Of a stretch of 64,000 nt of DNA, positions 1 to 64,000 are shown piece after piece. The position numbers and the translations under genes were made by a program. Source of the stretch: Gemmatimonadota bacterium. Its GTDB lineage: Bacteria > Gemmatimonadota > Gemmatimonadetes > Gemmatimonadales > GWC2-71-9. The DNA is taken from assembly GCA_016720805.1 (NCBI GenBank), contig JADKJZ010000014.1, positions 193,772 through 257,771 of the forward strand, given 5' to 3'. Position 1 is the first letter of the stretch, and each line of letters starts with the position of its first letter. The notes below the pieces were generated by a model that had not been told where the DNA came from, did no database searches, and saw nothing but the letters and a program-made list of their open reading frames with translations.

Positions 1-734
1 GCGCCTACACCGCCGATCAGGTCGCCCTGCTCCGTGCCTATGGCCGGTTGGTGACCCAGGGGGCCAGGATCGGATCGCTGGTCGGACGCCCCGCGGCCGA
101 GGTGATCGAGACTGCCTGGCGGGAGTCGCCCGACGGTACGCCGCTCGGGGAGCCATTGGCCGCCATCCGTCGCCTCGATCGCGAAGCGCTGGAGCGCCTG
201 GTGGCCGAGCAGCTGGCCATTCGTGGCCTGACCGGTTTCGCCGACGAAATCGCGATGCCGTTGGCGACGCTGATTGGCGATCTCTGGTCGATCGGCGACC
301 TCCCGATTGCGGCGGAGCATCTCGCCAGCGAGGTGGTGATCCACGCCCTGAAGGAGGGCCTCCGCGCCCAGCAGCTTCCCGGGCCGTTGGCGTTGGCCGC
401 CTGCCTGCCGGGGGAACGGCATGAGTGGGGGTTCCTCACCACGCTCTGCCACCTGCAGGAGTGGGGCTGGCAGATCCGCTATCTCGGCGCCGACCTCCCG
501 CTGGACGAGGTGGTCGAGTCCGCGTGGCAGGTGACCCCGGCCGCGGTCGCCCTCTCGGTGAGCGACCCCGAAACCTGTGCCTTCGTGCTCGATGAGTTGC
601 TCGCGCTGCCGGCGCGCCTCCCGAATCGATGCTTCGTCTCGATCGGCGGGGCGGGGATCGAGGGTCGGCAGGCCACCTTGGCTGCGGCAGGATTCCAGGT
701 CGGTGCGGAGCCCTTCGCGCTCGCGCCGCGTTAA
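1..734 (+). CDS. carH: CarH/LitR-type B12-dependent light-sensing MerR-family repressor (5' end outside window)
   Basis: Frame is open to the window edge (codons from nt 3 read AYTADQVALLRAYGRLV, like the end of a MerR HTH). Wx9EH motif (W 285-287, EH 315-320) and PGERHEWG lower-ligand His motif, as in Thermus CarH. Lies directly upstream of crtI-crtB. Confidence 0.8.
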   Translation, partial: AYTADQVALLRAYGRLVTQGARIGSLVGRPAAEVIETAWRESPDGTPLGEPLAAIRRLDREALERLVAEQLAIRGLTGFADEIAMPLATLIGDLWSIGDLPIAAEHLASEVVIHALKEGLRAQQLPGPLALAACLPGERHEWGFLTTLCHLQEWGWQIRYLGADLPLDEVVESAWQVTPAAVALSVSDPETCAFVLDELLALPARLPNRCFVSIGGAGIEGRQATLAAAGFQVGAEPFALAPR

Positions 735-771
735 TTTTCGGCGCCCCCTTTTTGCCCCAGACACGACACTC

Positions 772-2127
772 ATGACTCTCGATCCGGCCACCCTCTCCGC
801 GCCGCCGTCCAGCACCGACGACCTCGCCGATTGCCGCCTCCCCGGCGGTCCTGCCGTCACGGGCCAGTGTGCCGTGATTGTCGGTGCGGGCATCGGCGGC
901 CTGGCCAGCGCCATCCACCTCGCGCACGCGGGCTACCGCGTCACCGTCCTCGAGCGCCACGCCGGTCCCGGCGGGCGCAACGGTCGTTGGGAGTCCGAGG
1001 GCTTCACCTTCGACACCGGGCCGTCGTTGCTGCTCATGCTCGAGTACTGGCACAAGCTCTTCGCCATGGTCGGTCGCAAGGTCGAGGACTATCTGGACGT
1101 GGTGCAGGTGCTCCCGAACTACAACGTGCACTTCGCCGACGGCACCGTGCTCGAGATGACGCCCCAGCTCAACGTCCTCCTCGAGGGGATGGAGAAGATC
1201 GAGCCGGGGTGCGGACCGCGCGTGCTCGAGTATCTCGCCCGTACCAAGCGGATGTATGACTCGGGGCTCGAGTTCATCTCGAAGAACATGACGTCGCCGC
1301 TCGACATGATTTCGCCCAGCCGCCTCGGCTCGCTCGCCAATCTCGGCGCGCTCGGCGACCTGCAGAAGCTGATCGCCAAGTACGTCAAGGACGAGCGGCT
1401 GCAGCAGGCGCTCTCCTTCCAGGCACTCTACCTCGGCCTCTCGCCGTATGATGCGCTGGCGATCTATGCCCTCCTGCCCTACACCGAAATCGGCGGCGGC
1501 GTGCATTACCCCATGGGGGGGATGTACGAGTTGCCGCTCGCGCTCGAAAAGGTCGGTCGCGAGATGGGGGTGCAGTATCGGTACGGCGCCAAGGTCACCG
1601 AACTCGAGAAGCACGGCGACACGGTGACGGCGGTCCAGCTCGAGGACGGCTCGCGGGTTGCCGGCGACGTCGTGCTCGTGAACGCCGACCTGCCCTACGC
1701 CTATCAGTCGCTGCTCAAGGAGCCGTATCCGAAGATCGAGCAGAAGCGCTTCTCCTGCTCCGTGGTGCTGATGTACCTCGGCGTGAAGAAGGAGTACGCC
1801 AATCTCGAGCATCACAACTTCATCGTCGCCAAGGACATGCGCGAGGCATGCCGCCAGCTCTTCGAGGAGCACGCGATGCCGGAGGACCCGCCGTACTACG
1901 TCGTGGCCAGCACGCGCACCGACAAGAGCGGAGCGCCCGAGGGATGCGAGAACATCTTCGTGCTCGTGCTCGCGCCGTCGCAGCACCCCGACCCCGCGCG
2001 CCGCATCGACTGGGCGGTCGAAGGCCGAGGGGCGGGCCGCAGAAGCGTCGAGGGTCGGCGCATGCGCGAGCAGGCGGCGGCGGCCTGCCGATGGCGCATT
2101 CGGCGGATGCGTCCCCGGCTTCGGTGA
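772..2127 (+). CDS. crtI: Phytoene desaturase CrtI, C-terminal part aberrant
   Basis: ATG 772. FAD motif VIVGAGIGGLASAIHLAHAG. CrtI-like throughout to IDWAVEG (about nt 2020). The expected ~100-aa C-terminal region is not present in frame, so the stop at 2125-2127 is probably not native. Confidence 0.8.
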   Translation: MTLDPATLSAPPSSTDDLADCRLPGGPAVTGQCAVIVGAGIGGLASAIHLAHAGYRVTVLERHAGPGGRNGRWESEGFTFDTGPSLLLMLEYWHKLFAMVGRKVEDYLDVVQVLPNYNVHFADGTVLEMTPQLNVLLEGMEKIEPGCGPRVLEYLARTKRMYDSGLEFISKNMTSPLDMISPSRLGSLANLGALGDLQKLIAKYVKDERLQQALSFQALYLGLSPYDALAIYALLPYTEIGGGVHYPMGGMYELPLALEKVGREMGVQYRYGAKVTELEKHGDTVTAVQLEDGSRVAGDVVLVNADLPYAYQSLLKEPYPKIEQKRFSCSVVLMYLGVKKEYANLEHHNFIVAKDMREACRQLFEEHAMPEDPPYYVVASTRTDKSGAPEGCENIFVLVLAPSQHPDPARRIDWAVEGRGAGRRSVEGRRMREQAAAACRWRIRRMRPRLR

Positions 2128-2191
2128 CGCCTCGTCGAGCAGGGCGCGCCGAGGGCAACGGCGGATTGGGCGAAGCGTTCTCGCCTCCAAA

Positions 2192-2983
2192 TTGCTGCCG
2201 CCGACAGCCGGAGGAGCCCCCCCCCCCCCCCTGGCGGACGTCCCGGCGGGGGGCGCGGGTCGACGTCGATCGCCGATCGCCATCCGATGCCGCCGAGCCG
2301 ATCTGCGGCGCATCCATGCGGGCGAGGATCCACGCGACCCACGCTGGCTGGCGCTGCGCGACACGATGCGGCGCTTCCCGATTCCGCTCGAGCCGCTCAC
2401 CGACCTGCTGGTCGGTGTCGCCATCGACCTGGAGCCGGTGGAGTTCGAGGATTTCGCCACCTTGCACCGCTACTGCTACCTGGTGGCCGGCGGCGTCGGG
2501 TTGATGCTCGGTCCGGTGCTGGGTGCGCCACCGCAGGCGTTCCGCGAGCCCGGGGTCGGGCTCGGCATCGCCATGCAGCTCGCCAACGTCCTGCGCGACA
2601 TCGGCGAGGACCTCGATCGCGGCCGAGTCTATCTCCCCCGCGAAGAGCTCGAGCGATTCGGATTGACCCGCGCCGATCTCGAGGTCCGCAAGGTCACGCC
2701 CGACTTCGTGCGGATGATGCAGTGGCAGGTGGCACGCGCGCGCCGCTACTTCGAGGATGCCGACGTCGTGATCGGCCTCTTCCCGCGTGACGGCTCGCGC
2801 CTCACGGTGCGGCTGCTGCAGCAGACGTACGCCGGCATTCTCGACGTGATCGAGGCGAACCAGTACAACGTCTTCACCCAGCGCGCCTTCACCACGATGC
2901 CGAAGAAGCTGTCGATCCTTGCGCGCGCGCTGTGGGATGAGCGCTTCCTCTCCGGCGCCATGCCTGGCGAACAGTCCGCATGA
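2192..2983 (+). CDS. crtB: Phytoene synthase CrtB, N-terminus uncertain or disrupted
   Basis: Squalene/phytoene synthase core motifs YCYLVAGGVGLM and NVLRDIGEDLDRGRVYLP. The first Asp-rich motif region is not found in this frame. TTG 2192 is only the first start in the ORF. Confidence 0.75.
   Translation: MLPPTAGGAPPPPLADVPAGGAGRRRSPIAIRCRRADLRRIHAGEDPRDPRWLALRDTMRRFPIPLEPLTDLLVGVAIDLEPVEFEDFATLHRYCYLVAGGVGLMLGPVLGAPPQAFREPGVGLGIAMQLANVLRDIGEDLDRGRVYLPREELERFGLTRADLEVRKVTPDFVRMMQWQVARARRYFEDADVVIGLFPRDGSRLTVRLLQQTYAGILDVIEANQYNVFTQRAFTTMPKKLSILARALWDERFLSGAMPGEQSA
2217..2231. repeat. Homopolymer C15 tract at the crtI/crtB junction
   Basis: 15 consecutive C read directly, in the middle of the region where both flanking genes lose their frames. 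Confidence 0.9.
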
Positions 2984-3759
2984 CCGATCGCGGGGCCCTG
3001 CCCGCACCGCTTCCCCCGCCCGGGCCGTTCGCGGTCCGGGCGTTTGAGCGCTACGTGGCGGGCCTCGCGCGCAAGACCTTTGCGTCGGTGCGCTGGCATG
3101 CGCTCGACGATTGGCGCGCGTGGCCGTCGTTGCCCACCCTCGTGGTGGCGAATCACACGAACTGGTGGGATGGCTTCCTCTCGAGTCCGCTCTCCACCGC
3201 GATGGGGCACCGTTTCCGGATCCTGATGGAGGCGCGGAACCTCGCCCGCTACAAGATCTTTCGCCGGGTCGGTGCGCTGCCCGTCGAACGACGGTCGCCC
3301 ATGCAGGCAATGCGCGATCTCGCGCTGGCGACCGCCTGTCTGGCACCGGGGACCATGGTGTGGATCTACCCGCAGGGGCAGCGCAGCCCGGCCGCAGCGC
3401 CGATCGCCGACCTCGAGCGTGGCGCTGCCTGGATGATCGCACGTCACGGCGGGCCGATCCGTATCCTCCCGGTGGCCTTCCGGTACCCCTTCCTTGGGGA
3501 GCAACAGCCGGAAGCCTTCATTCTGGCCGGCCACTCCTGGGTGGAACATCCCGGCGCCAGCATGCAGCGGGCAGGGGTGCACGGACGCCTGACCGAGGGC
3601 CTCCGGACAACCATCGCCACGCTCGATGCGCGGCTCGTGTCGGAATCGCTCGACGACTTCGCCACCCTCATCGCCGGCCGCCCGTCGATCAACACGCGAT
3701 TGGACGCGGTGCGACATCGGCTCGGCCTGCTCGACGACTACGATCGACGGAACGGCTGA
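2980..3759 (+). CDS. PlsC/LPLAT-family acyltransferase
   Basis: ATGA overlap with the crtB stop. HX4D motif in ANHTNWWDG. A role in carotenoid or glycolipid acylation is inference from position only. Confidence 0.7.
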   Translation: MTDRGALPAPLPPPGPFAVRAFERYVAGLARKTFASVRWHALDDWRAWPSLPTLVVANHTNWWDGFLSSPLSTAMGHRFRILMEARNLARYKIFRRVGALPVERRSPMQAMRDLALATACLAPGTMVWIYPQGQRSPAAAPIADLERGAAWMIARHGGPIRILPVAFRYPFLGEQQPEAFILAGHSWVEHPGASMQRAGVHGRLTEGLRTTIATLDARLVSESLDDFATLIAGRPSINTRLDAVRHRLGLLDDYDRRNG

Positions 3760-3827
3760 CCGGAAACGCAGTGCGCGGGTGCGGCCAGAGGCCGCACCCG
3801 CGCATCGAGTCAGGCCGGTGAACGCGC

Positions 3828-4574
3828 CTAGAGGCTGGACGCCTGCTGCTTCCGCCGACGGCGGCTGGCGGCCGCCATGCCGGCCAGGCCGGTGGCGAGC
3901 AGCGTCATCGTGGCCGGCTCGGGCACGACTTCCTGCGGCGGCGACGGCTGGCGATACAGGAATTCCTGGGCGCCGCAATTCGGGTTCGTGGCCAGGTCGC
4001 AGGTGATCAATGCCCAATCGGAGTACGTGGTCAGCGCCGGCGACGAGTTGTAGAAGCCGGTGGTCAGGCCGAGAAACGCACCGTAGTTGGTCACCAGGTT
4101 GTTGAGTCGGGTCGTGGTGTTGCTGCCGTAACCCAGCAGGGCCCACATCGCATCCTGGATCGCACCATCGCGCGCCTTGGTCGCATTGCTCGGCGACGCC
4201 TGGTCCTGCCACAGCATCTGGTCGGCGAGGTAGGCCGCCCAGCGATAGGCGTCCGGGGACGACCCGCCGGTTGCCCCGTTCCGGGCGTGCGAGAAGTCGG
4301 TCCCATCCAGCGGGGTGATCCAGGCGTCGTAGGTCTGGCCACCGCTGATCCAGTGGTTGTAGTCGACGCACCAGACGTAGAAGGCCGATCCGTAGACGTT
4401 CGGCGCCGTGTCGAACTGGCCCAGGTACGGCCCGCCGACGACATTCCCGATCACCGGGGCGCCAGCGATGGAGCCCGCGAATCGGAAGCCGTCCTGATAC
4501 GGCGTGGTCTGCGCCTGCAACGGCGCGGCGATCAGGGCAGTGGCCGACAGGATCTGGAGCAGACGAGCGTTCAT
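3828..4574 (-). CDS. Secreted PEP-CTERM domain protein
   Basis: Start moved to ATG 4574 (MNARLLQILSATALIAAPLQAQ signal peptide). C-terminus VPEPATMTLLATGLAGMAAASRRRRK is a PEP-CTERM sorting signal. Confidence 0.75.
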   Translation of the reverse strand: MNARLLQILSATALIAAPLQAQTTPYQDGFRFAGSIAGAPVIGNVVGGPYLGQFDTAPNVYGSAFYVWCVDYNHWISGGQTYDAWITPLDGTDFSHARNGATGGSSPDAYRWAAYLADQMLWQDQASPSNATKARDGAIQDAMWALLGYGSNTTTRLNNLVTNYGAFLGLTTGFYNSSPALTTYSDWALITCDLATNPNCGAQEFLYRQPSPPQEVVPEPATMTLLATGLAGMAAASRRRRKQQASSL

Positions 4575-4716
4575 GGTGATTCTCGGCAACGGGGAATCGG
4601 AGCAACCAGGGTACGGACTCCTTCTATGGCAACGGTGGGGCCACAAGCCGGCGCCCAGGTCGTGCCATTCCGGTGATGTCTCGCTAAGTTATTGGTGGTA
4701 TTGATGTTGCAGTGAT

Positions 4717-5307
4717 TTGATCCGGTACGGGATGGGTGGCGCCGGCGCGGCAGGTGCCGCGGGCGTACCACGGCCGAGCCTCGGTTTGTGGCGACGGTCC
4801 ATCAAGATCGACGAAAGGTGTGGTATCAGGCCCACGGGGCTGGGGGGCGTTCTGCAGTACTTGACGTGGAAGGCGCTGCACGTGATTGGCGCCGTGCTCA
4901 TGGTGGGGAATGTGACTGTCACCGGCGTCTGGACGATCCTGCTTTGGCGTGATCGGGCCGACCGGACGCCCAGGCACATCGCCCGGGGCATCCTCTGGAC
5001 CGACCTGCTCTTTACCTTCCTTGGCGGGGCGCTGATGACCATCGCCGGCATCATGATGGTCCGGCAAGCCTATCCGGCCGGCGCGTGGCGGCAGGTCCCC
5101 TGGCTTGTGCAGGGGATCGAGATGCTCGGGATCTCCTCCGCCATCTGGCTGGCGCTGCTGATACCTGATCAATTCCGCATGGAGCGCTGCCCCGAGGGTC
5201 AGGTCGCCCGCTTCCGCACGCTCTATCTGCGTTGGAGCATCATCGGGTGGGTCGCCACCGCGTTCCTCTTTCGGGGTATCTGGGTGATGACCACCAAGCC
5301 GACATGA
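4717..5307 (+). CDS. Integral membrane protein, DUF2269-like
   Basis: About four hydrophobic helices starting at LTWKALHVIGAVLMVGN. Start uncertain: TTG 4861 would give a family-typical protein of about 148 aa. Stop overlaps the next start (ATGA). Confidence 0.6.
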   Translation: MIRYGMGGAGAAGAAGVPRPSLGLWRRSIKIDERCGIRPTGLGGVLQYLTWKALHVIGAVLMVGNVTVTGVWTILLWRDRADRTPRHIARGILWTDLLFTFLGGALMTIAGIMMVRQAYPAGAWRQVPWLVQGIEMLGISSAIWLALLIPDQFRMERCPEGQVARFRTLYLRWSIIGWVATAFLFRGIWVMTTKPT

Positions 5308-6143
5308 CCGACTCGTTGACGCTCCGTCTCCGCCTCGCGGTCGCCGCCTCCGCGGAGCTGGGCGAGGAAGAGGCCGCCACAGGCGGTCGCCGAGTCTTCC
5401 TGGCGCGGTCGCGCACGGATGCCCCGGAGGCTGCCCCCTCCCGTCGCGTGGTGCTGCACCCCGCGCCGCCGGATGGCCCGACGCACGAGGCGCTGGTCCG
5501 CCGCACCGACCAGCTGCTGGTGCTCACCCACCCCGCCATCGCCGCCCCCATCGCGACCGGGGAGCTCGAGGGGCGGGCCTGGATCATCGATCCGATCCCA
5601 CCGGGCGTTCCTCTCCTGCAGCGCCTCGCCGATCGCGGTACGCTGCCGCTGCGCGAGGCAATTGCCATCCTCCGCGATGTTGCCCGAGCCCTTGCCGCGC
5701 TCCACCGTCGGGAGTTGACCCACGGCAGGCTCTGGGCCGGCACCGTGATGCTCGATCGGCGCGGGACGGTGCTCACGTCGTTCGGGCTGGTTGCCGACGC
5801 GACGCCGAAGGACGATCTCCATGCCCTCGGGGCGCTCGCCTGGGAAATGCTGGTCGGGTTGCCTCCCCAGGCGGTCGGAAGCTGGCCGCTCCGCACCTAC
5901 CGCCCCTCCGCCCCGGCCGACCTCGAGCGGCTGGTCGGCGGGCTGCTCTCGCCTGACGGGGAGCCGCGCCCAGGTCGGGCGGAGGATGTGCTCGATGTCC
6001 TCGACCATTTCCCGCCGCTCACCCCGGAACCGATCGCCGATTTCCTCGATGGCGTCGCCGCCGGCGGGGGACGTCGGAGCCGCCGCCGCCGCGGGCTGAT
6101 GGTCACCCTCGGGTCACTCTTGGGGCGGCTTCGAGGCGTTTGA
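5304..6143 (+). CDS. Degenerate protein-kinase-like domain protein (pseudokinase)
   Basis: Kinase C-lobe-like LRDVARALAALHRRELTHGRLWAGTVMLDRRGTVLTSFGLV. The catalytic HRD Asp is replaced by Gly, DFG by SFG, and there is no Gly-rich loop. Confidence 0.6.
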   Translation: MTDSLTLRLRLAVAASAELGEEEAATGGRRVFLARSRTDAPEAAPSRRVVLHPAPPDGPTHEALVRRTDQLLVLTHPAIAAPIATGELEGRAWIIDPIPPGVPLLQRLADRGTLPLREAIAILRDVARALAALHRRELTHGRLWAGTVMLDRRGTVLTSFGLVADATPKDDLHALGALAWEMLVGLPPQAVGSWPLRTYRPSAPADLERLVGGLLSPDGEPRPGRAEDVLDVLDHFPPLTPEPIADFLDGVAAGGGRRSRRRRGLMVTLGSLLGRLRGV

Positions 6144-6225
6144 GGGCCGGCTCACTTTCCCGTCAATGCACATTCGGCTATTTTACGGGGATGTTCATAA
6201 ACGATTCTCAGAAGGAAGCAGATTA

Positions 6226-6657
6226 GTGGCACGCACCAGACGTCGCGGTGGCACCAACGTCGCACCACCGTCCGAAGCAGCGGTTCTCCCAGGTCCCGCC
6301 GGCACCACCGTTTCTCGCCCCGCTGGACGCACCTACGGCTCCCATCGTGAATGGCTCCTGGCCAGGCACGGGTCGGTGTGCGCGTACTGTGGCGCCAAGG
6401 TTCCACCCGAAACCATCACGCTCGACCACGTCCGGCCGCGTCGCGGCCAGTCGGCCTACGACCGGCCCGACAACCTGGTCCTCGCCTGCCGCCCCTGCAA
6501 CGCCGCCAAGGCCGACATGCCGCTGCTGGCGTTCCTGATGGCGCGCCGCGCGCGTGGTGTCTTCCTGCTGCACTACGGCGATCACCTCTCCGACCCGCTG
6601 AAGGAATTGGTGCGGAAGTCGAGTGAGCGGCCGTTGTTGCCGCCGGAGAGTCGTTAG
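6226..6657 (+). CDS. HNH endonuclease
   Basis: CAYCG ... TLDHVRPRRGQ ... NLVLACRPCNAAK (His-Me finger with Cys pairs). GTG 6226 is preceded by GGAAG. Lower-GC promoter-like DNA at 6150-6225. The stop TAG lies in the heptamer array. Confidence 0.75.
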   Translation: MARTRRRGGTNVAPPSEAAVLPGPAGTTVSRPAGRTYGSHREWLLARHGSVCAYCGAKVPPETITLDHVRPRRGQSAYDRPDNLVLACRPCNAAKADMPLLAFLMARRARGVFLLHYGDHLSDPLKELVRKSSERPLLPPESR

Positions 6658-6783
6658 TCGTTAGTCGTTAGTCGTTAGGACGTAATGGAAAGAGGGTCGC
6701 GCATCACGGCAAATTGCTCGTGACTCGCGACCCTCTCAGCCTTTCACCCTAACGACTAACGACTAACGACTAACGACTAACGA
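6651..6783. repeat. Composite palindromic element: 4x TCGTTAG, GC hairpin, 5x CTAACGA
   Basis: Left array 6651-6678. Inner 11-bp stem AGAGGGTCGCG/CGCGACCCTCT at 6691-6736. Right array 6749-6783. Lies between convergent HNH and kgd. Confidence 0.9.
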
Positions 6784-9700
6784 CTCCAGCACCCTTTCCC
6801 CCCAACGCCTCTCCCACAATCCGCGCCTGCTCCGCCTTGTGCGCCGAGAGATAGCCCTCGGCTGGCGAGGCGCGCTCGGGACGGCCGATGTAGCGCATCG
6901 TCACGCCGGCCGGGAGAATGGTGCGCATCCGCGGCTCGATGAACGACCAGGCGCCCATGTTGCGCGGCTCTTCCTGCACCCACGCCACGTCGGTCAGCGA
7001 CGGATAGCGCGACAGCAGTTCCTTCACCTCGCGCTCGGGGAAGGGATAGAGCTGCTCGATCCGGGCGATCGGCGGGCGATCATCGCCGAGCTTGGCCGCC
7101 TCTTCGACGAGGTCGTAGTAGACCTTGCCGGTGCAGAGCAGCAGCGTGCGCGCGGCGGCGCGGCGACCGTTGGTGGCCGGATCGTCGAGGACCGTCTCGA
7201 AGCGGCCCGAGGAGAGATCGGCCAGCGAGCAGCTTGCGGCCGTGGCGCGGAGCAACGACTTCGGCGTCATCACGACCAACGGCCGGCGGATCGCCCACTT
7301 CGCCTGACGGCGCAGGACGTGGAAGTACTGCCCCGAGGTGGAGCAGTTGACCACGCGGATGTTGCCCTCGGCGGCCGACTGCAGGAAGCGCTCGACGCGC
7401 CCGCTGGAATGCTCCGGCCCCTGGCCCTCATAGCCGTGCGGCAGCAGCAGCGTGAGCCGCGAGGTGACGCCCCACTTCGACAGACTCGACGCGAGGAACT
7501 GGTCGAGCATCACCTGCGCGCCGTTCACGAAGTCGCCGAACTGCGCCTCCCACACCACCAGCGCCTCGGGCGCCGCCGTGGCATAGCCGTACTCGAAACC
7601 GATCGTCGCCAGTTCGGAGAGCGGCGAGTTGTGCACCTCGAGCGGCGCCGAGGCGCCTGGCAGCGCCTGCACCGGCGCGAAGACGTCGCCATTCAGTGCG
7701 TCGTGCAGGACCAGGTGGCGATGGGAGAAGGTGCCGCGCCCCACGTCCTGGCCGGTGAGCCGGATCGGAGTCCCCTCGACCAGCAGCGAGGCAAACGCCA
7801 GCGCTTCGGCGTGTCCCCAGTCGATGCCATGCGGTTCGATCAGCGCGCTGCGACGCTTCTCGAGCTGCTTCACCAGCTTCGGGTGCACCGTGAAGCCGGC
7901 CGGCCACGAGAGGAGCTGCTCGTTGAGCGAGGCGATCATCTCCGCCGGCAACGCCGTCTCGAGTTCGCCGGCCACGCCCGCATCGCGCGCCGGCTCGACC
8001 ACGGCAGCCGGCCGCCCGATCGACGACTTGAAGGAGGTCTGGATCTCGACAAAGCGGTCGTACGTCTTGGTCACCAGCGCATCGGCATCTCCAGCCGAGA
8101 GCACGCCGGCGCTCGCCAACTGCTCGGCGTAGCGGGCGCGCACCGTCGGCATCTCCTTGATCCGCGCGTACATCACCGGCTGCGTGTAGCCCGGCTCGTC
8201 CGTCTCGTTGTGCCCGTGGCGGCGATACCCCACCAGATCGATGAGCACGTCGTCTTCGAACTTGACGCGGTACGCCATCGCCAGGCGGACGGCCGCGAGG
8301 CAGGCCTCCGGGTCGTCGGCGTTGACGTGGATGATCGGGATGTCGAAGCCCTTGGCGAGGTCCGACGCCCAGCGCGTCGAGCGGCCGTCGCGCGGGTCGG
8401 TGGTGAAGCCGACCTGATTGTTGGCAATCAGGTGGACCGAGCCGCCGGTGTGATAGCCCGCGAGGTCGCCGAGATTCAGCGTCTCGGCCACGACGCCCTG
8501 CCCCGGGAAGGCGGCGTCACCATGGATGATCACGGGCAGCGCGGCCGTCGTGTCGACCACGGCTTCGCGGCCGCGACGATTGGTCTGCGCCGCGCGCGCC
8601 CGGCCATCGACCACCGGCCCGATGAACTCGAGGTGACTCGGGTTCGGCAGCAGCGCGACCGTGATGGCCTTGCCACCCTGCGTGACGAACGCTCCCTCGG
8701 CGCCGTGATGGTACTTCACGTCGCCGGTGCCACCATCTGGGGTCATCCCGCCGGTCGGTTGCTTGGCGCCTTCGAATTCGGCAAAGAGTGCCTCGTACGG
8801 GCGGCCGACGGTGTGCACCAGCACGTTCAGGCGGCCGCGGTGCGCCATGCCGAGCACCACGTCGCGTGCGCCCGCGTCTGCGGCGAGCTCGATCGTGAGG
8901 TCGAGCATCGGGACCATGATGTCGAGCCCTTCGATCGAGAAGCGCTTGGCACCGAGATACGCCTTGCCGAGGAAACGTTCGAGCCCCTCGACCTGCGTGA
9001 GCCGCTCGAGCAGGGCATGCTGCGCCTCCGCCGTGATCGGCTGGCGATGGGCGCCCGATTCGATCTGCTGCCGCAGCCAGACGCGCTGCTCGTGCGAGGC
9101 GATGTGCTCGACTTCGTAGGCGATCGTACCGCAATAGGTGGCCTGCAGGTGGGGCAGCGCCTCGGCGAGCGTCTTCCCGGGGACGGCGATGCGCAGCACG
9201 TCGGTCGGGATGGTCGCCATCGTGGCCTCGTCGAGGCCGACCGTGGCCGGGACGAGCGCCGGATCGCCGACCGGCGGCGTCCCGAGCGGATCGAGCTGCG
9301 CGGCCAAGTGGCCGTGGGTCCGGAACGCCTTGATCAGCGCCATCCCGGCCGCCACGTGCTGCAGCTGGGCCGGCGACGTGGTCGTGGCGGCGCTCGCGAT
9401 CGGCATCATGCCGGTCCAGCCCGCGGAGGCCGGGGGCGCGGCGACGGAGGCCGTTCCGGGGGTGGCGGTGAGGGGCGACGGGGTCGCAAGGCCGAAGGCC
9501 GCGAAGATCCCCTCGTAGAAACCGTGCTCGCCCTGAAGGAACTGGTCCACCAGCTTGAGGAAGTTCCCCGACTCCGCGCCCTGGATCACGCGGTGATCAT
9601 ACGTCGAGGTGATCATCATCACCTTGGCGATGCCGAGCGTGGCGATCTGTTCCTTCGACATCCCGGTGAACTCGGGCGGATAGGCGATCGCCCCGGTGGC

Positions 9701-10408
9701 GAAGATCGTCCCCTGGCCGGGCATCAGGCGCGGCACCGACGCCACCGTCCCGATGCCGCCCGGATTGGTGAGCGTCATGGTGGCGCCAGCGAAGTCGTCG
9801 GGCATCAGCTTGTTGGTGCGCGCCTTCTCGACCAGCCCTTCGTAGGTCGCCAGGAACTCGGCGAAGCTCATCGTGTCGGCGCGCTTGAGCACCGGCACCA
9901 TCAGGCCGCGACTGCCGTCCTTCCGCTCCACGTCGACGGCGAGGCCGAGCTGGACGTGCTCCGGCACCAGCTTGTAGGCGTCGGCGCCGCTCTTGAGGAC
10001 GCCGGTCCCCATCACCGGGAACTGCTTGGCCCCCTGCACCAACGCCCAGGCGATCAGGTGGGTGAACGAGAGCTTCTCGCTGCGGCCGGCTGCCTTGAGC
10101 TGGCTGTTGAGCTCGGCACGGCGCGCCTCGAGCACCCGAACCGGCAGCTCGCGGAAAGTCGTCGCCGTCGGAATGGCGAGGGAGGCGTCCATGTTGCGGG
10201 CCAACGCCGCGGCCGGCCCCTTCAACTGGACGGCATGGGCGGGCACGGGGACGTCAGGGGCCGCCGCGGCAGCCGCGGTGGGGGCCGTCGCACTCGGGGC
10301 GGCCGCGGGCCGCTCGAACGGGACGGGGGTCTGTTCCTCGAGCAGGGCCTCGAAAATGGCCTCGGCCGGAAGGCCGACCTCGGGCTGCTCGGAATCGTTC
10401 GGATGCAC
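6770..10408 (-). CDS. kgd: Kgd/OdhA-type 2-oxoglutarate dehydrogenase: E2-like succinyltransferase domain fused to E1o
   Basis: 1212 aa. N-terminal SFTHLIAWALV ... STYDHRVIQGAESGNFL (acyltransferase catalytic domain), then a long E1o ThDP region colinear with mycobacterial Kgd. Confidence 0.9.
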   Translation of the reverse strand: MHPNDSEQPEVGLPAEAIFEALLEEQTPVPFERPAAAPSATAPTAAAAAAPDVPVPAHAVQLKGPAAALARNMDASLAIPTATTFRELPVRVLEARRAELNSQLKAAGRSEKLSFTHLIAWALVQGAKQFPVMGTGVLKSGADAYKLVPEHVQLGLAVDVERKDGSRGLMVPVLKRADTMSFAEFLATYEGLVEKARTNKLMPDDFAGATMTLTNPGGIGTVASVPRLMPGQGTIFATGAIAYPPEFTGMSKEQIATLGIAKVMMITSTYDHRVIQGAESGNFLKLVDQFLQGEHGFYEGIFAAFGLATPSPLTATPGTASVAAPPASAGWTGMMPIASAATTTSPAQLQHVAAGMALIKAFRTHGHLAAQLDPLGTPPVGDPALVPATVGLDEATMATIPTDVLRIAVPGKTLAEALPHLQATYCGTIAYEVEHIASHEQRVWLRQQIESGAHRQPITAEAQHALLERLTQVEGLERFLGKAYLGAKRFSIEGLDIMVPMLDLTIELAADAGARDVVLGMAHRGRLNVLVHTVGRPYEALFAEFEGAKQPTGGMTPDGGTGDVKYHHGAEGAFVTQGGKAITVALLPNPSHLEFIGPVVDGRARAAQTNRRGREAVVDTTAALPVIIHGDAAFPGQGVVAETLNLGDLAGYHTGGSVHLIANNQVGFTTDPRDGRSTRWASDLAKGFDIPIIHVNADDPEACLAAVRLAMAYRVKFEDDVLIDLVGYRRHGHNETDEPGYTQPVMYARIKEMPTVRARYAEQLASAGVLSAGDADALVTKTYDRFVEIQTSFKSSIGRPAAVVEPARDAGVAGELETALPAEMIASLNEQLLSWPAGFTVHPKLVKQLEKRRSALIEPHGIDWGHAEALAFASLLVEGTPIRLTGQDVGRGTFSHRHLVLHDALNGDVFAPVQALPGASAPLEVHNSPLSELATIGFEYGYATAAPEALVVWEAQFGDFVNGAQVMLDQFLASSLSKWGVTSRLTLLLPHGYEGQGPEHSSGRVERFLQSAAEGNIRVVNCSTSGQYFHVLRRQAKWAIRRPLVVMTPKSLLRATAASCSLADLSSGRFETVLDDPATNGRRAAARTLLLCTGKVYYDLVEEAAKLGDDRPPIARIEQLYPFPEREVKELLSRYPSLTDVAWVQEEPRNMGAWSFIEPRMRTILPAGVTMRYIGRPERASPAEGYLSAHKAEQARIVGEALGGKGAGVVSR

Positions 10409-10495
10409 GGCATCTCCGGCTTGGAGTCAACCTGACAAGATAATCGAGGAATCCCGGCCAGCGACCTCGCAGACACGACCCGTGACCTGTAACCC

Positions 10496-10564
10496 GGGTC
10501 GCGGGTCACGGGTCACTGGTCACGGCTCCTGGTCAGCGTTCACCCCTCACCCCTCACCCCTCAC
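10496..10564. repeat. Direct period-7 array: GGGTCGC, 2x GGGTCAC, TGGTCAC, GGCTCC, TGGTCAG, CGTTCAC, 3x CCCTCAC
   Basis: Read directly. One 6-nt unit, otherwise a single register. Lies in the divergent kgd/fadI gap and ends 15 nt before ATG 10580. Confidence 0.9.
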
Positions 10565-10579
10565 AACTAGATTTGCTGC

Positions 10580-11878
10580 ATGCTCCCCCCCTCCCCAGGC
10601 CGCCGCGCCGTCGTCATCGCCGGACTCCGGACCCCGTTCGCCAAGGCGGGCACGGTGCTCCAGGACGTGACCGCCGCCGACCTCGCTCGCCATTGCACCC
10701 GTGAACTCCTCTACCGCACCGAGCTCCCCGGCGACGAGGTCGACGAGGTGATCTACGGGCAGGTGGTGCCGTCGCCGTTGCTGCCCAATGTGGGCCGCGA
10801 GGTGTCGTTGCTGCCGCAGCTGCCGAGGACGGTGCCGGCGTACACCTTGAATCGTGCCTGTGCCTCCGGCGCGCAGGCGATCTGCAACGCCACCGACCAG
10901 ATCATGGCCGGGCATGCGGACGTGATCCTCGCGGGGGGCGTCGAGACGCTCTCGGATGTCCCGATCCTGCACACCCGCAAGTTCTCGCAGATTCTCGTCT
11001 CCGCCTCCAAGGCGCGCTCGCTGGGCGATCGGCTCGGGCTCTTCGCGCAGGTGCGCGGTCGCGACCTGGTGCCGGTCTCGCCGGCCATCGCCGAGCCGAG
11101 CACCGGGCAGAGCATGGGGCAGTCGGCCGAGAAGATGGCGAAGGAGAACCGGATCTCCCGCGAGGCGCAGGACGAGCTCGCGGTGATGAGTCATCAGCGT
11201 GCCGCTGCGGCGACTGCTGATGGTCGCCTGGCGATGGAGATCGCACCGTGGTTCGGCGGGCGTGGCATGGACCAGGTGATCGACAGCGACAACCTGATTC
11301 GTCCCGAGACGTCGCTCGACGCGCTCGCCAAGCTCAAGCCGGTCTTCGACCGGACCTACGGCTCGGTCACCGCGGGGAATGCCTCGGCGCTCACCGATGG
11401 TGCCGCCACCACGCTGCTCATGAGCGAGGAGAAGGCGCACGCGCTCGGCTATCGGCCGCTCACCGCGATCCGTGCCTACGCCGTCGCGGCGGTCGATCCG
11501 GGATGGCAGTTGCTGATGGGCCCTGCCTACGCGGTGCCGATCGCCCTCAAGCGCGCCGGGATTTCGTGGAACGATCTCGGATTGGTCGAGATCCACGAGG
11601 CATTCGCCTCGCAGGTGCTCTCCAACGTGCAGGCGTGGGGCTCCGCCGATTGGGCGCGTCGCCTCGGCCTCCCGGGCGTCGTCGGCGAGGTCGACTGGAG
11701 TCGCACCAACGTGATGGGTGGGTCGCTCGCGATCGGGCATCCCTTCGCCGCGACCGGTGCGCGCCTGGTGACCTCCCTCTCGAACGAGATGGCCCGGCGC
11801 GACGTGCAGTTCGGTCTCATCTCCATCTGCGCGCAGGGCGGGATGGGCTTTGCCATGGTCCTGGAGCGGGTCGGATGA
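10580..11878 (+). CDS. fadI: Acetyl-CoA C-acyltransferase (3-ketoacyl-CoA thiolase, FadI-like)
   Basis: Thiolase motifs NRACASGAQAI and GGMGFAMVLE. 432 aa. ATGA overlap with fadJ. Confidence 0.9.
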   Translation: MLPPSPGRRAVVIAGLRTPFAKAGTVLQDVTAADLARHCTRELLYRTELPGDEVDEVIYGQVVPSPLLPNVGREVSLLPQLPRTVPAYTLNRACASGAQAICNATDQIMAGHADVILAGGVETLSDVPILHTRKFSQILVSASKARSLGDRLGLFAQVRGRDLVPVSPAIAEPSTGQSMGQSAEKMAKENRISREAQDELAVMSHQRAAAATADGRLAMEIAPWFGGRGMDQVIDSDNLIRPETSLDALAKLKPVFDRTYGSVTAGNASALTDGAATTLLMSEEKAHALGYRPLTAIRAYAVAAVDPGWQLLMGPAYAVPIALKRAGISWNDLGLVEIHEAFASQVLSNVQAWGSADWARRLGLPGVVGEVDWSRTNVMGGSLAIGHPFAATGARLVTSLSNEMARRDVQFGLISICAQGGMGFAMVLERVG

Positions 11879-14010
11879 GCGCCTTTTCGGTGGAACGGCG
11901 CGGCGGGGTGGCGATCGTCACCTTCGACACGCCCAACGAGAGCGTCAACAAGATCAGCAAGGCGGTGGGCTGGGAATTCGAGGATCTCCTCGGCCGGCTC
12001 GCGACCGATGAGCCGGTGAAGGCGATCGTGCTCCGTTCAGGCAAGCCCGACACCTTCATTGCCGGGGCCGACATCGAGGAGTTCGTCGCGCTGCGCAGTG
12101 TCGAAGAGGCGCAGAGGCTGTCGCGCGATGGACAGCTGCTGATGCAGAAGGTCGCCGAGTCGCCGAAGCCGATCGTCGCGGCAATCCACGGGGCCTGCGT
12201 CGGTGGCGGGATGGAGCTGGTGCTGGCCTGCCGGTATCGCGTGGCGTCCGACCATCCGAAGACGATGCTGGGGCTGCCGGAAGTCCAGCTCGGCCTCCTG
12301 CCGGGCGCCGGCGGCTCGAATCGGTTGCCGCGCCTGATCGGTGTGCGCGCCGCGCTCGACATCATCCTGGCCGGCAAGAATGAGCGCGCCAAGAAGGCAT
12401 TCGCGCTCGGCATGGTCGACGAACTGGTACCCGAGTCGATCCTGCTCGACACCGCGATCGCCGCGGCCGAGCGCCTCGCGCGCGGGTGGAAGCCTTCGCG
12501 GAAGGGACGTGGCGTCAGCGGGGCGCTGCTCGATGGCACGCCGATCGGTCGGCTCGTGGTGTATGGCAAGGCGAAGGAAGCGGTCACCAAGAAGACCGGG
12601 GGCAACTATCCGGCGCCGCTGCGCGCGTTGGAAGTGGTGCGGACCTCGCTCGAGCAGGGCATGACGCGCGGCCTCGAAGCCGAGGCGCAGGCGTTCGGCG
12701 AACTGGCGATGTCCGATGTGTCGCGGCGTCTCGTCGAGATCTTCTTCGCCACCACCGCCATCAAGAAGGATGATGGTGTCCCGGCCGGGGCGGGACGCGC
12801 CACCAAGGTGCGCCGCATCGGCGTCGTCGGCAGCGGCTTCATGGGCGCGGGGATCGCCGGCACGGCGGCGCTCGCGGCCAACGTCGAGGTCCGGATGACG
12901 GACGCCGAGCTCTCGCGCGTGGGGAAGGGCCTCAAGGCCGCGACGGACTTGATGACGGCGCGACTCAAGAAGCGGCGGATGACGCCGCACGAGTATCAGC
13001 GGACGCGCGCGCTCCTCAGCGGCACCGGTGACTTCTCCGGTTTCGGTGGCGCGCAGATCGTGATCGAGGCGGTCTACGAAGACCTCGGCGTCAAGCGGCA
13101 GGTGATCGCCGACGTGGAGGCGGCGGTGCCGCCGCACGTGATCATCGCGACCAACACGTCGACCATTCCGATTCAGGACATCGCCGCCGGCGCGCAGTAT
13201 CCGGAGCGGATCCTTGGCATGCACTTCTTCTCGCCGGTCGAGAAGATGCCGCTGCTCGAGGTCATCCCCACGGCAGTGACCTCGGCGGATGCCATCGTCA
13301 CGGCGGTGCAGTTCGGCCGGGCAATGGGCAAGACCGTGATCGTCGTCGCCGATTCGCCCGGCTTCTGGGTCAACCGCATTCTCTCGCCGTATCTCAACGA
13401 GGCCGGCTTCCTGCTCGAGGAAGGGGTCCCGATCGAGACCATCGACACGGCGATGACGTCGTGGGGTTTCCCGGTCGGACCGGTCGCGTTGCTCGACGAA
13501 GTCGGTCTCGATGTCGGCGAAAAGGCGGGGAAGGTGATGTACCAGGCGTTCGGCGAGCGACTCACGCCGTCGAAGGTGATCGCGGCGATGCGCGGCGACG
13601 ATCGACTCGGCCGCAAGAACGGCCGCGGATTCTATTTCTACAAGGACGGCCACAAGACCGGCGCCGACGGCTCGGTCTTCCAGTTGCTCGGTGTGCGCCC
13701 CGCAGGCGAAGTCGATGTCCAGCGCGTGCAGGATCGGCTTGTATACGCCATGCTCAACGAAGCGGCGATGGCGATGAGCGAGGGCGTGGTGCGGGTCCCG
13801 CGCGACGCGGACATCGGCGCCATCTTCGGCATCGGCTTCCCGCCGTTCCGTGGTGGGCCGCTGCGCACGCTCGACGCGATCGGGGCAGCCGAGGTGGTGG
13901 CCAAGCTCGAACGGTTGGAGGCCACGCATGGTCCGCGCTTCCGCGCGGCACCCGTGCTCGAGGAGATGGCCCGCATCGGCGGCCGCTGGTATCCGGCCGA
14001 GGGCCGCTGA
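11875..14010 (+). CDS. fadJ: Fatty-acid oxidation complex alpha subunit (enoyl-CoA hydratase / 3-hydroxyacyl-CoA dehydrogenase, FadJ-like)
   Basis: Start moved to ATG 11875 (MSAFSVERRGG). Crotonase fold followed by the NAD motif VGVVGSGFMGAGIA. 711 aa. Confidence 0.9.
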   Translation: MSAFSVERRGGVAIVTFDTPNESVNKISKAVGWEFEDLLGRLATDEPVKAIVLRSGKPDTFIAGADIEEFVALRSVEEAQRLSRDGQLLMQKVAESPKPIVAAIHGACVGGGMELVLACRYRVASDHPKTMLGLPEVQLGLLPGAGGSNRLPRLIGVRAALDIILAGKNERAKKAFALGMVDELVPESILLDTAIAAAERLARGWKPSRKGRGVSGALLDGTPIGRLVVYGKAKEAVTKKTGGNYPAPLRALEVVRTSLEQGMTRGLEAEAQAFGELAMSDVSRRLVEIFFATTAIKKDDGVPAGAGRATKVRRIGVVGSGFMGAGIAGTAALAANVEVRMTDAELSRVGKGLKAATDLMTARLKKRRMTPHEYQRTRALLSGTGDFSGFGGAQIVIEAVYEDLGVKRQVIADVEAAVPPHVIIATNTSTIPIQDIAAGAQYPERILGMHFFSPVEKMPLLEVIPTAVTSADAIVTAVQFGRAMGKTVIVVADSPGFWVNRILSPYLNEAGFLLEEGVPIETIDTAMTSWGFPVGPVALLDEVGLDVGEKAGKVMYQAFGERLTPSKVIAAMRGDDRLGRKNGRGFYFYKDGHKTGADGSVFQLLGVRPAGEVDVQRVQDRLVYAMLNEAAMAMSEGVVRVPRDADIGAIFGIGFPPFRGGPLRTLDAIGAAEVVAKLERLEATHGPRFRAAPVLEEMARIGGRWYPAEGR

Positions 14011-14990
14011 CTCCGCTCCGCCGCCGCGCCGTCCTCGCCCTCGTCGCGGCGGGCACCATCGTCTGGCTGCTCGCGCGTCAGGAGAGTCAGTTCTCGATCG
14101 TCGGCATGGAGGGGCCCGCCTCCTCGGCGCTGGGGTCGTTGCTCCCGGCGGTGTCGGCCGGCCTGACGATCGCGGTCTCCCTCGTCATCGTCGATGTCGT
14201 CGGCGGTCCCGTCGTCGCCGTCCTCGCCGCGATCTGCATTCTCCTCCTCCCCGATTTCCTCCCGTTGCACCGCAGCTCACTCCTCGGCCCACCGCTCCTC
14301 ACCATCACCATTGGCATGCTGGCCGTGATGCTGGCGGCGCCGCGCTTCTCGCTGGCCTACGGCGCCGTGGCCGCTGTCGGGGCGGTCTGGGTGTCTCCGC
14401 AGGCGATTGGATTGGTGCCGGCCGCGGTGGCGTGGGCGCTCCTGCAACCGAACGGACGGCGTGGACGCGTGCCACGCGCTGCGTTGTCGCTGCTGCCGCT
14501 CGGCGTTGCGGTGCTGCTCACCGCCCTGGTCGGCAGTGCCTGGCCGGCGCCGGTGCAGCTCGGTTGGCGCGGCGGCCTCGATGCGGCGCTCGGGGCCATC
14601 GGCCACGTCCTGGCCGCCCAACAGGTGCCAGCGATCACCTCACCGTCGCTTCGCTGGGTGATGGTGGCCGACACCACGCTGATTCTCCTCGCCCTCACCG
14701 TGATGGCCTGGCGTGGGGCGAGCGCGGCATCGACCCCGGAGCGTCCACGTCGGTTCTATCCGGCGATCTGTGTCCTCGCGACCAGCGTCTCGATCGGACT
14801 CCTCGCCCACGCCATGCTGCTCACGGGGGCGCCGCTTCCCAGTGGGGAGACGGCGATGTCGCTCGCAGTGCTGGCCACGATCACGATCGCGGTCTCCATC
14901 TCGGTCCTCTGGCCCCGCTGGCGCTGGTGGGGGAAGGGAATTGCGGTGGTGCTGCTTGCCGGATGGCTCGGCGCGGCCGTCATCGGCTAG
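14007..14990 (+). CDS. Polytopic membrane protein, unknown function
   Basis: Hydrophobic multi-helix sequence with GC3-rich codons. No ATG/GTG/TTG until ATG 14106. CTG 14007 overlaps the fadJ stop (CTGA). Start uncertain. Confidence 0.5.
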   Translation: MTPLRRRAVLALVAAGTIVWLLARQESQFSIVGMEGPASSALGSLLPAVSAGLTIAVSLVIVDVVGGPVVAVLAAICILLLPDFLPLHRSSLLGPPLLTITIGMLAVMLAAPRFSLAYGAVAAVGAVWVSPQAIGLVPAAVAWALLQPNGRRGRVPRAALSLLPLGVAVLLTALVGSAWPAPVQLGWRGGLDAALGAIGHVLAAQQVPAITSPSLRWVMVADTTLILLALTVMAWRGASAASTPERPRRFYPAICVLATSVSIGLLAHAMLLTGAPLPSGETAMSLAVLATITIAVSISVLWPRWRWWGKGIAVVLLAGWLGAAVIG

Positions 14991-14998
14991 AATCCAGC

Positions 14999-15481
14999 AT
15001 GACACCAGCCACCCTGCGCCCAGCGACCGCCGCCGATGTGCCACTGATCCTCGACCTGATCCGCGGCTTGGCCGAGTATGAGCGGCTGCCCCACGCGGTC
15101 GTCGCCACCGAGGAGGGGCTGCGGGCGTCGCTCTTCGGCCCGATCGCGGCCGCCGAGGTGGTGATTGCCGAGGTCGACGGCGCCTCGGCCGGCTTCGCGC
15201 TCTTCTGCCACAACTACTCGACCTTCCTCGGTCGGCGCGGCCTCTGGCTCGAGGATCTCTTCGTGCGCCCGGCGTTCCGCGGCCAGGGGATCGGCCGCGC
15301 GCTGCTGGTCCACCTCGCCGAAGTGGCGGTGGCACGTGGCTGCGGACGGCTCGAGTGGTCGGTGCTCGACTGGAATGAATCGGCGATCGGCTTCTACCGC
15401 TCGCTGGGTGCGGTGCCGATGGATGAATGGACCACCTTCCGCGTGACGGGTGAAGCGCTGACCAAGTTGGCCGGCGCGTGA
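14999..15481 (+). CDS. GNAT family N-acetyltransferase
   Basis: ATG 14999. Acetyl-CoA binding motif RGQGIGRALL. About 160 aa. Confidence 0.85.
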   Translation: MTPATLRPATAADVPLILDLIRGLAEYERLPHAVVATEEGLRASLFGPIAAAEVVIAEVDGASAGFALFCHNYSTFLGRRGLWLEDLFVRPAFRGQGIGRALLVHLAEVAVARGCGRLEWSVLDWNESAIGFYRSLGAVPMDEWTTFRVTGEALTKLAGA

Positions 15482-16593
15482 CCAACCTGCCGCGGTGGGA
15501 CGATGGCACCTGGCCCGGACTGCCACGACTCGACGGTCCGGTCGCCGCCGACGTCTGCGTGATCGGCCTCGGGGGCAGCGGCCTCACGGCGGTGCATGAG
15601 CTGCTCGACCTCGGCCAGCGCGTCGTCGCGGTGGACGCTGGCATCGTGGCCGGCGGCGCAGCCGGACGCAACGGTGGTTTCCTCCTCGCCGGTCCGGCCG
15701 ACTTCCACCACGATGCGGTCGCGACGCACGGGCGCGAGCGGGCCACCGCGCTCTATCGGCGCACCCTCGCGGAGATGGACCGCATGACAGCCGAGACGCC
15801 CGGGGCGATTCGGCGCGAGGGGTCGCTGCGGATCGCGGAGAGCCCCGAGGAGCTGGATGACTGCCGCGCCCAGCTCGCCGCGATGCGCGCGGACGGTCTC
15901 CCGGCGGCGTGGCATCGTGGTCCGGACGGCGAGGGACTGCTGATCCCGACGGACGGCGTCTTCCATCCGCTGCAGCGCTGCCGTGCCCTCGCGGAAGGGG
16001 CCGTGGCGCGGGGCGCGCGGCTCTATGAACAGTCGGCGGCCATCGAGATCACCGGGCAGGGTGTGCTCACGGTCGACGGCAGCGTGCTCTGCAACGCGGT
16101 GATCGTTGCCGTCGACGGCCGCCTCGAGTCGGTGCTTCCCGAATTGGCCGGACGAGTGCGCACCGCCCGGCTCCAGATGATCGCCACGGCACCCACTGAC
16201 GAGATTCGTACCAGGTTCGCCGTCTATTCGCGTTACGGTTACGAGTATTGGCAGCAGCTGGATGACGGATCCGTGCTCCTCGGCGGCATGCGTGATCGCG
16301 GTGGCGAAGGCGAATGGACCGACATCGCCGAACCGGCCGAACCGGTGCAATCGCTGCTGGAAACGCACCTTCGTGAACGGCTGCGGGTCCAGGCCCCGAT
16401 CACCCATCGCTGGGCCGGGGCCGTCGGCTACACGCCGGACGGCCTGCCGATCTTCGAGGAAGTGCGGCCGCGCGTCTGGGCCATCGGTGGCTACTCGGGC
16501 ACGGGCAACGTGGTCGGTGCCATCTGCGGGCGGGCCGTGGCACAGATGGTCGTGGAGGGGAGTGCGCCTGATGCGGCGCTCTTCCGCGCATGA
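15478..16593 (+). CDS. FAD-dependent oxidoreductase (DAO family)
   Basis: GTGA overlap with the GNAT stop. Dinucleotide motif VCVIGLGGSGLTAV. Confidence 0.8.
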   Translation: MTNLPRWDDGTWPGLPRLDGPVAADVCVIGLGGSGLTAVHELLDLGQRVVAVDAGIVAGGAAGRNGGFLLAGPADFHHDAVATHGRERATALYRRTLAEMDRMTAETPGAIRREGSLRIAESPEELDDCRAQLAAMRADGLPAAWHRGPDGEGLLIPTDGVFHPLQRCRALAEGAVARGARLYEQSAAIEITGQGVLTVDGSVLCNAVIVAVDGRLESVLPELAGRVRTARLQMIATAPTDEIRTRFAVYSRYGYEYWQQLDDGSVLLGGMRDRGGEGEWTDIAEPAEPVQSLLETHLRERLRVQAPITHRWAGAVGYTPDGLPIFEEVRPRVWAIGGYSGTGNVVGAICGRAVAQMVVEGSAPDAALFRA

Positions 16594-16946
16594 GGAAGCG
16601 CACCGGCGGACTCGTCTACTCCACGGATACCGGCCGCACCTGCCCGACCTGTCGGCGCGGGGTGGGCGATTGCCGCTGCCGCGAGAATGGCCCGCCGCCA
16701 AAGCGCGATGGCGTGGTGCGCGTCGGCCGCGAAACCAAGGGACGCAAGGGCGCCGGCGTGACGCTGGTGACCGGCGTCCCCTTGGAGGGCGATGCCCTCG
16801 ATGCGCTGGCCAAGGCCCTGAAACAACGGGTCGGCTCCGGCGGTACGGTCAAGGATGGCGTGATCGAGCTGCAGGGTGACCATCGGGACGTGGTCGTCGC
16901 GGAACTCGCCAAGAAGGGTTGGACCGTCAAACGCGTCGGTGGCTGA
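16590..16946 (+). CDS. yciH: Translation initiation factor SUI1/YciH family
   Basis: ATGA overlap. CPTCRR ... VRVGRETKGRKGAGVTLV ... GGTVKDGVIELQGDHRD matches the SUI1 fold family. Confidence 0.85.
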   Translation: MRKRTGGLVYSTDTGRTCPTCRRGVGDCRCRENGPPPKRDGVVRVGRETKGRKGAGVTLVTGVPLEGDALDALAKALKQRVGSGGTVKDGVIELQGDHRDVVVAELAKKGWTVKRVGG

Positions 16947-17008
16947 AGGCTTGTCCCCCGCGGAGTCCGGCAGCATCCTCCAGCATCCCACATTCAGGAG
17001 TACCCCCC

Positions 17009-17539
17009 ATGTTGAAGCGTCTGATCGCGCCCCTCGCCCTGGTCGCGCTGTTGGCGACGCCCGTCGTCGCGCAGGACAAGATGAACCACACCGAGCCGCC
17101 AAGTGACCTGATGCCGTTGCTCCATCAGTATCTCGATTGGTTCGTGAAGGGCGCCGAGCAGATGCCGGAAGCGAACTACAGCTTCAAGCCGACGCCGGAG
17201 ATTCGTTCCTTCGGTGAATTGGTCGGGCACATGGCCAACAGCAACTTCATGATCTGCGCCGGTATTCGCGGCGAAAAGAGCCCGAGCGCCCCCGACTTCG
17301 AGAAGGTGACCAGCAAGGCCGCCCTGGTGAAGGGCGTGAAGGACGCGCTGACCTACTGCCACACGGTGCAGGTGTGGGCCAATGCGCACCCGCACGATCA
17401 GGTCGATCTCTTCGGGATGAAGGGGAGCGTGACGTGGGCGCTCGCGTTCAACATTGCGCACAACGCCGAGCACTACGGCAACATGGTGACCTACATGCGG
17501 ATGAAGGGCATGACCCCGCCGTCGAGCCAGGGCAACTGA
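17009..17539 (+). CDS. DinB-family protein with signal peptide
   Basis: AGGAG 8 nt upstream of ATG 17009. Signal peptide MLKRLIAPLALVALLATPVVAQ. His triad context GELVGHMANS ... NIAHNAEHYG. Confidence 0.75.
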   Translation: MLKRLIAPLALVALLATPVVAQDKMNHTEPPSDLMPLLHQYLDWFVKGAEQMPEANYSFKPTPEIRSFGELVGHMANSNFMICAGIRGEKSPSAPDFEKVTSKAALVKGVKDALTYCHTVQVWANAHPHDQVDLFGMKGSVTWALAFNIAHNAEHYGNMVTYMRMKGMTPPSSQGN

Positions 17540-17570
17540 GCTGGCCACTCGGCGGCTGCCCCATCCGCTG

Positions 17571-18869
17571 GTGCTGATGCTGGGGGGCGTGGCCGTCGCG
17601 GCTGCGCTCACCTGGCTGGTGCCGGCCGGCGAGTATGAACGGGTGGTGGACGCCGCCACCGGACGCACCATCGCCGTCGCCGGCACCTACCACGCGGTGC
17701 CTGACGCGCCAGTCGGGCCCTTCGCCGCCGTGATGGCGGTGCCTCGCGGCATCGCCGAGGGGATCGAGGTGATCCTCACCATCTTCCTCGTCGGTGGTGC
17801 CTGGTACCTGGTCGACAAGATCGGGACCCTCGGGCGCGCGGTGAACGCCCTCGCCTCGCGCTTTCGCGAAGGCAGCCTCCTCGCCCTCCCCCTCCTGATT
17901 CTCTTCTTCTCGATGATGGGTGCCGCCGAGAACATGCAGGAGGAGATCATCGCGCTGATCCCCGTGCTGCTGGTGCTCGGGAGCAGGCTCGGCGTCGACG
18001 CCGTCACCATGGTCGCGGCGAGTGCCGGTGCGGCAATGATCGGCAGCGCCTTCGGCCCGACCAATCCGTTCCAGGCGGGCATCGCGATGAAGCTCGCCGA
18101 GCTGCCGACCCTCTCCGGCGGCGCCCTCCGCACGGCGATGTGGATCGCGGGGACGGCACTCTGGACCGCCCTGACGTTGCGATGGGCAAGCCGGCATCGG
18201 GTGCCGGTGGCGAGTGCGCAGGTCACTCACGCGCCGTTGACCACGCGCGACGGGCTGATCCTCGCCTGCGTCACGGTGCCGCTCGCGGTCTACATCTACG
18301 GCGCCCTCCAGCTCGACTGGGGCTTCAACGAGCTCTCCTCGGCGTACTTCATCGGCGCCATCCTCGCCGGGGTCATCGCGCGTCTCAAGCTCGATGACAC
18401 CATCATCGGCTACCTCGAGGGGATGCAGTTGCTGCTCCCCGCCGCCCTGCTCGTCGGCGTGGCGCGCAGCATCACCGTCGTGCTCCAGGATGGGCACATC
18501 ATCGACACCATCCTCTACAGCATGGCCACGCCGCTCGCCAACGTCTCCACGACGGCCGCCGCGCTGCTGATGGTGCCGCTGCACGCGCTGCTGCACATCC
18601 CCGTCTCGAGTGTCAGTGGGCAGGCGGCGCTGACGATGCCGATCATGGTTCCGCTTTCGGACCTCCTCGGCGTCTCGCGCCAGGCCACGGTCCTGGCCTA
18701 CCAGGTCGGCGCCGGCCTCTGCGAATTGCTCACACCCACCAACGGCGCGCTGATGGCCGTCCTCCTCGCCGCCAAGGTTCCCTTCGGCGACTGGCTCCGC
18801 TTTGCGACCCGGGGCTATGCGCTGATGCTGGTCATCGGCATTGTGGGAATCCTCGTCGCGGTTCGCTGA
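17571..18869 (+). CDS. YfcC/DcuC-like anion carrier family membrane protein
   Basis: Polytopic protein resembling the YfcC (C4-dicarboxylate anaerobic carrier) family. The N-terminus may extend to CTG 17541. Confidence 0.7.
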   Translation: MLMLGGVAVAAALTWLVPAGEYERVVDAATGRTIAVAGTYHAVPDAPVGPFAAVMAVPRGIAEGIEVILTIFLVGGAWYLVDKIGTLGRAVNALASRFREGSLLALPLLILFFSMMGAAENMQEEIIALIPVLLVLGSRLGVDAVTMVAASAGAAMIGSAFGPTNPFQAGIAMKLAELPTLSGGALRTAMWIAGTALWTALTLRWASRHRVPVASAQVTHAPLTTRDGLILACVTVPLAVYIYGALQLDWGFNELSSAYFIGAILAGVIARLKLDDTIIGYLEGMQLLLPAALLVGVARSITVVLQDGHIIDTILYSMATPLANVSTTAAALLMVPLHALLHIPVSSVSGQAALTMPIMVPLSDLLGVSRQATVLAYQVGAGLCELLTPTNGALMAVLLAAKVPFGDWLRFATRGYALMLVIGIVGILVAVR

Positions 18870-18901
18870 TCGCCGTTCGCTTCTCGCTTCTCGAGTCTCG
18901 C
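18860..18901. repeat. Period-7 tract: GGTTCGC TGATCGC CGTTCGC TTCTCGC TTCTCGA GTCTCGC
   Basis: Six units of the form NNN-TCGC. Spans the yfcC stop (18867-18869) and ends 3 nt before the Rieske ATG 18905. Confidence 0.85.
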
Positions 18902-18904
18902 CGT

Positions 18905-19975
18905 ATGCACTTCAGTTTCAATCGCGACATCCGCTTCGCCCAGACCCTCCCCTCCCGCCTCTACGTCGATCCGACGTATCTGGCGCTCGAGGAGGAGAAG
19001 ATCTTCGGGCGCACCTGGCAGCTGGTCGGGCGGGTGGCCGACCTGGCCGAATCGGGGAGCTTCATCACCGCCCAGATCGGTGACGAGGCGATCGTCATCG
19101 TGCAGGACCGGGGCACGCTGCGCGGCTTCCACAACATCTGCCTGCATCGGGCGGGGCCGGTGGCGTCGGGATGCGGCACCCGGCAGACGCTGCAGTGTCG
19201 CTATCACGGCTGGACCTATCGGCTTGATGGCACGCTGCTGCGCGCGCCCGAGATGGAGGGGACCGAGGGCTTCGATCCCGAGTCGATGCGGCTGCTGCCG
19301 GTGCAGGTGGCCACGTGGGGACCGCTGGTCTTCGCGAACCTCGATCTCAAGGCGCCGCCGCTCGACCATTTCCTCGAGGGGATCGGCGAGCGGACGGCGC
19401 GCTTCCAGCCCGAGGCGATGCGCTTCGTGATGCAGAAGCGCTGGACCGTCGAGTGCAACTGGAAGGTGTACGTCGACAACTACCTCGAGGGATACCACCT
19501 CCCGGCGGTGCATCCCGGGCTCTACAAGGAGCTCGACTACGATGCCTACCGGGTGGAGCCGCATCGCTACTGGTCGTTGCAGCACGCGCCGCTCCGGGCC
19601 GGACATGGTCCGGAGCGCATCTACGTGCCCAATGGTGAGGGGGATGACGCCCAATACTACTGGTGCTTTCCCAACGTGATGCTCAACATCTACCAGGGGC
19701 AGATGCAGACCAACGTGGTGCTCCCCTGTGGTCCCGACCGCTGCGAGGTCGTCTTCGAGTGGTATGCCGTCGATCCGCCGGCCGATGCGGCCACCGACCC
19801 GAAATGGACCTCGCTGATCGCCTTCAGCGACGAGATCCAGGACGAAGACATTGAAATTTGCGAACGGGTCCAGCAAAATCTCCGCTCGCGCGTGTACGAC
19901 CGCGGCCGCTATTCCGCCCTGCGCGAGAACGGCGTCCACCACTTCCATGCCTTGCTGCACGAGTTCCTGACATGA
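18905..19975 (+). CDS. Rieske [2Fe-2S] non-heme iron oxygenase, alpha-subunit type
   Basis: Rieske motif CLHRAGP ... CRYHGWTY, followed by a catalytic domain with EGYHLPAVH. Confidence 0.85.
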   Translation: MHFSFNRDIRFAQTLPSRLYVDPTYLALEEEKIFGRTWQLVGRVADLAESGSFITAQIGDEAIVIVQDRGTLRGFHNICLHRAGPVASGCGTRQTLQCRYHGWTYRLDGTLLRAPEMEGTEGFDPESMRLLPVQVATWGPLVFANLDLKAPPLDHFLEGIGERTARFQPEAMRFVMQKRWTVECNWKVYVDNYLEGYHLPAVHPGLYKELDYDAYRVEPHRYWSLQHAPLRAGHGPERIYVPNGEGDDAQYYWCFPNVMLNIYQGQMQTNVVLPCGPDRCEVVFEWYAVDPPADAATDPKWTSLIAFSDEIQDEDIEICERVQQNLRSRVYDRGRYSALRENGVHHFHALLHEFLT

Positions 19976-20604
19976 GCCGACTGACCCGCTCGACCGTTGC
20001 CCTCGCCGCCCTCGTTGTCGCCTCGACCGGCTGCGCCCGGCAGGGCGCCATCAGTCCCGATCCGGCCGCCCCCGATTCCTTCGACGTGGCGATGGAGACG
20101 AGTGTCGGCACGATCACGCTGCGTAGCCGCCGTGCCTGGGCGCCGCACGGCGTCGACCGCTTCCATCGGCTGGTGAGCGAGGGGTTCTACGACGACGTCC
20201 GATTCTTCCGCGTCGTCCCCGGTTTCGTGATCCAGTTCGGCCTCTCCGGCGACCCCAAGGCCTCGGCCAAGTGGGAAGCCGCCCCGATCGCCGACGACAC
20301 CGTCAAGGTGTCCAACAAGCGCGGCACGGTGGTCTTTGCCCGCGCCGGCCAGAACAGCCGCACCTCGCAGCTCTTCTTCAACACCGTCGACAACGGCCTG
20401 ATGCTCGATGCGGCCGACGGCTTCGGCTTCCCGCCGTTCGCCGAGATCACCAGTGGCGTCGAGGTGCTGGACAAGATCTTCCAGGGCTATGGCGAGGCGC
20501 CCGACCAGGGGCAGATCATGCGGGCGGGGAATGCCTACCTGCAGGAGAACTTCCCGAAGCTCGACTACATCAAGTCGGCCAAGGTCACCAGCCACTGGCC
20601 GTAG
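19972..20604 (+). CDS. Cyclophilin-type peptidyl-prolyl isomerase, lipoprotein
   Basis: ATGA overlap. Lipobox LVVASTGC. Cyclophilin motifs FHRLVSEGFYDD, FRVVPGFVIQFG and SQLFFN. Confidence 0.85.
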   Translation: MSRLTRSTVALAALVVASTGCARQGAISPDPAAPDSFDVAMETSVGTITLRSRRAWAPHGVDRFHRLVSEGFYDDVRFFRVVPGFVIQFGLSGDPKASAKWEAAPIADDTVKVSNKRGTVVFARAGQNSRTSQLFFNTVDNGLMLDAADGFGFPPFAEITSGVEVLDKIFQGYGEAPDQGQIMRAGNAYLQENFPKLDYIKSAKVTSHWP

Positions 20605-20649
20605 CGTGCCACGGTTGCGCCCTCACGGCCCCACCCCGCTAGACCTTCA

Positions 20650-20674
20650 GTGCCGCCCAGTGGCTGGGCGGCAC
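20650..20674. terminator. Perfect 11-bp hairpin GTGCCGCCCAG-TGG-CTGGGCGGCAC
   Basis: Read directly. Lies 45 nt after the PPIase stop. No U-tract. Being palindromic, it could also serve the antisense (rho) transcript. Confidence 0.5.
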
Positions 20675-20692
20675 CACCACCGCGAGGGAACG

Positions 20693-20869
20693 ATGAAGGA
20701 CAAGCAGCTCGACAAGCTCGTCAAGAAGGTCACCGGCGTGGCGCGGACCGAGAAGGACAAGAACAAGCGCTTCGTGGACCCCACGCTGGAAGCCACGAAG
20801 CGCCCGGAAGAAGCGGCCGATTCCGACCGCCAGTTCCTCTTCAAGGAAATGAAGAAGCGGGAGTTCTAG
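20693..20869 (+). CDS. Small Lys-rich hypothetical protein (58 aa)
   Basis: GAGGGA 4 nt upstream of ATG 20693. Nearly all third codon positions are G/C. Stop overlaps the rho stop in a shared CTAG. Confidence 0.6.
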   Translation: MKDKQLDKLVKKVTGVARTEKDKNKRFVDPTLEATKRPEEAADSDRQFLFKEMKKREF

Positions 20870-22137
20870 ATCCCGCGCTGCAGCAGCTCGCGGACCACCT
20901 CGATCTGCTTGTTGGTGGGGAGATCCGCCGTCGCCTGACGCAGGGCGTGCGCCCGCTCCAGTGACTTCGGGTCGAGGAGCAGCTCTTCGCGGCGCGTCCC
21001 GCTCGCCGCCACGTCGATCGCCGGAAAGATCCGTCGCTCCGCCAGCTCCCGGCTCAGCACGATCTCGGCGTTGCCCGTTCCCTTGAACTCCTCGAAGATC
21101 ACTTCGTCGGCCTTCGAGCCGGTGTCGATCAGCGCCGTGGCGATGATCGTCAGCGAGCCCTTGCCCACGCGCGGGTCCACCGCGCGCGCGCTGCCGAAGA
21201 AGCGCTTCGGGCGCTCCATCGCCTCGGCCCCGATGCCGCCCGACAACGTCCGACCCGACCCACGGTCGATGTTGTTGTACGCGCGCGCGAGCCGCGTGAG
21301 CGAATCGAGGATGATCACCACGTCCTCGCCCAGCTCCACCCGCCGCCGCGCCCGCTCCAGCGTCATCTCGGCGACCGCCACATGGCGCGCCGCGCCGTGG
21401 TCGAACGACGAGGCGATCACTTCGCCCGCGTTCGCCATCTCCATCTCGGTGACCTCCTCGGGCCGCTCATCGGCCAGGAGGATGTACACCGTGGCATCGG
21501 GCTGGTTGGTGATGATGCCGCGCGCGATCGCCGTCAGGAGGGTCGTCTTGCCGGCCTTTGCCGGGGCCACCACCAGGGCGCGCTGCCCCTTGCCGAGCGG
21601 GCAGAGGAGGTCGACCATCGCGGCGGTGATGTCGGCACCGCGGCCGACCGGGCCGAGCGCGGAGAGGCGGAGCCGCTCCTTCGGATGCGAGGCGGTCAGC
21701 CGGTTGAAATCGGGCCGGGTCAGGCACTCCGCCGGGTCGCGGCCGAAGAGCGAGGCGACCTTCTCGAGGGCCGGTCCCTTCCCGTTCCGCTGGGCGATTG
21801 CATCGCCGGCGATTTCATCGCCCGGCCGCAACTTGTGCTTGGCGATCAGCGATTGCGGGACAAAGACATCCTGCCCGGTCGGGAGGTAGCTCGATGCGCG
21901 CGAGCGGAGGAAGCCGCCGCCACGTTCGGTCAGCTCGAGGACGCCTTCCACCTGTCGCGTCCCGCTCCCGCCGACGGGCGCTTCCTCGAGCGCCGTGCCG
22001 CCCTCGCCCTCACCGGGTCCCTCCAGCCGCGGGGCGCCGCCCCCACTGCCGCCGGGCCGGCGCCCCCGTCCACGCCCACCCCGTCGCCGCGGCTTGCCAC
22101 CCTGCCCACCCCCATTGCCCCCGCGCGGATCGCTCAC
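20866..22137 (-). CDS. rho: Transcription termination factor Rho with Arg/Gly-rich N-terminus
   Basis: Walker A APAKAGKTTLL. CSD-like GVLELTERGGGFLRS. GTG start overlaps the stop of the upstream ankyrin gene (GTGA). Confidence 0.95.
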   Translation of the reverse strand: MSDPRGGNGGGQGGKPRRRGGRGRGRRPGGSGGGAPRLEGPGEGEGGTALEEAPVGGSGTRQVEGVLELTERGGGFLRSRASSYLPTGQDVFVPQSLIAKHKLRPGDEIAGDAIAQRNGKGPALEKVASLFGRDPAECLTRPDFNRLTASHPKERLRLSALGPVGRGADITAAMVDLLCPLGKGQRALVVAPAKAGKTTLLTAIARGIITNQPDATVYILLADERPEEVTEMEMANAGEVIASSFDHGAARHVAVAEMTLERARRRVELGEDVVIILDSLTRLARAYNNIDRGSGRTLSGGIGAEAMERPKRFFGSARAVDPRVGKGSLTIIATALIDTGSKADEVIFEEFKGTGNAEIVLSRELAERRIFPAIDVAASGTRREELLLDPKSLERAHALRQATADLPTNKQIEVVRELLQRGI

Positions 22138-22766
22138 GAGGCACTCCGGCCGAGGGCTGCGCGCACCAGCGCGGCTCCGTCATCAAAGCCGTTCCCCTCG
22201 GCGATTGCCAGCGGGGTGTAGCCGGCGCACTCAAGCGTCGGGTCGGCGCCGGCGTCGAGGAGGAGCGCGACGAGGGGAAGTCGCTTGGCAGCGAGCGCAG
22301 CATGGAGCGGGGTGTTGGTCATCGCATTCTGGGAAAGGGGGTGAAGACTGGCGCCGTGCGCCAGCAGGATCGTCGCGGCGCGCGGGGCGCCGAAGAAGGC
22401 AGCAAGGTGGAGCGGGGTCCAGCCATCGACCGAGTAGGTATCGGCCAGCGTTGCGTCGTCGTCCAGCAGCGCCTCGAGCCGTGCCACATCGTCAACGGCC
22501 GCCGCCTCGTGGATACTGCGTGGCCAGGACTGACCCGTCAGCCAGCACGCAACCTCGCCTGCGCGATGGTACAGCGCAGCCAGGAGGGGCGTTTCACCAG
22601 TGGGGGCCCGCTGCGAGAGCAGGGCGGGGTCGGCCTGAACGAGCGAGCGAACCTGCTCGAGGTCGTTCCGCCGACAGGCATCGAACAACGTGTCGGTCAC
22701 GTACCCTGGGGGTGTGGGCGGCGGGAGGCGCGCCCTCGGGCGCAGCCAGCCGCACAAATCACGCAC
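22134..22766 (-). CDS. Ankyrin-repeat protein
   Basis: Repeats TPLLAALYHRAGEVA, TPLHLAAFFGAPRAATILLAHGASL and TPLHAALAAKRLPLVALLLDAGADP. Start is GTG 22766 or GTG 22700. Confidence 0.75.
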   Translation of the reverse strand: MRDLCGWLRPRARLPPPTPPGYVTDTLFDACRRNDLEQVRSLVQADPALLSQRAPTGETPLLAALYHRAGEVACWLTGQSWPRSIHEAAAVDDVARLEALLDDDATLADTYSVDGWTPLHLAAFFGAPRAATILLAHGASLHPLSQNAMTNTPLHAALAAKRLPLVALLLDAGADPTLECAGYTPLAIAEGNGFDDGAALVRAALGRSAS

Positions 22767-22796
22767 CAGTGCCGCGATTTCGCCAGTCCCCGCCAG

Positions 22797-24194
22797 CTAC
22801 TCCGGGAAGATGCTCCCGTGGGCCGGGGCGAGGTGCGCCGAGAAGTGCCGGAGCGCCGGGGGCTGGGCCGTGATCCGCATCCCGCGGATCCGGTCCCGGC
22901 GCTCCCCGACGTAGCTCAACACCTCGGCCAGGTAGTCCACGTGGCTCTGGGTGTAGACGCGCCGTGGGAAGGCCAGCCGCACCAGCTCCATCGCCGACGG
23001 CTGCTCGGTCCCGTCCGGTTGCTGCCCGAACATCACCGAGCCGATCTCGACCGACCGGATGCCGCCGACCAGATAGAGCACGCAGGAGAGCGCCCACGCC
23101 GGATACTCGCTCTGGGGAATGTGCGGCAGCATCGCCTTGGCATCGATGTAGAGCGCGTGTCCGCCCGGCGGCGTCACCATCGGGATCCCAGCCGCCGTCA
23201 TCCGGTCGGCGAGGTACGCCACCGAACGCACCCGGTACCGGAGGTAGTCCTCGTTGAGTGCTTCGTCGAGGCCGATCGCGATCGCCTCGAGGTCGTAGCC
23301 AGCCAGCCCGCCGTACGTCGGAAACCCTTCCGTCAGGATCAGGTTGTCGCGGCATCGGCGCGCCAGGTCGTCGTCGTTCACGGCGAGGAAGCCTCCGATG
23401 TTCGCCATCCCGTCCTTCTTCGCGCTCATCGTCGCGCCATCGACCTCGGCGAACATCGCCTGGGCAATCTGTGTCGGCGTCTCGTGCTCGTGGCCCGGTT
23501 CGCGCTCCTTGATGAACCAGGCGTTCTCCGCGAATCGGCAGGCGTCGAGAAAGAGCGGGACTCCGTGGCGATTGCAGACGGCCCGCACAGCGCGCAGGTT
23601 CTCGAGTGACGCCGGCTGACCGCCGCCGGAATTGTTCGTCACGGTGTACATCACCAGCGGCACCTTCCCGGCCTGCTCGGTGAGCACCCGGTCGAGTGCC
23701 TCGACATCCATGTTCCCCTTGAACGGATGCCACACCGACGGCTGTCGTCCCTCGGCGATCGGCAAGTCGAGGGCGGTCGCGCCGCGTGCCTCGATGTTGG
23801 CCCGCGTGGTGTCGAAGTGGGTGTTGTTCGGCACGATCTGCCCCGCGTGCACCACCGTCCCGAAGAGGATCCGCTCGGCCGCCCGACCCTGGTGCGTCGG
23901 GATCACGTGGCGCAATCCGGTGATCCGCTGCACCGCCGCCTCGAAACGATAGAACGATTCGGCGCCGGCGTACGACTCGTCGCCGATCATCATCCCCGCC
24001 CATTGCCGCGACGACATCGCGCCGGTGCCGGAATCGGTCAGCAGGTCGATCAGGACGTCGCGCGCCCGCAGCAGGAAGAGATTGTGATGCGCCGCGTCGA
24101 GGGCGACCCGCCGTTCCTCCGCCGTGGTCTGGCGAATCGGTTCGACGCTCTTGATGCGGAACGGTTCGATGATGGTGCGGGGTGCGAAGGTCAT
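22797..24194 (-). CDS. tnaA: Tryptophanase (beta-eliminating lyase family)
   Basis: Start moved to ATG 24194 (MTFAPRTIIEPFRIKSVEP). NTHFDTT, PLP-Lys context SAKKDGMANIGG, FPTYGGLAG and LRHFSA are closer to TnaA than to tyrosine phenol-lyase. Confidence 0.85.
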   Translation of the reverse strand: MTFAPRTIIEPFRIKSVEPIRQTTAEERRVALDAAHHNLFLLRARDVLIDLLTDSGTGAMSSRQWAGMMIGDESYAGAESFYRFEAAVQRITGLRHVIPTHQGRAAERILFGTVVHAGQIVPNNTHFDTTRANIEARGATALDLPIAEGRQPSVWHPFKGNMDVEALDRVLTEQAGKVPLVMYTVTNNSGGGQPASLENLRAVRAVCNRHGVPLFLDACRFAENAWFIKEREPGHEHETPTQIAQAMFAEVDGATMSAKKDGMANIGGFLAVNDDDLARRCRDNLILTEGFPTYGGLAGYDLEAIAIGLDEALNEDYLRYRVRSVAYLADRMTAAGIPMVTPPGGHALYIDAKAMLPHIPQSEYPAWALSCVLYLVGGIRSVEIGSVMFGQQPDGTEQPSAMELVRLAFPRRVYTQSHVDYLAEVLSYVGERRDRIRGMRITAQPPALRHFSAHLAPAHGSIFPE

Positions 24195-25510
24195 GTGGTG
24201 GCGGCGCGCTGGCGCCAGTAGAGGAAGACGGGGATGCCGAGCAGCAGCAAACCGCCGCCGCGCAGGGCATTGCCCGGATTGGAGGCGAGTGAACCGAGCA
24301 CGACGTAGGCCGCCGCCGCAACGAAGGCGAGCGTGGTCCACGGATGCAATGGCACGAGGAACGGCACGACGCGGTCACCGTCGGCCCGGCGCAGCGCAAA
24401 GAGCGTCGCCGCGGTCAGGCCGAAGAAGATCCAGTCGGCAAACACTACGTAGTCCAGCAGGGCGCCGTAGGTCCCCGAGAAGAGCAGGAGAATGGCCCAG
24501 GCGCCTTGCACCACGATTGCCGCGACCGGCGTGCGCCAGGTCGGATGCAGCGTCGCGAACGACTTGAAGAAGAGCCCATCGCGCGCCATCGCCTGATAGA
24601 CGCGGGGCGAGACGAGGATCACCAGGTTCAGGAAGCCGAAGGTCGAGGCCACGATCCCCGCGGCGATCAGCCGCCGTCCGCTCTCGCCCGCGATCCCCGC
24701 CATCGTTTCGGCCGCGGGCGCGTGGCTTGCCGCCAGTCCGGCCGGGCCGAGCACCCGCAGGTACGCCACGTTCACCAGCAGATACGCCACCACCACGCCG
24801 ATCACGCCGAGGATCAACGCGCGCGGAAGATCGCGCTCCGGATCGCGCAGCTCCTCGGCGATGAAGTTGGTCTGCTGCCATCCGCCAAAGGCGAAGAGCA
24901 CCGGCACCAGTGCCGCACCGACCTTGAGCAGCGTCGACCCCGCCTCGATCGGCGCCTCCGCCTGGTTCACCGCGGCTGGCGCCGAGAACGCCGCGATCAC
25001 CAGCACCGCAATGGCCAGCAGCTTGAGCAGCGTGAAGACGTTCTGGGTCCACGCCGCCGGCTTGACGCCGATCACGTTGATCGCGGTCAGCAGCACAATC
25101 GCTCCGGCTGCCAGCATCGGCTGCTGCCCGGCGGGGAGCCCGAAGAGGTCGGTGGCGTACCCCGCAAAGGTCATCGCCACCGCCGCGATGGCCCCGGTCG
25201 CCATGATGAGCAGCAGCGCCCAGCCGTAGAGGAAGCCGGCCAGTGGCCCGAAGGCTTCCCGTAGATAGGCGTAACCGCCACCGGCAAGCGGCCGGCGTCG
25301 GCCCAGTTCGGCGAAGACGAAGGCACCCAGCAGGGCAATCACCGCGCCCAGCACCCAGACCAGCAGGGTGCCGTTGCGGCTCCCCATTCGGGCGGCCACC
25401 ACCGAAGGATTGAGGAAGATCCCCGACCCGATAATCCCGCCGATGACCATCATGGTGGCGGAGAAGAGTCCCAAGGTCCGGGCATAACCGACGGGGGGCG
25501 GTGTCGTCAC
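24191..25510 (-). CDS. APC-family amino acid permease
   Basis: 12-TM-like protein with GGIIGSGIFLNP motif. Stop overlaps the tnaA start (ATGA). Confidence 0.85.
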   Translation of the reverse strand: MTTPPPVGYARTLGLFSATMMVIGGIIGSGIFLNPSVVAARMGSRNGTLLVWVLGAVIALLGAFVFAELGRRRPLAGGGYAYLREAFGPLAGFLYGWALLLIMATGAIAAVAMTFAGYATDLFGLPAGQQPMLAAGAIVLLTAINVIGVKPAAWTQNVFTLLKLLAIAVLVIAAFSAPAAVNQAEAPIEAGSTLLKVGAALVPVLFAFGGWQQTNFIAEELRDPERDLPRALILGVIGVVVAYLLVNVAYLRVLGPAGLAASHAPAAETMAGIAGESGRRLIAAGIVASTFGFLNLVILVSPRVYQAMARDGLFFKSFATLHPTWRTPVAAIVVQGAWAILLLFSGTYGALLDYVVFADWIFFGLTAATLFALRRADGDRVVPFLVPLHPWTTLAFVAAAAYVVLGSLASNPGNALRGGGLLLLGIPVFLYWRQRAATT

Positions 25511-25686
25511 GGTGGTGGGGGGCTCCCGGCGCGCGGGTCAGGGTGAGGAGTGGGGGGTGGCGCGGAGCAAGTCCGGAGGATGGCGCAGTGGGGCCCCCGG
25601 CACAAGGCGACCCCCCTGCGGCTACTTTTCCGCCGCTCGCGGTCGCTACCGACCCCCCTGTTCCCGATTCGAGGCACGCCCCTGCG

Positions 25687-26619
25687 ATGATGCGTTCCGG
25701 CCTGCTCTGGCTTTCCGAGCGGAAGTCCATCTTCAACTTCGTCCGCAGCAATGGGCTGGCGAAGAAGTTTGCCTCGCGATTCGTCGCGGGCGAGACCCTC
25801 GCCACCGGTGAGGCCGCGGCCAAGGAGCTCCAGGCCAAGGGGATCACCTCCTCCCTCGACCTCCTCGGCGAAAGCGTCCATGCCGAGGCCGAGGCCAACG
25901 CCGCGCGCGACGCCTACATCGCCATTCTCCGCGGAATGAAGGCGGCCGGCCTCGAGGTCAACGCCTCGCTCAAGCCGACGCAAATGGGGCTCGACATCGA
26001 CGAGGGCCTCGCGGTGCGCAACATCACCGCCATCCTCGAGGTCGCCAAGGAGACCGGCGCCTTCGTCCGGATGGACATGGAAGGCTCGGCCTACACCCAG
26101 CGCACCATCGACTTCTACGAGAAGCAGGTCCCCGAGGCGCTTCGCAGCCACACTGGCCTGGTGATCCAGGCGGCGCTGCGTCGTTCCACCGAGGACATCG
26201 AGCACCTGATTCGCATCGGCGCGCGCGTCCGCCTCTGCAAGGGCGCCTACATGGAGCCGGCCGAGGTCGCCTATCCCGTCAAGGCCGACGTCGACGCGCA
26301 CTATGTGCGGCTGATGCACCGTCTGCTGACGGACGGCAACTACCCCGGGATTGCCACGCATGACGAGGCGATGCTGACCGAGGCGAAGCGCTTCGTGGCG
26401 GAGAAGGGCATTGCCCGCGACCGCTTCGAATTTCAGATGCTCTACGGCGTGCGGCGCGACCTCCAGGAACAGCTGGTGGCCGATGGCTACCGCATCCGCG
26501 TCTACATCCCGTTCGGCACGCAGTGGTACCCGTACCTGATGCGACGCCTTGCCGAGCGCCCCGCCAACATCGCGTTCATTCTGGGCAACGTCGTCAAGGA
26601 GGGGTTGAGGCGCTCGTGA
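25687..26619 (+). CDS. Proline dehydrogenase (monofunctional)
   Basis: ATG 25687. FVAGETL ... SLDLLGE ... VRMDMEGS ... YGVRRDL ... RVYIPFG are typical PRODH barrel motifs. Confidence 0.85.
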   Translation: MMRSGLLWLSERKSIFNFVRSNGLAKKFASRFVAGETLATGEAAAKELQAKGITSSLDLLGESVHAEAEANAARDAYIAILRGMKAAGLEVNASLKPTQMGLDIDEGLAVRNITAILEVAKETGAFVRMDMEGSAYTQRTIDFYEKQVPEALRSHTGLVIQAALRRSTEDIEHLIRIGARVRLCKGAYMEPAEVAYPVKADVDAHYVRLMHRLLTDGNYPGIATHDEAMLTEAKRFVAEKGIARDRFEFQMLYGVRRDLQEQLVADGYRIRVYIPFGTQWYPYLMRRLAERPANIAFILGNVVKEGLRRS

Positions 26620-26933
26620 CCGAGTTCACCCTCGGGGGCTACATGGCCGCGCACGATCGCGCGGCGGCGTTCGCCGGCAGCGACGAACGCGCCTATTCGG
26701 TGGCCCTCTGGGTGGACGACGACCCCGATGCACGCGGCCGCTTTGGTGGCGCCCTGCTCTTCGTCCGCTGGGCACCCGGTGGCGACGCCCCCGACGGCCA
26801 CCTCGAGTCCGACTACCTCGTCTGGGGCGAAACCCCCGACGATGCCCGCACCAGGCTCGGTGCCCTCTCCCTGTATGATGTGAAGGCCACCCTCGACGAA
26901 CTCATCGCCGCCGGCCGACCGGAGGAATTTTGA
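26616..26933 (+). CDS. Hypothetical protein (105 aa)
   Basis: GTGA overlap with the PRODH stop and TTGA overlap with the rsgA start. GC3-rich codons. No recognisable motif. Confidence 0.55.
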   Translation: MTEFTLGGYMAAHDRAAAFAGSDERAYSVALWVDDDPDARGRFGGALLFVRWAPGGDAPDGHLESDYLVWGETPDDARTRLGALSLYDVKATLDELIAAGRPEEF

Positions 26934-27838
26934 GCGCGCCAGTCGGCACCGTCCTCGCCCGGGAAGGTGGCAGCTATCGGCTCCTCCTCGATGGTCGCGA
27001 ATATGTCGCCATCCTCCGCGGCAAGGCGAAGCGTGCGGAGGACCGCGCGATCGCCGGTGACACCGTCACCATCGATCCGACCACCCTCAATGAAGAGACC
27101 CTCGCGATCACCGGGGTCGAGCCGCGGCGCTCGTTGCTCGCGCGCCGAGTGCCGGACGGACGCGGGACGCGACCGGTGGCGGCGAACGTCGATCAGGTGG
27201 TCGTGGTCATCGCTGCAGCCGACCCCGATCCGATTCCGCAGTTGATGGATCGACTGCTGGTCGTGGCCGAGGCCAATGAGATCCCCTGCTGGGTCGTCGT
27301 CAACAAGACCGACCTCGGATCGGCCGCCCCGATCGAGGCCCACCTTCGGGCGTCGGGGTATCGCGTGTTGCCCACGGCGGCGCGAGCGGGGGAAGGGGTC
27401 GAGGAACTGCGCGCGGCGCTCTTCGGACGGACGTCGGTCCTCACCGGGCCGAGCGGCGCGGGGAAGTCGTCGTTGCTGAATGCGCTGGAGCCCGGGCTCG
27501 GCCTGCGCGTCGGTGCCGTCTCGGCCAAGGTCGGTCGCGGCACCCACACCACCGTCACGGCCACGATGATCCCGATGGCCGGGGGCGGCTTCGTGGTCGA
27601 CACGCCGGGCTTCAGTGAAGTGGGGGTCTGGGACCTGGCGCGCGGCGAACTCGACTCCTGCTTTCCGGAGTTCCGCGAGTACGTCGGCAGCTGCAAATAC
27701 GGCGACTGCCTCCACCGCATCGAACCCGGCTGCGCCATCCGTGCCGCCGTGGCGCGCGGCGACATTCCTGCCGCCCGCCACGATTCCTACCTCGCCATTC
27801 TCGCCGAACTCGAGGCACTCCCCGAGTCCTGGGAGTAG
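26930..27838 (+). CDS. rsgA: Ribosome small-subunit-dependent GTPase A
   Basis: VVNKTDL, GPSGAGKSSLLNAL, and Zn motif CKYGDCLHRIEPGC. Confidence 0.9.
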   Translation: MSAPVGTVLAREGGSYRLLLDGREYVAILRGKAKRAEDRAIAGDTVTIDPTTLNEETLAITGVEPRRSLLARRVPDGRGTRPVAANVDQVVVVIAAADPDPIPQLMDRLLVVAEANEIPCWVVVNKTDLGSAAPIEAHLRASGYRVLPTAARAGEGVEELRAALFGRTSVLTGPSGAGKSSLLNALEPGLGLRVGAVSAKVGRGTHTTVTATMIPMAGGGFVVDTPGFSEVGVWDLARGELDSCFPEFREYVGSCKYGDCLHRIEPGCAIRAAVARGDIPAARHDSYLAILAELEALPESWE

Positions 27839-27841
27839 CAG

Positions 27842-29128
27842 CTACTTCGGCGCGAGGGCCGCGCCGCGGCGGCAGTCCGCCACCCCATCGAGTCCCGCCT
27901 CCGAACAGAGCGCCTCGCGCTTCGGGACGTCGGTCGGGAAGAGCACCACGATCTGCTCCCCCACCGCCACGAAGCACTGCGTCCGGTTCTTCCCGGGCGG
28001 CACGTCCTTGCAGAAGGCGATGCCATCTGCCGGCCTCGCCGTCACATCGATGTAGTTCTTCACCACACCGACGAAGCAGTACGGCTGGTAGGCCGGGTCA
28101 CCATTGGTGCAGTAGGCGATCGCCTTGGAGTTCTTCTGCACCGCCATCCCGCTCGCGTTGGTGCCCAGACTTTGATAACAGTAGGAACGCCACTGACTGC
28201 CGACCTTGTCGCACGCGGCGGTGGCGAGCCCGAATCGCCCGCCGGTGTTCGCCAGGATGATGCCGCCCTGCAGCTGATAGCAGGCGCTCCGGTACTTCGG
28301 CTCGGTCGCCGAGCAGGGATAGAGCGCGTCGGTGGAATCGCGCATCTTGAAGGTGATCGCGGCCACCGAAGGCGCATGCTTCATCCCCGGCATGTCCCCA
28401 TGGGCGGAGTGGTCGACCTTGGCGTTCGCCTCGCTCGCCTTCTCAAGTGCGCGCACCGAAACGTGATGGTGGCCGCCACTCATCGACGCGATCGCGTTCT
28501 CCATGAAGGCCCCACCATAGCAGGCCTGCCGATCCCAACCGTTGGCCAGCCAATCACACCGCGTGAGCGCGGCGGGCAGCTCCCAGTTGAGCGCCATCTC
28601 GAAGCCGTGCCCGAGGCCGTGGACGCACTGGAAGCGGAGCCAGAGATCCTTCACGTCCGACGCGATCGCGTCGCAGATCGTCACCGCCTTGACCGAGTCG
28701 AGTGAGCCCTCGGCGGTCAGGTAGGACTGGATCACACCGTGGTAGCAGCCGGACTGGTAGAGGCCATTGCAGCCGCGGAAGACCTTCGCCACGTCATCAC
28801 CGGGCTGCCATGCGCGGATCCCGATCACGTGCGTGTAGCCGTGGCCTTCGCGTTCGACATCCTCATGGCCCTTGCCGAGTTGCGCCAGCGCGCCCAGCGC
28901 CATGCCGGTGCGGCCATTGGCCGCCAGCCCGACGAAGAAGTCCTCCAGGCAGGTGCGGCGCACTTCGGTCGAGTCCGACTGGCACTGACGATGGGCGAGT
29001 GTCGCCAGGCCGGTGCTATCCCCGCGAGTCGCGAGGGTATCGATGGTGGCACTGAGCGCCGTCGGGCTGAGTGGCGGCTTCTGGGCCGCGCAGGCCGCAC
29101 CGATCAGGCACGCGACCAGCGCCAGCAT
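27842..29128 (-). CDS. Cys-rich repeat lipoprotein with His/Met-rich insert, unknown function
   Basis: Start moved to ATG 29128 (MLALVACLIGAAC lipobox). About seven C-[YFV]-x-G-like repeats. Contains GGHHHVS ... HSAHGDMPGMKH. Confidence 0.6.
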   Translation of the reverse strand: MLALVACLIGAACAAQKPPLSPTALSATIDTLATRGDSTGLATLAHRQCQSDSTEVRRTCLEDFFVGLAANGRTGMALGALAQLGKGHEDVEREGHGYTHVIGIRAWQPGDDVAKVFRGCNGLYQSGCYHGVIQSYLTAEGSLDSVKAVTICDAIASDVKDLWLRFQCVHGLGHGFEMALNWELPAALTRCDWLANGWDRQACYGGAFMENAIASMSGGHHHVSVRALEKASEANAKVDHSAHGDMPGMKHAPSVAAITFKMRDSTDALYPCSATEPKYRSACYQLQGGIILANTGGRFGLATAACDKVGSQWRSYCYQSLGTNASGMAVQKNSKAIAYCTNGDPAYQPYCFVGVVKNYIDVTARPADGIAFCKDVPPGKNRTQCFVAVGEQIVVLFPTDVPKREALCSEAGLDGVADCRRGAALAPK

Positions 29129-29147
29129 TGGGGTCCACACTGCTCGG

Positions 29148-29168
29148 CTCTCGCTTCTCGCTTCTCGC
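29148..29168. repeat. Period-7 tract: CTCTCGC, 2x TTCTCGC
   Basis: Read directly, in the 41-nt gap between the lipoprotein start and the mazG stop. Confidence 0.8.
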
Positions 29169-29169
29169 G

Positions 29170-29505
29170 TCACGTTGCCTGCTCCTCGTTGGTCTTCTTT
29201 GTCCATCGATCGGCATCCCGCGTCTCCACCTTCGCCATCATCGCGTCGAACGCCGCCTGCAGATCGATCCCCTCGCGGTTCGCCATGCAGATCAGCACGA
29301 AGAGGATGTCGGCCATCTCCATGCCAAGGTTGCCCTCCGCCTCCTCGGGCTTCTTGGTCTTCTGGCCGAAGCGGTGGTTCACCTCGCGCGCCAGCTCGCC
29401 CACCTCTTCGCTGAGGCGCGCCATGTTGGTCAGCGGATGGAAGTAGCCCTCCTCGAACTGGGCGATCCAGGCGTCGACGCGCCGTTGGGAGTCGGTCAGG
29501 GACAT
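29170..29505 (-). CDS. mazG: MazG-family nucleotide pyrophosphohydrolase (small)
   Basis: Start moved to ATG 29505. EEVGELAREV and EMADILFVLI motifs. Confidence 0.8.
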   Translation of the reverse strand: MSLTDSQRRVDAWIAQFEEGYFHPLTNMARLSEEVGELAREVNHRFGQKTKKPEEAEGNLGMEMADILFVLICMANREGIDLQAAFDAMMAKVETRDADRWTKKTNEEQAT

Positions 29506-29508
29506 GGA

Positions 29509-29668
29509 TGGTGGGGGTGAGGGGAAGACGGCGAACAGCGAACGGCGAACGGGGGGAAACGTACCCGCGGAAGGGGTGAGGCGAAACGCGTTGCGTCCCA
29601 ACTCCCGTTCACCGGTCACTGGTCACTGGTCACTGGTCACCCCTCACCCCTCACCCCTCACCCCTCAC
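29509..29668. repeat. Period-7 arrays in a divergent gap. Left: GGGGTGA, GGCGAAC-type. Right: CGTTCAC, CGGTCAC, 3x TGGTCAC, 4x CCCTCAC
   Basis: Left tract 29509-29557, right tract 29606-29668. The centre contains the palindrome AACGCGTT (29584-29591). Confidence 0.9.
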
Positions 29669-29717
29669 CTATACTTCCCCCGCCAAACCAACCCGCCGTC
29701 CCCAACGGAGACCCTTG

Positions 29718-29966
29718 ATGCGTTCTCGGGATCGAATTCTCAACAACCTCGAGCAGATCTACCGCGAGTCGTACGACTTCGCCAAGGGTGCCGAGGCGAC
29801 CACCCGGATGGCCGACCTCGACAACGCCTACATGCGCGACCAGCTGATGCTCGAGATCCTCCTCGACATCCGCGACCTCTTTGCCGTGACCCCGGCCGCC
29901 CCGACGACCTCCGGCCAGACCGCCCTGGAGAAACTGGCCGCGCTGAAACGGCTGGCGGGACGGTAG
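29718..29966 (+). CDS. Small hypothetical protein (82 aa)
   Basis: ATG 29718. GC3-rich codons. Predicted helical. Lies upstream of the E1 gene. Confidence 0.55.
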
Positions 29967-30036
29967 CGACCAGGCGGCGACCGCGAACGGGTCGCGGTTG
30001 CCGGCCGCCTTTCAGCAGCGACGATCTTTCCCCCCC

Positions 30037-32154
30037 ATGGCTACTCGAACCCCTGCCCGCTCGCGGTCCGCCACCAAGCTCGACAAGGCCGACCTGCTTG
30101 AGTTCTACCGGTTGATGCTCCTCTCCCGGCGGCTCGACGACAAGGAAATCCAGCTCAAGCGCCAGAATCGGATCTTCTTCCAGATCTCCGGCGCCGGGCA
30201 CGAAGCGGTCCTGGTGGCGGCGGCGAAGGTGTTCCGCGCCGCCCACGACTGGTTCTACCTCTACTACCGCGACCGCGCCTTCTGCCTCGGCCTCGGCATG
30301 ACCGCCACCGAGCAGCTCCTCTCGGCCGTCGCGGCCGCCGAGGACCCGAACTCCGGTGGCCGGCAGATGCCGTCGCACTGGGGGCACAAGGAGCTCAACA
30401 TCGTCTCGACCTCCTCGCCGACCGGGACCCAGTTCCTGCAGGCGGTGGGCGCGGCCGAGACCTGGCTCCGCGCCTCCGCCGACGAGCGGCTGAGCGAGCT
30501 GACCCGCGGCGATGAGGTGGTCCTCTGCACCACCGGCGACGGCACCACCAGCGAGGGTGAGTTCTGGGAAGCGATGAATTCCGCGTGCAACCTCAAGTTG
30601 CCGGTGGTCTTCCTGGTCGAGGACAACGGCTACGCGATCTCCGTCCCGGTCTCGGTGCAGACCGCCGGCGGGTCGATCTCGAAGCTCTTTGCCTCCTTCC
30701 CGAACCTCTTGATCGTCGAGGTCGACGGCTGCGATCCGGTGGCCTCCCATGAGGCGATGCAGAAGGCGCACGACTACTGCCGTCAGCGGAAGGGGCCGGC
30801 GCTCGTCCATGCCCACGTCATCCGCCCCTACTCGCATTCGCTCTCGGACGATGAGGTCCACTACCGGACCACCGCCGAGCGTGAGGCTGATGCGCTCCGC
30901 GATCCAGTGGTCGTCTTCCCGCGGCAGCTGGTCGAACAGGGCGTGGCGACCGAAGCGGAATTGGCGCTGATTCAGCAGCAGATCGAGGAAGAGGTCACCA
31001 TCGCGACCGACATCGCGCTGGCCGCGCCGCAGCCGGCGCTGAACACCATCTACGACTACGTCTACTCGCCCGACGTCGATCCGACGGCCGAACAGTTCGA
31101 CACCGAAGACGATCCGCAGACCAGCGGCGACCCCACCACGATGGTCGACCTCCTCAACAGCTGCCTCAAGGACGAGATGACCCGCGATCCGCGGATCCTC
31201 GTCTTCGGCGAGGACGTTGCCGATGCCTCGAAGCCCGAGGCCCTCGGGGACGTGAAGGGGAAGGGCGGTGTCTTCAAGGTGACCTGGGGGCTGCAGAAGC
31301 TCTTCGGCTCGGACCGCGTCTACAACTCACCGCTCGCCGAGGCCAACATCGTCGGCCGCGCGATCGGCCTGGCCACGCGCGGGATGAAGCCGGTGGTCGA
31401 GATCCAGTTCTTCGACTACATCTGGCCCGCCTACATGCAGATCCGCGACGAACTCGCGCTGATGCGCTGGCGCTCCAACAACGCCTTCGCCTCGCCGGTC
31501 GTGATCCGCGTGACGTACGGCGGCTACCTCAAGGGTGGCGCGGTGTACCACTCGCAGACCGGCGCGGCGATCTTCACCGGCGTCCCCGGCCTCCGTGTGA
31601 TCTGCCCGAGCACCGCGCTCGATGCCAACGGACTCCTCCGGACGGCGATCCGTTGCGAAGACCCGGTGCTCTTCCTCGAGCACAAGCACCTCTACCGGCA
31701 GGCCTACAACAAGGGCGCCTACCCGGGCCCGAACTTCATGATTCCGTTCGGCAAGGCGAACGTGGTCAAGGAAGGCAGCGACGCCACGCTGATCACCTAC
31801 GGCGCCGTGGTCCAGCGCGCCGTGCAGGCCGCCAAGGACCTCGAGGAGGCCACCGGGCAGCGCGTCGAGGTGATCGACCTCCGCTCGCTCAATCCGGTCG
31901 ACTGGGACACCATCGCCGCCTCGGTCAAGAAGACCTCGCGCGTGATCGTCGCCTACGAGGATTCGCTCTCGTGGGGCTATGGCTCGGAGATCGCCGCGAA
32001 GATCGCCGACGAGATGTTCGAATGGCTCGATGCCCCGGTCCGCCGCGTCGCCGCGACCGACACCTTCGTCGCCTACGCGCCGGAGCTGGAAGACGTGATC
32101 CTGCCGCAGGTGGAGAGCTTGGGGAAGGCGATGCGGGAGATTCTGGCTTATTGA
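30037..32154 (+). CDS. 2-oxoacid (branched-chain/pyruvate type) dehydrogenase E1 component, fused alpha and beta subunits
   Basis: ATG 30037. E1-alpha ThDP region ([15 protein letters not shown]) followed by E1-beta transketolase-like region ([17 protein letters not shown]) in one 705-aa chain. Confidence 0.9.
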
Positions 32155-32156
32155 GG

Positions 32157-32295
32157 TCGTTAGTCGTTAGTCGTTAGTCGTTAGAAGTGGCATCATAAAG
32201 AGGCCGGCCTCCCAGTTGGGAAGCCGGCCTCTGTCTCTAACGACCAACGCCTAACGACTAACGACTAACGACTAACGACTAACGACTAACGACTA
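32157..32295. repeat. Composite palindromic element: 4x TCGTTAG, hairpin AGAGGCCGG...CCGGCCTCT, 8x CTAACGA-type
   Basis: Left array 32157-32184, hairpin 32199-32232, right array 32237-32292 plus CTA. Lies between the convergent E1 and kinase genes. Confidence 0.9.
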
Positions 32296-34269
32296 CAACC
32301 CCTTCACCTCCGCCGCCGCGCTGATCGCATCGTCGATATCCCGCGTGATCGCGCGCGCCTGCTGGGTCGCCTGCGCCAGGTGGTCGCTCATCGCGCCGAC
32401 GCCGCGCTCCTTGATGCGCAGCAACTCGAGCCGAAGCCCCTGCATCATCAGCACGCTGCTCTCCAGCTTGTCGGTGATCTCGGTGCGCCGGTTCTGCAGG
32501 TCGAGGCATGCCTTCAACTGGCGGTCGAGCATCGCCTGCTGCCGGTCGCGCTCCTCGCTTTCCGGTCGCGACTTGATCTCGGCGAGCCGTGCCTCGATGG
32601 TCACGACATCCTGCACGCCGACCCGATCCATGTCGTTGAGGGTGCGCGCCAACTGCCCGGCGCGGTCATGGAGCCCATCGATGGTCTGGATCATCTCGGG
32701 GAACATCGAGCGGTCGGTGTCGGTCAGCGAGCCCCACAGCGAGATGATCGCGCTGCGGTCGCCATAGACCTGCTGCATCTTCGGCAGCCACGGCCCATAC
32801 TCCTCGGCCTTCGGCGCCGCGACCTGCCGGATCCCCTTGAGCGCCTTCGCCTGGCTCGCCGGAATGGCATCGGGGGCGTCGGGACGATTGAGCACGTCGC
32901 GCCAGGAATACCCCGCCTGCCACAGCTCGGAGTAACGCTTGAAGAGGCCGATCGACATCCCGCCGGCGACGAAGAGGAACCACGGCCCATCGAGGCCGGT
33001 CGCCACGTTGATCATGAAGCAGCCACCGACCACCGCGGCGAACTTGGCGAACTCCGCCCGCGCCTGGCGCACCAGCTTCGGCTCGCCCGTTTCGGGAAGC
33101 GCCGGCTCGTTGTTCTTGAGTCCGCGGCGCACCGCGCGCCCCTGCTCACGCGCCACCCGCCCGGCGTCGCGGAGACCGCCGACATCGCGCGCGGTCGGGC
33201 GGCCGGGGAGGTTGTTCCGATTGCCGGCCGCGTCGCCCAGCGGTGCCCGGGTCGGCCGCGCCGTCCCCCGGTCGCCAAGCGGGGGACGCGCCAGCGGGCG
33301 CGGCGACGGGCGGGTCGGATTCCCGGCGCGGTTGGGCGAGGCGGTCCGGTTCGGCGCCGCGGCACGCTCGGCCGCGCGCATGCCGAGGCCGGTCGGCCGA
33401 TAGCCCGCCACCGAGCGGCTCTCCAGCGCCCGACGCAGCGCCTCGGCCGAGGCCCAGCGGTTCTCCGGGTCCTTCTCGAGGCAACGGGCCACGGCCAACG
33501 AGAGGTCCTCCGGGATGTCCGGATACTTCTCGTGCAGCAGCGGCGCGACCTCGGTGATGTGCTTCATCAGGATGCCAGCCACCGTCGGGGCGTTGAACGG
33601 CAACTCCCCCGACAACATCTGATAGGCGACGACGCCGACCGAATAGAGGTCGCTCCGGCCGTCGATCTCTCGCTCGCCGGCGGCCTGCTCGGGGCTCATG
33701 TACGACGGTGTGCCGATGGCCATCCCCGCGGAGGTCAGCGTGGCGCTGCTGGTCGACGACATCGCCTTGGCAATGCCGAAGTCCGTCACCATCACGCGGC
33801 CGCGGGTCCCTTCGAGCAGGATGTTGTCCGGCTTGATGTCGCGATGGATGATCGACAGCGCGTGTGCGGCCGAGAGTGCGTCGGCCGTCTCACGCATGAT
33901 CCGGCGCGTCTCCTCGGCAGGGACGCGTCCACGCCGACGGATGCGGGCCGCGAGCGACTCGCCCTCGATCAGTCCCATCACGAAATAGACGATGCCCTTC
34001 CCCTGGCCGACGTCGTGGATGGGGACGATGTGCGGATGGGCCAGCTTGGCGGCCGTCTGCGCCTCGCGCGTGAACCGCTCGCGGATCTCGCTCGAGAACG
34101 CCAGCTCCGGCGGGAGCGCCTTGATCGCCACCCGTCGTTGCAGTCGTTCGTCCCGCGCACGGTACACCACCCCCATGCCGCCGCGACCGATCTCTCCCTC
34201 GATCGTATAGGCATCGCCGAGCGCCTCCTTCAGGAGGGCCGGCAGAGGATGCGGTGTGGGATCGGTCAT
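32293..34269 (-). CDS. Ser/Thr protein kinase with TM segment and C-terminal coiled-coil domain
   Basis: GRGGMGVVY, VAIK, HRDIKPDN, DFGIA and SPEQ. Hydrophobic FAAVVGGCFMINVATGLDGPWFLFVAGGMSIGLF, then about 200 aa of helical sequence. Confidence 0.9.
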   Translation of the reverse strand: MTDPTPHPLPALLKEALGDAYTIEGEIGRGGMGVVYRARDERLQRRVAIKALPPELAFSSEIRERFTREAQTAAKLAHPHIVPIHDVGQGKGIVYFVMGLIEGESLAARIRRRGRVPAEETRRIMRETADALSAAHALSIIHRDIKPDNILLEGTRGRVMVTDFGIAKAMSSTSSATLTSAGMAIGTPSYMSPEQAAGEREIDGRSDLYSVGVVAYQMLSGELPFNAPTVAGILMKHITEVAPLLHEKYPDIPEDLSLAVARCLEKDPENRWASAEALRRALESRSVAGYRPTGLGMRAAERAAAPNRTASPNRAGNPTRPSPRPLARPPLGDRGTARPTRAPLGDAAGNRNNLPGRPTARDVGGLRDAGRVAREQGRAVRRGLKNNEPALPETGEPKLVRQARAEFAKFAAVVGGCFMINVATGLDGPWFLFVAGGMSIGLFKRYSELWQAGYSWRDVLNRPDAPDAIPASQAKALKGIRQVAAPKAEEYGPWLPKMQQVYGDRSAIISLWGSLTDTDRSMFPEMIQTIDGLHDRAGQLARTLNDMDRVGVQDVVTIEARLAEIKSRPESEERDRQQAMLDRQLKACLDLQNRRTEITDKLESSVLMMQGLRLELLRIKERGVGAMSDHLAQATQQARAITRDIDDAISAAAEVKGL

Positions 34270-34572
34270 TCAGGATCCGGGCGGCGGGACAATGACAGTC
34301 GCGATACGGGACGCTAACCCCGGAATTTGTACCGAGATGCACCTGCGAGCAACGTGCCGAGCCGCACCTGCCGTCGCGACAGGAAGTGAAGTTTCCTCCC
34401 TGAAACGTTTGTGCCCCTCTGGCGGACCCCTCCGGGACCCATCGGCCAGCTCGGCAGGTATCTTGGGAGCAGGGCTGGCACGGCGGATGCCCCTTGCCTC
34501 CCCATCGCGCCGTGGACCGGTGCACCGCCCCCCTGCGGTCCCGTCCAGGCGCTGTGTCTCAAGGAGAACCTC

Positions 34573-37080
<2,508 letters not shown>

Positions 37081-37190
37081 TCGTTAGTCGTTAGTCGTTG
37101 GTCGTTAGGCACCTACTCGAAAGGCCGGTCTCCTTGCATGGAGGCCGGCCTTTCTCTAACGCCTAACGCCTAACGCCTAACGACCAACGA
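37081..37190. repeat. Composite palindromic element: 4x TCGTTAG-type, hairpin AAAGGCCGG...CCGGCCTTT, 3x CTAACGC + CTAACGA + CCAACGA
   Basis: Left array 37081-37108, hairpin 37120-37153, right array 37156-37190. Lies between convergent lon and the GGDEF gene. Confidence 0.9.
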
Positions 37191-37194
37191 CCCT

Positions 37195-38805
37195 TCACCC
37201 CATCTCCACCCTGTTCCGCCCCGAACTCTTCGCCCGATACAGCGCTTGATCCGCCGCTTCGGCCACCTGCGTGGCCGTCGTGCCCGAGCCGGGAAAGGCG
37301 CCGACGCCGGCGGAGACGTGCAGCGGGATCGGGTCGCAGCCGGGGAGGATGATCGGCGATTCGGCCAGCGCCTGTCGCAGCTTCTCGGCGGCGGCACGGC
37401 CATTCGCCGGTGGACACTTGCGCAGGATGATGCCGAATTCCTCGCCGCCATAGCGGCCGAGGAGATCGGAGCCGCGGATTGCCTTCCGGAACACCCGCGC
37501 CACGTGCACCAGCACCTGGTCGCCGACCAGGTGGCCGTAGGTGTCGTTGATCCGCTTGAAGTGGTCGAGGTCGAGCATCAGGAAGCAGAGCGGCTCGCCA
37601 TGACGCTGCGCGAAGGCGACCGCATACTCGAGCTCGGCCATCAACGTCGCGTGGTTCAGGATGCCGGTGAGGCCGTCGCGGTGCACCAGTTCGCGGATCC
37701 GCCGGCCACGCTCCGTGCGCGTGAGGACCAGCTGCAACAAGTGGCTCCGCTCGACCGGCTTCGCGAGGAAGTCGTCGCCCCCGGCACGCAGCCCTTCCAT
37801 CTGATCGGCGAGCGAGTCGCGCGCGGTCAGAAAGACGATCGGCACCAGCGCGAGTCGCGGGTCCTGCCGCATCAGTCGCGAGAGCGCGTAGCCGTCGACA
37901 TCGGGCAGATCGACATCGAGCAGCACGAGGTCCGGGGTCTCATGGGCCAACGCGTCCCGCGCAACCTGGGCCGACGCTGCCGTGGTGACGCGCGCATTCA
38001 TCTGGCCGAGCCAGGTGGCGACGAGCTGCGATTGCGCTGGATCGTCTTCGACCACGAGAATGTTGGCCGGCGGCGCGCCGATTTGGGCCAGGGCCCGCGC
38101 GTACTGCGCCAACCCCCTCGGCAGGGCGTTGGAGCCGAAGACCGCGTCGAGCCCGGCCGCCGCCGTGCGCAGGCGGTCGAACTGGTCGGTCGGGTCGGCC
38201 AGGACCACGGCACGCGGACGATCGTTGGTCGCCGCGGACCAGTAGCGCGCCAGCGAGAGCGGGTCGGTGTCGGCGTCGGTGCCGATCACCACCAGGTCAG
38301 GGCGCTCCGCCGGCGGCACGTCGAACGGATCGACTTCACCGGTCCGGACCGTCACCATGAAGCCGACCTCTTCGAGCGATCGCACCAGGGCATCGCGAGC
38401 CGTCGAGGGAGTCATCATCAGCAGCGCACGCCACCCGAACCCCGGAATCTTGCCGAGGACGGCCGGCAGCCCGACGTCGGTTGCCGCGTTGTTGAAGGCG
38501 TCCTCGAGATCGCGGATCGCCTGCGAAAAAATGTCGGCCTCGCGAATCGTCGGCGCCGGCGGGGTGAGGATCCGATGCTCCATGGCGCGTGACACATCGG
38601 TCACCCGCTGGAAGCCATACGATCCGCCCGAGCCGGCGAGACGATGGAAGCGCTGCCGCAACGACTCCAGTGCGTCCGGCTCGCCCGCCCGAAAGGCCGC
38701 CAGGTCCTTGCGGAGCTCCGCCAGGCGCGCGGGGGCCTCGCGGATGTACTCGTGCTGCAACTCCAGCATCGGATCGTCGGCGTCCAGTGGCAGCGTATCA
38801 GTCAT
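37195..38805 (-). CDS. Hpt - degenerate receiver - receiver - GGDEF diguanylate cyclase
   Basis: Start moved to ATG 38805. HRLAGSGGSYGF (Hpt His). LLDVDLPDVDG ... FLTA ... KP (REC). RYGGEEFGIIL (active GGEEF). Confidence 0.85.
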   Translation of the reverse strand: MTDTLPLDADDPMLELQHEYIREAPARLAELRKDLAAFRAGEPDALESLRQRFHRLAGSGGSYGFQRVTDVSRAMEHRILTPPAPTIREADIFSQAIRDLEDAFNNAATDVGLPAVLGKIPGFGWRALLMMTPSTARDALVRSLEEVGFMVTVRTGEVDPFDVPPAERPDLVVIGTDADTDPLSLARYWSAATNDRPRAVVLADPTDQFDRLRTAAAGLDAVFGSNALPRGLAQYARALAQIGAPPANILVVEDDPAQSQLVATWLGQMNARVTTAASAQVARDALAHETPDLVLLDVDLPDVDGYALSRLMRQDPRLALVPIVFLTARDSLADQMEGLRAGGDDFLAKPVERSHLLQLVLTRTERGRRIRELVHRDGLTGILNHATLMAELEYAVAFAQRHGEPLCFLMLDLDHFKRINDTYGHLVGDQVLVHVARVFRKAIRGSDLLGRYGGEEFGIILRKCPPANGRAAAEKLRQALAESPIILPGCDPIPLHVSAGVGAFPGSGTTATQVAEAADQALYRAKSSGRNRVEMG

Positions 38806-39488
38806 CGGCCTTCCCGCAGAGCGGCGAGGGTAGTGCGCGCGGCCGCGACGAATGCCGCGCCGCTGCCCCAGTGCCCTGAGAAGCGCTCGCCATCGCGAGC
38901 TCCCACCAAGGCCGCACGATCGTCGACGACCAGCAGGACTGGTTCGCCGGGCCACGCCGCGGGCGGAATCACCGTCATCGGAATGGCGCCAAGCGGCACC
39001 TCAGCCGTCGAGGCCACGTCGAGCGTGACCCCGGACGCGGCCGCCCGCCGGAGATGCGGCGCCAAGGTGAGGCAGCCATCGGGGGGCGCCAACAGCTCCA
39101 CCGAACGCTCGGCCCGGGCGATCTCGTGCCCCATCAACTGCACCGCGCCGCGGGACGAAGCGAGTTCAACCAATGTCGGCGTGGCCGGAACGGCGAGCGC
39201 CGCGAGTGCCTCGCCCAGCTTGTCCATCGCCTCGCCCTGCCGATCACTCAACCGCGCCAGGAGGGTACTGGGGGGCTCCGGACGGAACTGCCGAGGCCGC
39301 CCCTCTTCGACGCGCGCCGCTCCCTTCGCCACCAACCCCTCGAGGGCGGCGTAGACGTTGGCGCGCGCCAAGCCTGCCGCGCGGGCAATGGTGTAGCCCG
39401 TGCCGGGGCCGCCGGTCAGCAGGACCTCGTAGATGAGGCCCTCGGTCGGGGTGAATCCAAACGGCGTCAGGTCGAGCCGACCCGCCAT
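38802..39488 (-). CDS. TrmB-family HTH transcriptional regulator
   Basis: N-terminal wHTH EGLIYEVLLTGGPGTGYTIARAAGLARANVYAALEGLVAKG. ATGA overlap with the GGDEF gene. Confidence 0.7.
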   Translation of the reverse strand: MAGRLDLTPFGFTPTEGLIYEVLLTGGPGTGYTIARAAGLARANVYAALEGLVAKGAARVEEGRPRQFRPEPPSTLLARLSDRQGEAMDKLGEALAALAVPATPTLVELASSRGAVQLMGHEIARAERSVELLAPPDGCLTLAPHLRRAAASGVTLDVASTAEVPLGAIPMTVIPPAAWPGEPVLLVVDDRAALVGARDGERFSGHWGSGAAFVAAARTTLAALREGR

Positions 39489-39489
39489 C

Positions 39490-40476
39490 TCAGGAGTACT
39501 CGAGGTGCCAGCCCAACCGCTTCGCGATCTTCGCCAGGCGGAAGGTGATGTCGGCCTGACGCGAGGTCATCCCGCCATCGTCCGGCGAGAGCGGCCAGCA
39601 ATGGTAGGTCACCGGCGTGCCCGCCTTCGGCTGCGACCGCAAATTCTTCGGATGCCAGACGCCATCGGCGTCGACATCCTCGAGCAGGCGGACAAAGACG
39701 GTGGTGGCGCTGGCCGACGACGCCAACTGCCCCATCCCCGCCAGCAGTTCGATGTAGTGGAGGGCCAACGGAACGTCCTTCACCAGTCCCTTCGGATCCA
39801 TCTCGATCGGATCGCCGAGCAACACATGCAACGGCTTCATCGTCCGACTGCCGATCGGGATCATGTAGGACTTGTCCGGCGTCGGCTGGGCAAGGTACTG
39901 GCCGAGACGATCGAGGAAGCCACCGCGCTCACGCTGCAGCGAGGGCATCGAGGAGATCATCGCCAGTGACCACCAGCTCGGCGGCGTCGCCTCGGGATGC
40001 AATTGCCAGCCGCCGCCGCGCTTGATGAACGGATCCTCGGACATCGGCGAGCGGAGGAAGGCCGACACCGCCGACACCACCTTGTGGGCCGCGCCGCGAA
40101 GCCGCGGGTCATCCTCGCGACCCGCCTCGGCCAGCGCCGCGCAGACGCCATCGCGGATCAGGTTGCGATAGGTCTCGGCCGTCGCCGGCTCGTCCTCGGA
40201 CGGATCGGCAAACTCCCCGTACAGGAGCAGATCGTCGTCGCGCGACAAGGTCCGGTAGAGCAACCGATCGGCCAGCCGGAACGGGCGCGTCGTCGTCGGA
40301 ACCCCCAACTGGAGGAGCCGACGATACTGCGCCACCGTCCCGACCTCGAGAGTCCCTTCCTTCTCGGACGGGGTATAGGCGAGGTAGTTGGCGCCCCAGA
40401 GGCCGGTCTCCTGCTGACGGGTCGTGACCGCCGAGACCTGCTCGGAAAGCACCACCTCGCGCAACGAGTCCTGCAA
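39490..40476 (-). CDS. Hypothetical protein; 5' end probably longer
   Basis: 328 aa from TTG 40476. Coding-like codons continue upstream to about 40596 without ATG/GTG/TTG. Stop lies 1 nt from the TrmB-like start. Confidence 0.6.
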   Translation of the reverse strand: MQDSLREVVLSEQVSAVTTRQQETGLWGANYLAYTPSEKEGTLEVGTVAQYRRLLQLGVPTTTRPFRLADRLLYRTLSRDDDLLLYGEFADPSEDEPATAETYRNLIRDGVCAALAEAGREDDPRLRGAAHKVVSAVSAFLRSPMSEDPFIKRGGGWQLHPEATPPSWWSLAMISSMPSLQRERGGFLDRLGQYLAQPTPDKSYMIPIGSRTMKPLHVLLGDPIEMDPKGLVKDVPLALHYIELLAGMGQLASSASATTVFVRLLEDVDADGVWHPKNLRSQPKAGTPVTYHCWPLSPDDGGMTSRQADITFRLAKIAKRLGWHLEYS

Positions 40477-40723
40477 GGTGGCCGGGGCAATGCTCCCGGT
40501 CGGGGCCAGTTCGGACTGAGTCCGGAACCGGATGGAAGGCCCGCCGTGCTCAGCCAGCCACGTCAGCGGGATTCGATGGGTCGTAGGCAGATCCAGGGGA
40601 CGACTCCTCGCGGGGGACCTGATCGGAGGGCGGAAAGACGGGGCGGAATATAGTAGTAGCGAGGGGAGAATGCCAGTCTGATGATAGGATGTAGCTATTG
40701 GGACTACTATGGCTCAATCGGAG

Positions 40724-40830
40724 GGATGATGGATGATAGATGATGGATGATTGATCAGAAATCAGTCTTGATCGCCACGCGGATGTCCGTCCGTTCGAAT
40801 CCATCGTCCATCATCCATCATCCATCATCC
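40724..40830. repeat. Inverted period-7 arrays: about 5x GGATGAT-type and about 5x ATCCATC-type
   Basis: Left array 40724-40758, right array 40799-40830, inside a lower-GC island (about 40640-40860). Confidence 0.85.
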
Positions 40831-40841
40831 CAAGTGTAGTT

Positions 40842-41777
40842 CTATACGCTACAACTCACCACAAACACCGTCCCGCTCTTCATCAATCCCCGTTCACTGG
40901 TCAGCACCATGGTGGTCGGGTTCAGCCAACTGATCCCCTCGCCTTGGGGTTCCTTGCCGAGGATGTCGCAGGCGGTGGGCTTGCCGAGCGGGGCCAATTT
41001 GCCGGTCGGAAGCACCCGGAATGGGAAGAGGTCGCGGTAGCTGCGCACCATCAGCGTGGTACCGTCGGGGGATAGGGCGGCACCGGTAATCAACCGTCCC
41101 GTCCCCGCGTTCGCCACGATCGGCAGGGAGTCGATCCGCTCGGCCATCGCGATCCCTTTCCCCCAGGCGGAGGCGCCAACCCGGAAGAGGAGGACGCCGT
41201 GGCTGCGACCCTTGGTCACCAGAAGGACCTCGCCGCCGGCGTTCACGACCATCGCCTCGACATCATGGGCGCCGTCAGGGTACCGAAAGGTCAGCGTCTC
41301 TGCCGGGCGGGCGGGACGATCCCCGGCGAAGCTCGCGTCGAGGACCGGCTCGGTCAGCCGGAGCAGGGAGACCGCGTCTCGGCGCTCGAGGTTGTCGCCG
41401 GTGTCGGCGATGTAGAGACAGCGACCGGTCGGGCAGGGGCCGAGGGCGACCTCTTCCCAATCGGTGTTGGTCACGCCGCTGAGCGGCAGCGTCGCGATCA
41501 AGGTCCCGCTGGTGTCGATCAGCAGGAGGTCGGGAGCATTGCCGGAATCGTTGATGGTCCAGAGGAGTCCGGCGCGCTGGGTTGTGACGGCGGCACCGCT
41601 CGCTTCGGCCAATCGCGGGTGGGCGAGGGTGCCGCTCTGGCGGAGGGTGGTCGGGGGGACCATGACCCAACCGGCGTCGACGTGGGGGGCTTCGGCGGCA
41701 GGGATTGGCTCGGGCTGGCAGCCAGTCGTGGGGCCAACGAGTGCGCCGAGGGCCAGCAGCACGCGCCACCTCGGCAT
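40842..41777 (-). CDS. Lipoprotein, beta-propeller-like, unknown function
   Basis: Start moved to ATG 41777 (MPRWRVLLALGALVGPTTGC lipobox). Repeated Gly/Asp-rich strands. Shares 1 nt with the cytochrome c stop. Confidence 0.65.
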   Translation of the reverse strand: MPRWRVLLALGALVGPTTGCQPEPIPAAEAPHVDAGWVMVPPTTLRQSGTLAHPRLAEASGAAVTTQRAGLLWTINDSGNAPDLLLIDTSGTLIATLPLSGVTNTDWEEVALGPCPTGRCLYIADTGDNLERRDAVSLLRLTEPVLDASFAGDRPARPAETLTFRYPDGAHDVEAMVVNAGGEVLLVTKGRSHGVLLFRVGASAWGKGIAMAERIDSLPIVANAGTGRLITGAALSPDGTTLMVRSYRDLFPFRVLPTGKLAPLGKPTACDILGKEPQGEGISWLNPTTMVLTSERGLMKSGTVFVVSCSV

Positions 41778-42160
41778 CACTTGACTGGCTTCTTCCGCGC
41801 CAGTTCCACGACGTAGGCGGCGACGGCTTCGACCTCGCGGTCGGTGATGCGCGAGCCGCCGCGGGCCGGCATCACGACGCCGCTCTTCGAGGTCTTGGCG
41901 TCGAAGCCGGTCTTGATGATGGCCACGAGCTCCGGCCGGGTCCCGGTGCTGTGCAACCACTTTCCGTCGGCGAGGTTGGTGTTCTTGCTCACCGCGGGCA
42001 TTCCCTCGCCCCCCTTGCCGTGGCAACTGAAGCAGAGGCCTCGGCCCTCGAAGGTCCGCTTGCCGAGGGCGAGCATCGCCGCGGTCGAATCGGTTGCCTG
42101 CGCCGCGAGAGTGGTCGGGGCGAGGAGGCCAAGCATGAGCAGGAGCGGGGGCAGGCGCAT
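41777..42160 (-). CDS. Class I c-type cytochrome
   Basis: Signal peptide, heme motif CFSCH and a distal Met (VVMP). 127 aa. Confidence 0.85.
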   Translation of the reverse strand: MRLPPLLLMLGLLAPTTLAAQATDSTAAMLALGKRTFEGRGLCFSCHGKGGEGMPAVSKNTNLADGKWLHSTGTRPELVAIIKTGFDAKTSKSGVVMPARGGSRITDREVEAVAAYVVELARKKPVK

Positions 42161-42173
42161 CGCGAGCGGATTC

Positions 42174-43121
42174 CTATTGGTACTGGATGTAGAGAGGGAT
42201 GGGTCGCATTGCCAGCACCTGGGTGAGCGTCAGCATCGGCTTGTCATTCTTGTAGAACAGCTTCAGTCCGGCGAACTGGACCGGTCGACGGGTCACGACG
42301 AGTCCAAAAATATTCTGTTTCAGGGCCGGTGCGCCAAATCCGTCGGCATCGATGACGACCTGAACCCTCGGGTCGAGGGTGATGTCGCGCTCCCGGGTCA
42401 GCATCCCCTCGGTGAAGCGGTGAACGACCAGGATCTTGGGCGGGATCCCCGCCTCCTCGACCAACTTCGCGAGCAGCGCCTGCACCTGGTTGACGTCACT
42501 GGCGTCGAGCGTCCCGATCCGCTTGCCGGGGACCTTGCCTGGCGGCATGGCAAACTCCGGATCGATGCCGAGGTGGACATTTGGACGCCGAAGCCAGGGG
42601 AGGAGCCTGGGGATCTCGGCGGCGATGGGGCTGCGGCCGGCCTGGACGTCCAGGAAGAGCAGCCATCCTCGGGCGTCTGCCCAGGCGGCCACCTTGCCGA
42701 TCAGGGCATCGCCGTGCTGGAGCCGGTAGAGCCCACCTTCGCCCGGGTGTCCCTGCGCCACGGTGACGATCAGGTGCAGGGCGCGGAGCACGGGACGTGT
42801 GGTGTCGGCCGCTTCCCAGCGCTTGGCCGTCTCCTCCAGGCGCGCCATCATCTGCTAAGGGGGGATCTCGCCCAGGATCCCCATGCGGGTGGAGAGCGGG
42901 TTCCCGTAGTAGGCGATGATCCGGTGCTTCGGGAGCAGCGCGTCCCGCCGGGCGACGATCTGGCGGGAGGCCAGCGGGGGATGCACCGTGTCGATCGCTA
43001 CCGCCGGCCGTCGGGGCGGGGTCGCGGGGAGCTGGGCGGAGAGGGACGCGGGGGCGGTCAGGAGCAGCGCGGCGAGCAGGGGGAATCGCATCATGGCGAA
43101 GCATACACCTGCCGGGTGCAC
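42174..43121 (-). pseudogene. Secreted protein of unknown function interrupted by an in-frame TAG (possible pseudogene or sequence error)
   Basis: ORFs 42855-43121 and 42174-42851 are in the same frame, separated only by TAG (42855-42857) plus one Gln codon. The signal peptide is only on the upstream part. Confidence 0.55.
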
Positions 43122-43205
43122 CCTTGGACCACCCGAGGCGGACCGCTACGATTCAATGCGCACCAATGACCTGAAGGATCGCACATTCCGGAGCAGTGAC
43201 CCCCT

Positions 43206-44285
43206 GTGAAGATTGCCATCTCGACCGGCGGCGGCGACGCCCCCGGCCTCAATGCAGTCATTCGTGCCGCCGTCCTCACCGCGCATGATCGCGGTTGGGA
43301 AACAGTGGGCATTCGTCGTGGCTTCCACGGGCTCCTGGACGGCAGCGGTGTCGTGCCCCTCGGCGCTGCCGAAGTCAGCGGCATCACGCATCTGGGCGGT
43401 ACCATCCTCGGGAGCACGAACCGCGGCAACCCGCTCCGCTGGCCGAAGCTGCAGCCGGATGGCCGGGTGGTCGAGATCGACCGGGGCGACGAGTTGATCG
43501 CGGCCTTTCGTCGCGAGGGCATTGACGCCCTCATCTCGATTGGTGGCGACGGTTCGCTCGCGATTGCCGGCACGCTCTGGGAGCGTGGCCTTCAGGTGGT
43601 CGGCGTGCCGAAGACGATCGACAACGACGTCGTCGGCACCGACACGACCTTCGGCTTCGACACCGCGGTCTCCACCGCGACCGAGGCACTCGACAAGCTG
43701 CACACCACGGCCGAGTCGCATGACCGCGTGATGGTGGTCGAGCTGATGGGGCGCGAGGCGGGGTGGATCGCGCTGCACAGCGGCATCTCCGGAACGGCCG
43801 ACGTCATCCTGATTCCGGAAATTCCCTTCTCGCTCGAGAAGGTCTGCGAGAAGATTCGCGAGCGCGAGCGGCACGGGCGACACTTCTCGATCGTCGTCGT
43901 CGCTGAAGGGGCGCAGACCGTCGATGGCGGCCCGGTCTTCCGCGAGCGGCGGAGCGCCGGCACGGTCGACCGGCTCGGCGGCATCGGCGAACAGGTGGCG
44001 CACGGCATTGCGCAGGTCACCGGCAAGGAGACGCGCTCGCTGGTCCTCGGCCACCTCCAGCGTGGCGGCTCGCCGACGACGTTCGATCGGTTGCTCGCGC
44101 TGCGCTTCGGCTCGGCGGCGGTCCGCGCCATCGCCGACGGCGACTTCGGCACCATGGTGGCCTACACGCCGCCGGTCATCTCGCGCGTCCCGATCGCCGA
44201 CGTCGTGGGCCGGATGAAGACGGTGCCGCTCGATTCAGGGATTATCCTGACGGCGCGGCACCTGGGGATTTCGTTCGGCGACTAG
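43206..44285 (+). CDS. pfkA: 6-phosphofructokinase
   Basis: GGDAPGLNA, IGGDGS, PKTIDND, MGR and GHLQRGG. Confidence 0.9.
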   Translation: MKIAISTGGGDAPGLNAVIRAAVLTAHDRGWETVGIRRGFHGLLDGSGVVPLGAAEVSGITHLGGTILGSTNRGNPLRWPKLQPDGRVVEIDRGDELIAAFRREGIDALISIGGDGSLAIAGTLWERGLQVVGVPKTIDNDVVGTDTTFGFDTAVSTATEALDKLHTTAESHDRVMVVELMGREAGWIALHSGISGTADVILIPEIPFSLEKVCEKIRERERHGRHFSIVVVAEGAQTVDGGPVFRERRSAGTVDRLGGIGEQVAHGIAQVTGKETRSLVLGHLQRGGSPTTFDRLLALRFGSAAVRAIADGDFGTMVAYTPPVISRVPIADVVGRMKTVPLDSGIILTARHLGISFGD

Positions 44286-44416
44286 ACGGCGAACGGCGAA
44301 CGGCGAACGGCGAACGGCGAACAGCGGTAAGGGGTGAGGAGTGAGGGGGAACAAACCCCTGACCCCTCACCCCTCACCGTTTCCAACCGTTCGCTGTTCG
44401 CTGTTCGCTGTTCGCT
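44286..44416. repeat. Nested palindrome: 5x ACGGCGA + GGGGTGA-type block, loop, CCCCTCA-type block + 4x GTTCGCT
   Basis: Outer arms 44286-44327 and 44389-44416. Inner arms 44331-44348 and 44356-44378. Fills the whole pfkA/VOC convergent gap. Confidence 0.9.
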
Positions 44417-45192
44417 TACGCCGGCATCTCATACTTGATGACATAAAACATCACCCCCTGCGGTGACGCGATCCCCGCCATCCGCCCCACCGTCGGGATA
44501 TCGACGGGCGGCATGAAGACGCTGCCGCCGCTCGCGGTGGCCTTTGCGGCCGCGGCGTCGACATTGTCGACCGTCATGTACACCGCCCAGTGCGACGGGA
44601 AATTTCCCATCTCCGGCGTGATCGCCATCATCCCGCCCACCATCCGGTCGCCGGCATGGAAGACCGAGTAGTCCATCCCCGGCATGCTCATCTTCTCGAT
44701 TCGCCAGCCGAAGAGCGCGCTCCAGAAGGCGCCGGCCTTCTCGGTCTCGTACGTCGCGAGCTCGATCCAGCTCGGCGCGCCGTGATGCATCGAATCGGCC
44801 GTCATGCCTGGTGACACCCCGGCCTGCCAGACATCCATCTCGGCCCTGAACGGATCGAAGGTCTCGGCCATCCGCCCCGTCGGTCCGACGTCGAACGCCG
44901 GCTTCCCCAGCCCGCCGAGCTCGTTGGCCTTGGCCGACGCCGCGTCGGCGCTCTCGACGCGGATCATCAACCCGATGCCGGGTGGCGTGCTCGGGGGCAT
45001 GTTGGGGCCGCTCGTGTCCCACATCCCCCCGACTTCCTGACCACCCACCTTGATCAGGTGGCCGCCCATCTCCGGGATCTCGGAATACTCCCAGCCGAGC
45101 ACGCCGGCGAAGAAGGCCCGCGCATCCGACGACGCAGGCGTGAGCACGTTGATCCAGCAGAATTCGCCAATCCGACGCGGACCTGAGAGCAT
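44416..45192 (-). CDS. VOC (glyoxalase/bleomycin-resistance) family protein, two-domain
   Basis: Two tandem beta-alpha-beta-beta-beta modules (FCWINVLT ... and WIELATYE ...). 258 aa. Confidence 0.75.
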   Translation of the reverse strand: MLSGPRRIGEFCWINVLTPASSDARAFFAGVLGWEYSEIPEMGGHLIKVGGQEVGGMWDTSGPNMPPSTPPGIGLMIRVESADAASAKANELGGLGKPAFDVGPTGRMAETFDPFRAEMDVWQAGVSPGMTADSMHHGAPSWIELATYETEKAGAFWSALFGWRIEKMSMPGMDYSVFHAGDRMVGGMMAITPEMGNFPSHWAVYMTVDNVDAAAAKATASGGSVFMPPVDIPTVGRMAGIASPQGVMFYVIKYEMPA

Positions 45193-45220
45193 GAGGGGAC
45201 TCGGAGAAGAGGTGGGCGGA

Positions 45221-45419
45221 GGTGAACGGTGAACGGTTAAAAGTGACCTGTGACCGGTGACCAGTGATCAGGAACTGGTAAGGGGTGAGGGGGCGCCCAT
45301 TCGGACGGATGTTCACGTCCTCCCGTTTCACCTGCCAGCCGTAACACCTCGGTCACAGGTCACAGGTCACAGGTCACAGGTCACAGGTCACAGGTCACAG
45401 GTCACTGGTCACCGTTCAC
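45221..45419. repeat. About 200-nt mirrored period-7 structure. Left: 2x GGTGAAC, GTGACC-type, GGGGTGA-type. Right: CGGTCAC, 7x AGGTCAC, TGGTCAC, CGTTCAC
   Basis: Left tract 45221-45290, right tract 45350-45419. The pabA stop TGA lies inside the right tract. Confidence 0.9.
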
Positions 45420-45975
45420 CCAAGAAGCTCCGCACCATCTTGAGTCCCGTCGTCGTCAGCACCGACTCCGGATGGAATTGCACCCCCTCGACCGGGTGCC
45501 GACGATGCCGAATTCCCATGATCTCGCCGTCATCGGCGCGGGCGGTGAGGAGCAGTTCCGGCGGCAACGTCACCTCGACAACGGCGAGCGAGTGATACCG
45601 TGTCGCCTCGAGGGGCGACGGCAATCCGGCGAAGACACCGAGGCCGTCGTGCGTGATTGGCGAGGTGCGGCCGTGACGCGGGTGTGCCGCGCGTTCGACC
45701 GTCGCGCCGTAGGCGGTGGCGATGACCTGGTGGCCGAGGCAGACGCCGAGGATCGGGGTGGTTGGTCCGAGGCTTCGTACGACATCGAGCGCGAGACTGC
45801 ATTCCTCGGGTCGTCCCGGGCCAGGGGAGAGGATGATGTGCGTCGGCGCCATCGCGCACACTGCCTCAAGCGACAGGGCATCGTCGCGACAGACCAGCGG
45901 TGCCTCGCCGAGCTCCTCGACATAGCGCGCCAGCGTGAAGACGAACGAATCCTCGTGGTCGAGGAGGAGGATCAC
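45409..45975 (-). CDS. pabA: Glutamine amidotransferase component II (aminodeoxychorismate/anthranilate synthase)
   Basis: Start moved to GTG 45975 (GTGA overlap with the pabB stop). GVCLGHQ catalytic Cys, and HPES. Confidence 0.85.
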   Translation of the reverse strand: MILLLDHEDSFVFTLARYVEELGEAPLVCRDDALSLEAVCAMAPTHIILSPGPGRPEECSLALDVVRSLGPTTPILGVCLGHQVIATAYGATVERAAHPRHGRTSPITHDGLGVFAGLPSPLEATRYHSLAVVEVTLPPELLLTARADDGEIMGIRHRRHPVEGVQFHPESVLTTTGLKMVRSFLGER

Positions 45976-47348
45976 GGCCCCTCCGCCAGCGCGGCCATGA
46001 GCGCCGCCGCCTTGTCGAGCGTCTCCCGGTACTCCGCCTCCGGTTCCGACAGCGCGGTGATCCCACCGCCCGCGTGGAACGATGCGATCCCCCGCGCGAT
46101 GGTCACCGTGCGGATCGCGATCGAGAACGAGCAACTGCCGTCGCGCCCCAACCAGCCGATCGCACCGCAATAGGCTGCGCGCGTGACCGGTTCGTGGGCG
46201 GCGATCACCGCCATGGCCCGGAGCTTCGGGGCACCAGTCACCGAGCCGCCGGGGAAGGTCGCTTCGAGGAGGTCGATTGCATCGCGCCCGGTGCGCAGCC
46301 GCCCGGTCACCGTCGACACGAGATGGTGCACCGTCGGATGCGTCTCCAGGGCGCACAGCGTCGGCACGTCGACGCTCGCCGGTGCGCAGACCCGCGCGAG
46401 GTCATTCCGCAGCAAGTCGACGATCATCACATTCTCGGCCCGGTCCTTCTCGCTCGCCACCAGCTCGGCGGCGAGGACCTCATCCGCTGCAGCATCGGTC
46501 CCACGCGGCCGCGTTCCCTTGATCGGGCGCGTCTCCACCATGCCGGTCGCGGCATCAAGTTGCAGGAACCGTTCAGGTGAAGCGCTGAGCAACTCCACGT
46601 CGCCGTGGTCGAGGTAGGCGGCGAGCGGTGCCGCAGTGTGCGCGCGAATCCGCCGGTAGAGCGCCAGCGGGCTCCCGGCGAACGGCGCCGTGAAGCGCTG
46701 GGCGAGGTTGGCCTGAAAGATGTCGCCGGACAGCACATGCTCGACGACGGCGGCCACGGCACGCTGGTACGCGTCGGGCGCGAAGTCTGGCGTGGCGAAC
46801 GCGGTGGCGAAGGTCCCCTGCGCCGTCGTGCCCGCCCCCTGCACGACCGCCATCATCTCGGCGGCACGTGCTCTCGCGCGCACGGTGTCGCAGCGGCCAT
46901 CCTGCTGCATCCCGGTGCTCACCAGCCACGCCTGATGCGTGGCGTGATCCCACGCGATCACCCAGTCGTACAGCGCCAGCGAGAGGTCGGGCAGCTCGAG
47001 CGGGTCCTGCGGAGCGCGCGGCATCCGGTCGAACGCCGCGCCAAGTTCGTAGCCGAGCCAGCCGATCCAGCCTCCCTGAAATGGGGGGAGCATCGGGGCG
47101 ATCGGGGCGGTGTGATCGAGGGTGGCGCGGAGCTGGTCGCGGAGGGCGTGCCAATCGTGGGCTGCCCCGCGCAGGATCCGCACCGGGTCGGCGGCGAGGT
47201 AGCTGTAGCGGCCGAGGTCGTGGTGGTCGGCGGCGCCGTCGAGGAGGGCAGGGAAGGGACGATGCGCAAACCGCTCGAGGAGCTCGAGCGGTTCGGGAGG
47301 TGGATCGAGCGGAATGATGACCGGCGAAACCACCGGAGCGTCGGTCAC
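45972..47348 (-). CDS. pabB: Aminodeoxychorismate synthase component I (chorismate-binding enzyme)
   Basis: Start moved to GTG 47348 (GTGA overlap). Motifs SPERF, GTRPRG, DRAENVMIVDL and PGGSVTGAPK. Called PabB rather than TrpE from size and the pterin context. Confidence 0.75.
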   Translation of the reverse strand: MTDAPVVSPVIIPLDPPPEPLELLERFAHRPFPALLDGAADHHDLGRYSYLAADPVRILRGAAHDWHALRDQLRATLDHTAPIAPMLPPFQGGWIGWLGYELGAAFDRMPRAPQDPLELPDLSLALYDWVIAWDHATHQAWLVSTGMQQDGRCDTVRARARAAEMMAVVQGAGTTAQGTFATAFATPDFAPDAYQRAVAAVVEHVLSGDIFQANLAQRFTAPFAGSPLALYRRIRAHTAAPLAAYLDHGDVELLSASPERFLQLDAATGMVETRPIKGTRPRGTDAAADEVLAAELVASEKDRAENVMIVDLLRNDLARVCAPASVDVPTLCALETHPTVHHLVSTVTGRLRTGRDAIDLLEATFPGGSVTGAPKLRAMAVIAAHEPVTRAAYCGAIGWLGRDGSCSFSIAIRTVTIARGIASFHAGGGITALSEPEAEYRETLDKAAALMAALAEGP

Positions 47349-47698
47349 CCCGTGATCCAGCCGCCGGTTTGTCCCTCGAGACCCGGGAAGCCGCCCTTCG
47401 GCTGCCACTGGATGGTGGCCTCGATCCGCTCGGCCATCTGGAGGTCCTTTTCCGTGATGCCGCCAGCGGAGTGCGTCTGCAACATCACCACGATCCGCCC
47501 CCAATGGACTTCCAGATCGGGATGGTGATTGCCGGCCTCGGCCAGGAAGGCGATCGCATTCACGGCCAGCATGGTGCTGCGCCAGCCGTCGGTGGTGTAC
47601 TCGCGCCGGAGCCAACCGTTGGACGCCCTCCATCCGGGCAGCACGGCGAGGCGCGCGGCGAGCTCGGGGCCATCGAATAGCGGTTCGTTGCTTTTCAT
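47345..47698 (-). CDS. phhB: Pterin-4-alpha-carbinolamine dehydratase
   Basis: Start moved to ATG 47698. EAGNHHPDLEVHWGRIVVMLQTH signature. Confidence 0.85.
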   Translation of the reverse strand: MKSNEPLFDGPELAARLAVLPGWRASNGWLRREYTTDGWRSTMLAVNAIAFLAEAGNHHPDLEVHWGRIVVMLQTHSAGGITEKDLQMAERIEATIQWQPKGGFPGLEGQTGGWITG

Positions 47699-47702
47699 GC
47701 CG

Positions 47703-48194
47703 TCAGTCCAGGCGTTGCGAGTACGTGGCCGACTGTCCGACCGATTCCTCGACCTCGATCTCGAGGAAGGTGAGGTTGGCGCCATCGGCGGCGAGGTCTT
47801 CGCGCACCTTCACCGCGACCCACTCCGCGATCATCTCGGCAGTGGTATTGGCGATCGGCAGCATGGCGCAGTCCTTCGTGGGGAACTGGTAGGTCTGCTC
47901 TCCGAAATACTCGACGAAGGTCATCGCCCCTTCAGTGCGAAAGGCGAGCTTCGGATTGTTGGTCGGAAGCAGGACCCGGTGGTCCATGATGTCGACGTAC
48001 CGCCGGACGATCCGCTTGAGGATCGCGAAGTCCACCACGAAGAGACACTCGCTGTCGATCGGCCCTTCGACGGCCACGCTGATCCGGTAGTTGTGACCGT
48101 GCAGCGACTCGCAGGTGTGCCCGCGGAAGGTGATGAAGTGCGCCGACGAGAAGACCAGGTAGTCCTTGCTGACCGTAACGCGAAATGTGCCCAC
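47703..48194 (-). CDS. 6-pyruvoyl-/6-carboxy-tetrahydropterin synthase family
   Basis: SAHFITFRGHTCESLHGHNY (Cys plus His Zn-site signature). Confidence 0.85.
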   Translation of the reverse strand: MGTFRVTVSKDYLVFSSAHFITFRGHTCESLHGHNYRISVAVEGPIDSECLFVVDFAILKRIVRRYVDIMDHRVLLPTNNPKLAFRTEGAMTFVEYFGEQTYQFPTKDCAMLPIANTTAEMIAEWVAVKVREDLAADGANLTFLEIEVEESVGQSATYSQRLD

Positions 48195-48374
48195 AGCATG
48201 CTCCAGAATCGTTGCCGCGCGGACGAGAGGTGCCGCCGCGGCACCAAGTTACCACGACATGCGCCGACTCACCATCGGACAGGTGTCCACGAATCAGGAC
48301 ACTCCTCCGCGCGGGGCAGTGACGTAACTCCTTGTGGGACATGGGATTTCGGTGTGGCACGGCGCTGGCACTTC

Positions 48375-48465
48375 AGTGAACGGTCAACGGTGAACGGTGA
48401 ACGGGCCTCCGAGCCGCAGCGCCGCAACCGATGGCATCGATCACCGTTCACCGTTCACCGTTCAC
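48375..48465. repeat. Inverted period-7 arrays: AGTGAAC GGTCAAC 2x GGTGAAC / CGATCAC 3x CGTTCAC
   Basis: Left array 48375-48402, 35-nt centre, right array 48438-48465 ending 18 nt before ATG 48484. Confidence 0.9.
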
Positions 48466-48483
48466 TTCCTGCTGGAGGCTCTC

Positions 48484-48993
48484 ATGCGCACCGCATCGTT
48501 CGTCCTCACCCCGATGGCCGCCCTGGCCCTTGCCATCACTCCGCTCTCGGCCCAGGTCCGGGCCAGCGTCCATATCGACATCCCGATTCTTGGCACCCAT
48601 CGCCCCGTCATCGTGGACCGCGATGACCGCTACGACGACCGCCGCTACATCGTCGAGGTGCGCGACTACTCGTCGCGCAACTACGGCCAGTGGAAGAAGG
48701 AGTACCGGAACTGGCGCCCCGTGACCATCTACGTGGTCAATGGCCGCTACTACGAGCGTCAGGTCCGCGGTGCCCGCCCGGTCTCGGTCTACTACTACCG
48801 GAACCAGTACTTCTTCGAGCCGCGCGATCGCGACTTCTACCGGTACCGCGACGACCACCGCAACGATCGCTGGGATGACCGTCGCGACGATCGGCGCGAT
48901 GACCGATACGGCAATCGCGACGATCGTGACGACCGTCGCGATCCCCCGCGCCCGAACACCCGGTACGAAGACCGGTCCCGGCCCCGCCAGTAA
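48484..48993 (+). CDS. Secreted Arg/Asp/Tyr-rich low-complexity protein
   Basis: ATG 48484. Signal peptide MRTASFVLTPMAALALAITPLSAQ. Tail of RDDR/DRRDD repeats. Confidence 0.65.
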   Translation: MRTASFVLTPMAALALAITPLSAQVRASVHIDIPILGTHRPVIVDRDDRYDDRRYIVEVRDYSSRNYGQWKKEYRNWRPVTIYVVNGRYYERQVRGARPVSVYYYRNQYFFEPRDRDFYRYRDDHRNDRWDDRRDDRRDDRYGNRDDRDDRRDPPRPNTRYEDRSRPRQ

Positions 48994-49014
48994 CCGGCGG
49001 GGCAGTTCCCCAGG

Positions 49015-49896
49015 CTAGTGGGCGATATGCTCGCCGGTGATTTCCACGGCGGGCAGTTGCCCGGTCAGCCGCAGCGAAACGTTCCAGAGCCGCGCCCCGA
49101 CCACCGCGTCATGCGAGAGCAGCGACGACGTGGCGGGGCGCGAACGCTTGAAGTACTTCCCCGAGACGCCCTCGACATCGCGTGACGCGGCCAGGTACAG
49201 CAGGGACGTTGCGGCGTCTTCCGGCGAAATCGTGAAGCGCTTGACGAACGGCCAGAGCCAGTGCGACCACCAGCGGCGATACCCCGACTCGAGCAGCTCC
49301 GTCCCGACCACGCCCGGGTGGCAGGCATTGATCGTCACGCCACTGCCCTCGAGACGGTGCGCCAGGTCGTAACAGAACATCACGTTCGCCAGCTTCGAGC
49401 GCCCGTAGGCGGTGATGCCGTTGTAACGCTTGGTGCTTTCCCAGTCCTCGGGGTCGGTCGCCCGCTGGTGCGCCTCCGAGGCGACCATGATCACGCGCGC
49501 CGGGGCGCTTGCCTCGAGCAGGTCGAGCAGACCGGTGGTCAGGAGGAACGGCGCGAGGTGGTTCGTGGCGAAGGTGGCTTCGACCCGGTCCACCGTCTCC
49601 TCGCGGTGCATCTGGAAGGTCCCGGCGTTGTTGATCAGGACATCCAGGCGAGGCGTCGCGGCCTTGACCTCCTGTACCAGGCGGCGGACTTCGGCCTGGC
49701 TGGAGAGATCGGCCACCAGCAGCGTGATCCGCGCATTGCCGGTGGCGGCGATGATTTCGCGCCGTGCCGCCTCACCGGCCTCGCGGTGGCGGCACGACAT
49801 CAGGATCGTCGCGCCGAGGCGCGCGAGCCCCTCGACCGTGGCGCGGCCAATGCCGCGACTCGCTCCCGTGACCAGGCAGACCTTCCCGTCCATCAT
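49015..49896 (-). CDS. Short-chain dehydrogenase/reductase
   Basis: Start moved to ATG 49896. TGASRGIG, NNAG, and the YGRSK catalytic motif. Confidence 0.85.
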   Translation of the reverse strand: MMDGKVCLVTGASRGIGRATVEGLARLGATILMSCRHREAGEAARREIIAATGNARITLLVADLSSQAEVRRLVQEVKAATPRLDVLINNAGTFQMHREETVDRVEATFATNHLAPFLLTTGLLDLLEASAPARVIMVASEAHQRATDPEDWESTKRYNGITAYGRSKLANVMFCYDLAHRLEGSGVTINACHPGVVGTELLESGYRRWWSHWLWPFVKRFTISPEDAATSLLYLAASRDVEGVSGKYFKRSRPATSSLLSHDAVVGARLWNVSLRLTGQLPAVEITGEHIAH

Positions 49897-49959
49897 TCCT
49901 CCCGCCGGTGCTCCCGGCACAATCCCGAACCTGCACAGCCCCAATTATAGCCGCGGGGG

Positions 49960-52686
49960 ATGTACTTTTCCCCTGTGGACCTCAAGCGCGACCATTTCCT
50001 CCCGCCCGACCCAGATGCCTACCACCGGGCCGACCACCCCCGCGGTCGGGTCATTGTCATTGCCCCCACCCGCGCGTCGTGCGAGACCATCGAGCTCGCC
50101 CTCCATGCCCGGGTCGAGACGCTCCTGCAGCGGAAGCATGGCGCCGAGCTCATGGAGTGGGCGGGCGCCGGCAAGGGCTTCGGCATCGTCGCCGGGACCG
50201 GGACCGGGAAGACGCTCGGCACCCGGCTGATCGCCGAAGCGATCCTGCGCGAGCCGCTGCTGATCGGGGTCGTCAACCGCGAGCGGGAGGCGACCCCCGA
50301 CACCCCGTCGTGGAATGTCATTGTGGTCACCACGGGGATCGCACGCCGCTGGCTGACCGACGGCTTCGTGACCCCCCGCGACACGCTGATCGTCGACGAG
50401 ATCCACCAGACCTCCGCCGAGCTCGAACTCTGCCTCGCCCTCGGGAAGCGAACCGGGTGCCGGTTCATCTGGCTCTCCGCCACGGTCAACCCGACGTTCT
50501 ATCGCGCGTACCTGAACAGCGACGAGATGCTCGAGACGTCGGCGTTCGACCCGGCGCTCCGTGCGCACGTCACGGTCGAACCGAAGCAGCCGGAAGCGTA
50601 TCTCGACGATGCCACCATTCGGCGATTCGTGCGCGAGAATCGCGGCGTGGCGGTCTTCCTCCCGACGCGCGCCGAGGTGGAGCGCCTGGGCGAAGGACTG
50701 GCAGCGCGCTTCCCCAAGCTCAACGCCGCGTTCTATCACGGCGGCGAGCCGATCCGGATCATCCGCCCCTTCCTCGAGGGCGAGGTCAAGAAGCCGTACC
50801 TGCTGGCGATGACGGCGGCCGGACAGTCGGCGCTCAACCTGCCGGGCCTCGACACCGTGATCATCTACGACGCCCGCTACGGCAACGTCGTCGACCGCGG
50901 CAAGAACGTCCTGCATCGCCTCTACCTCGGCGCCAACGAGATCCTCCAGATGGCCGGCCGCGTGCACGGGCGCGTTGCCAATGGTCAGGTGGTGATCCTC
51001 TCCGATCGGGCACTCGATTTCGCCACCCTGAAGCCGGCGCCGCCGGAGTTCCAGTTGGCCGGCGATGCGGAGCGTGTCGCGCTGACCTGCGCGGCCATCG
51101 GCGTCGATGCCAGTGGCCTCGACTTGCCGGTGCCGCTCGATCGCACCGCGTACCGCGAGGCGATGGCGCGGCTCACGTCGCGCGGATTGATCGAGAACGG
51201 CCGACTCACCCGGTATGGCCGCGACGTTGAGGCGCTGCCGGTCGAGCGGCCGTGGGCGGAACTGCTCGTGCACGCCGACGAGACGCTGTTGCCGCTGGTG
51301 GCCGGGGCGAGCGGCATCGACTCGCTGCACCGGATGACCCGCGAGGAGCGCGACCTGCACGGCGCCTTGGTGCCCGGCAGCGACCACCTCACGGCCTACA
51401 ACCTGCTGGTCGAAGCGGTGAACCAGTGCAGCACGTTGGGCGAGGTGCACGGACTGCGTCGCCACGTCTTCGACGAGAAGGCCCTCGGCCTCTGGGCCGA
51501 GAAGCGGGGCGTGCTGCAGAAGGCAATCGAAGACGGAGCGCTGGCGATGGCCTCCGTCTATCGCGCGCTCGACCTCGAGTTGCCGGCGACGATTCCCTAC
51601 GCCGATCGCGATCGGCGCGCCGCGTTCATCGACCTGCTGGCGCGGATCGCGCCGTTCGAGCTGGTGCTCGACGAGCGGACGGTGGACGGACAGGACGCCC
51701 GCATCTCGAAGACCTCGGTGGCCGGGAGCTGGGGCGCCGTCGCCGGCAACCTGCGGTACTTTGCCGACCGCTTCGGCACGGCGCGCGCGAGCATCGAGGG
51801 GACGACGATTCCCTTCGACCTGGTCCGCCGCTATGCCAGCTACGGGGCGCCGCAGGTGGTGCTCGCGGGGCACAAGCATCGGCAGGGGCTCGGCATCTCG
51901 CGCCGGCTCGCCTACTTCGGCTTCGAGCTCGAGCACGACCTGCAGCACATCGAGGGCGAGATCCCCGACGCGCTGCAGGCCGAGGCTCGGGAGCTGCTCA
52001 CGGAAGGGTTGCTCGATGGGTCGGTCGAGCATCCTGACCGTGGTCGCATCGTCCGCATCGTGCGCGACCTCGACGAATACTGGCGGCGCAGTGGCGGTGC
52101 CCTGCAGGGGGTCGATCCGGCCACCATCCGGGCGCTGATCCGGGCGCAGCTGGAGGATGTCACCAGTTGGGCGGGCTTCCAGAAGACCGCCATCACGCTC
52201 GATGCCGAGGCGATGATTCCGCTCGACGCGCGGCGCCACCTCGACGCCTTGCCCACCTCGGTGCGCATCCATGGCGACGCGTCGCCGATCGGCTACGAGG
52301 TGCGCAACAACCTGCCGATCGCGCGGCTCTACTTGCGCGAAGGGCAGGCGCGCCGCTTCGTCGCGGAGGACATTCCGGTGCTCGACCGGCCGGTGGTCTT
52401 TGCCGTGAAGCGCGCGGATGAGCTGTTGCAGGCTGAGGATCTGGCCGGGTTGCAGGCGATTCTCTCGCGTCCGCTGCCGCGGCGCATGGACCCGCCGGGC
52501 CGGCGTGGTGCCGGTCACGGACCGCAGGATCGCGACCGCAACGCCCGGGGCCGTGGTGGGCAGGGTGGTGGTCGCGGGCGAGGCCGGGATGACCGTCGCG
52601 GTGGCGGTGGTGGCGGCGGCGGTGGTGGAGGGCGTGGCGGCAAGGGCGGTGGCAAAGGCGGACGCGGCGGAGGAAAGCGGCGGTGA
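49960..52686 (+). CDS. Divergent DEAH-box (HrpA/HrpB-like) helicase with C-terminal Arg/Gly-rich tail
   Basis: Walker A AGTGTGKT, DEIH, TAAGQSALNLPG, HA2-like LTSRGLIE ... SDHLTAYNLL. The last 65 aa or so are RGG/GGK repeats. Confidence 0.8.
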   Translation: MYFSPVDLKRDHFLPPDPDAYHRADHPRGRVIVIAPTRASCETIELALHARVETLLQRKHGAELMEWAGAGKGFGIVAGTGTGKTLGTRLIAEAILREPLLIGVVNREREATPDTPSWNVIVVTTGIARRWLTDGFVTPRDTLIVDEIHQTSAELELCLALGKRTGCRFIWLSATVNPTFYRAYLNSDEMLETSAFDPALRAHVTVEPKQPEAYLDDATIRRFVRENRGVAVFLPTRAEVERLGEGLAARFPKLNAAFYHGGEPIRIIRPFLEGEVKKPYLLAMTAAGQSALNLPGLDTVIIYDARYGNVVDRGKNVLHRLYLGANEILQMAGRVHGRVANGQVVILSDRALDFATLKPAPPEFQLAGDAERVALTCAAIGVDASGLDLPVPLDRTAYREAMARLTSRGLIENGRLTRYGRDVEALPVERPWAELLVHADETLLPLVAGASGIDSLHRMTREERDLHGALVPGSDHLTAYNLLVEAVNQCSTLGEVHGLRRHVFDEKALGLWAEKRGVLQKAIEDGALAMASVYRALDLELPATIPYADRDRRAAFIDLLARIAPFELVLDERTVDGQDARISKTSVAGSWGAVAGNLRYFADRFGTARASIEGTTIPFDLVRRYASYGAPQVVLAGHKHRQGLGISRRLAYFGFELEHDLQHIEGEIPDALQAEARELLTEGLLDGSVEHPDRGRIVRIVRDLDEYWRRSGGALQGVDPATIRALIRAQLEDVTSWAGFQKTAITLDAEAMIPLDARRHLDALPTSVRIHGDASPIGYEVRNNLPIARLYLREGQARRFVAEDIPVLDRPVVFAVKRADELLQAEDLAGLQAILSRPLPRRMDPPGRRGAGHGPQDRDRNARGRGGQGGGRGRGRDDRRGGGGGGGGGGGRGGKGGGKGGRGGGKRR

Positions 52687-53591
52687 GCCTCGGCGTCATC
52701 CTGGCGCTGGTGATGGTGCAGGTGCTCTTCGCGTCGCTCGCCATCACCGGCAAATTCGTGCTGCCGTTCGTTCCCGCGTTTGCGTTGGTCGCCTTCCGGC
52801 TCGCCGGTGGTGCCATCGTCTTCGATCTGGTGCGGCGTCGCCAGGCGGTGGTGGTCATCCCGCGCGGCGATCGCTGGCGGCTCATCGGGCTCGGGCTGCT
52901 CGGCCTCGCGATCAACCAGACCCTCTTCCTCTTCGGCCTGCGCCACAGCACCGCGATCAACGCGACGATTCTCGTCGCCACCATTCCGGTCCTCACGGCC
53001 ATCATCGGCGTCGTCACCGGCCGCGAACGTCCCGCGCCCCTCAAGCTCGCCGGAATGGCGATCGCGATCGTGGGCACCGTCTGGCTGATCGGGCCCGATC
53101 GCATCGCCTTCGATCATGACACCGCGCTCGGCAACCTGTCGATCGAAGTCGGCATGGTGGCCTACGCGCTGTATCTGGTCTACTCACGAGCGCTGGTGCG
53201 TCGCCACGGCTCCATTCCCTCGGTCGCACTGATCTTCACTTCCGCCGCGATCGGCTACTTCCCGATCGGCGCGTGGGCGCTCTGGCATCTGGATTGGACC
53301 ACGGTGCCACTGTCGGCGTGGTGGTGGACGCTCTGGATCGTGTTGGGGCCGACGGTGGGGACCTACTTTCTCAATCTCTGGGCGCTCAAGCGCACCTCGT
53401 CGAACGTCGTGGCCGGCTTTGTCTACCTGCAACCGATGTTGACCGCGGTGGTCGCGCCGCTGGTGCTCGCGGGCGAGCAGTTGACGCCGCGAGCGATCGG
53501 CGCCGGGCTCGCGATCTTTGTGGGGTTGGGGTGCATCCTCCGCGCCGAGCAGATGGCGCTCGAGGCCTCGGCGGCGGGCGCGGAGAGCTAG
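52683..53591 (+). CDS. EamA/DMT family transporter
   Basis: Ten hydrophobic segments forming two EamA-like halves. GTGA overlap with the helicase stop. Confidence 0.8.
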   Translation: MSLGVILALVMVQVLFASLAITGKFVLPFVPAFALVAFRLAGGAIVFDLVRRRQAVVVIPRGDRWRLIGLGLLGLAINQTLFLFGLRHSTAINATILVATIPVLTAIIGVVTGRERPAPLKLAGMAIAIVGTVWLIGPDRIAFDHDTALGNLSIEVGMVAYALYLVYSRALVRRHGSIPSVALIFTSAAIGYFPIGAWALWHLDWTTVPLSAWWWTLWIVLGPTVGTYFLNLWALKRTSSNVVAGFVYLQPMLTAVVAPLVLAGEQLTPRAIGAGLAIFVGLGCILRAEQMALEASAAGAES

Positions 53592-55634
53592 CGGGCCGCG
53601 GGTCGGGCCCGGCCACGTCCCGCACGCACCAACCGCTCGAGCCGCTCGCCGAGGCGGTCCACGGCATCGCGGTGGGCCGCGAGCGCCGTGGCCAACTGCG
53701 CGCGTTCGGCCATGAACGATTCCAGCACGGCGGTCAGGTGTTCATCACGCGCGCTGCGTCGCGCCGCCACCATGTTCGCTTCCTCGATCGCGGGCCAGAG
53801 CGCCCGGGCCGAACTCTCGAGGCCGCCCGCGAGTTCCGTGATTCGGCGCGCGGTCACTTCGCTCGCCTCGGCCTCCCGAATCGCTTCGGTCAACGCGTGG
53901 CGGAGCGTCTCCAGTTCCGATTGCAGTGCGGTGCCGTCGCTGGCGAGGGCCGCCGTCTGCGCGGCAATCGCGCTCGACGCATCGGTGGTGGCATCGGCGA
54001 GGCGCCGGATCTCCTCGGCGAGGACCGTGAAGGTCCGCCCTGCCGCGCCGGCGCGGCTTGCCTCGAGCGCCGCCGTGTTGGCCAGCAAGTTGGTGCGGAA
54101 CGCGACCCCGCTCACGGTGTCGTTGCTCGCCGCGATGGCCTCACTGTGTCGGTCGATCGCGGACAAGTCCACGCGCAGTGCCGCCAGGCCGTCGACGGCG
54201 CGCGCGATGGCGTCGGTGGCCGCGCGGGTGTGCGCGCGCGCTTCCGCGACCGCGGTCTCGAGCCCGTCACTCCGCGCGCCGATGGCCTTGCTGCCGTCAC
54301 TCAACTGGGTGAGCACCTCGCTGGCGTCGACGGGCAACGGCAGCCCGCGGCCGTCGTCGGTCACCAACTCCGGCAACAACCCGGTGGCGTGCGCCAACCC
54401 GCGACTCACTTCGCCGGCATCGTGCGCAAAGCCGCCGAGTTGCATCTCCCGCTCGGCTTCCCGTCGCCGCACTCGAATCGTCGAGGAAATCGGCCCGAGA
54501 AAGGCGAGCAGCCACTCCCGCTCGCGGCGGCCAAAGGCTCCCCGGAAAGCGCCCTTCGAGATACACCTCGCCGAGCGGATCGCCGCTCCGGCCGATCGGC
54601 GCCACGACCGAACGCCGCTCGTCGAAGGTCTCGGCGTCCGGCACGAACGCCCCCTCGGGCCGCGCGCGCCGTGGGGTCCCGACCGTGACTTCCAGATCTG
54701 GCGTCCCGATCCGGATCACCACGGCCTCCGCCTCGAAGATCGTCCGCAACTGTTCGGCGCTCTCGCGAATGCCGGCTTGCAGGTCGGCGTCGTCCAGCAG
54801 ACGCTGGGCGAGCCGATAGGCCGCCAGGTCCCGCTTCCGTGGATTGACCATCGGCAGGGCAAGGATCCCCCCCAAGCCGAAGATGGCCAACAGCGGAAGG
54901 GTCGTGAAGACCGGGAGAATGGGGAGCCCAATCGACCCCAGCAGCTCGGGCACCAGCGAACTCACCACCGCCGGGACCAGGCCGAAGAGGACCGCCGCCA
55001 GCGTCCAGCTCACGGCCTGGCGCTGGGAGGCCCGGCGATTGGACGAGGCCAGCGAGAGCAGGAGCGCGCCGACGGCCAGGGTGGCCCCGACCGGTTCAAA
55101 GGTCTGCCGCAGGAAGAAGCCGTCGACCACCCGGAGGAGCGGCGCCTCGCCAAAGGCGATCCCCCCGGCGGTGGCCACAAAGAGGGCGCCGTGGAGGGCA
55201 TACCAGCCGGTCACGATCCCGAACCAGAAGCGCTGCTGGTGGTTCCAGGCGACCGCGAGTGCGAAGTGGACGACGACGGGCGTCAACAGGTAACGCCACG
55301 GGCCGACGATCAGAAACAGCCCGAGCGGGGTGGACTTGCTGACTGGCGCGTCAAGGGACAGGAGCGCAGTCAGGACGGCCGCGGCCGAGACGAGCCCGAG
55401 GAATGGGGCGGTCGGTGGGGCCTCCGGCGTCTGGATGAGCGCCAGGACACCCAGTCCGAGCAGGAGCAGGGCCACCAGCCCGGAGACGGCGACCACGGTC
55501 GAGTCCGGTGCCGGCGAAATGAGGAGGGGGCCGACGACCAGCCCCGCACTGATACAGGCGACCGCCGCAATGAGCGGCCAGCTCCCGAGCGGGCGGCGGA
55601 GTGACACGGAGGCGGTCGTTTGGGCATCAGTCAT
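53588..55634 (-). pseudogene. Polytopic membrane sensor - GAF-like - MCP signalling domain protein, frameshifted near 54540 (or sequence error)
   Basis: 5' ORF 54297-55634 (MTDAQ ..., about 8 TM, ... GEVYLEGRFPG). It continues in another frame as AFGRREREWLLAFLGPISSTIR ... into ORF 53588-54472, which carries NLLANTAALEASRAGAAGRTFTVLAEEIRRLAD. Confidence 0.6.
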
Positions 55635-55712
55635 GGATGAGGGAAGAATATGGCCCGTCGGAGCGGGGAGAGGAAACCGCCCCACGTCACCAACTGAAAC
55701 CAAGAGGCCCCC

Positions 55713-56192
55713 TTGGGCGTATCACCTGACATGACCCAGCCGATGATGACCCCGACCCTTCCGTCGGTCTTCTCGCCGCTCGCGAAGGCGCTCCTCGATT
55801 CATTCAACGAGGGCGTCATCGTGTTCGACAAGGACGGGCGGATTCTCTACCTCAACGCCTCCGGGCGTGATTCCCTCGCCGAGGCTGGACTGGATCCCGC
55901 CGGTGAGAAGGACGACCTCCTCCCTGAGCTCGCCGGGATGGGTGGTCGGCTCGCCCCGATCCGGGTTGGTTCGTTGGAACTCGGTGAGGCGATCTTCCTC
56001 CCCCGCCGGGAGGGTCCGACCACCCTCGCGGAGCGAGAAAAGGACGCGATTGTCCGCTCGCTCGAGGCGCACAATTGGCGCCTCGCGGAAACGGCAAAGA
56101 CCCTCGGCATCTCGCGCACCACGCTGTGGCGTCGCCTCCGTGCCTATGGCCTCCACCGTGACGGGCGCACCAAGTGGGATCAGGCGTCGTAG
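55713..56192 (+). CDS. PAS-like plus Fis-type HTH DNA-binding protein
   Basis: C-terminal EREKDAIVRSLEAHNWRLAETAKTLGISRTTLWRRLRAYG. Alternative start ATG 55731. Confidence 0.7.
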   Translation: MGVSPDMTQPMMTPTLPSVFSPLAKALLDSFNEGVIVFDKDGRILYLNASGRDSLAEAGLDPAGEKDDLLPELAGMGGRLAPIRVGSLELGEAIFLPRREGPTTLAEREKDAIVRSLEAHNWRLAETAKTLGISRTTLWRRLRAYGLHRDGRTKWDQAS

Positions 56193-58355
56193 CGCTGTTG
56201 GCCTTCGCCCTGATCGGGCAACAGGCCGCCGACACCACCACGTACGCCGACCGAGCCACCAGAGACCTGGTGGCTCGTGCGGTTGCGCGTCACGCCTCCG
56301 CCGATACCACCGTCCGCGACTATCAGGCCCACCTCCGCTATCGCGTCTCGTTCGGGATTGGCCAACGGCGCTGGGCGGATGTGCCGACCGCCGCCGTCGA
56401 AGAACAGGACGGCACGGTCCACTGGTCGCTGCCCAACGATCTTCGCGTCGATATTCTCGGCCGTCGCGAGGCATCACGCCTCGATGGCGTGAACCTGATG
56501 TCGTCGTTCAGTCGGCCCTGGTTCGTGCCGCGCACGCTGGGCGACTCGATCCGCGTGCTCGGTGGCGACGCCTCGTCGCGCGCCGCGCCGCATCCGCTCT
56601 CGAAGGGTGGCGAGGCGATCTACCGCTACGCCGCCGGCGACTCGCTGGTGATCGGCATGCAGGGCCGCCGCTTCACCATCCGCTCGATCACGATCATGCC
56701 GCGCGAGAATGCGGCGGTCGCGGTGGCCGGCCGACTCTGGGTCGACACCGAGAGCGGCGATGTGGTGCGATTCACCTTCCGCTTTGTCGGACGGGAACTC
56801 TGGACCGATCTCGACGACGAGATGTCGGGCGATTCGGTCGGTGCCCGGCGTGCCGGTCGCATCGTGCAGCAGCTCGTCCAGCTCGATGCCGACCTCGAGT
56901 ACTCGCTGCAGGAGAACAAGTACTGGTTGCCGGCACGCCAAGTCCTCTCGGGCCGTGTGACGGTGCCGCTCGGCGGCGGCCTGACCGTGCCCTTCGAGGC
57001 GACGACCACCTTCGATGATTACGACGTCAACACCGGCAAGGGCGTCGTCTTCACGGCGGCGTTCCGGGATTCGACGTCGCGGCCCACCCGGGAAGAGCGC
57101 GTCGCGGCGCGCGATTCGCTCCGTGCGGCCCGGCGTGACAACGTCATTCCCGATTCCCTGCGTGCCCGCGACAACACCGGCTACCTCGCGCGGGGCGGCC
57201 GGTATCAGGTGCATCGGCCGCCCGTCGACTCGCTGCGGCAGTACGCCGCCTGGAGCGATTCGCTCGTGCTCGAACAGGATCCGGTCGAGCGGGCACGGCT
57301 GCGCGAGGCGTTGGCCGACGTGGCCGGCATCGTCGAGGACTTGCCGCCGGGGTTGAGCGGCAAACCGGGATTCGGCTTCGCGTGGGAGAAGCTTCCGGAC
57401 ATGATTCGCTTCAACCGGGTGCAGGGGACGACTTTCTCGTATGGCCAGCGATTCGGGACGCCGTGGGGATTCACGACCGCGTTTGCCACGGCGCGCTATG
57501 GCCTTGCCGACCATCGGGTGATGGCGACGGGCATGATCGTGCGTGACGCGCCGAGTGGGCGCTTCACGATCAGCGGTGGGCGCGATCTGGCCGACATCGA
57601 TCCCTGGGCGCGCGGGCTGAGCTTCGGCAATTCACTGCGTGGCATGCTGGTCGGGCGCGACGAAGGAGCCTATCTCCTCGCGCAGGGCGTGCGGCTCCAG
57701 CTCGAGCGGAGCGCAGGGTTGGGTCGGGAGCTGCTCCTCGCCGGCTATATCGCCGACCAGCAGAGCGTGGCGACCGAGTCGAACGGCGGCCTGCCGCACA
57801 CCTTCGACAAGTCGTGGTCCTTCCCCGGCAATCCCACGGTCCGCGAGGGTCTCGCGACCGGCGGGCAGCTCCGCTATACCGCGCAGCAGTATGGGCGGGC
57901 GTTCGGTCTGTCCGGTGGAAGGTGTCGCGGTGGATGGCGAGGTCGCGGGTCGACTGACCGCCGATTGGCGGCAGACGTGGTGGCGCGGCGCGGTGACGTT
58001 GCGGCTGAAGGGCGGCCTCGCAGAAGGCAGCGACCTGGTGCCGCAGATGGCGCTGCGGGCCGGCGGCCTCAACACGGTGCGCGGCTACGACTTCGGTGTG
58101 GCGAGCGGTGATGCCCTCTGGTCGGCGCAGCTCGACGTGATGCGCGCCGGTCGCGGCGCCGTGAAGACGGTGCTCTTCGCCGATGCCGGACAGGCGGGTC
58201 GACGGGACGCCTTCGGCGACGCTCCGTTCCTCTCCGGGGCCGGCGTCGGTGTCACGGTGCTTGGCGGGATCATCCGCGCCGAACTGAGCCATCCACTCAC
58301 CGAGCGTGCCGGCCGCGGTCTCCGCTTCGACCTGATCTTTGGCGGGGCTCGGTGA
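56174..58355 (+). pseudogene. Outer-membrane Omp85/ShlB-like protein, frameshifted near 57900-57920 (or sequence error)
   Basis: ORF 56174-58111 has a signal peptide. After ...YGRAFGLS the plausible sequence continues in the frame of ORF 57639-58355 (EGVAVDGEVAGRL ... LNTVRGYDF ... LFADAGQ ... FDLIFGG). Confidence 0.55.
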
Positions 58356-58894
58356 CCCGAGGCCGGCTGATCGTCGTCGTGGCGCTGCTCCTGGCTGCCG
58401 CCGGGGCAGGGCTCTGGTGGTGGCGCGGGCGTGACGGCGCCCTGCCGCTGGGCGGCGTGCCGGCGGACGCCATCGCCCTCAGTTGGAAGGGGAAGTTCAA
58501 GGGGAGCGCCACGCTCCCGGCGACGGTGAACTGGTGCCCGGGGAGTCGCGTCGCCATCGTCGAGGGACTCTCCAACGACACCGGCTTCGTGATGGTCGTC
58601 CATGCGGCCGACACGCTCGCGAAGGGGACGATGTCGGTGCTGCCGGCCGAGTTCATCGCGGCGGCTGGCGGCCCGCGCCCCGCGGCGTCCAGTGCCCTGC
58701 GCTGGCCAGCCGATACCGCGATCCTCGCGGGGTATCGCGGTCAGAATGGGCTGGTCGAGTTGGTGCCCCAGGGCGGGCGTCTTTCCGCCACCTTCACGAT
58801 CCGGATGCAACCGCCGATGTCCTCGGACACGATCAGCGTCACCGGGGCGTTCCGGAACCTGAAGGTGGAGTCGCGGGCGGTGGGCTGCCCCTGA
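58352..58894 (+). CDS. Membrane-anchored hypothetical protein
   Basis: GTGA overlap. N-terminal TM helix LIVVVALLLAAAGAGLWWW. GC3-rich codons. Confidence 0.55.
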   Translation: MTRGRLIVVVALLLAAAGAGLWWWRGRDGALPLGGVPADAIALSWKGKFKGSATLPATVNWCPGSRVAIVEGLSNDTGFVMVVHAADTLAKGTMSVLPAEFIAAAGGPRPAASSALRWPADTAILAGYRGQNGLVELVPQGGRLSATFTIRMQPPMSSDTISVTGAFRNLKVESRAVGCP

Positions 58895-58896
58895 CG

Positions 58897-58931
58897 GACG
58901 ATGATCGATGATCGATCATCGATGATCGATC
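58897..58931. repeat. Period-7 array: GACGATG ATCGATG ATCGATC ATCGATG ATCGATC
   Basis: Read directly. Self-complementary ATCGAT core. Lies 2 nt after the stop at 58894. Confidence 0.9.
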
Positions 58932-58953
58932 ACCCAGCTCTCGAATCCCCGCC

Positions 58954-60168
58954 TTGTCGAGTATCTTCCCCCTCATGGAATCCACCTACTTCCGCCGCGG
59001 TTTCGGCCTCAAGGGCGAGATCGAGGCGCAGCGCTCGGCGGACTATGCCAGCGGGATCGTCGAGACCGTCCGGGCCAACGGGAACCGGCTGCAGGTCGGT
59101 CCGCTGACCTTCCGGCTCGCCAAGGAATTCGGCTTCTGTTACGGCGTCGATCGCGCCGTCGACTATGCCTACGAGACTCGTCGCAAGTTCCCCGATCGTC
59201 GGTTGCTGTTGGTGGGCGAGATCATTCACAATCCGCACGTGAATGAGAAGCTCGCGGCGATGGGGATCATCTTCCTCGAGCACAACCCCGGCGCGGACTT
59301 CGATTTCACCGACATCACGCCCGAAGACGTCGTCATCATCCCCGCCTTCGGCGTGACGATGAAGGACTTCCAGCGGCTGCGCGCCATTGGCTGTGTGCTG
59401 GTGGACACCACCTGCGGGTCGGTCCTCAACGTCTGGAAGCGGGTCGACAGTTATGCCCGTGATGGCTACACCGCGGTCATCCACGGCAAGCACTACCACG
59501 AGGAGACGCAGGCCACGGCGTCGCAAGCGACCAAGCACGATGGCGGGAAGTACCTGGTCGTCTTCGACATGGCCGAGGCGCGTATGGTCTGCGATGTGAT
59601 CGAGGGGAAGGGCGACGCGTCTGCGCTGGCGGAGCGGTTCGCGAAGGCCTGTTCGCCCGGCTTTGATTTTACGGCTGATCTGCGGCGAATCGGGGTCGCC
59701 AACCAGACCACGATGCTCTCCGGGGAATCGCTGGCCATCGCGGCCGAGCTCCGGAAGTCGCTGATCGTGGCCTATGGCGAGGCCGCCGTGGACGATCATT
59801 TTCGCTCCTTCGACACCATCTGTTCCGCCACGCAGGAGCGTCAGGATGCCGTGGTCGAGCTGCTCCAGGAGCCGCTCGACCTGATGCTGGTGGTGGGAGG
59901 CTACAACTCCTCCAACACTTGCGCCCTGGCCGCCCTGGCCCAGAGCAAGGGCGTCCGGACCTACCACCTCGAGGATGCGGAGGGGGTGGACCCGGAGGCC
60001 GGTACCCTTCGGCACCAGCCGGTCCGCACCAAGCGGGAAGAGGTCCTGGCCGATTGGCTGGGTGACGCGAAGATCATCGGCATCACCGCCGGCGCCTCGA
60101 CCCCCAACAACAAGATCGGCGAGACGATCGCTCGGGTGGGGGCGATGATCGGCGTGGAAGTGAGGTAG
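58954..60168 (+). CDS. ispH: 4-hydroxy-3-methylbut-2-enyl diphosphate reductase, long (cyanobacterial/plant-like) form
   Basis: FGFCYGVDRAV, HNPHVN, and the Cys and His motifs of LytB. Has an N-terminal extension. Start is TTG 58954 or ATG 58975. Confidence 0.9.
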   Translation: MSSIFPLMESTYFRRGFGLKGEIEAQRSADYASGIVETVRANGNRLQVGPLTFRLAKEFGFCYGVDRAVDYAYETRRKFPDRRLLLVGEIIHNPHVNEKLAAMGIIFLEHNPGADFDFTDITPEDVVIIPAFGVTMKDFQRLRAIGCVLVDTTCGSVLNVWKRVDSYARDGYTAVIHGKHYHEETQATASQATKHDGGKYLVVFDMAEARMVCDVIEGKGDASALAERFAKACSPGFDFTADLRRIGVANQTTMLSGESLAIAAELRKSLIVAYGEAAVDDHFRSFDTICSATQERQDAVVELLQEPLDLMLVVGGYNSSNTCALAALAQSKGVRTYHLEDAEGVDPEAGTLRHQPVRTKREEVLADWLGDAKIIGITAGASTPNNKIGETIARVGAMIGVEVR

Positions 60169-60290
60169 GGAACGGCGAACGGCGAACGGCGAACGGGACG
60201 AAGGGTGAAACGTGAGACGTGAAACGGGAGCCAACGAGCGGCCCACGTTTCACGTTTAACCTTTCACCATCTCCGTACCCGTTTGCCGTC
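60167..60290. repeat. Period-7 arrays. Left: 3x GGCGAAC + GTGAAAC/GTGAGAC block. Right: GTTTCAC-type block + degenerate GTTTGCC
   Basis: Left tract 60167-60229, centre GCCAACGAGCGGC, right tract 60244-60290. Starts at the ispH stop codon. Confidence 0.85.
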
Positions 60291-60324
60291 TTGACAATAA
60301 ACCAGTCATACGACTGCTTTATGT

Positions 60325-60975
60325 ATGCCAAAGTCGCCAGTAACGGCCGCCATCCACGACCCGATCTCCGCCATTCTGGGGACTCGAGGCAAGGTCGCGG
60401 TGATGCGAGTGCTCGCTTCGGCCGCAAACCCGCTCCAGCAAAGGGAAGTGGCTCGGCGGACCGGAATGGCCCTCCGGACCGTGGAGCTGGCGCTCGACGA
60501 CCTGCTCGCCTCCGGCATCGTCGAACGACTGGCCGGGGGACGCGAGCGGCTCGTGCAGGTACGCTCCTCTCATCGCCTCACCCCCTCGATCCTCGCCGTC
60601 CTCCGCGCCGGCGCCGACCACTGGCCGGCCCTCCGCTCCGAACTGCGAGCTGCCGCAACCACCCCGCACGACCCCGCCCTCCTCTCGGTCGCCGTCGTCG
60701 GACGGGTCGCCACCCGCACGGAGAGAATCGGCGATCCCCTCGACCTGCTCCTGCTCGCTGCCGACGGCCCCACCGCAGCCCGATGGGTCGCACGCTTCGC
60801 CTCCCTGGCTGACACCGTGGCCACCCGATTCGGTGTGACGCTGCGCCCGATCGGCTACGGGTTGAATGCCGCTCGAGAAATGTGGGCAGTGCGTACATCT
60901 GCTGCTGAGCAGACCGTCCGCGAGGCTGAGCGGGTTCACGGGGCAGAGCTCCTGGTGCTGCTCAGCGGCGGCTAA
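60325..60975 (+). CDS. Winged-helix protein with degenerate nucleotidyltransferase-like C-terminal domain
   Basis: wHTH QQREVARRTGMALRTVELALDDLLASGIVE. Then VVGRVATRTERIGDPLDLLLL resembles the minimal NTase G-x ... D-x-D segment but is not canonical. Confidence 0.55.
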   Translation: MPKSPVTAAIHDPISAILGTRGKVAVMRVLASAANPLQQREVARRTGMALRTVELALDDLLASGIVERLAGGRERLVQVRSSHRLTPSILAVLRAGADHWPALRSELRAAATTPHDPALLSVAVVGRVATRTERIGDPLDLLLLAADGPTAARWVARFASLADTVATRFGVTLRPIGYGLNAAREMWAVRTSAAEQTVREAERVHGAELLVLLSGG

Positions 60976-61097
60976 TGGTCGATACTCGCCGGGCCGAACA
61001 GCGAGTCCGTGACTTCACAGCCAAGGACCGTTCGGCAGACCGCGCTTCTGCTCACGCTGCGTCTCTGCGCGATAGAGAGCGCTACCGAAAATCTTGA

Positions 61098-61148
61098 GCA
61101 AATGTACGCAATGCACACATTTGCGATTCCAAGGCCAAAGTGTACATT
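61098..61148. promoter_or_regulatory. Candidate TetR operator palindromes
   Basis: GCAAATGT-N11-ACATTTGC (61098-61124). AATGTAC (61101-61107) is matched by GTACATT (61142-61148), which ends 8 nt before the TetR ATG 61157. Confidence 0.5.
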
Positions 61149-61156
61149 GATCACAT

Positions 61157-61768
61157 ATGCCTAACCCGTTGCACGACAACGCCAAGCCGAAGTCGGGCTA
61201 TCATCACGGCGATCTCCGCGCCGAGTTGATTCGCGAGGGAATCCGTCAGCTGGAGCGGGGTGGTGTCGCCGAACTCTCGTTGCGGCAACTGGCTAAAAGC
61301 GTCGGCGTGACGGGGTCAGCCCCGTACCGGCATTTCCCGGATCGGTCGGCGTTGCTGGAGGCGATCGCCGCCGAAGGGTACCGGCGGGTGGCGGCCACGC
61401 TGGCGCCGAGTGGGGTCAGGGTCGCCGAGGGGGCGCGGCGGGTGGTCCACTTCGCCGCGGAGCACCCGGCGTGGTGGGAGTTGATGGCGGGGGGCGGTGG
61501 GGCGATCGGGCCCGATCTCGAGGAGGCGCGGGGGTCCTTTCTCGCGGAACTTGTCGGGGTGGTCGAGCGATCAATCGGTGGTGAGTCAGCCGAGGAGGCG
61601 ATCCGCTTGGCTGTGGCGGTCTGGGCCGCGCTCCTCGGTCTGGTACGGCTCCGTGCCAGCGGTGGGGTGGCCGTGCTCGACGAGGCCATGGTGCCCGAAC
61701 CGGCCGCGTTGGCCGAATCGATCGTTACTGGCCGGCCGATGCCACCAGCTGGCGCGCGACCGCGGTGA
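61157..61768 (+). CDS. TetR/AcrR family transcriptional regulator
   Basis: HTH LSLRQLAKSVGVTGSAPYRHFPDRSALL. Confidence 0.85.
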   Translation: MPNPLHDNAKPKSGYHHGDLRAELIREGIRQLERGGVAELSLRQLAKSVGVTGSAPYRHFPDRSALLEAIAAEGYRRVAATLAPSGVRVAEGARRVVHFAAEHPAWWELMAGGGGAIGPDLEEARGSFLAELVGVVERSIGGESAEEAIRLAVAVWAALLGLVRLRASGGVAVLDEAMVPEPAALAESIVTGRPMPPAGARPR

Positions 61769-62603
61769 TCGTGAGCGGGGCACACCCTTCGGCGCGGTTG
61801 TTGACGATCAGGTAGGCGGGGACGCGGAGTTCGAGGGCTGCCTTGGCGAGTGCCGCGAGGTCGCCGCGGAGCTCAGGGTTCTCGTCCTGCACATGGTCAT
61901 ACGGCGCGAACGCATCGACCGCTGTCGAGTAGCTCCGACCCGGGCGGAGAAGGGCCCGCGCCACCAGGAAGTCGGCCGTGATGGCATCGTGCAGCTGGAA
62001 CTGCTCGCCGATCGACGGCATCCGAGTCCAGCTGTTGAAGAGATGCGCGACGCCGTGGGTCCGCAGCACCGCAAAGTACTCCGGGCCCAGGTACTCCTGG
62101 TTGCGGAGCTCGACGGCGTAGGGGACCCCTCGAGGGAGCTGCCCGAAGAAGGCATCGAGTCGCATCGCGAAGTCGGCGGCACCGAGCTTGGCGGTTCGCG
62201 CAATCGTCTGGAATTCGAAGACGAACGGACCAATGTGCTCGGCAAAATGCGCCTGCATCGGCCCCAGCACTTCGTTGGTGAACAGGTCGGCGTTGAGCCA
62301 GTCCGGGTTGAGCTGGCCGAAGTGGGCTCGTTCCTTCGGATTCGCGAAGGTGTGGGCGGTGATCCGATCCCAGACCTTGCTGACACAGCGGAAGTCGGCG
62401 GGGAGCGCCGCGGCATAGCTCGCCAGCGTCCGCTCGGAGGGCGGCGTGTAGAAGAAGGAGTCGATCCCCACCGTCCGGAAGAGCGGCCAGCGCGCATACT
62501 CCGCCAGCATCTTCGCGCCAGCCCCGGTCGCCGGATACGGCTTCTCGTAGATCAGCCCCGTCCACCCCGGATACGTCCAGGAGGAACAGCCAAAGCGGAT
62601 CAG
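61725..62603 (-). CDS. DUF72 family protein, probable CTG start
   Basis: Track ORF 61725-62510 starts at an internal ATG. The same frame is open upstream and encodes IRFGCSSWTYPGWTGLIY, the usual DUF72 N-terminus. The only start-like codon there is CTG 62603. Confidence 0.65.
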   Translation of the reverse strand: MIRFGCSSWTYPGWTGLIYEKPYPATGAGAKMLAEYARWPLFRTVGIDSFFYTPPSERTLASYAAALPADFRCVSKVWDRITAHTFANPKERAHFGQLNPDWLNADLFTNEVLGPMQAHFAEHIGPFVFEFQTIARTAKLGAADFAMRLDAFFGQLPRGVPYAVELRNQEYLGPEYFAVLRTHGVAHLFNSWTRMPSIGEQFQLHDAITADFLVARALLRPGRSYSTAVDAFAPYDHVQDENPELRGDLAALAKAALELRVPAYLIVNNRAEGCAPLTITAVARQLVASAGQ

Positions 62604-62681
62604 CGGGGAGAGCTGATCCGCGAGGGCGGCGACTTCGGCGGGGAGGGGCCAGGAGGGTGCACCCCGAAACTATACTACCAA

Positions 62682-62710
62682 ATCGATGATCGATGATCGA
62701 TCATCGATTA
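62682..62710. repeat. Period-7 array: 2x ATCGATG, ATCGATC, ATCGATT
   Basis: Read directly. The yceI stop TAA (complement of 62708-62710) lies in the last unit. Confidence 0.85.
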
Positions 62711-63310
62711 CTTCCCGTCCTTCACGAAGTTGAAATCCAGCTCCAGCTGAATCGGATCATCCACGCGCGCCACCACCGGCACGCGAGGCACCGCAATGCC
62801 GAAATCGGAGAAGACGAACTTCGTCTTGGCCGTCCCGGTCAGCCCGGTCGGGCTCGCGGTGGCGGTGACGGTCCAGGTGGTTGGCTTGGTGACCCCCTTG
62901 AGGGTCAGGTCGCCCACCAACGTGAAGTTCAGCGCACCGCTGGTTGGCATCTTCGCCGGGAGGCCAGTGATCTCCTTGACGACGAGGACGGCGTTCGGGT
63001 AGGTCGCCGTCTCGAGGGTGTTGCGCTGCACGTACCCGTCGCGGCGATCGCGGTCGGTCTTCAGCAGGGTGAGGTCGATCGTGATCTTGGAGCCGGAGGA
63101 GACCACCTTGCCCGCCTTGTCGAGCGCGATCCCCCCGGTCACGCCGGCCGTCTTGCCGACGACGTCATTTTCGATGGTGTTGGCGGCGAGCAGCTCCCGG
63201 ACCTGATAGCGCGCCTCGGTGCCGGTGGGGTTCAGCGTGTAGTGGCTCTGGGCGGCCAACGGGGTGGCAGTCAGGCTCAGGAGGGCAAGGGTCGTGGCAA
63301 GGCGGGTCAT
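62708..63310 (-). CDS. YceI-family periplasmic (polyisoprenoid-binding-like) protein
   Basis: Signal peptide plus the YceI pattern (GVTGGI ... KTDRDRRD ... LTLKGVTKP). Confidence 0.8.
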   Translation of the reverse strand: MTRLATTLALLSLTATPLAAQSHYTLNPTGTEARYQVRELLAANTIENDVVGKTAGVTGGIALDKAGKVVSSGSKITIDLTLLKTDRDRRDGYVQRNTLETATYPNAVLVVKEITGLPAKMPTSGALNFTLVGDLTLKGVTKPTTWTVTATASPTGLTGTAKTKFVFSDFGIAVPRVPVVARVDDPIQLELDFNFVKDGK

Positions 63311-63388
63311 CGGGTCCGGGACTCCAGATTGGGGTGCATCGCAGGTGACGAATCAATACGGGGCGAGGGCACGGGGGGTTGCACCGCC

Positions 63389-63423
63389 ATCGATGATCGA
63401 TCATCGATGATCGATCATCGATG
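63389..63423. repeat. Period-7 array: ATCGATG ATCGATC ATCGATG ATCGATC ATCGATG
   Basis: Read directly. It encodes the last residues (SSMIDHR) and the TGA stop of the polymerase gene. Confidence 0.9.
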
Positions 63424-64000
63424 ACTCCGAGCTGCCCTGCGGGCGGGGTCCCAATCGCGCCAGCATCCGCTCCAGCCGCTCCAGGTGGCTGATCGTCACG
63501 GTCAACGCCCCGAACGATTCCTCCACCACGCCACGGAAAATAAAGGGCCCCTGGTCGAAGAGGACGTGGGCGCGCTCCCTGTAGACCGCCGGGAAGAGGA
63601 CGCACTCGATCAACCCGTCGCCGTCGTCAAAGGTGACGAACTGCATCGGTTCGTGGGTCGCGGTGTGGACCGGTTTGCCGGTGGTGTACATCCCGGCCAT
63701 CAGTACGCGCTTGCCGACGTGCCGTTGCAAGTCGCTGCTCTTCACCAGGCGGAAGCGGGTGAGCTCTTCGGCGTGCAGCGCCATCGGGTGGGCGTCGAGG
63801 CAGAAGCCGAGCAGGGCCCAGGCATCGCGCCGTTTGCGTTCGGTGTCGTAGTCGCGAAGCGTGGGGACGGGGGGTGGCGTCGTCAGCATCTCCTCAGCAG
63901 CGGCCGTCACTCCGCGGTCGGTCGTATCGACCATCCACAACAGTTGCGGCCGAGTCATCCCACCCGCGATCCCATCGAGCGCGCCGACCTTCACCAGCAG
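63401..64000 (-). CDS. DNA polymerase III alpha-subunit family, C-terminal part (5' end outside window); DnaE2-like short tail
   Basis: Frame is open to the window edge. OB-fold region GKRVLMAGMYTTGKPVHT ... MQFVTFDDGDGLIECVLFP. The protein ends about 50 aa after the OB fold, as in the DnaE2/ImuC type (inference). Confidence 0.7.
   Translation of the reverse strand: MLVKVGALDGIAGGMTRPQLLWMVDTTDRGVTAAAEEMLTTPPPVPTLRDYDTERKRRDAWALLGFCLDAHPMALHAEELTRFRLVKSSDLQRHVGKRVLMAGMYTTGKPVHTATHEPMQFVTFDDGDGLIECVLFPAVYRERAHVLFDQGPFIFRGVVEESFGALTVTISHLERLERMLARLGPRPQGSSESSMIDHR

Follow-up and report, generated by a model that had tools for sequence, protein, structure and literature searches.

Heptamer-armed hairpins between converging genes of a Gemmatimonadota bacterium: resident cores and arms that turn over

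Two spacers between converging genes in a Gemmatimonadota genome carry elements of the same architecture, and their resemblance raises the question of whether one was copied from the other or both follow a common design. The spacers lie in a stretch of 64,000 nucleotides (GCA_016720805.1, JADKJZ010000014.1:193772-257771), the whole of which is called the window here. Element 1 stands between an E1 dehydrogenase gene and a protein kinase gene, and element 2 between lon and a GGDEF gene. A third element has the same arms around a different core. The original prediction, made from the sequence of the window, took this family for a mobilised, MITE- or REP-like module of about 130 nt, or else for the result of strong convergent selection on a terminator design. 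All three elements have the arm-hairpin-arm build that it described (element 3, placed at 6651-6783, with the same arms and an unrelated core), and its labels for the E1, kinase, lon and GGDEF genes are right by Pfam. The features are listed in Table 1; the gene calls come from our own frame-based heuristic.

Table 1. Genes, arms and cores at the three elements, in positions of the window
Feature	Position	Strand	Basis
ORF with HNH endonuclease domain, 163 aa	6166..6657	+	Pfam
Element 3: (AGTCGTT)x4.3, hairpin, (CTAACGA)x5.3	6649..6785	.	Tandem Repeats Finder, fold
E1 dehydrogenase / transketolase-type fusion gene	29998..32154	+	ORF list; Pfam E1_dh, Transket_pyr, Transketolase_C
Element 1 left arm, (GTCGTTA)x4.1	32156..32184	+	Tandem Repeats Finder, pattern search
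Element 1 core hairpin, AGAGGCCGGCCTCCCAGTTGGGAAGCCGGCCTCT	32199..32232	.	sequence, fold
Element 1 right arm, (CTAACGA)x8.4, with variant units CCAACGC	32237..32295	+	Tandem Repeats Finder
Ser/Thr protein kinase gene, convergent with E1	32293..34269	-	Pfam Pkinase
Lon protease gene	34411..37080	+	Pfam Lon_C, LON_substr_bdg, AAA
Element 2 left arm, (TTAGTCG)x4.6, including one TTGGTCG unit	37077..37108	+	Tandem Repeats Finder
Element 2 core hairpin, AAAGGCCGGTCTCCTTGCATGGAGGCCGGCCTTT	37120..37153	.	sequence, fold
Element 2 right arm, (CTAACGC)x3.9 then CTAACGA CCAACGA	37156..37190	+	Tandem Repeats Finder
Hpt / response-regulator / GGDEF gene, convergent with lon	37195..38955	-	Pfam

All three elements consist of (AGTCGTT)n and (AACGACT)n arms flanking a hairpin, lie between converging genes that Pfam labels, and have arms that contact or contain the flanking stop codons. 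At element 1, a single nucleotide (G32155) separates the TGA of the E1 gene (32152-32154) from the left arm, which gives TAG in all three frames of the plus strand, and the minus-strand TAG of the kinase gene is the final CTA of the right arm (32293-32295). The core, 34 nt and GC-rich, reads AGAGGCCGGCCTCCC-AGTT-GGGAAGCCGGCCTCT. At element 2, the stop of lon (TAG, 37078-37080) is the first TAG within the left arm, while the stop of the GGDEF gene lies 5 nt past the right arm; the core, AAAGGCCGGTCTCC-TTGCAT-GGAGGCCGGCCTTT, is also 34 nt long, and the CTAACGC variant of the right arm has no mirror in the left arm of the fold. Cores 1 and 2 sit directly 3′ of the stops of the two genes that converge on them, with GC-rich stems of 14-15 bp and loops of 4-6 nt, and each is followed by TCTCTAACG, as had been noted. 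Element 3 has its arms at 6649-6678 and 6749-6785 and its hairpin, AGAGGGTCGCG...CGCGACCCTCT, at 6691-6736; this hairpin is unrelated to the other cores. The stop of the HNH ORF (TAG, 6655-6657) lies in its first arm unit and that of a SucA/Kgd-like gene (6770-6772) within its right arm, 13 nt in.

Within the window, TCGTTAGTCGTTAG with at most one mismatch occurs 20 times, always inside elements 1-3, where none is expected (100 shuffles). Each element folds on both strands as a single long hairpin of -73 to -100 kcal/mol (z of -11 to -16), and no shuffled sequence is as stable. Coding sequence runs into the repeat at element 3. The last codons and stop of the HNH ORF, AGT CGT TAG, are the first heptamer unit of the arm; in the sister species G010 the residues at this end are unchanged and the codons are AGT CGG TGA. 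The SucA/Kgd-like protein, of 1212 aa with an E2 acyltransferase domain fused to E1, has its last four residues encoded by arm units (6770-6785), and its C-terminus therefore depends on the repeat. Eleven more heptamer elements are present in the window, at 10495-10564, 29149-29168, 29528-29669, 40724-40830, 44286-44416, 45221-45412, 48376-48465, 58899-58930, 60170-60267, 62682-62708 and 63389-63424. Their units are CGGGTCA/TCACCCC, TCTCGCT, GGATGAT/ATCCATC, ACGGCGA with inner GAGGGGT arms, GGTCACA (8.9 copies), GTGAACG/TCACCGT, CGATGAT, GAACGGC, GTGAAAC/CACGTTT and ATCGATG, and several are nested, with one unit in the outer arms and another in the inner ones.

The two cores had been called near-identical. 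Their stems are indeed related, but in a global alignment only 25 of 34 positions match (72%), nearly all of them in the palindromic stem motif AGGCCGG / CCGGCCT. Since the match is mostly confined to the stem, and both the loops and the arm-to-stem spacers of 12-14 nt are unrelated, that description is too strong. The value of 72% ranks 85th among 126 cross-locus pairs of cores, the mean of which is 74%, while each core is nearest (84%) to its own orthologues; core 2 comes nearest to the hairpin that species G064 has at the orthologous spacer. Recent copying between cores 1 and 2 is ruled out by this ranking. The best match to element 1 elsewhere in its own genome reaches 77-79%, and this is due to the arms. 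An exact 28-mer of the E1 gene end gave no match among metagenome and genome contigs, a set that seems to exclude the window's own genome. Hairpins of the form AGGCCGGC..GCCGGCCT number only five in the genome, three with AGTCGTT arms, one with GTCGTAG arms and one with no clear arms. Among them are C3:228814, a third element that shares both arms and core type, of the kind that the original prediction had led one to look for, and C14:782675, a fourth with a core of the AAGGCCGGC..GCCGGCCTT type and the related GTCGTAG arms. All three AGTCGTT-armed elements with GGCCGGC cores share a rare variant of the right arm, AACGCC (about 12 of 369 units), which hints at descent of arm and core together, as first proposed.

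Conservation of the cores in relatives, which the proposal of an element family had also called for, is found at the orthologous spacers of many congeners. Thirty congeners supplied the E1-kinase spacer, and 30 the one between lon and the GGDEF gene. The kinase gene is adjacent in 23 congeners; the spacer is at least 40 nt long in 17 of these, and 16 of the 17 contain a long hairpin (z of -3.8 to -17). The AAGGCCGGC..GCCGGCCTT hairpin, a type found across the genus, is kept at this spacer in at least nine congeners, with arms made of GTCGTAG, GAGTCGT, GCGATGG, GATGACA, GCGACAG, CGAGAGA and other units. The lon-GGDEF spacer shows a like pattern, with at least 12 different units; CGATGAT, GAAGCGA, GATAGGA, GGTGAAC, AAGTGAG and more also occur across the two loci. 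At both, most species have a hairpin of the AAGGCCGGC..GCCGGCCTT type, or a close variant of it, in the same place, paired arms are always complementary, and most spacers of at least 40 nt fold at z < -5. A few species have spacers of just 5-36 nt. The gene trees nest these within element-bearing clades, and the short, empty spacers therefore represent repeated losses. Both cores are probably old, vertically inherited members of one hairpin type and not copies of one mobile module.

The arms, on the other hand, do belong to a dispersed family, as had been proposed for TCGTTAG: strict criteria yield 42 loci, and relaxed ones 85-90 arms with about 29-40 pairs. This family is one of about six in the genome, the assembly of which comprises 3.5 Mb at 68% G+C and is 96.6% complete. 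With mismatches allowed, 388-393 arrays have a period of 7, compared with 7-37 for periods 5, 6 and 8-11; exact arrays of at least three copies number 251 at period 7 and 0-54 at the other periods of 4-12. The main units are CGATGAT (82 arrays), GGATGAT (80), AGTCGTT (49), GAGGGGT (41) and AACGGTG (33), and there are minor ones. Among the genomes searched, (AGTCGTT)x3 and (GGATGAT)x3 are limited to this genus. GAGGGGT is the only unit that could form a quadruplex; AGTCGTT, GGATGAT and CGATGAT have no G-tract. Rfam gives no match at the gathering score in the whole window and only chance-level matches, at E values up to 1, in the interval 32100-37250. Long runs resembling homopolymers of G or C (GGGGGGGG...CCCC) occur at C9:104803-104950 and, in the sister species, at C13:~14160, and could be either G-tract elements or artefacts of assembly; one such run in the sister species occupies a spacer that holds an AGTCGTT element in the present genome.

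The placement of the arrays relative to genes is strict. They form 277 elements, 100 of which have at least two arrays, with 88 adjacent pairs of opposite strand, and the polarity is fixed: among the 277, (AGTCGTT)n..(AACGACT)n occurs and the reverse is never seen. In a test that does not depend on start codons, the incoming reading frame ends between -24 and +21 nt of the array edge in 237 of 258 cases (92%), compared with 3.5% at random positions, and 37% of gene stops fall within the array itself. The gene reads the unit and not its complement (10:0 for AGTCGTT, 13:1 for GGATGAT, 8:0 for GAGGGGT). The sense-strand unit holds a stop codon on 178 of 239 array sides (74%, with 10-15% expected by chance), which means that every frame is stopped within three units. 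The sense strand has more G than C (190:37), and this G-rich polarity is also seen in units free of stops (18:3). Within an array, variant units concentrate near the core and the gene-proximal half is the purest (for GGATGAT, 22 of 202 units against 69 of 202, p = 2e-8; for GAGGGGT, 10 of 57 gene-proximal against 24 of 57 core-proximal), a polarity not expected from simple slippage. Arms assort independently of cores. The 26 GGATGAT pairs enclose 26 unrelated cores, and under AGTCGTT arms are found the dispersed repeat REP2, a variant of it, GGCCGGC hairpins, inner arms of another heptamer, and unique hairpins or sequence.

How fast the arms change can be seen from the sister species G010 and from G015, the next closest in the trees; the relatives compared are mostly metagenome-assembled genomes. 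Each of the 14 window elements has an array at the orthologous site in both species, and the sister species keeps the unit in six of the 14. A further 24 AGTCGTT-armed loci, chosen for having TTAGTCG in the present genome, were also compared, and 22 of these sites are colinear and filled in G015. Where the present genome has TTAGTCG, G015 has TGAGTCG or TGAGTCC (TGAGTCS) at 17 of 23 loci and the sister species has GTCGTAG or GTCGTAA (TARGTCG) at 11 of 18, while each species retains AGTCGTT at just one or two loci. If the unit is written GTCGT+NN, the dinucleotides found in the species versions are TA, AG, AA and GA, exactly the four of the 16 that make a stop codon there. This is a concerted, family-wide switch of unit at 18-23 orthologous loci with the stop kept every time, and it is new here. 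Since the two arms of an element remain complementary and one set of orthologous loci carries species-specific versions of the unit, the arrays do not evolve independently. At four loci (k0, k14, k18 and k21) the core is conserved and the arms have switched. The reverse is seen at the site of element 3, where flanks that are 93-98% identical enclose three cores in three species: the unique hairpin in the present genome, a AAGGCCGGC hairpin in the sister species and REP2 in G015. Similarly, C3:228814 holds a GGCCGGC hairpin in the present genome and REP2 in both relatives. The concerted switch of arms and the swaps of cores mean that some copying between loci does occur. The idea of copying thus fails for the two window cores and survives in a weaker sense, as exchange between loci of one arm family. 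Differences in copy number of the slippage type are also seen between species. Many arm units of distant congeners (GCGATGG, GCGACAG, CGAGAGA) have no stop codon, so the stop rule does not extend to the whole genus.

REP/REPIN sequences and MITEs such as Correia elements are short palindromic intergenic repeats that are often flanked by converging genes and can terminate transcription or stabilise mRNA. Their consensus is fixed; a MITE is bounded by terminal inverted repeats and target-site duplications, and REPs flank their RAYT gene. The heptamer elements, unlike these, are tandem arrays of variable copy number with no duplication: in 17 paired elements the longest direct repeat averages 1.5 nt, compared with 1.15±0.27 nt for shuffled partners (p = 0.11). 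Presence and absence at orthologous sites, another hallmark of MITEs, is not seen, since all close relatives examined are occupied; occupied sites in sister species show persistence of the sites, and not presence or absence of an insertion. The search for a RAYT gene, which the original prediction had suggested, yields a single RAYT-like Y1_Tnp ORF in the genome (222 aa, at about 32.9 kb in the region C10:~31.4-34.6 kb, locus L065), with the motifs MPDHVHGLL (HUH) and RNYYERLID (Y). It is flanked by GGGCGACGCATGCGTCGCCC REPs, of which there are 38 copies, one of them near a heptamer array, and neither heptamer arms nor GGCCGGC hairpins are found in its flanks. On both sides it has GTAGGGGCGACGCATGCGTCGCCCC REPs and a 33-nt tandem repeat, GATGGCCCGCGCGGGCAGGGATCGCCATTGGTA, in about four copies. 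The ORF and these REPs are a classical REP-RAYT pair, unrelated to the heptamer arrays, and this gene was rejected as the mobiliser of the heptamer elements, being tied to another REP. Templated synthesis of the repeat by a reverse transcriptase was rejected as well, as a search for RVT_1 in the genome (96.6% complete) gave none.

REP2, by comparison, is a true MITE-like repeat. It is a dispersed palindrome of 53 copies (for example at C3:236881-237041 and C14:420490-420641, outside the window), with the sequence GTCATCCCGAxCGAAGxGAGGGA...TCCCTC...TCGGGATGAC, a longer form TGTCATCCCGAxCGAAGxGAGGGAyCTGCGTG...CACGCAGATCCCTCGC...CTCGGGATGACA and a variant GTCATCCTGAGCGxAGTCCGCG..CGGACGAAGTCGAAGGACC. 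Naked copies make up 23 of the 53, and the other 30 are enclosed centrally in heptamer palindromes, among which at least six units are represented. Because the species differ in the loci that hold near-identical copies, REP2 seems to be mobile at present and to target heptamer hairpins; no gene that mobilises it was identified. The heptamer arrays themselves should not be mistaken for transposon insertions.

The explanation that we consider probable is that hairpins reside between converging genes and have their stems lengthened by heptamer arms that are exchanged between loci. Of the two readings first offered, a common terminator design suits the cores better than a mobilised module. The hairpin would most likely serve as a stop for transcription from both sides, as a stabiliser of 3′ ends, or as both, and would do so without a strong U-run. 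A consensus terminator scan (at least 5 T in 8) calls neither core because neither has 5 T in 8; the tails are CUCUGUCUCU and CUUUCUCU, and the U-rich tract that normally follows a terminator stem is absent. The cores would represent a hairpin type, AAGGCCGGC-N-TCC / loop / GGA-N-GCCGGCCTT, that the genus uses at the two spacers and at a few others, and inverted arrays of a simple-sequence repeat of seven bases would extend its stem. The arms stand at gene ends, oriented so that the incoming gene reads the G-rich and mostly stop-bearing strand. They would lengthen and shorten by replication slippage, and they are replaced far faster than the flanking genes diverge. Recombinational exchange, both within a palindrome from one arm to the other and among loci with arm repeats in common, is the most economical candidate for what homogenises the arms and would also swap cores, and selection would retain the stop codon in the unit. 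What speaks against this mechanism is that a family-wide sweep of gene conversion is mechanistically awkward, since arrays that differ in one base in seven offer RecA no long identical stretch.

Other explanations account for parts of these observations. It could be that a non-autonomous, MITE/REPIN-like element of about 130 nt, consisting of arms and GGCCGGC hairpin, reached the E1-kinase, lon-GGDEF and C3:228814 sites as copies made in trans by a transposase. The three elements do have the same arm unit, the same type of core and the rare AACGCC variant, two further Gemmatimonadales genomes have this combination of arm and core at different genes, the hairpin at C3:228814 is new in comparison with the two close relatives, and the genome has a RAYT-like gene. 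However, both window cores are kept in place across many species with other arms, they are no closer to each other than the background of the hairpin type, their arm-to-stem spacers are unrelated, only five such hairpins exist in the genome, and, as noted, target-site duplications are lacking, the sites are filled in all close relatives examined and the RAYT-like gene adjoins a different REP. Comparison of orthologous sites largely refutes such a mobile element for the two window elements, and we regard it as very improbable overall. Evolution wholly in place, by local slippage, selection on the stem and convergence of units and core motif with no transfer, is slightly less improbable, although still unlikely. 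It agrees with the conserved structure and changing sequence at both loci, with the recurrence of the core type without arms or with other arms, with the slippage-type differences in copy number, and with the expansion of CTAACGC in one arm only. Yet about six units make up most of the 390 arrays, and independent drift would not yield some 20 orthologous loci that carry TTAGTCG, TARGTCG or TGAGTCS according to species, nor can point mutation place three cores at one site between nearly identical flanks.

The awkwardness of gene conversion has a bearing on a different kind of explanation, in which a partner acting in trans reads or writes the arrays, either a binding protein or RNA of drifting specificity or a templated addition of repeats whose template changes by one base. 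The single-base switch of unit across the family between sister species would suit it, as would the strict strand polarity relative to the incoming gene and the arrays that are purest near the gene and degenerate toward the core, a pattern expected from telomere-like addition. Poor RecA substrates and the purity gradient therefore leave some room for such a reader or writer. A candidate gene was not found, the assembly has no RVT_1, and such a partner is hard to reconcile with at least six unrelated families of units in one genome and with units that differ in places between the two arms, so that its probability appears to be as low as that of the mobile element. Least probable of all, and to be entertained only with much scepticism, is action of the arms through translation and Rho, by which the sense arm would stop ribosomes in all frames and the C-rich complementary arm would be a loading site for Rho that blocks antisense transcription. 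The excess of stop-bearing sense units, the gene stops inside arrays, the retention of the stop in four of four species-specific versions of the unit and the C-rich, G-poor antisense strand, whose polarity holds for stop-free units too, all agree with it. In paired elements, however, the C-rich arm would be base-paired and so hidden from Rho, and distant congeners have stop-free units. Resident hairpins with exchanged heptamer arms thus continue to be the preferred reading.

Heptamer arrays of this class are already known as the heptameric simple-sequence repeats of Xanthomonas, Nostoc and Beggiatoaceae. GGGAATC heptamers in Xanthomonas campestris and X. axonopodis, with 70-75 convergent (inverted) pairs per genome, and GGGGA(C/T)T heptamers in Nostoc PCC 7120 are mostly intergenic, are scarce between divergent genes and are not linked with insertion sequences (Rehm et al. 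2015, PMC4692102). Their G-rich strand is the coding strand, within 50 bp of a stop codon or overlapping it, and two species share occupied intergenic sites at which the repeats vary extensively in length and sequence (PMC4692102). The arrays described here are alike in their tandem 7-nt units, placement at stop codons, strand bias, convergent pairs and fixed sites with variation. They differ in that each of those genomes has one unit capable of forming a G-quadruplex, whereas the present genome has about six families, most of which cannot; this feature defines the subclass of Rehm et al. and not heptameric repeats in general. They also differ in that most units here bear a stop codon and the arms enclose a separate GC-rich hairpin or MITE-like core. 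The concerted switch of unit is absent from the description in PMC4692102, and simple slippage predicts neither the switch nor the retention of the stop.

The TAACTGA direct repeats of marine Beggiatoaceae, some Cyanobacteria and Bacteroidetes are intergenic and lineage-restricted, and tandem copies give stops in three frames in one orientation, because of which they overlap only the very end of a gene (MacGregor 2015, PMC4679880). Three-frame stops are common to these repeats and the present heptamers. The TAACTGA repeats lie mostly just upstream of start codons and almost never form inverted pairs, with a single case known, while the arrays here follow stop codons and form long hairpins. As cited in PMC4679880 and PMC4692102, the survey of long simple-sequence repeats by Mrazek et al. 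(2007) found period 7 over-represented and ascribed this to polymerase slippage, and the STRR heptamers of heterocystous cyanobacteria comprise several families per genome, three of them in Calothrix. As represented in those two papers, this work concerns general statistics, without the arm-core-arm build, the placement at stop codons or a comparison of orthologous loci.

A broader interpretation, which we put forward tentatively and think somewhat unlikely, is that the arms form a layer of 'punctuation' that is actively homogenised across the genome, by cassette exchange or by a reader or writer, and selected for stops in all frames at gene ends. If this were true, a family of about 40 loci would switch its unit in step (TTAGTCG, TARGTCG, TGAGTCS) while the cores stay or swap. 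In many bacteria no long simple-sequence repeats are as over-represented as the heptameric ones, and since 52 sequenced species of this genus have the same spacers filled, changes of unit, arm and core can be followed on a tree. For annotation, the arrays supply or adjoin the true stops of many genes and encode the last residues of some proteins.

Follow-up and report, generated by a model that had tools for sequence, protein, structure and literature searches.

The sequence at 45221–45419 of the window (the whole 64,000-nt stretch of DNA analysed) is a gene-less hairpin of three layers, the arms of which are heptamer microsatellites: GTGAACG units outside, GTGACCN units in the middle and GGGGTGA-type units inside. 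It is one of approximately 340 heptamer loci in this genome and a member of a lineage-wide repeat class. Its arms change length in 7-nt steps, and the class to which it belongs is associated with cassettes carrying PF05635 genes. What is it for? From the sequence we infer, at about even chances, that its most likely role is that of a transcript-end element, either terminating or protecting, of the pabBA operon. Repeats of this kind have already been described in other bacteria, where they remain unexplained, and the locus, considered alone, is an ordinary representative of the class.

Anatomy of the hairpin

Read directly, 45221–45419 consists of two facing arrays of 7-nt units that together make one long layered hairpin. 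The left tract keeps to a single 7-nt register: two copies of GGTGAAC (45221–45234) are followed by GGTTAAA, AGTGACC, TGTGACC, GGTGACC and AGTGATC, the last of which ends at 45269, and then by three decayed units, AGGAACT, GGTAAGG and GGTGAGG, which extend to 45290. The right tract contains ten units: CGGTCAC (45350–45356), seven copies of AGGTCAC (45357–45405), TGGTCAC (45406–45412) and finally CGTTCAC (45413–45419). On both arms the GTGAAC-type units are the outer ones and the GTGACC/GGTCAC units the inner ones. This is the reading given in the earlier note, which also saw the unequal copy numbers; there are three perfect and one imperfect GTGACC on the left against nine GGTCAC on the right. 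The mirror symmetry that the note also described holds by unit type but fails at the seventh base (CCT, CCG and CCA on the left; CCA, seven CCT and CCG on the right).

How are these units disposed in the folded structure? To the two layers formed by the arrays the consensus fold of three species adds a third, furthest in, of GGGGTGA paired with TTTCACC, and the hairpin is therefore made up of three nested layers. The outer layer comprises GGTGAAC, GGTGAAC and GGTTAAA of the GTGAACG family on the left (45221–45241; period 7 by TRF as well as by direct reading) and the CGTTCAC complementary to GGTGAAC on the right (45413–45419). In the middle layer the four units from AGTGACC to AGTGATC (45242–45269) have as their pairing partners the right-arm GGTCAC units, which TRF also recovers (45350–45412). 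The 5' side of the inner layer is the decayed, in-register stretch (45270–45290), and the hairpin centre (45291–45349) holds a small GGACG..CGTCC stem together with CGTTTCACC, the 3' side of the inner layer. Within 45253–45286 an inverted repeat, CCAGT..ACTGG, makes a small side hairpin.

With a period of 7, 8.9 copies, 98% matches and a TRF score of 117, the right arm is the best period-7 array of the window; the left arm is returned as overlapping period-7 rows of 5.7 and 4.3 copies. Genome-wide, the right arm ranks 8th among the 766 period-7 arrays reported by TRF, and the locus ranks 5th by length among 336. An inverted-repeat finder pairs 45221–45288 with 45353–45420, a span of 68 nt at 74% complementarity, and puts the complementarity of arm to arm at 74–79%. 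The minus (sense) strand folds with an energy of −116 kcal/mol and the plus strand with one of −121 kcal/mol (z approximately −6.8), a stability reached by 0 of 200 shuffles. At no more than one mismatch, GGTCACNGGTCACNGGTCAC, which is three consecutive GGTCAC units, has 15 matches in the window against 0.00 expected.

The centre of the hairpin (59–79 nt) contains no ORF and has no second copy anywhere in the genome; when the spacer was compared with those of the other 114 multi-array loci there were zero matches at E ≤ 1e-4. Identity as a MITE was rejected: the centre of the locus is unique and only the arrays recur. A dispersed palindromic core of 70 nt is found at other loci and is absent from 45221–45419. 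There is no run of three G, the feature of a G-quadruplex, in the units GTGACCN and GTGAACG; such G-tracts characterise the published units rather than heptamer repeats as a whole. Rfam returned at the locus only sub-threshold look-alikes of microRNA hairpins.

The hairpin and the end of pabA

The gene for a PabA/TrpG-type glutamine amidotransferase occupies 45409–45975 on the minus strand (Pfam GATase, 5.4e-49), and its stop codon, TGA at 45409–45411, falls within the right arm. The translation ends ...SFLGER. The final twelve bases of the gene, GGT GAA CGG TGA, are the reverse complement of 45409–45420, and hence the last three codons and the stop of pabA are array units. Since TGA recurs every 7 nt in the 5' arm and all three frames are closed within 21 nt, slippage of the array should not lengthen PabA by more than a few residues. 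Upstream of pabA, and in one operon with it, are genes for PTPS, pterin-4a-carbinolamine dehydratase and a chorismate-binding PabB/TrpE-type protein. Downstream of the hairpin, also on the minus strand, is a gene of the VOC/glyoxalase family (44416–45192, ATG at 45192; Pfam Glyoxalase, 3.8e-11), separated from the hairpin by a 28-nt leader (45193–45220, minus strand). Approximately 21 nt of this leader, those adjoining the ATG, are nearly invariant in the alignment of three species. The Pfam matches thus bear out the setting proposed in the earlier note, with the pterin/pABA operon upstream, VOC downstream and both flanking genes on the same strand. Its placement of the structure between the VOC start and the pabA stop is correct on the VOC side; on the pabA side the stop lies inside the array, not beside it.

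A second element of the same kind, a two-layer heptamer hairpin, occupies the convergent gap between PFK and VOC (44286–44416). It consists of ACGGCGA (5.9 copies) and GTTCGCT (4 copies) around GGGGTGA/TCACCCC, and at the same site in relatives the heptamer units differ.

A genome-wide class of heptamer loci

The genome (3.5 Mb in 16 contigs, 68% G+C) has perfect arrays of three or more copies in unequal numbers: 251 at period 7, as against 28 at period 6 and 0 at period 8. About ten unit families dominate, among them ATCATCG (100 arrays), ATCATCC (94), AACGACT (85), ACCCCTC (70) and AACGGTG (57), the last being the family of the outer layer at 45221–45241; ACAGGTC, the unit of the middle layer at 45221–45419, accounts for only 6 arrays. 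The usual locus has a unique centre between a left array and a right array of reverse-complementary sequence; at many loci the arrays surround a GC-rich stem of the classic terminator-like kind, complete with A and T tracts. The earlier note had treated the hairpin as a local structure, missing its membership of this class.

Where do the loci lie? Gene context was supplied by a purpose-written, simple codon-bias gene finder (3083 genes, 87% coding), by which 95% of the 336 strong heptamer loci are intergenic. Convergent gaps carry a locus with the highest frequency (91 of 354); the corresponding counts are 171 of 2355 for tandem and 56 of 358 for divergent gaps. In the tandem gaps the median distance is 1 nt (quartiles −5 and 10) from stop codon to locus and 40 nt from locus to next start, 83% of the loci being nearer the stop. 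No fewer than 297 gene ends are within 40 nt of a locus; the stop codon is inside the locus in 141 of these and 0–5 nt before it in a further 95. For annotation, this means that about 10% of genes end at a heptamer hairpin and about 5% draw their stop codon from one. Among the divergent gaps, the locus at 48376–48465 is 18 nt ahead of a start codon, and at two other loci arrays of the [GGTCAC]n[CGTTCAC]n type are found some 20 nt before start codons. Contig ends coincide with heptamer arrays in only 2 of 32 cases in this assembly; in some short-read genomes of the genus a contig ends at or near the site of the pabA–VOC hairpin.

Polarity of the arms

Are the two arms of a hairpin interchangeable? 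In 96 of 96 same-family inverted pairs a fixed form of the unit is the 5' arm and its reverse complement the 3' arm, on both strands, and the locus at 45221–45419 conforms. The 5'-arm forms include GGATGAT, AGTCGTT, GAGGGGT, CGATGAT, GTGAACG, GCGAACG and others; G equals or exceeds C in all families and exceeds it in 8 of 9. Most 5'-arm units contain TGA or TAG and, 7 not being divisible by 3, a run of three units closes every reading frame. The purine-richness and the stop content of these units are confounded.

Tests for strand preference were negative. Of the 171 tandem loci, stability favours the sense RNA over the antisense RNA at 87 and the antisense RNA at 74 (p = 0.12), and G–U pairs are equally frequent in the two. 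Unpaired arrays have no bias with respect to the direction of transcription (72 versus 50), and the arm nearer the stop does not exceed the distal one in length.

Occupancy and turnover in relatives

Two genomes of the same genus, G010 and G015, keep the gene order, with flanks 82–89% identical and with VOC between PFK and pabA as in this genome, and both have the hairpin at the same site. The earlier note named absence in relatives and a lack of polymorphism among the findings that would refute it; neither holds, for the hairpin is present in the sister species and its copy number varies between them. G010 carries GGTGAAC three times on the left and GGTCAC just four times on the right, while G015 has GTGAAAC-type outer units and five GGTCAC on the right. 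Opposite the AGGTCAC array there is a 35-column gap in the alignment of G010, of G015 and of a metagenome contig, the one contig recovered by a metagenome scan, with a repeat structure identical to that of G010. Since the sister species have only 4–5 right-arm units, we conclude that this genome gained 35 nt, i.e. five AGGTCAC units. Exact-protein look-ups with PabA and VOC gave no matches.

G010 also has a 59-nt insertion that separates the array from the conserved VOC leader. Identity to G010 is approximately 97% over the inner left arm and centre, a degree of conservation greater than that of the flanking coding DNA, and the inner decayed units (45270–45290) hardly vary among three species. 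Seven of the other congeneric species inspected have pabA facing PFK directly, and in five of the seven the pabA–PFK gap consists of a heptamer hairpin beginning at the stop codon, with ACGGCGA, ACGAGAT, GAGTCCT or GAGGATG as its unit, or a decayed one.

Do the sites persist elsewhere? All 13 of the heptamer-bearing gaps of the window have heptamer hairpins in both G010 and G015. A further 18 gaps have no array at threshold in this genome; of these, 17 could be mapped in the relatives and are array-free there with the exception of gap 18870, in which this genome itself has a short array below threshold. In 12 of the 17 the length is kept within 1 nt. At the occupied sites the unit mostly differs between species and the arms are still complementary, as at site 32156, where the three species have GTCGTTA/TAACGAC, GTCGTAG/CTACGAC and GTCGTGA/TCACGAC, and at several loci the central stems have kept their pairing through substitutions. 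In 200-kb samples the density of perfect period-7 arrays per 200 kb is 14.3 in this genome, 6 and 10 in two others of the genus (G019 and G022), and 2 and 0 in two genomes of a sister family (G025 and G026). The sequence (GGTCACA)4 is found, for the most part unpaired, in over 100 genomes from many phyla. A MAG labelled "uncultured Gemmatimonas sp." shows collinearity with this genome at about 70% identity, which suggests a place in Gemmatimonadales.

A proposed transcript-end element

If the hairpin marks the end of the pabBA transcript, how might it act? The PTPS–pterin dehydratase–pabB–pabA RNA would fold, directly at the stop codon, into a stem of approximately 60–70 bp. This stem could end or stall transcription, block 3'-to-5' exonucleases, or both, and would so set and stabilise the 3' end of the operon mRNA and insulate the operon from VOC. 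The arms would lengthen and shorten by replication slippage, their complementarity being maintained over time.

The earlier note held that the structure must be terminator, promoter region or both. In its favour, the hairpin starts in the last codons of pabA, the loci follow stop codons genome-wide and convergent gaps are those most often occupied; a stable GC-rich stem-loop just past a stop codon is, moreover, a feature of intrinsic terminators. Against it, there is no U-tract 3' of the stem, where the sequence is CCTCCGCCCACCTCTTCTCC, a consensus scan of the hairpin finds no terminator-like site and no promoter-like site or hexamers, and a sixth of the loci (56 of 336) are in divergent gaps. 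In other high-GC bacteria, hairpins without a U-tract terminate poorly in vitro. The tolerance in G010 of 59 nt between array and VOC leader argues against a promoter element in which spacing is critical.

What else was weighed? Counted for a role at the transcript end were the fold itself, the excess of period 7, the proximity to stop codons, the fixed polarity, the terminator-like stems within many loci, the conserved occupancy, the maintained complementarity, the five extra units and the hairpins of other units that follow pabA in five pabA–PFK gaps. Counted against it were the divergent-gap loci and the lack of a strand bias in stability, in G–U pairs or in the unpaired arrays. Also counted against it, at about 60 bp the stem far exceeds the length that any terminator needs, and abutment on stop codons would also be expected of a neutral repeat that expands until it meets constraint.

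The fate of such a stem depends upon the nucleases present. In this genome (96.6% complete) the RNase III profiles PF14622, PF00636, PF00035 and TIGR02191 are all negative, and a six-frame scan of the genome for the RNase III signature motif found none. Among 61 high-quality genomes of the order PF14622 was found in only one, on a contig of 1.5 kb; the order appears to be without RNase III. Rho was found in this genome. The negative searches for RNase III lead one to expect that long stems of RNA persist, and persisting stems fit the role of a 3'-end barrier better than that of a processing site. Processing by RNase III, by analogy with the rRNA intervening sequences, was rejected for this lineage, since the enzyme was not found.

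The strongest competitor of the transcript-end role, itself possible rather than probable, is that the hairpin has no host function at all and is hypermutable or selfish heptamer DNA, tolerated in the unconstrained space that follows stop codons. Its hairpin form would then be kept by fold-back or template-switch synthesis, by ectopic conversion, or by re-seeding from gene-bearing cassettes. Such a view accommodates the absence of strand asymmetry, the occupation of divergent gaps, and the fast turnover of copy number and unit sequence between species with 82–98% identity in the flanks. It also accommodates the one-arm expansion of five units, which leaves units unpaired, and the recurrence of one unit variant at scattered loci of a single species, a pattern that suggests copying and not selection at each site separately. 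It does not lead one to expect that sites remain occupied in three species (13 of 13) while empty gaps, bar 18870, stay empty, that polarity is fixed in all 96 pairs, that the inner arm and centre are better conserved than the neighbouring coding DNA, or that central stems keep pairing despite substitutions.

PF05635 cassettes

Does any gene travel with these arrays? The genome contains two small genes of PF05635, the family of the "23S rRNA intervening-sequence protein", and both are between inverted heptamer arrays: one between GTCGTTA (4.1 copies) and CTAACGA (5.3), the other, which looks frameshifted, between GATGATG (6.1) and CCATCAT (4.3). The background frequency of array-bracketed genes in this genome is 11 of 3083. 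Within the genus 40 of 52 genomes have between 1 and 6 copies of PF05635 each, and of 31 PF05635 loci inspected 30 have period-7 arrays nearby; at 19 of the 31 exactly the same family stands inverted on either side, and several others miss this by a single mismatch. The family is present in 105 of 121 genomes of the order, where mirrored 7-mers were seen at approximately 17 of 24 further PF05635 genes, two cases being 8-mers. The unit of the cassette is among the five commonest heptamer families of its own genome in all 11 of the cassettes inspected, from five genomes, and one cassette of G010 has arms of TGTGACC (5.7 copies) and GGTCACA (3.9), the very unit of the locus at 45221–45419.

We compared three orthologous sites in this genome, G010 and G015. 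At 840 kb the arms are GGATGAT in this genome and CGATGAT in the other two. At 932 kb this genome has the gene with GTCGTTA arms, G010 a decayed remnant of 236 nt with GTCGTAG arms, and G015 the gene with TGAGTCC arms. At 362.6 kb it is this genome that has the decayed remnant; G010 has the gene with GTGACCN arms and G015 the gene with GTGAAAC arms. The species-specific variant of a unit is identical at PF05635 cassettes and at dispersed, gene-less loci, which argues for concerted evolution over dispersed loci. Concerted evolution of the units calls in turn for an active copying or homogenising process, or for a unit-specific protein that acts in trans. The genome holds no further copy of the inner flanks of either cassette, and the idea that the gene-less hairpins are deletion derivatives of cassettes was rejected on that ground.

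It is a tentative suggestion, and one less likely than not, that the heptamer hairpins, the one at 45221–45419 among them, are the gene-less majority of a replicator-like system, the gene-bearing members of which are PF05635 (S23p/Avd-like four-helix-bundle) genes in mirrored arrays. Each family would then evolve in concert over dozens of dispersed loci together with its cassette, in an order that appears to be without RNase III. If it were true, the puzzle of bacterial heptamer repeats, now decades old, would acquire a candidate gene partner and a testable mechanism. Should the link to PF05635 have a mechanism behind it, it would provide a role for a large orphan protein family and a tie to rRNA intervening sequences.

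A more specific proposal, by analogy with the partnership of REPIN and RAYT, is that the hairpin is a candidate platform for a unit-specific nucleic-acid-binding protein, the four-helix-bundle proteins of PF05635 being those proposed. The bracketing of PF05635 genes far above background, here and in the genus, and the use by every inspected cassette of a top-five family of its genome are both what such a partnership might produce, as are the TGTGACC/GGTCACA cassette of G010 and the orthologous sites at which gene-bearing and decayed states alike have arms of a species-specific unit. This genome, however, has just two PF05635 genes, one of them probably frameshifted, to serve about ten abundant families; neither has GTGACC arms, and the inner parts of both are single-copy. 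We consider a platform of this kind unlikely.

Least probable by some way is a regulatory simple-sequence repeat for VOC, the copy number of which would tune or switch a promoter or 5' UTR as in the hmw genes of Haemophilus influenzae, where 7-bp repeats lie upstream and copy number alters expression: the left arm does end just 28 nt before the VOC start, so that any VOC-specific promoter must lie in the array or in pabA, copy number does differ between species, and similar arrays do precede start codons at the two loci mentioned above, but the scan finds no promoter-like hexamers, G010 has its insertion between array and leader, the loci genome-wide follow stops rather than starts, and the arm that expanded is the one far from VOC.

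Comparison with known repeats

The closest published description is that of Rehm et al. 2015 (PMC4692102), who reported intergenic heptamer repeats, GGGAATC in Xanthomonas and GGGGAYT in Nostoc, of which the function is unknown. Approximately 90% of the Xanthomonas repeats are intergenic, and their mean distance is 28 nt to the upstream ORF and 160 nt to the following one; some overlap stop codons, 70–75 convergent pairs per genome are capable of forming stem-loops, and copy numbers are poorly conserved between species (PMC4692102). Tandem 7-nt units, intergenic and stop-proximal position and pairing are thus shared, and the polarity found here, with the G-rich strand first on both strands, is the 'convergent' orientation of that work (PMC4692102). 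The two differ in that the Xanthomonas type has one dominant G-tract unit, studied for quadruplexes, whereas here there are about ten families, mostly without G-tracts, and no link to PF05635 genes is described there (PMC4692102). Here, unlike in Xanthomonas, a single hairpin may contain as many as three families, one inside another, and these often surround a terminator-like stem distinct from them. Tandem units of 7 nt, an excess of period 7, convergent arrays and proximity to the upstream ORF are the Xanthomonas-type features found in this genome.

Heptamers of the cyanobacterial STRR type were reportedly described by Mazel et al. in 1990. Like those of Beggiatoaceae and Geobacter, they are species-specific tandem sets in intergenic DNA, of unexplained function; none of the three is described as starting at stop codons with a fixed polarity. 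MacGregor 2015 (PMC4679880), in a review of heptamer repeats, passes on an earlier suggestion that the polymerase may slip by lengths of 7 nt. In Beggiatoaceae TAACTGA forms direct repeats that end just upstream of start codons, one inverted pair being reported (PMC4679880). The tandem-heptanucleotide elements of Geobacter metallireducens were read as regulator sites or as regulatory RNA elements, and one class was drawn looping back on the other strand (PMC2700814). A Nostoc preprint reports that upstream heptamer repeats affect reporter expression and gives no mechanism, and the short-tandem-repeat survey PMC12699852 does not mention heptamers. To the rules that any explanation of heptamer repeats must meet, the locus at 45221–45419 adds abutment on the stop codon, invariant polarity with the G-rich arm 5', arms that stay complementary, occupancy of sites that is conserved across species while the unit sequence turns over, and unit families common to gene-less hairpins and PF05635 cassettes.

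A PF05635 (S23p) ORF is also carried by the 23S rRNA intervening sequence of Coxiella burnetii, the 5' part of which contains GACAGAT heptamers in 2 or 3 copies, depending upon the strain; RNase III cuts at the first repeat (PMC4990558). The long stem of terminal inverted repeats with heptamers is a likeness (PMC4990558). Unlike the intervening sequence, 45221–45419 has no PF05635 ORF in its loop, the two PF05635 genes of this genome being located elsewhere, and does not interrupt rRNA.

With the REP, BIME and REPIN elements the hairpins share dispersal as extragenic palindromes at the 3' ends of genes, species specificity and long residence at the same sites. Roles in protecting the 3' ends of mRNA have been proposed for REP elements. 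REPs are, however, single palindromic units of 20–40 nt, not tandem arrays of 7 nt. The single RAYT-like ORF of this genome is flanked by the palindrome GGCGACGCATGCGTCGCC (24 copies) and by a 33-nt tandem repeat, not by heptamers; a REP/RAYT identity was rejected since the RAYT-like gene has this different palindrome of its own. Bidirectional intrinsic terminators likewise place a GC-rich stem, foldable on both strands, right after a stop codon; in contrast to them, the hairpin has no U-tract, its stem is several times longer, and its arms are repetitive and hypervariable.

The neighbours of pabA

In the source genome, as in two sister species of the same genus (G010 and G015), the gene order is PFK–VOC–pabA, the VOC gene of the source genome lying at 44416–45192. 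Among the species inspected, PFK directly faces pabA in seven others; the loci compared include L009, L013, L017 and L018. The hairpin on the PFK side of VOC in the source genome retains the ACGGCGA unit of a further genome, G005. The hairpin that pabA has gained is a different one.

How does this region behave in the assemblies of other members of the genus? In several short-read genomes (L008, L010, L011 and others) the pabA match lies no more than 400 nt from the end of its contig. At L008 the final bases ahead of the break consist of CCCCTCA units together with a long stretch of C, and thus, at least in that genome, the contig breaks at a heptamer array.

Arrays of four or more GGTCACA units occur in more than 100 public genomes of many phyla (L035–L154), their hosts including Streptomyces, cyanobacteria, Acidobacteriota, Bacteroidales and Planctomycetota. 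Complementary units lie nearby in only about 12 of 120.

Hairpins ahead of start codons

What role might be played by the GTGAACG/CGTTCAC hairpin at 48376–48465? It lies in the gap between divergent genes, about 18 nt before a likely ATG. Such a placement is at odds with a role as terminator. Elsewhere in the source genome, at C3:100919 and C14:172303, arrays like it are found about 20 nt ahead of starts.

Genes between mirrored arrays

Outside the window, two genes for PF05635, the 23S rRNA intervening-sequence protein, are flanked by inverted heptamer arrays (C14:932048–932583 and C14:840347–840838); in each case the arrays belong to an abundant unit family. Both genes were missed by a codon-bias gene finder, which suggests that their composition is atypical. 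The second looks frameshifted. In the sampled sister families (G025 and G026) 7-mer arrays are few and some 8-mer arrays are present; two PF05635 cassettes of these families (L249 and L257) carry mirrored 8-mer arms, GCACAGAC/TCTGTGCG and CGGTGGAC/GTCCACCG.

RNase III and dispersed palindromes

No RNase III was detected in the whole source genome with PF14622, PF00636, dsrm or TIGR02191, and its signature motif is absent there. Across 61 high-quality genomes of the order (the source genome and 60 others) PF14622 matched in only one, on a 1.5-kb contig.

A RAYT-like Y1 transposase ORF with the HUH motif DHVHGLL (C10:31442–34609) adjoins a 33-nt tandem repeat (4.1 copies), in surroundings where short motifs recur densely. 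Across the genome there are 24 copies of the REP-like palindrome GGCGACGCATGCGTCGCC. This ORF and palindrome are a repeat system separate from the heptamers.

A palindromic core of about 70 nt is dispersed over about 50 sites of the source genome (for example C1:50733–50916 and C14:420489–420641). Its layout is GTCATCCCGA..CTGCGT-loop-ACGCAG..TCGGGATGAC, the ends occurring in 46–61 copies. At least 14 heptamer hairpins, which differ in unit family, have this core at their centre, and in G015 it also occupies the site orthologous to window position 6649.
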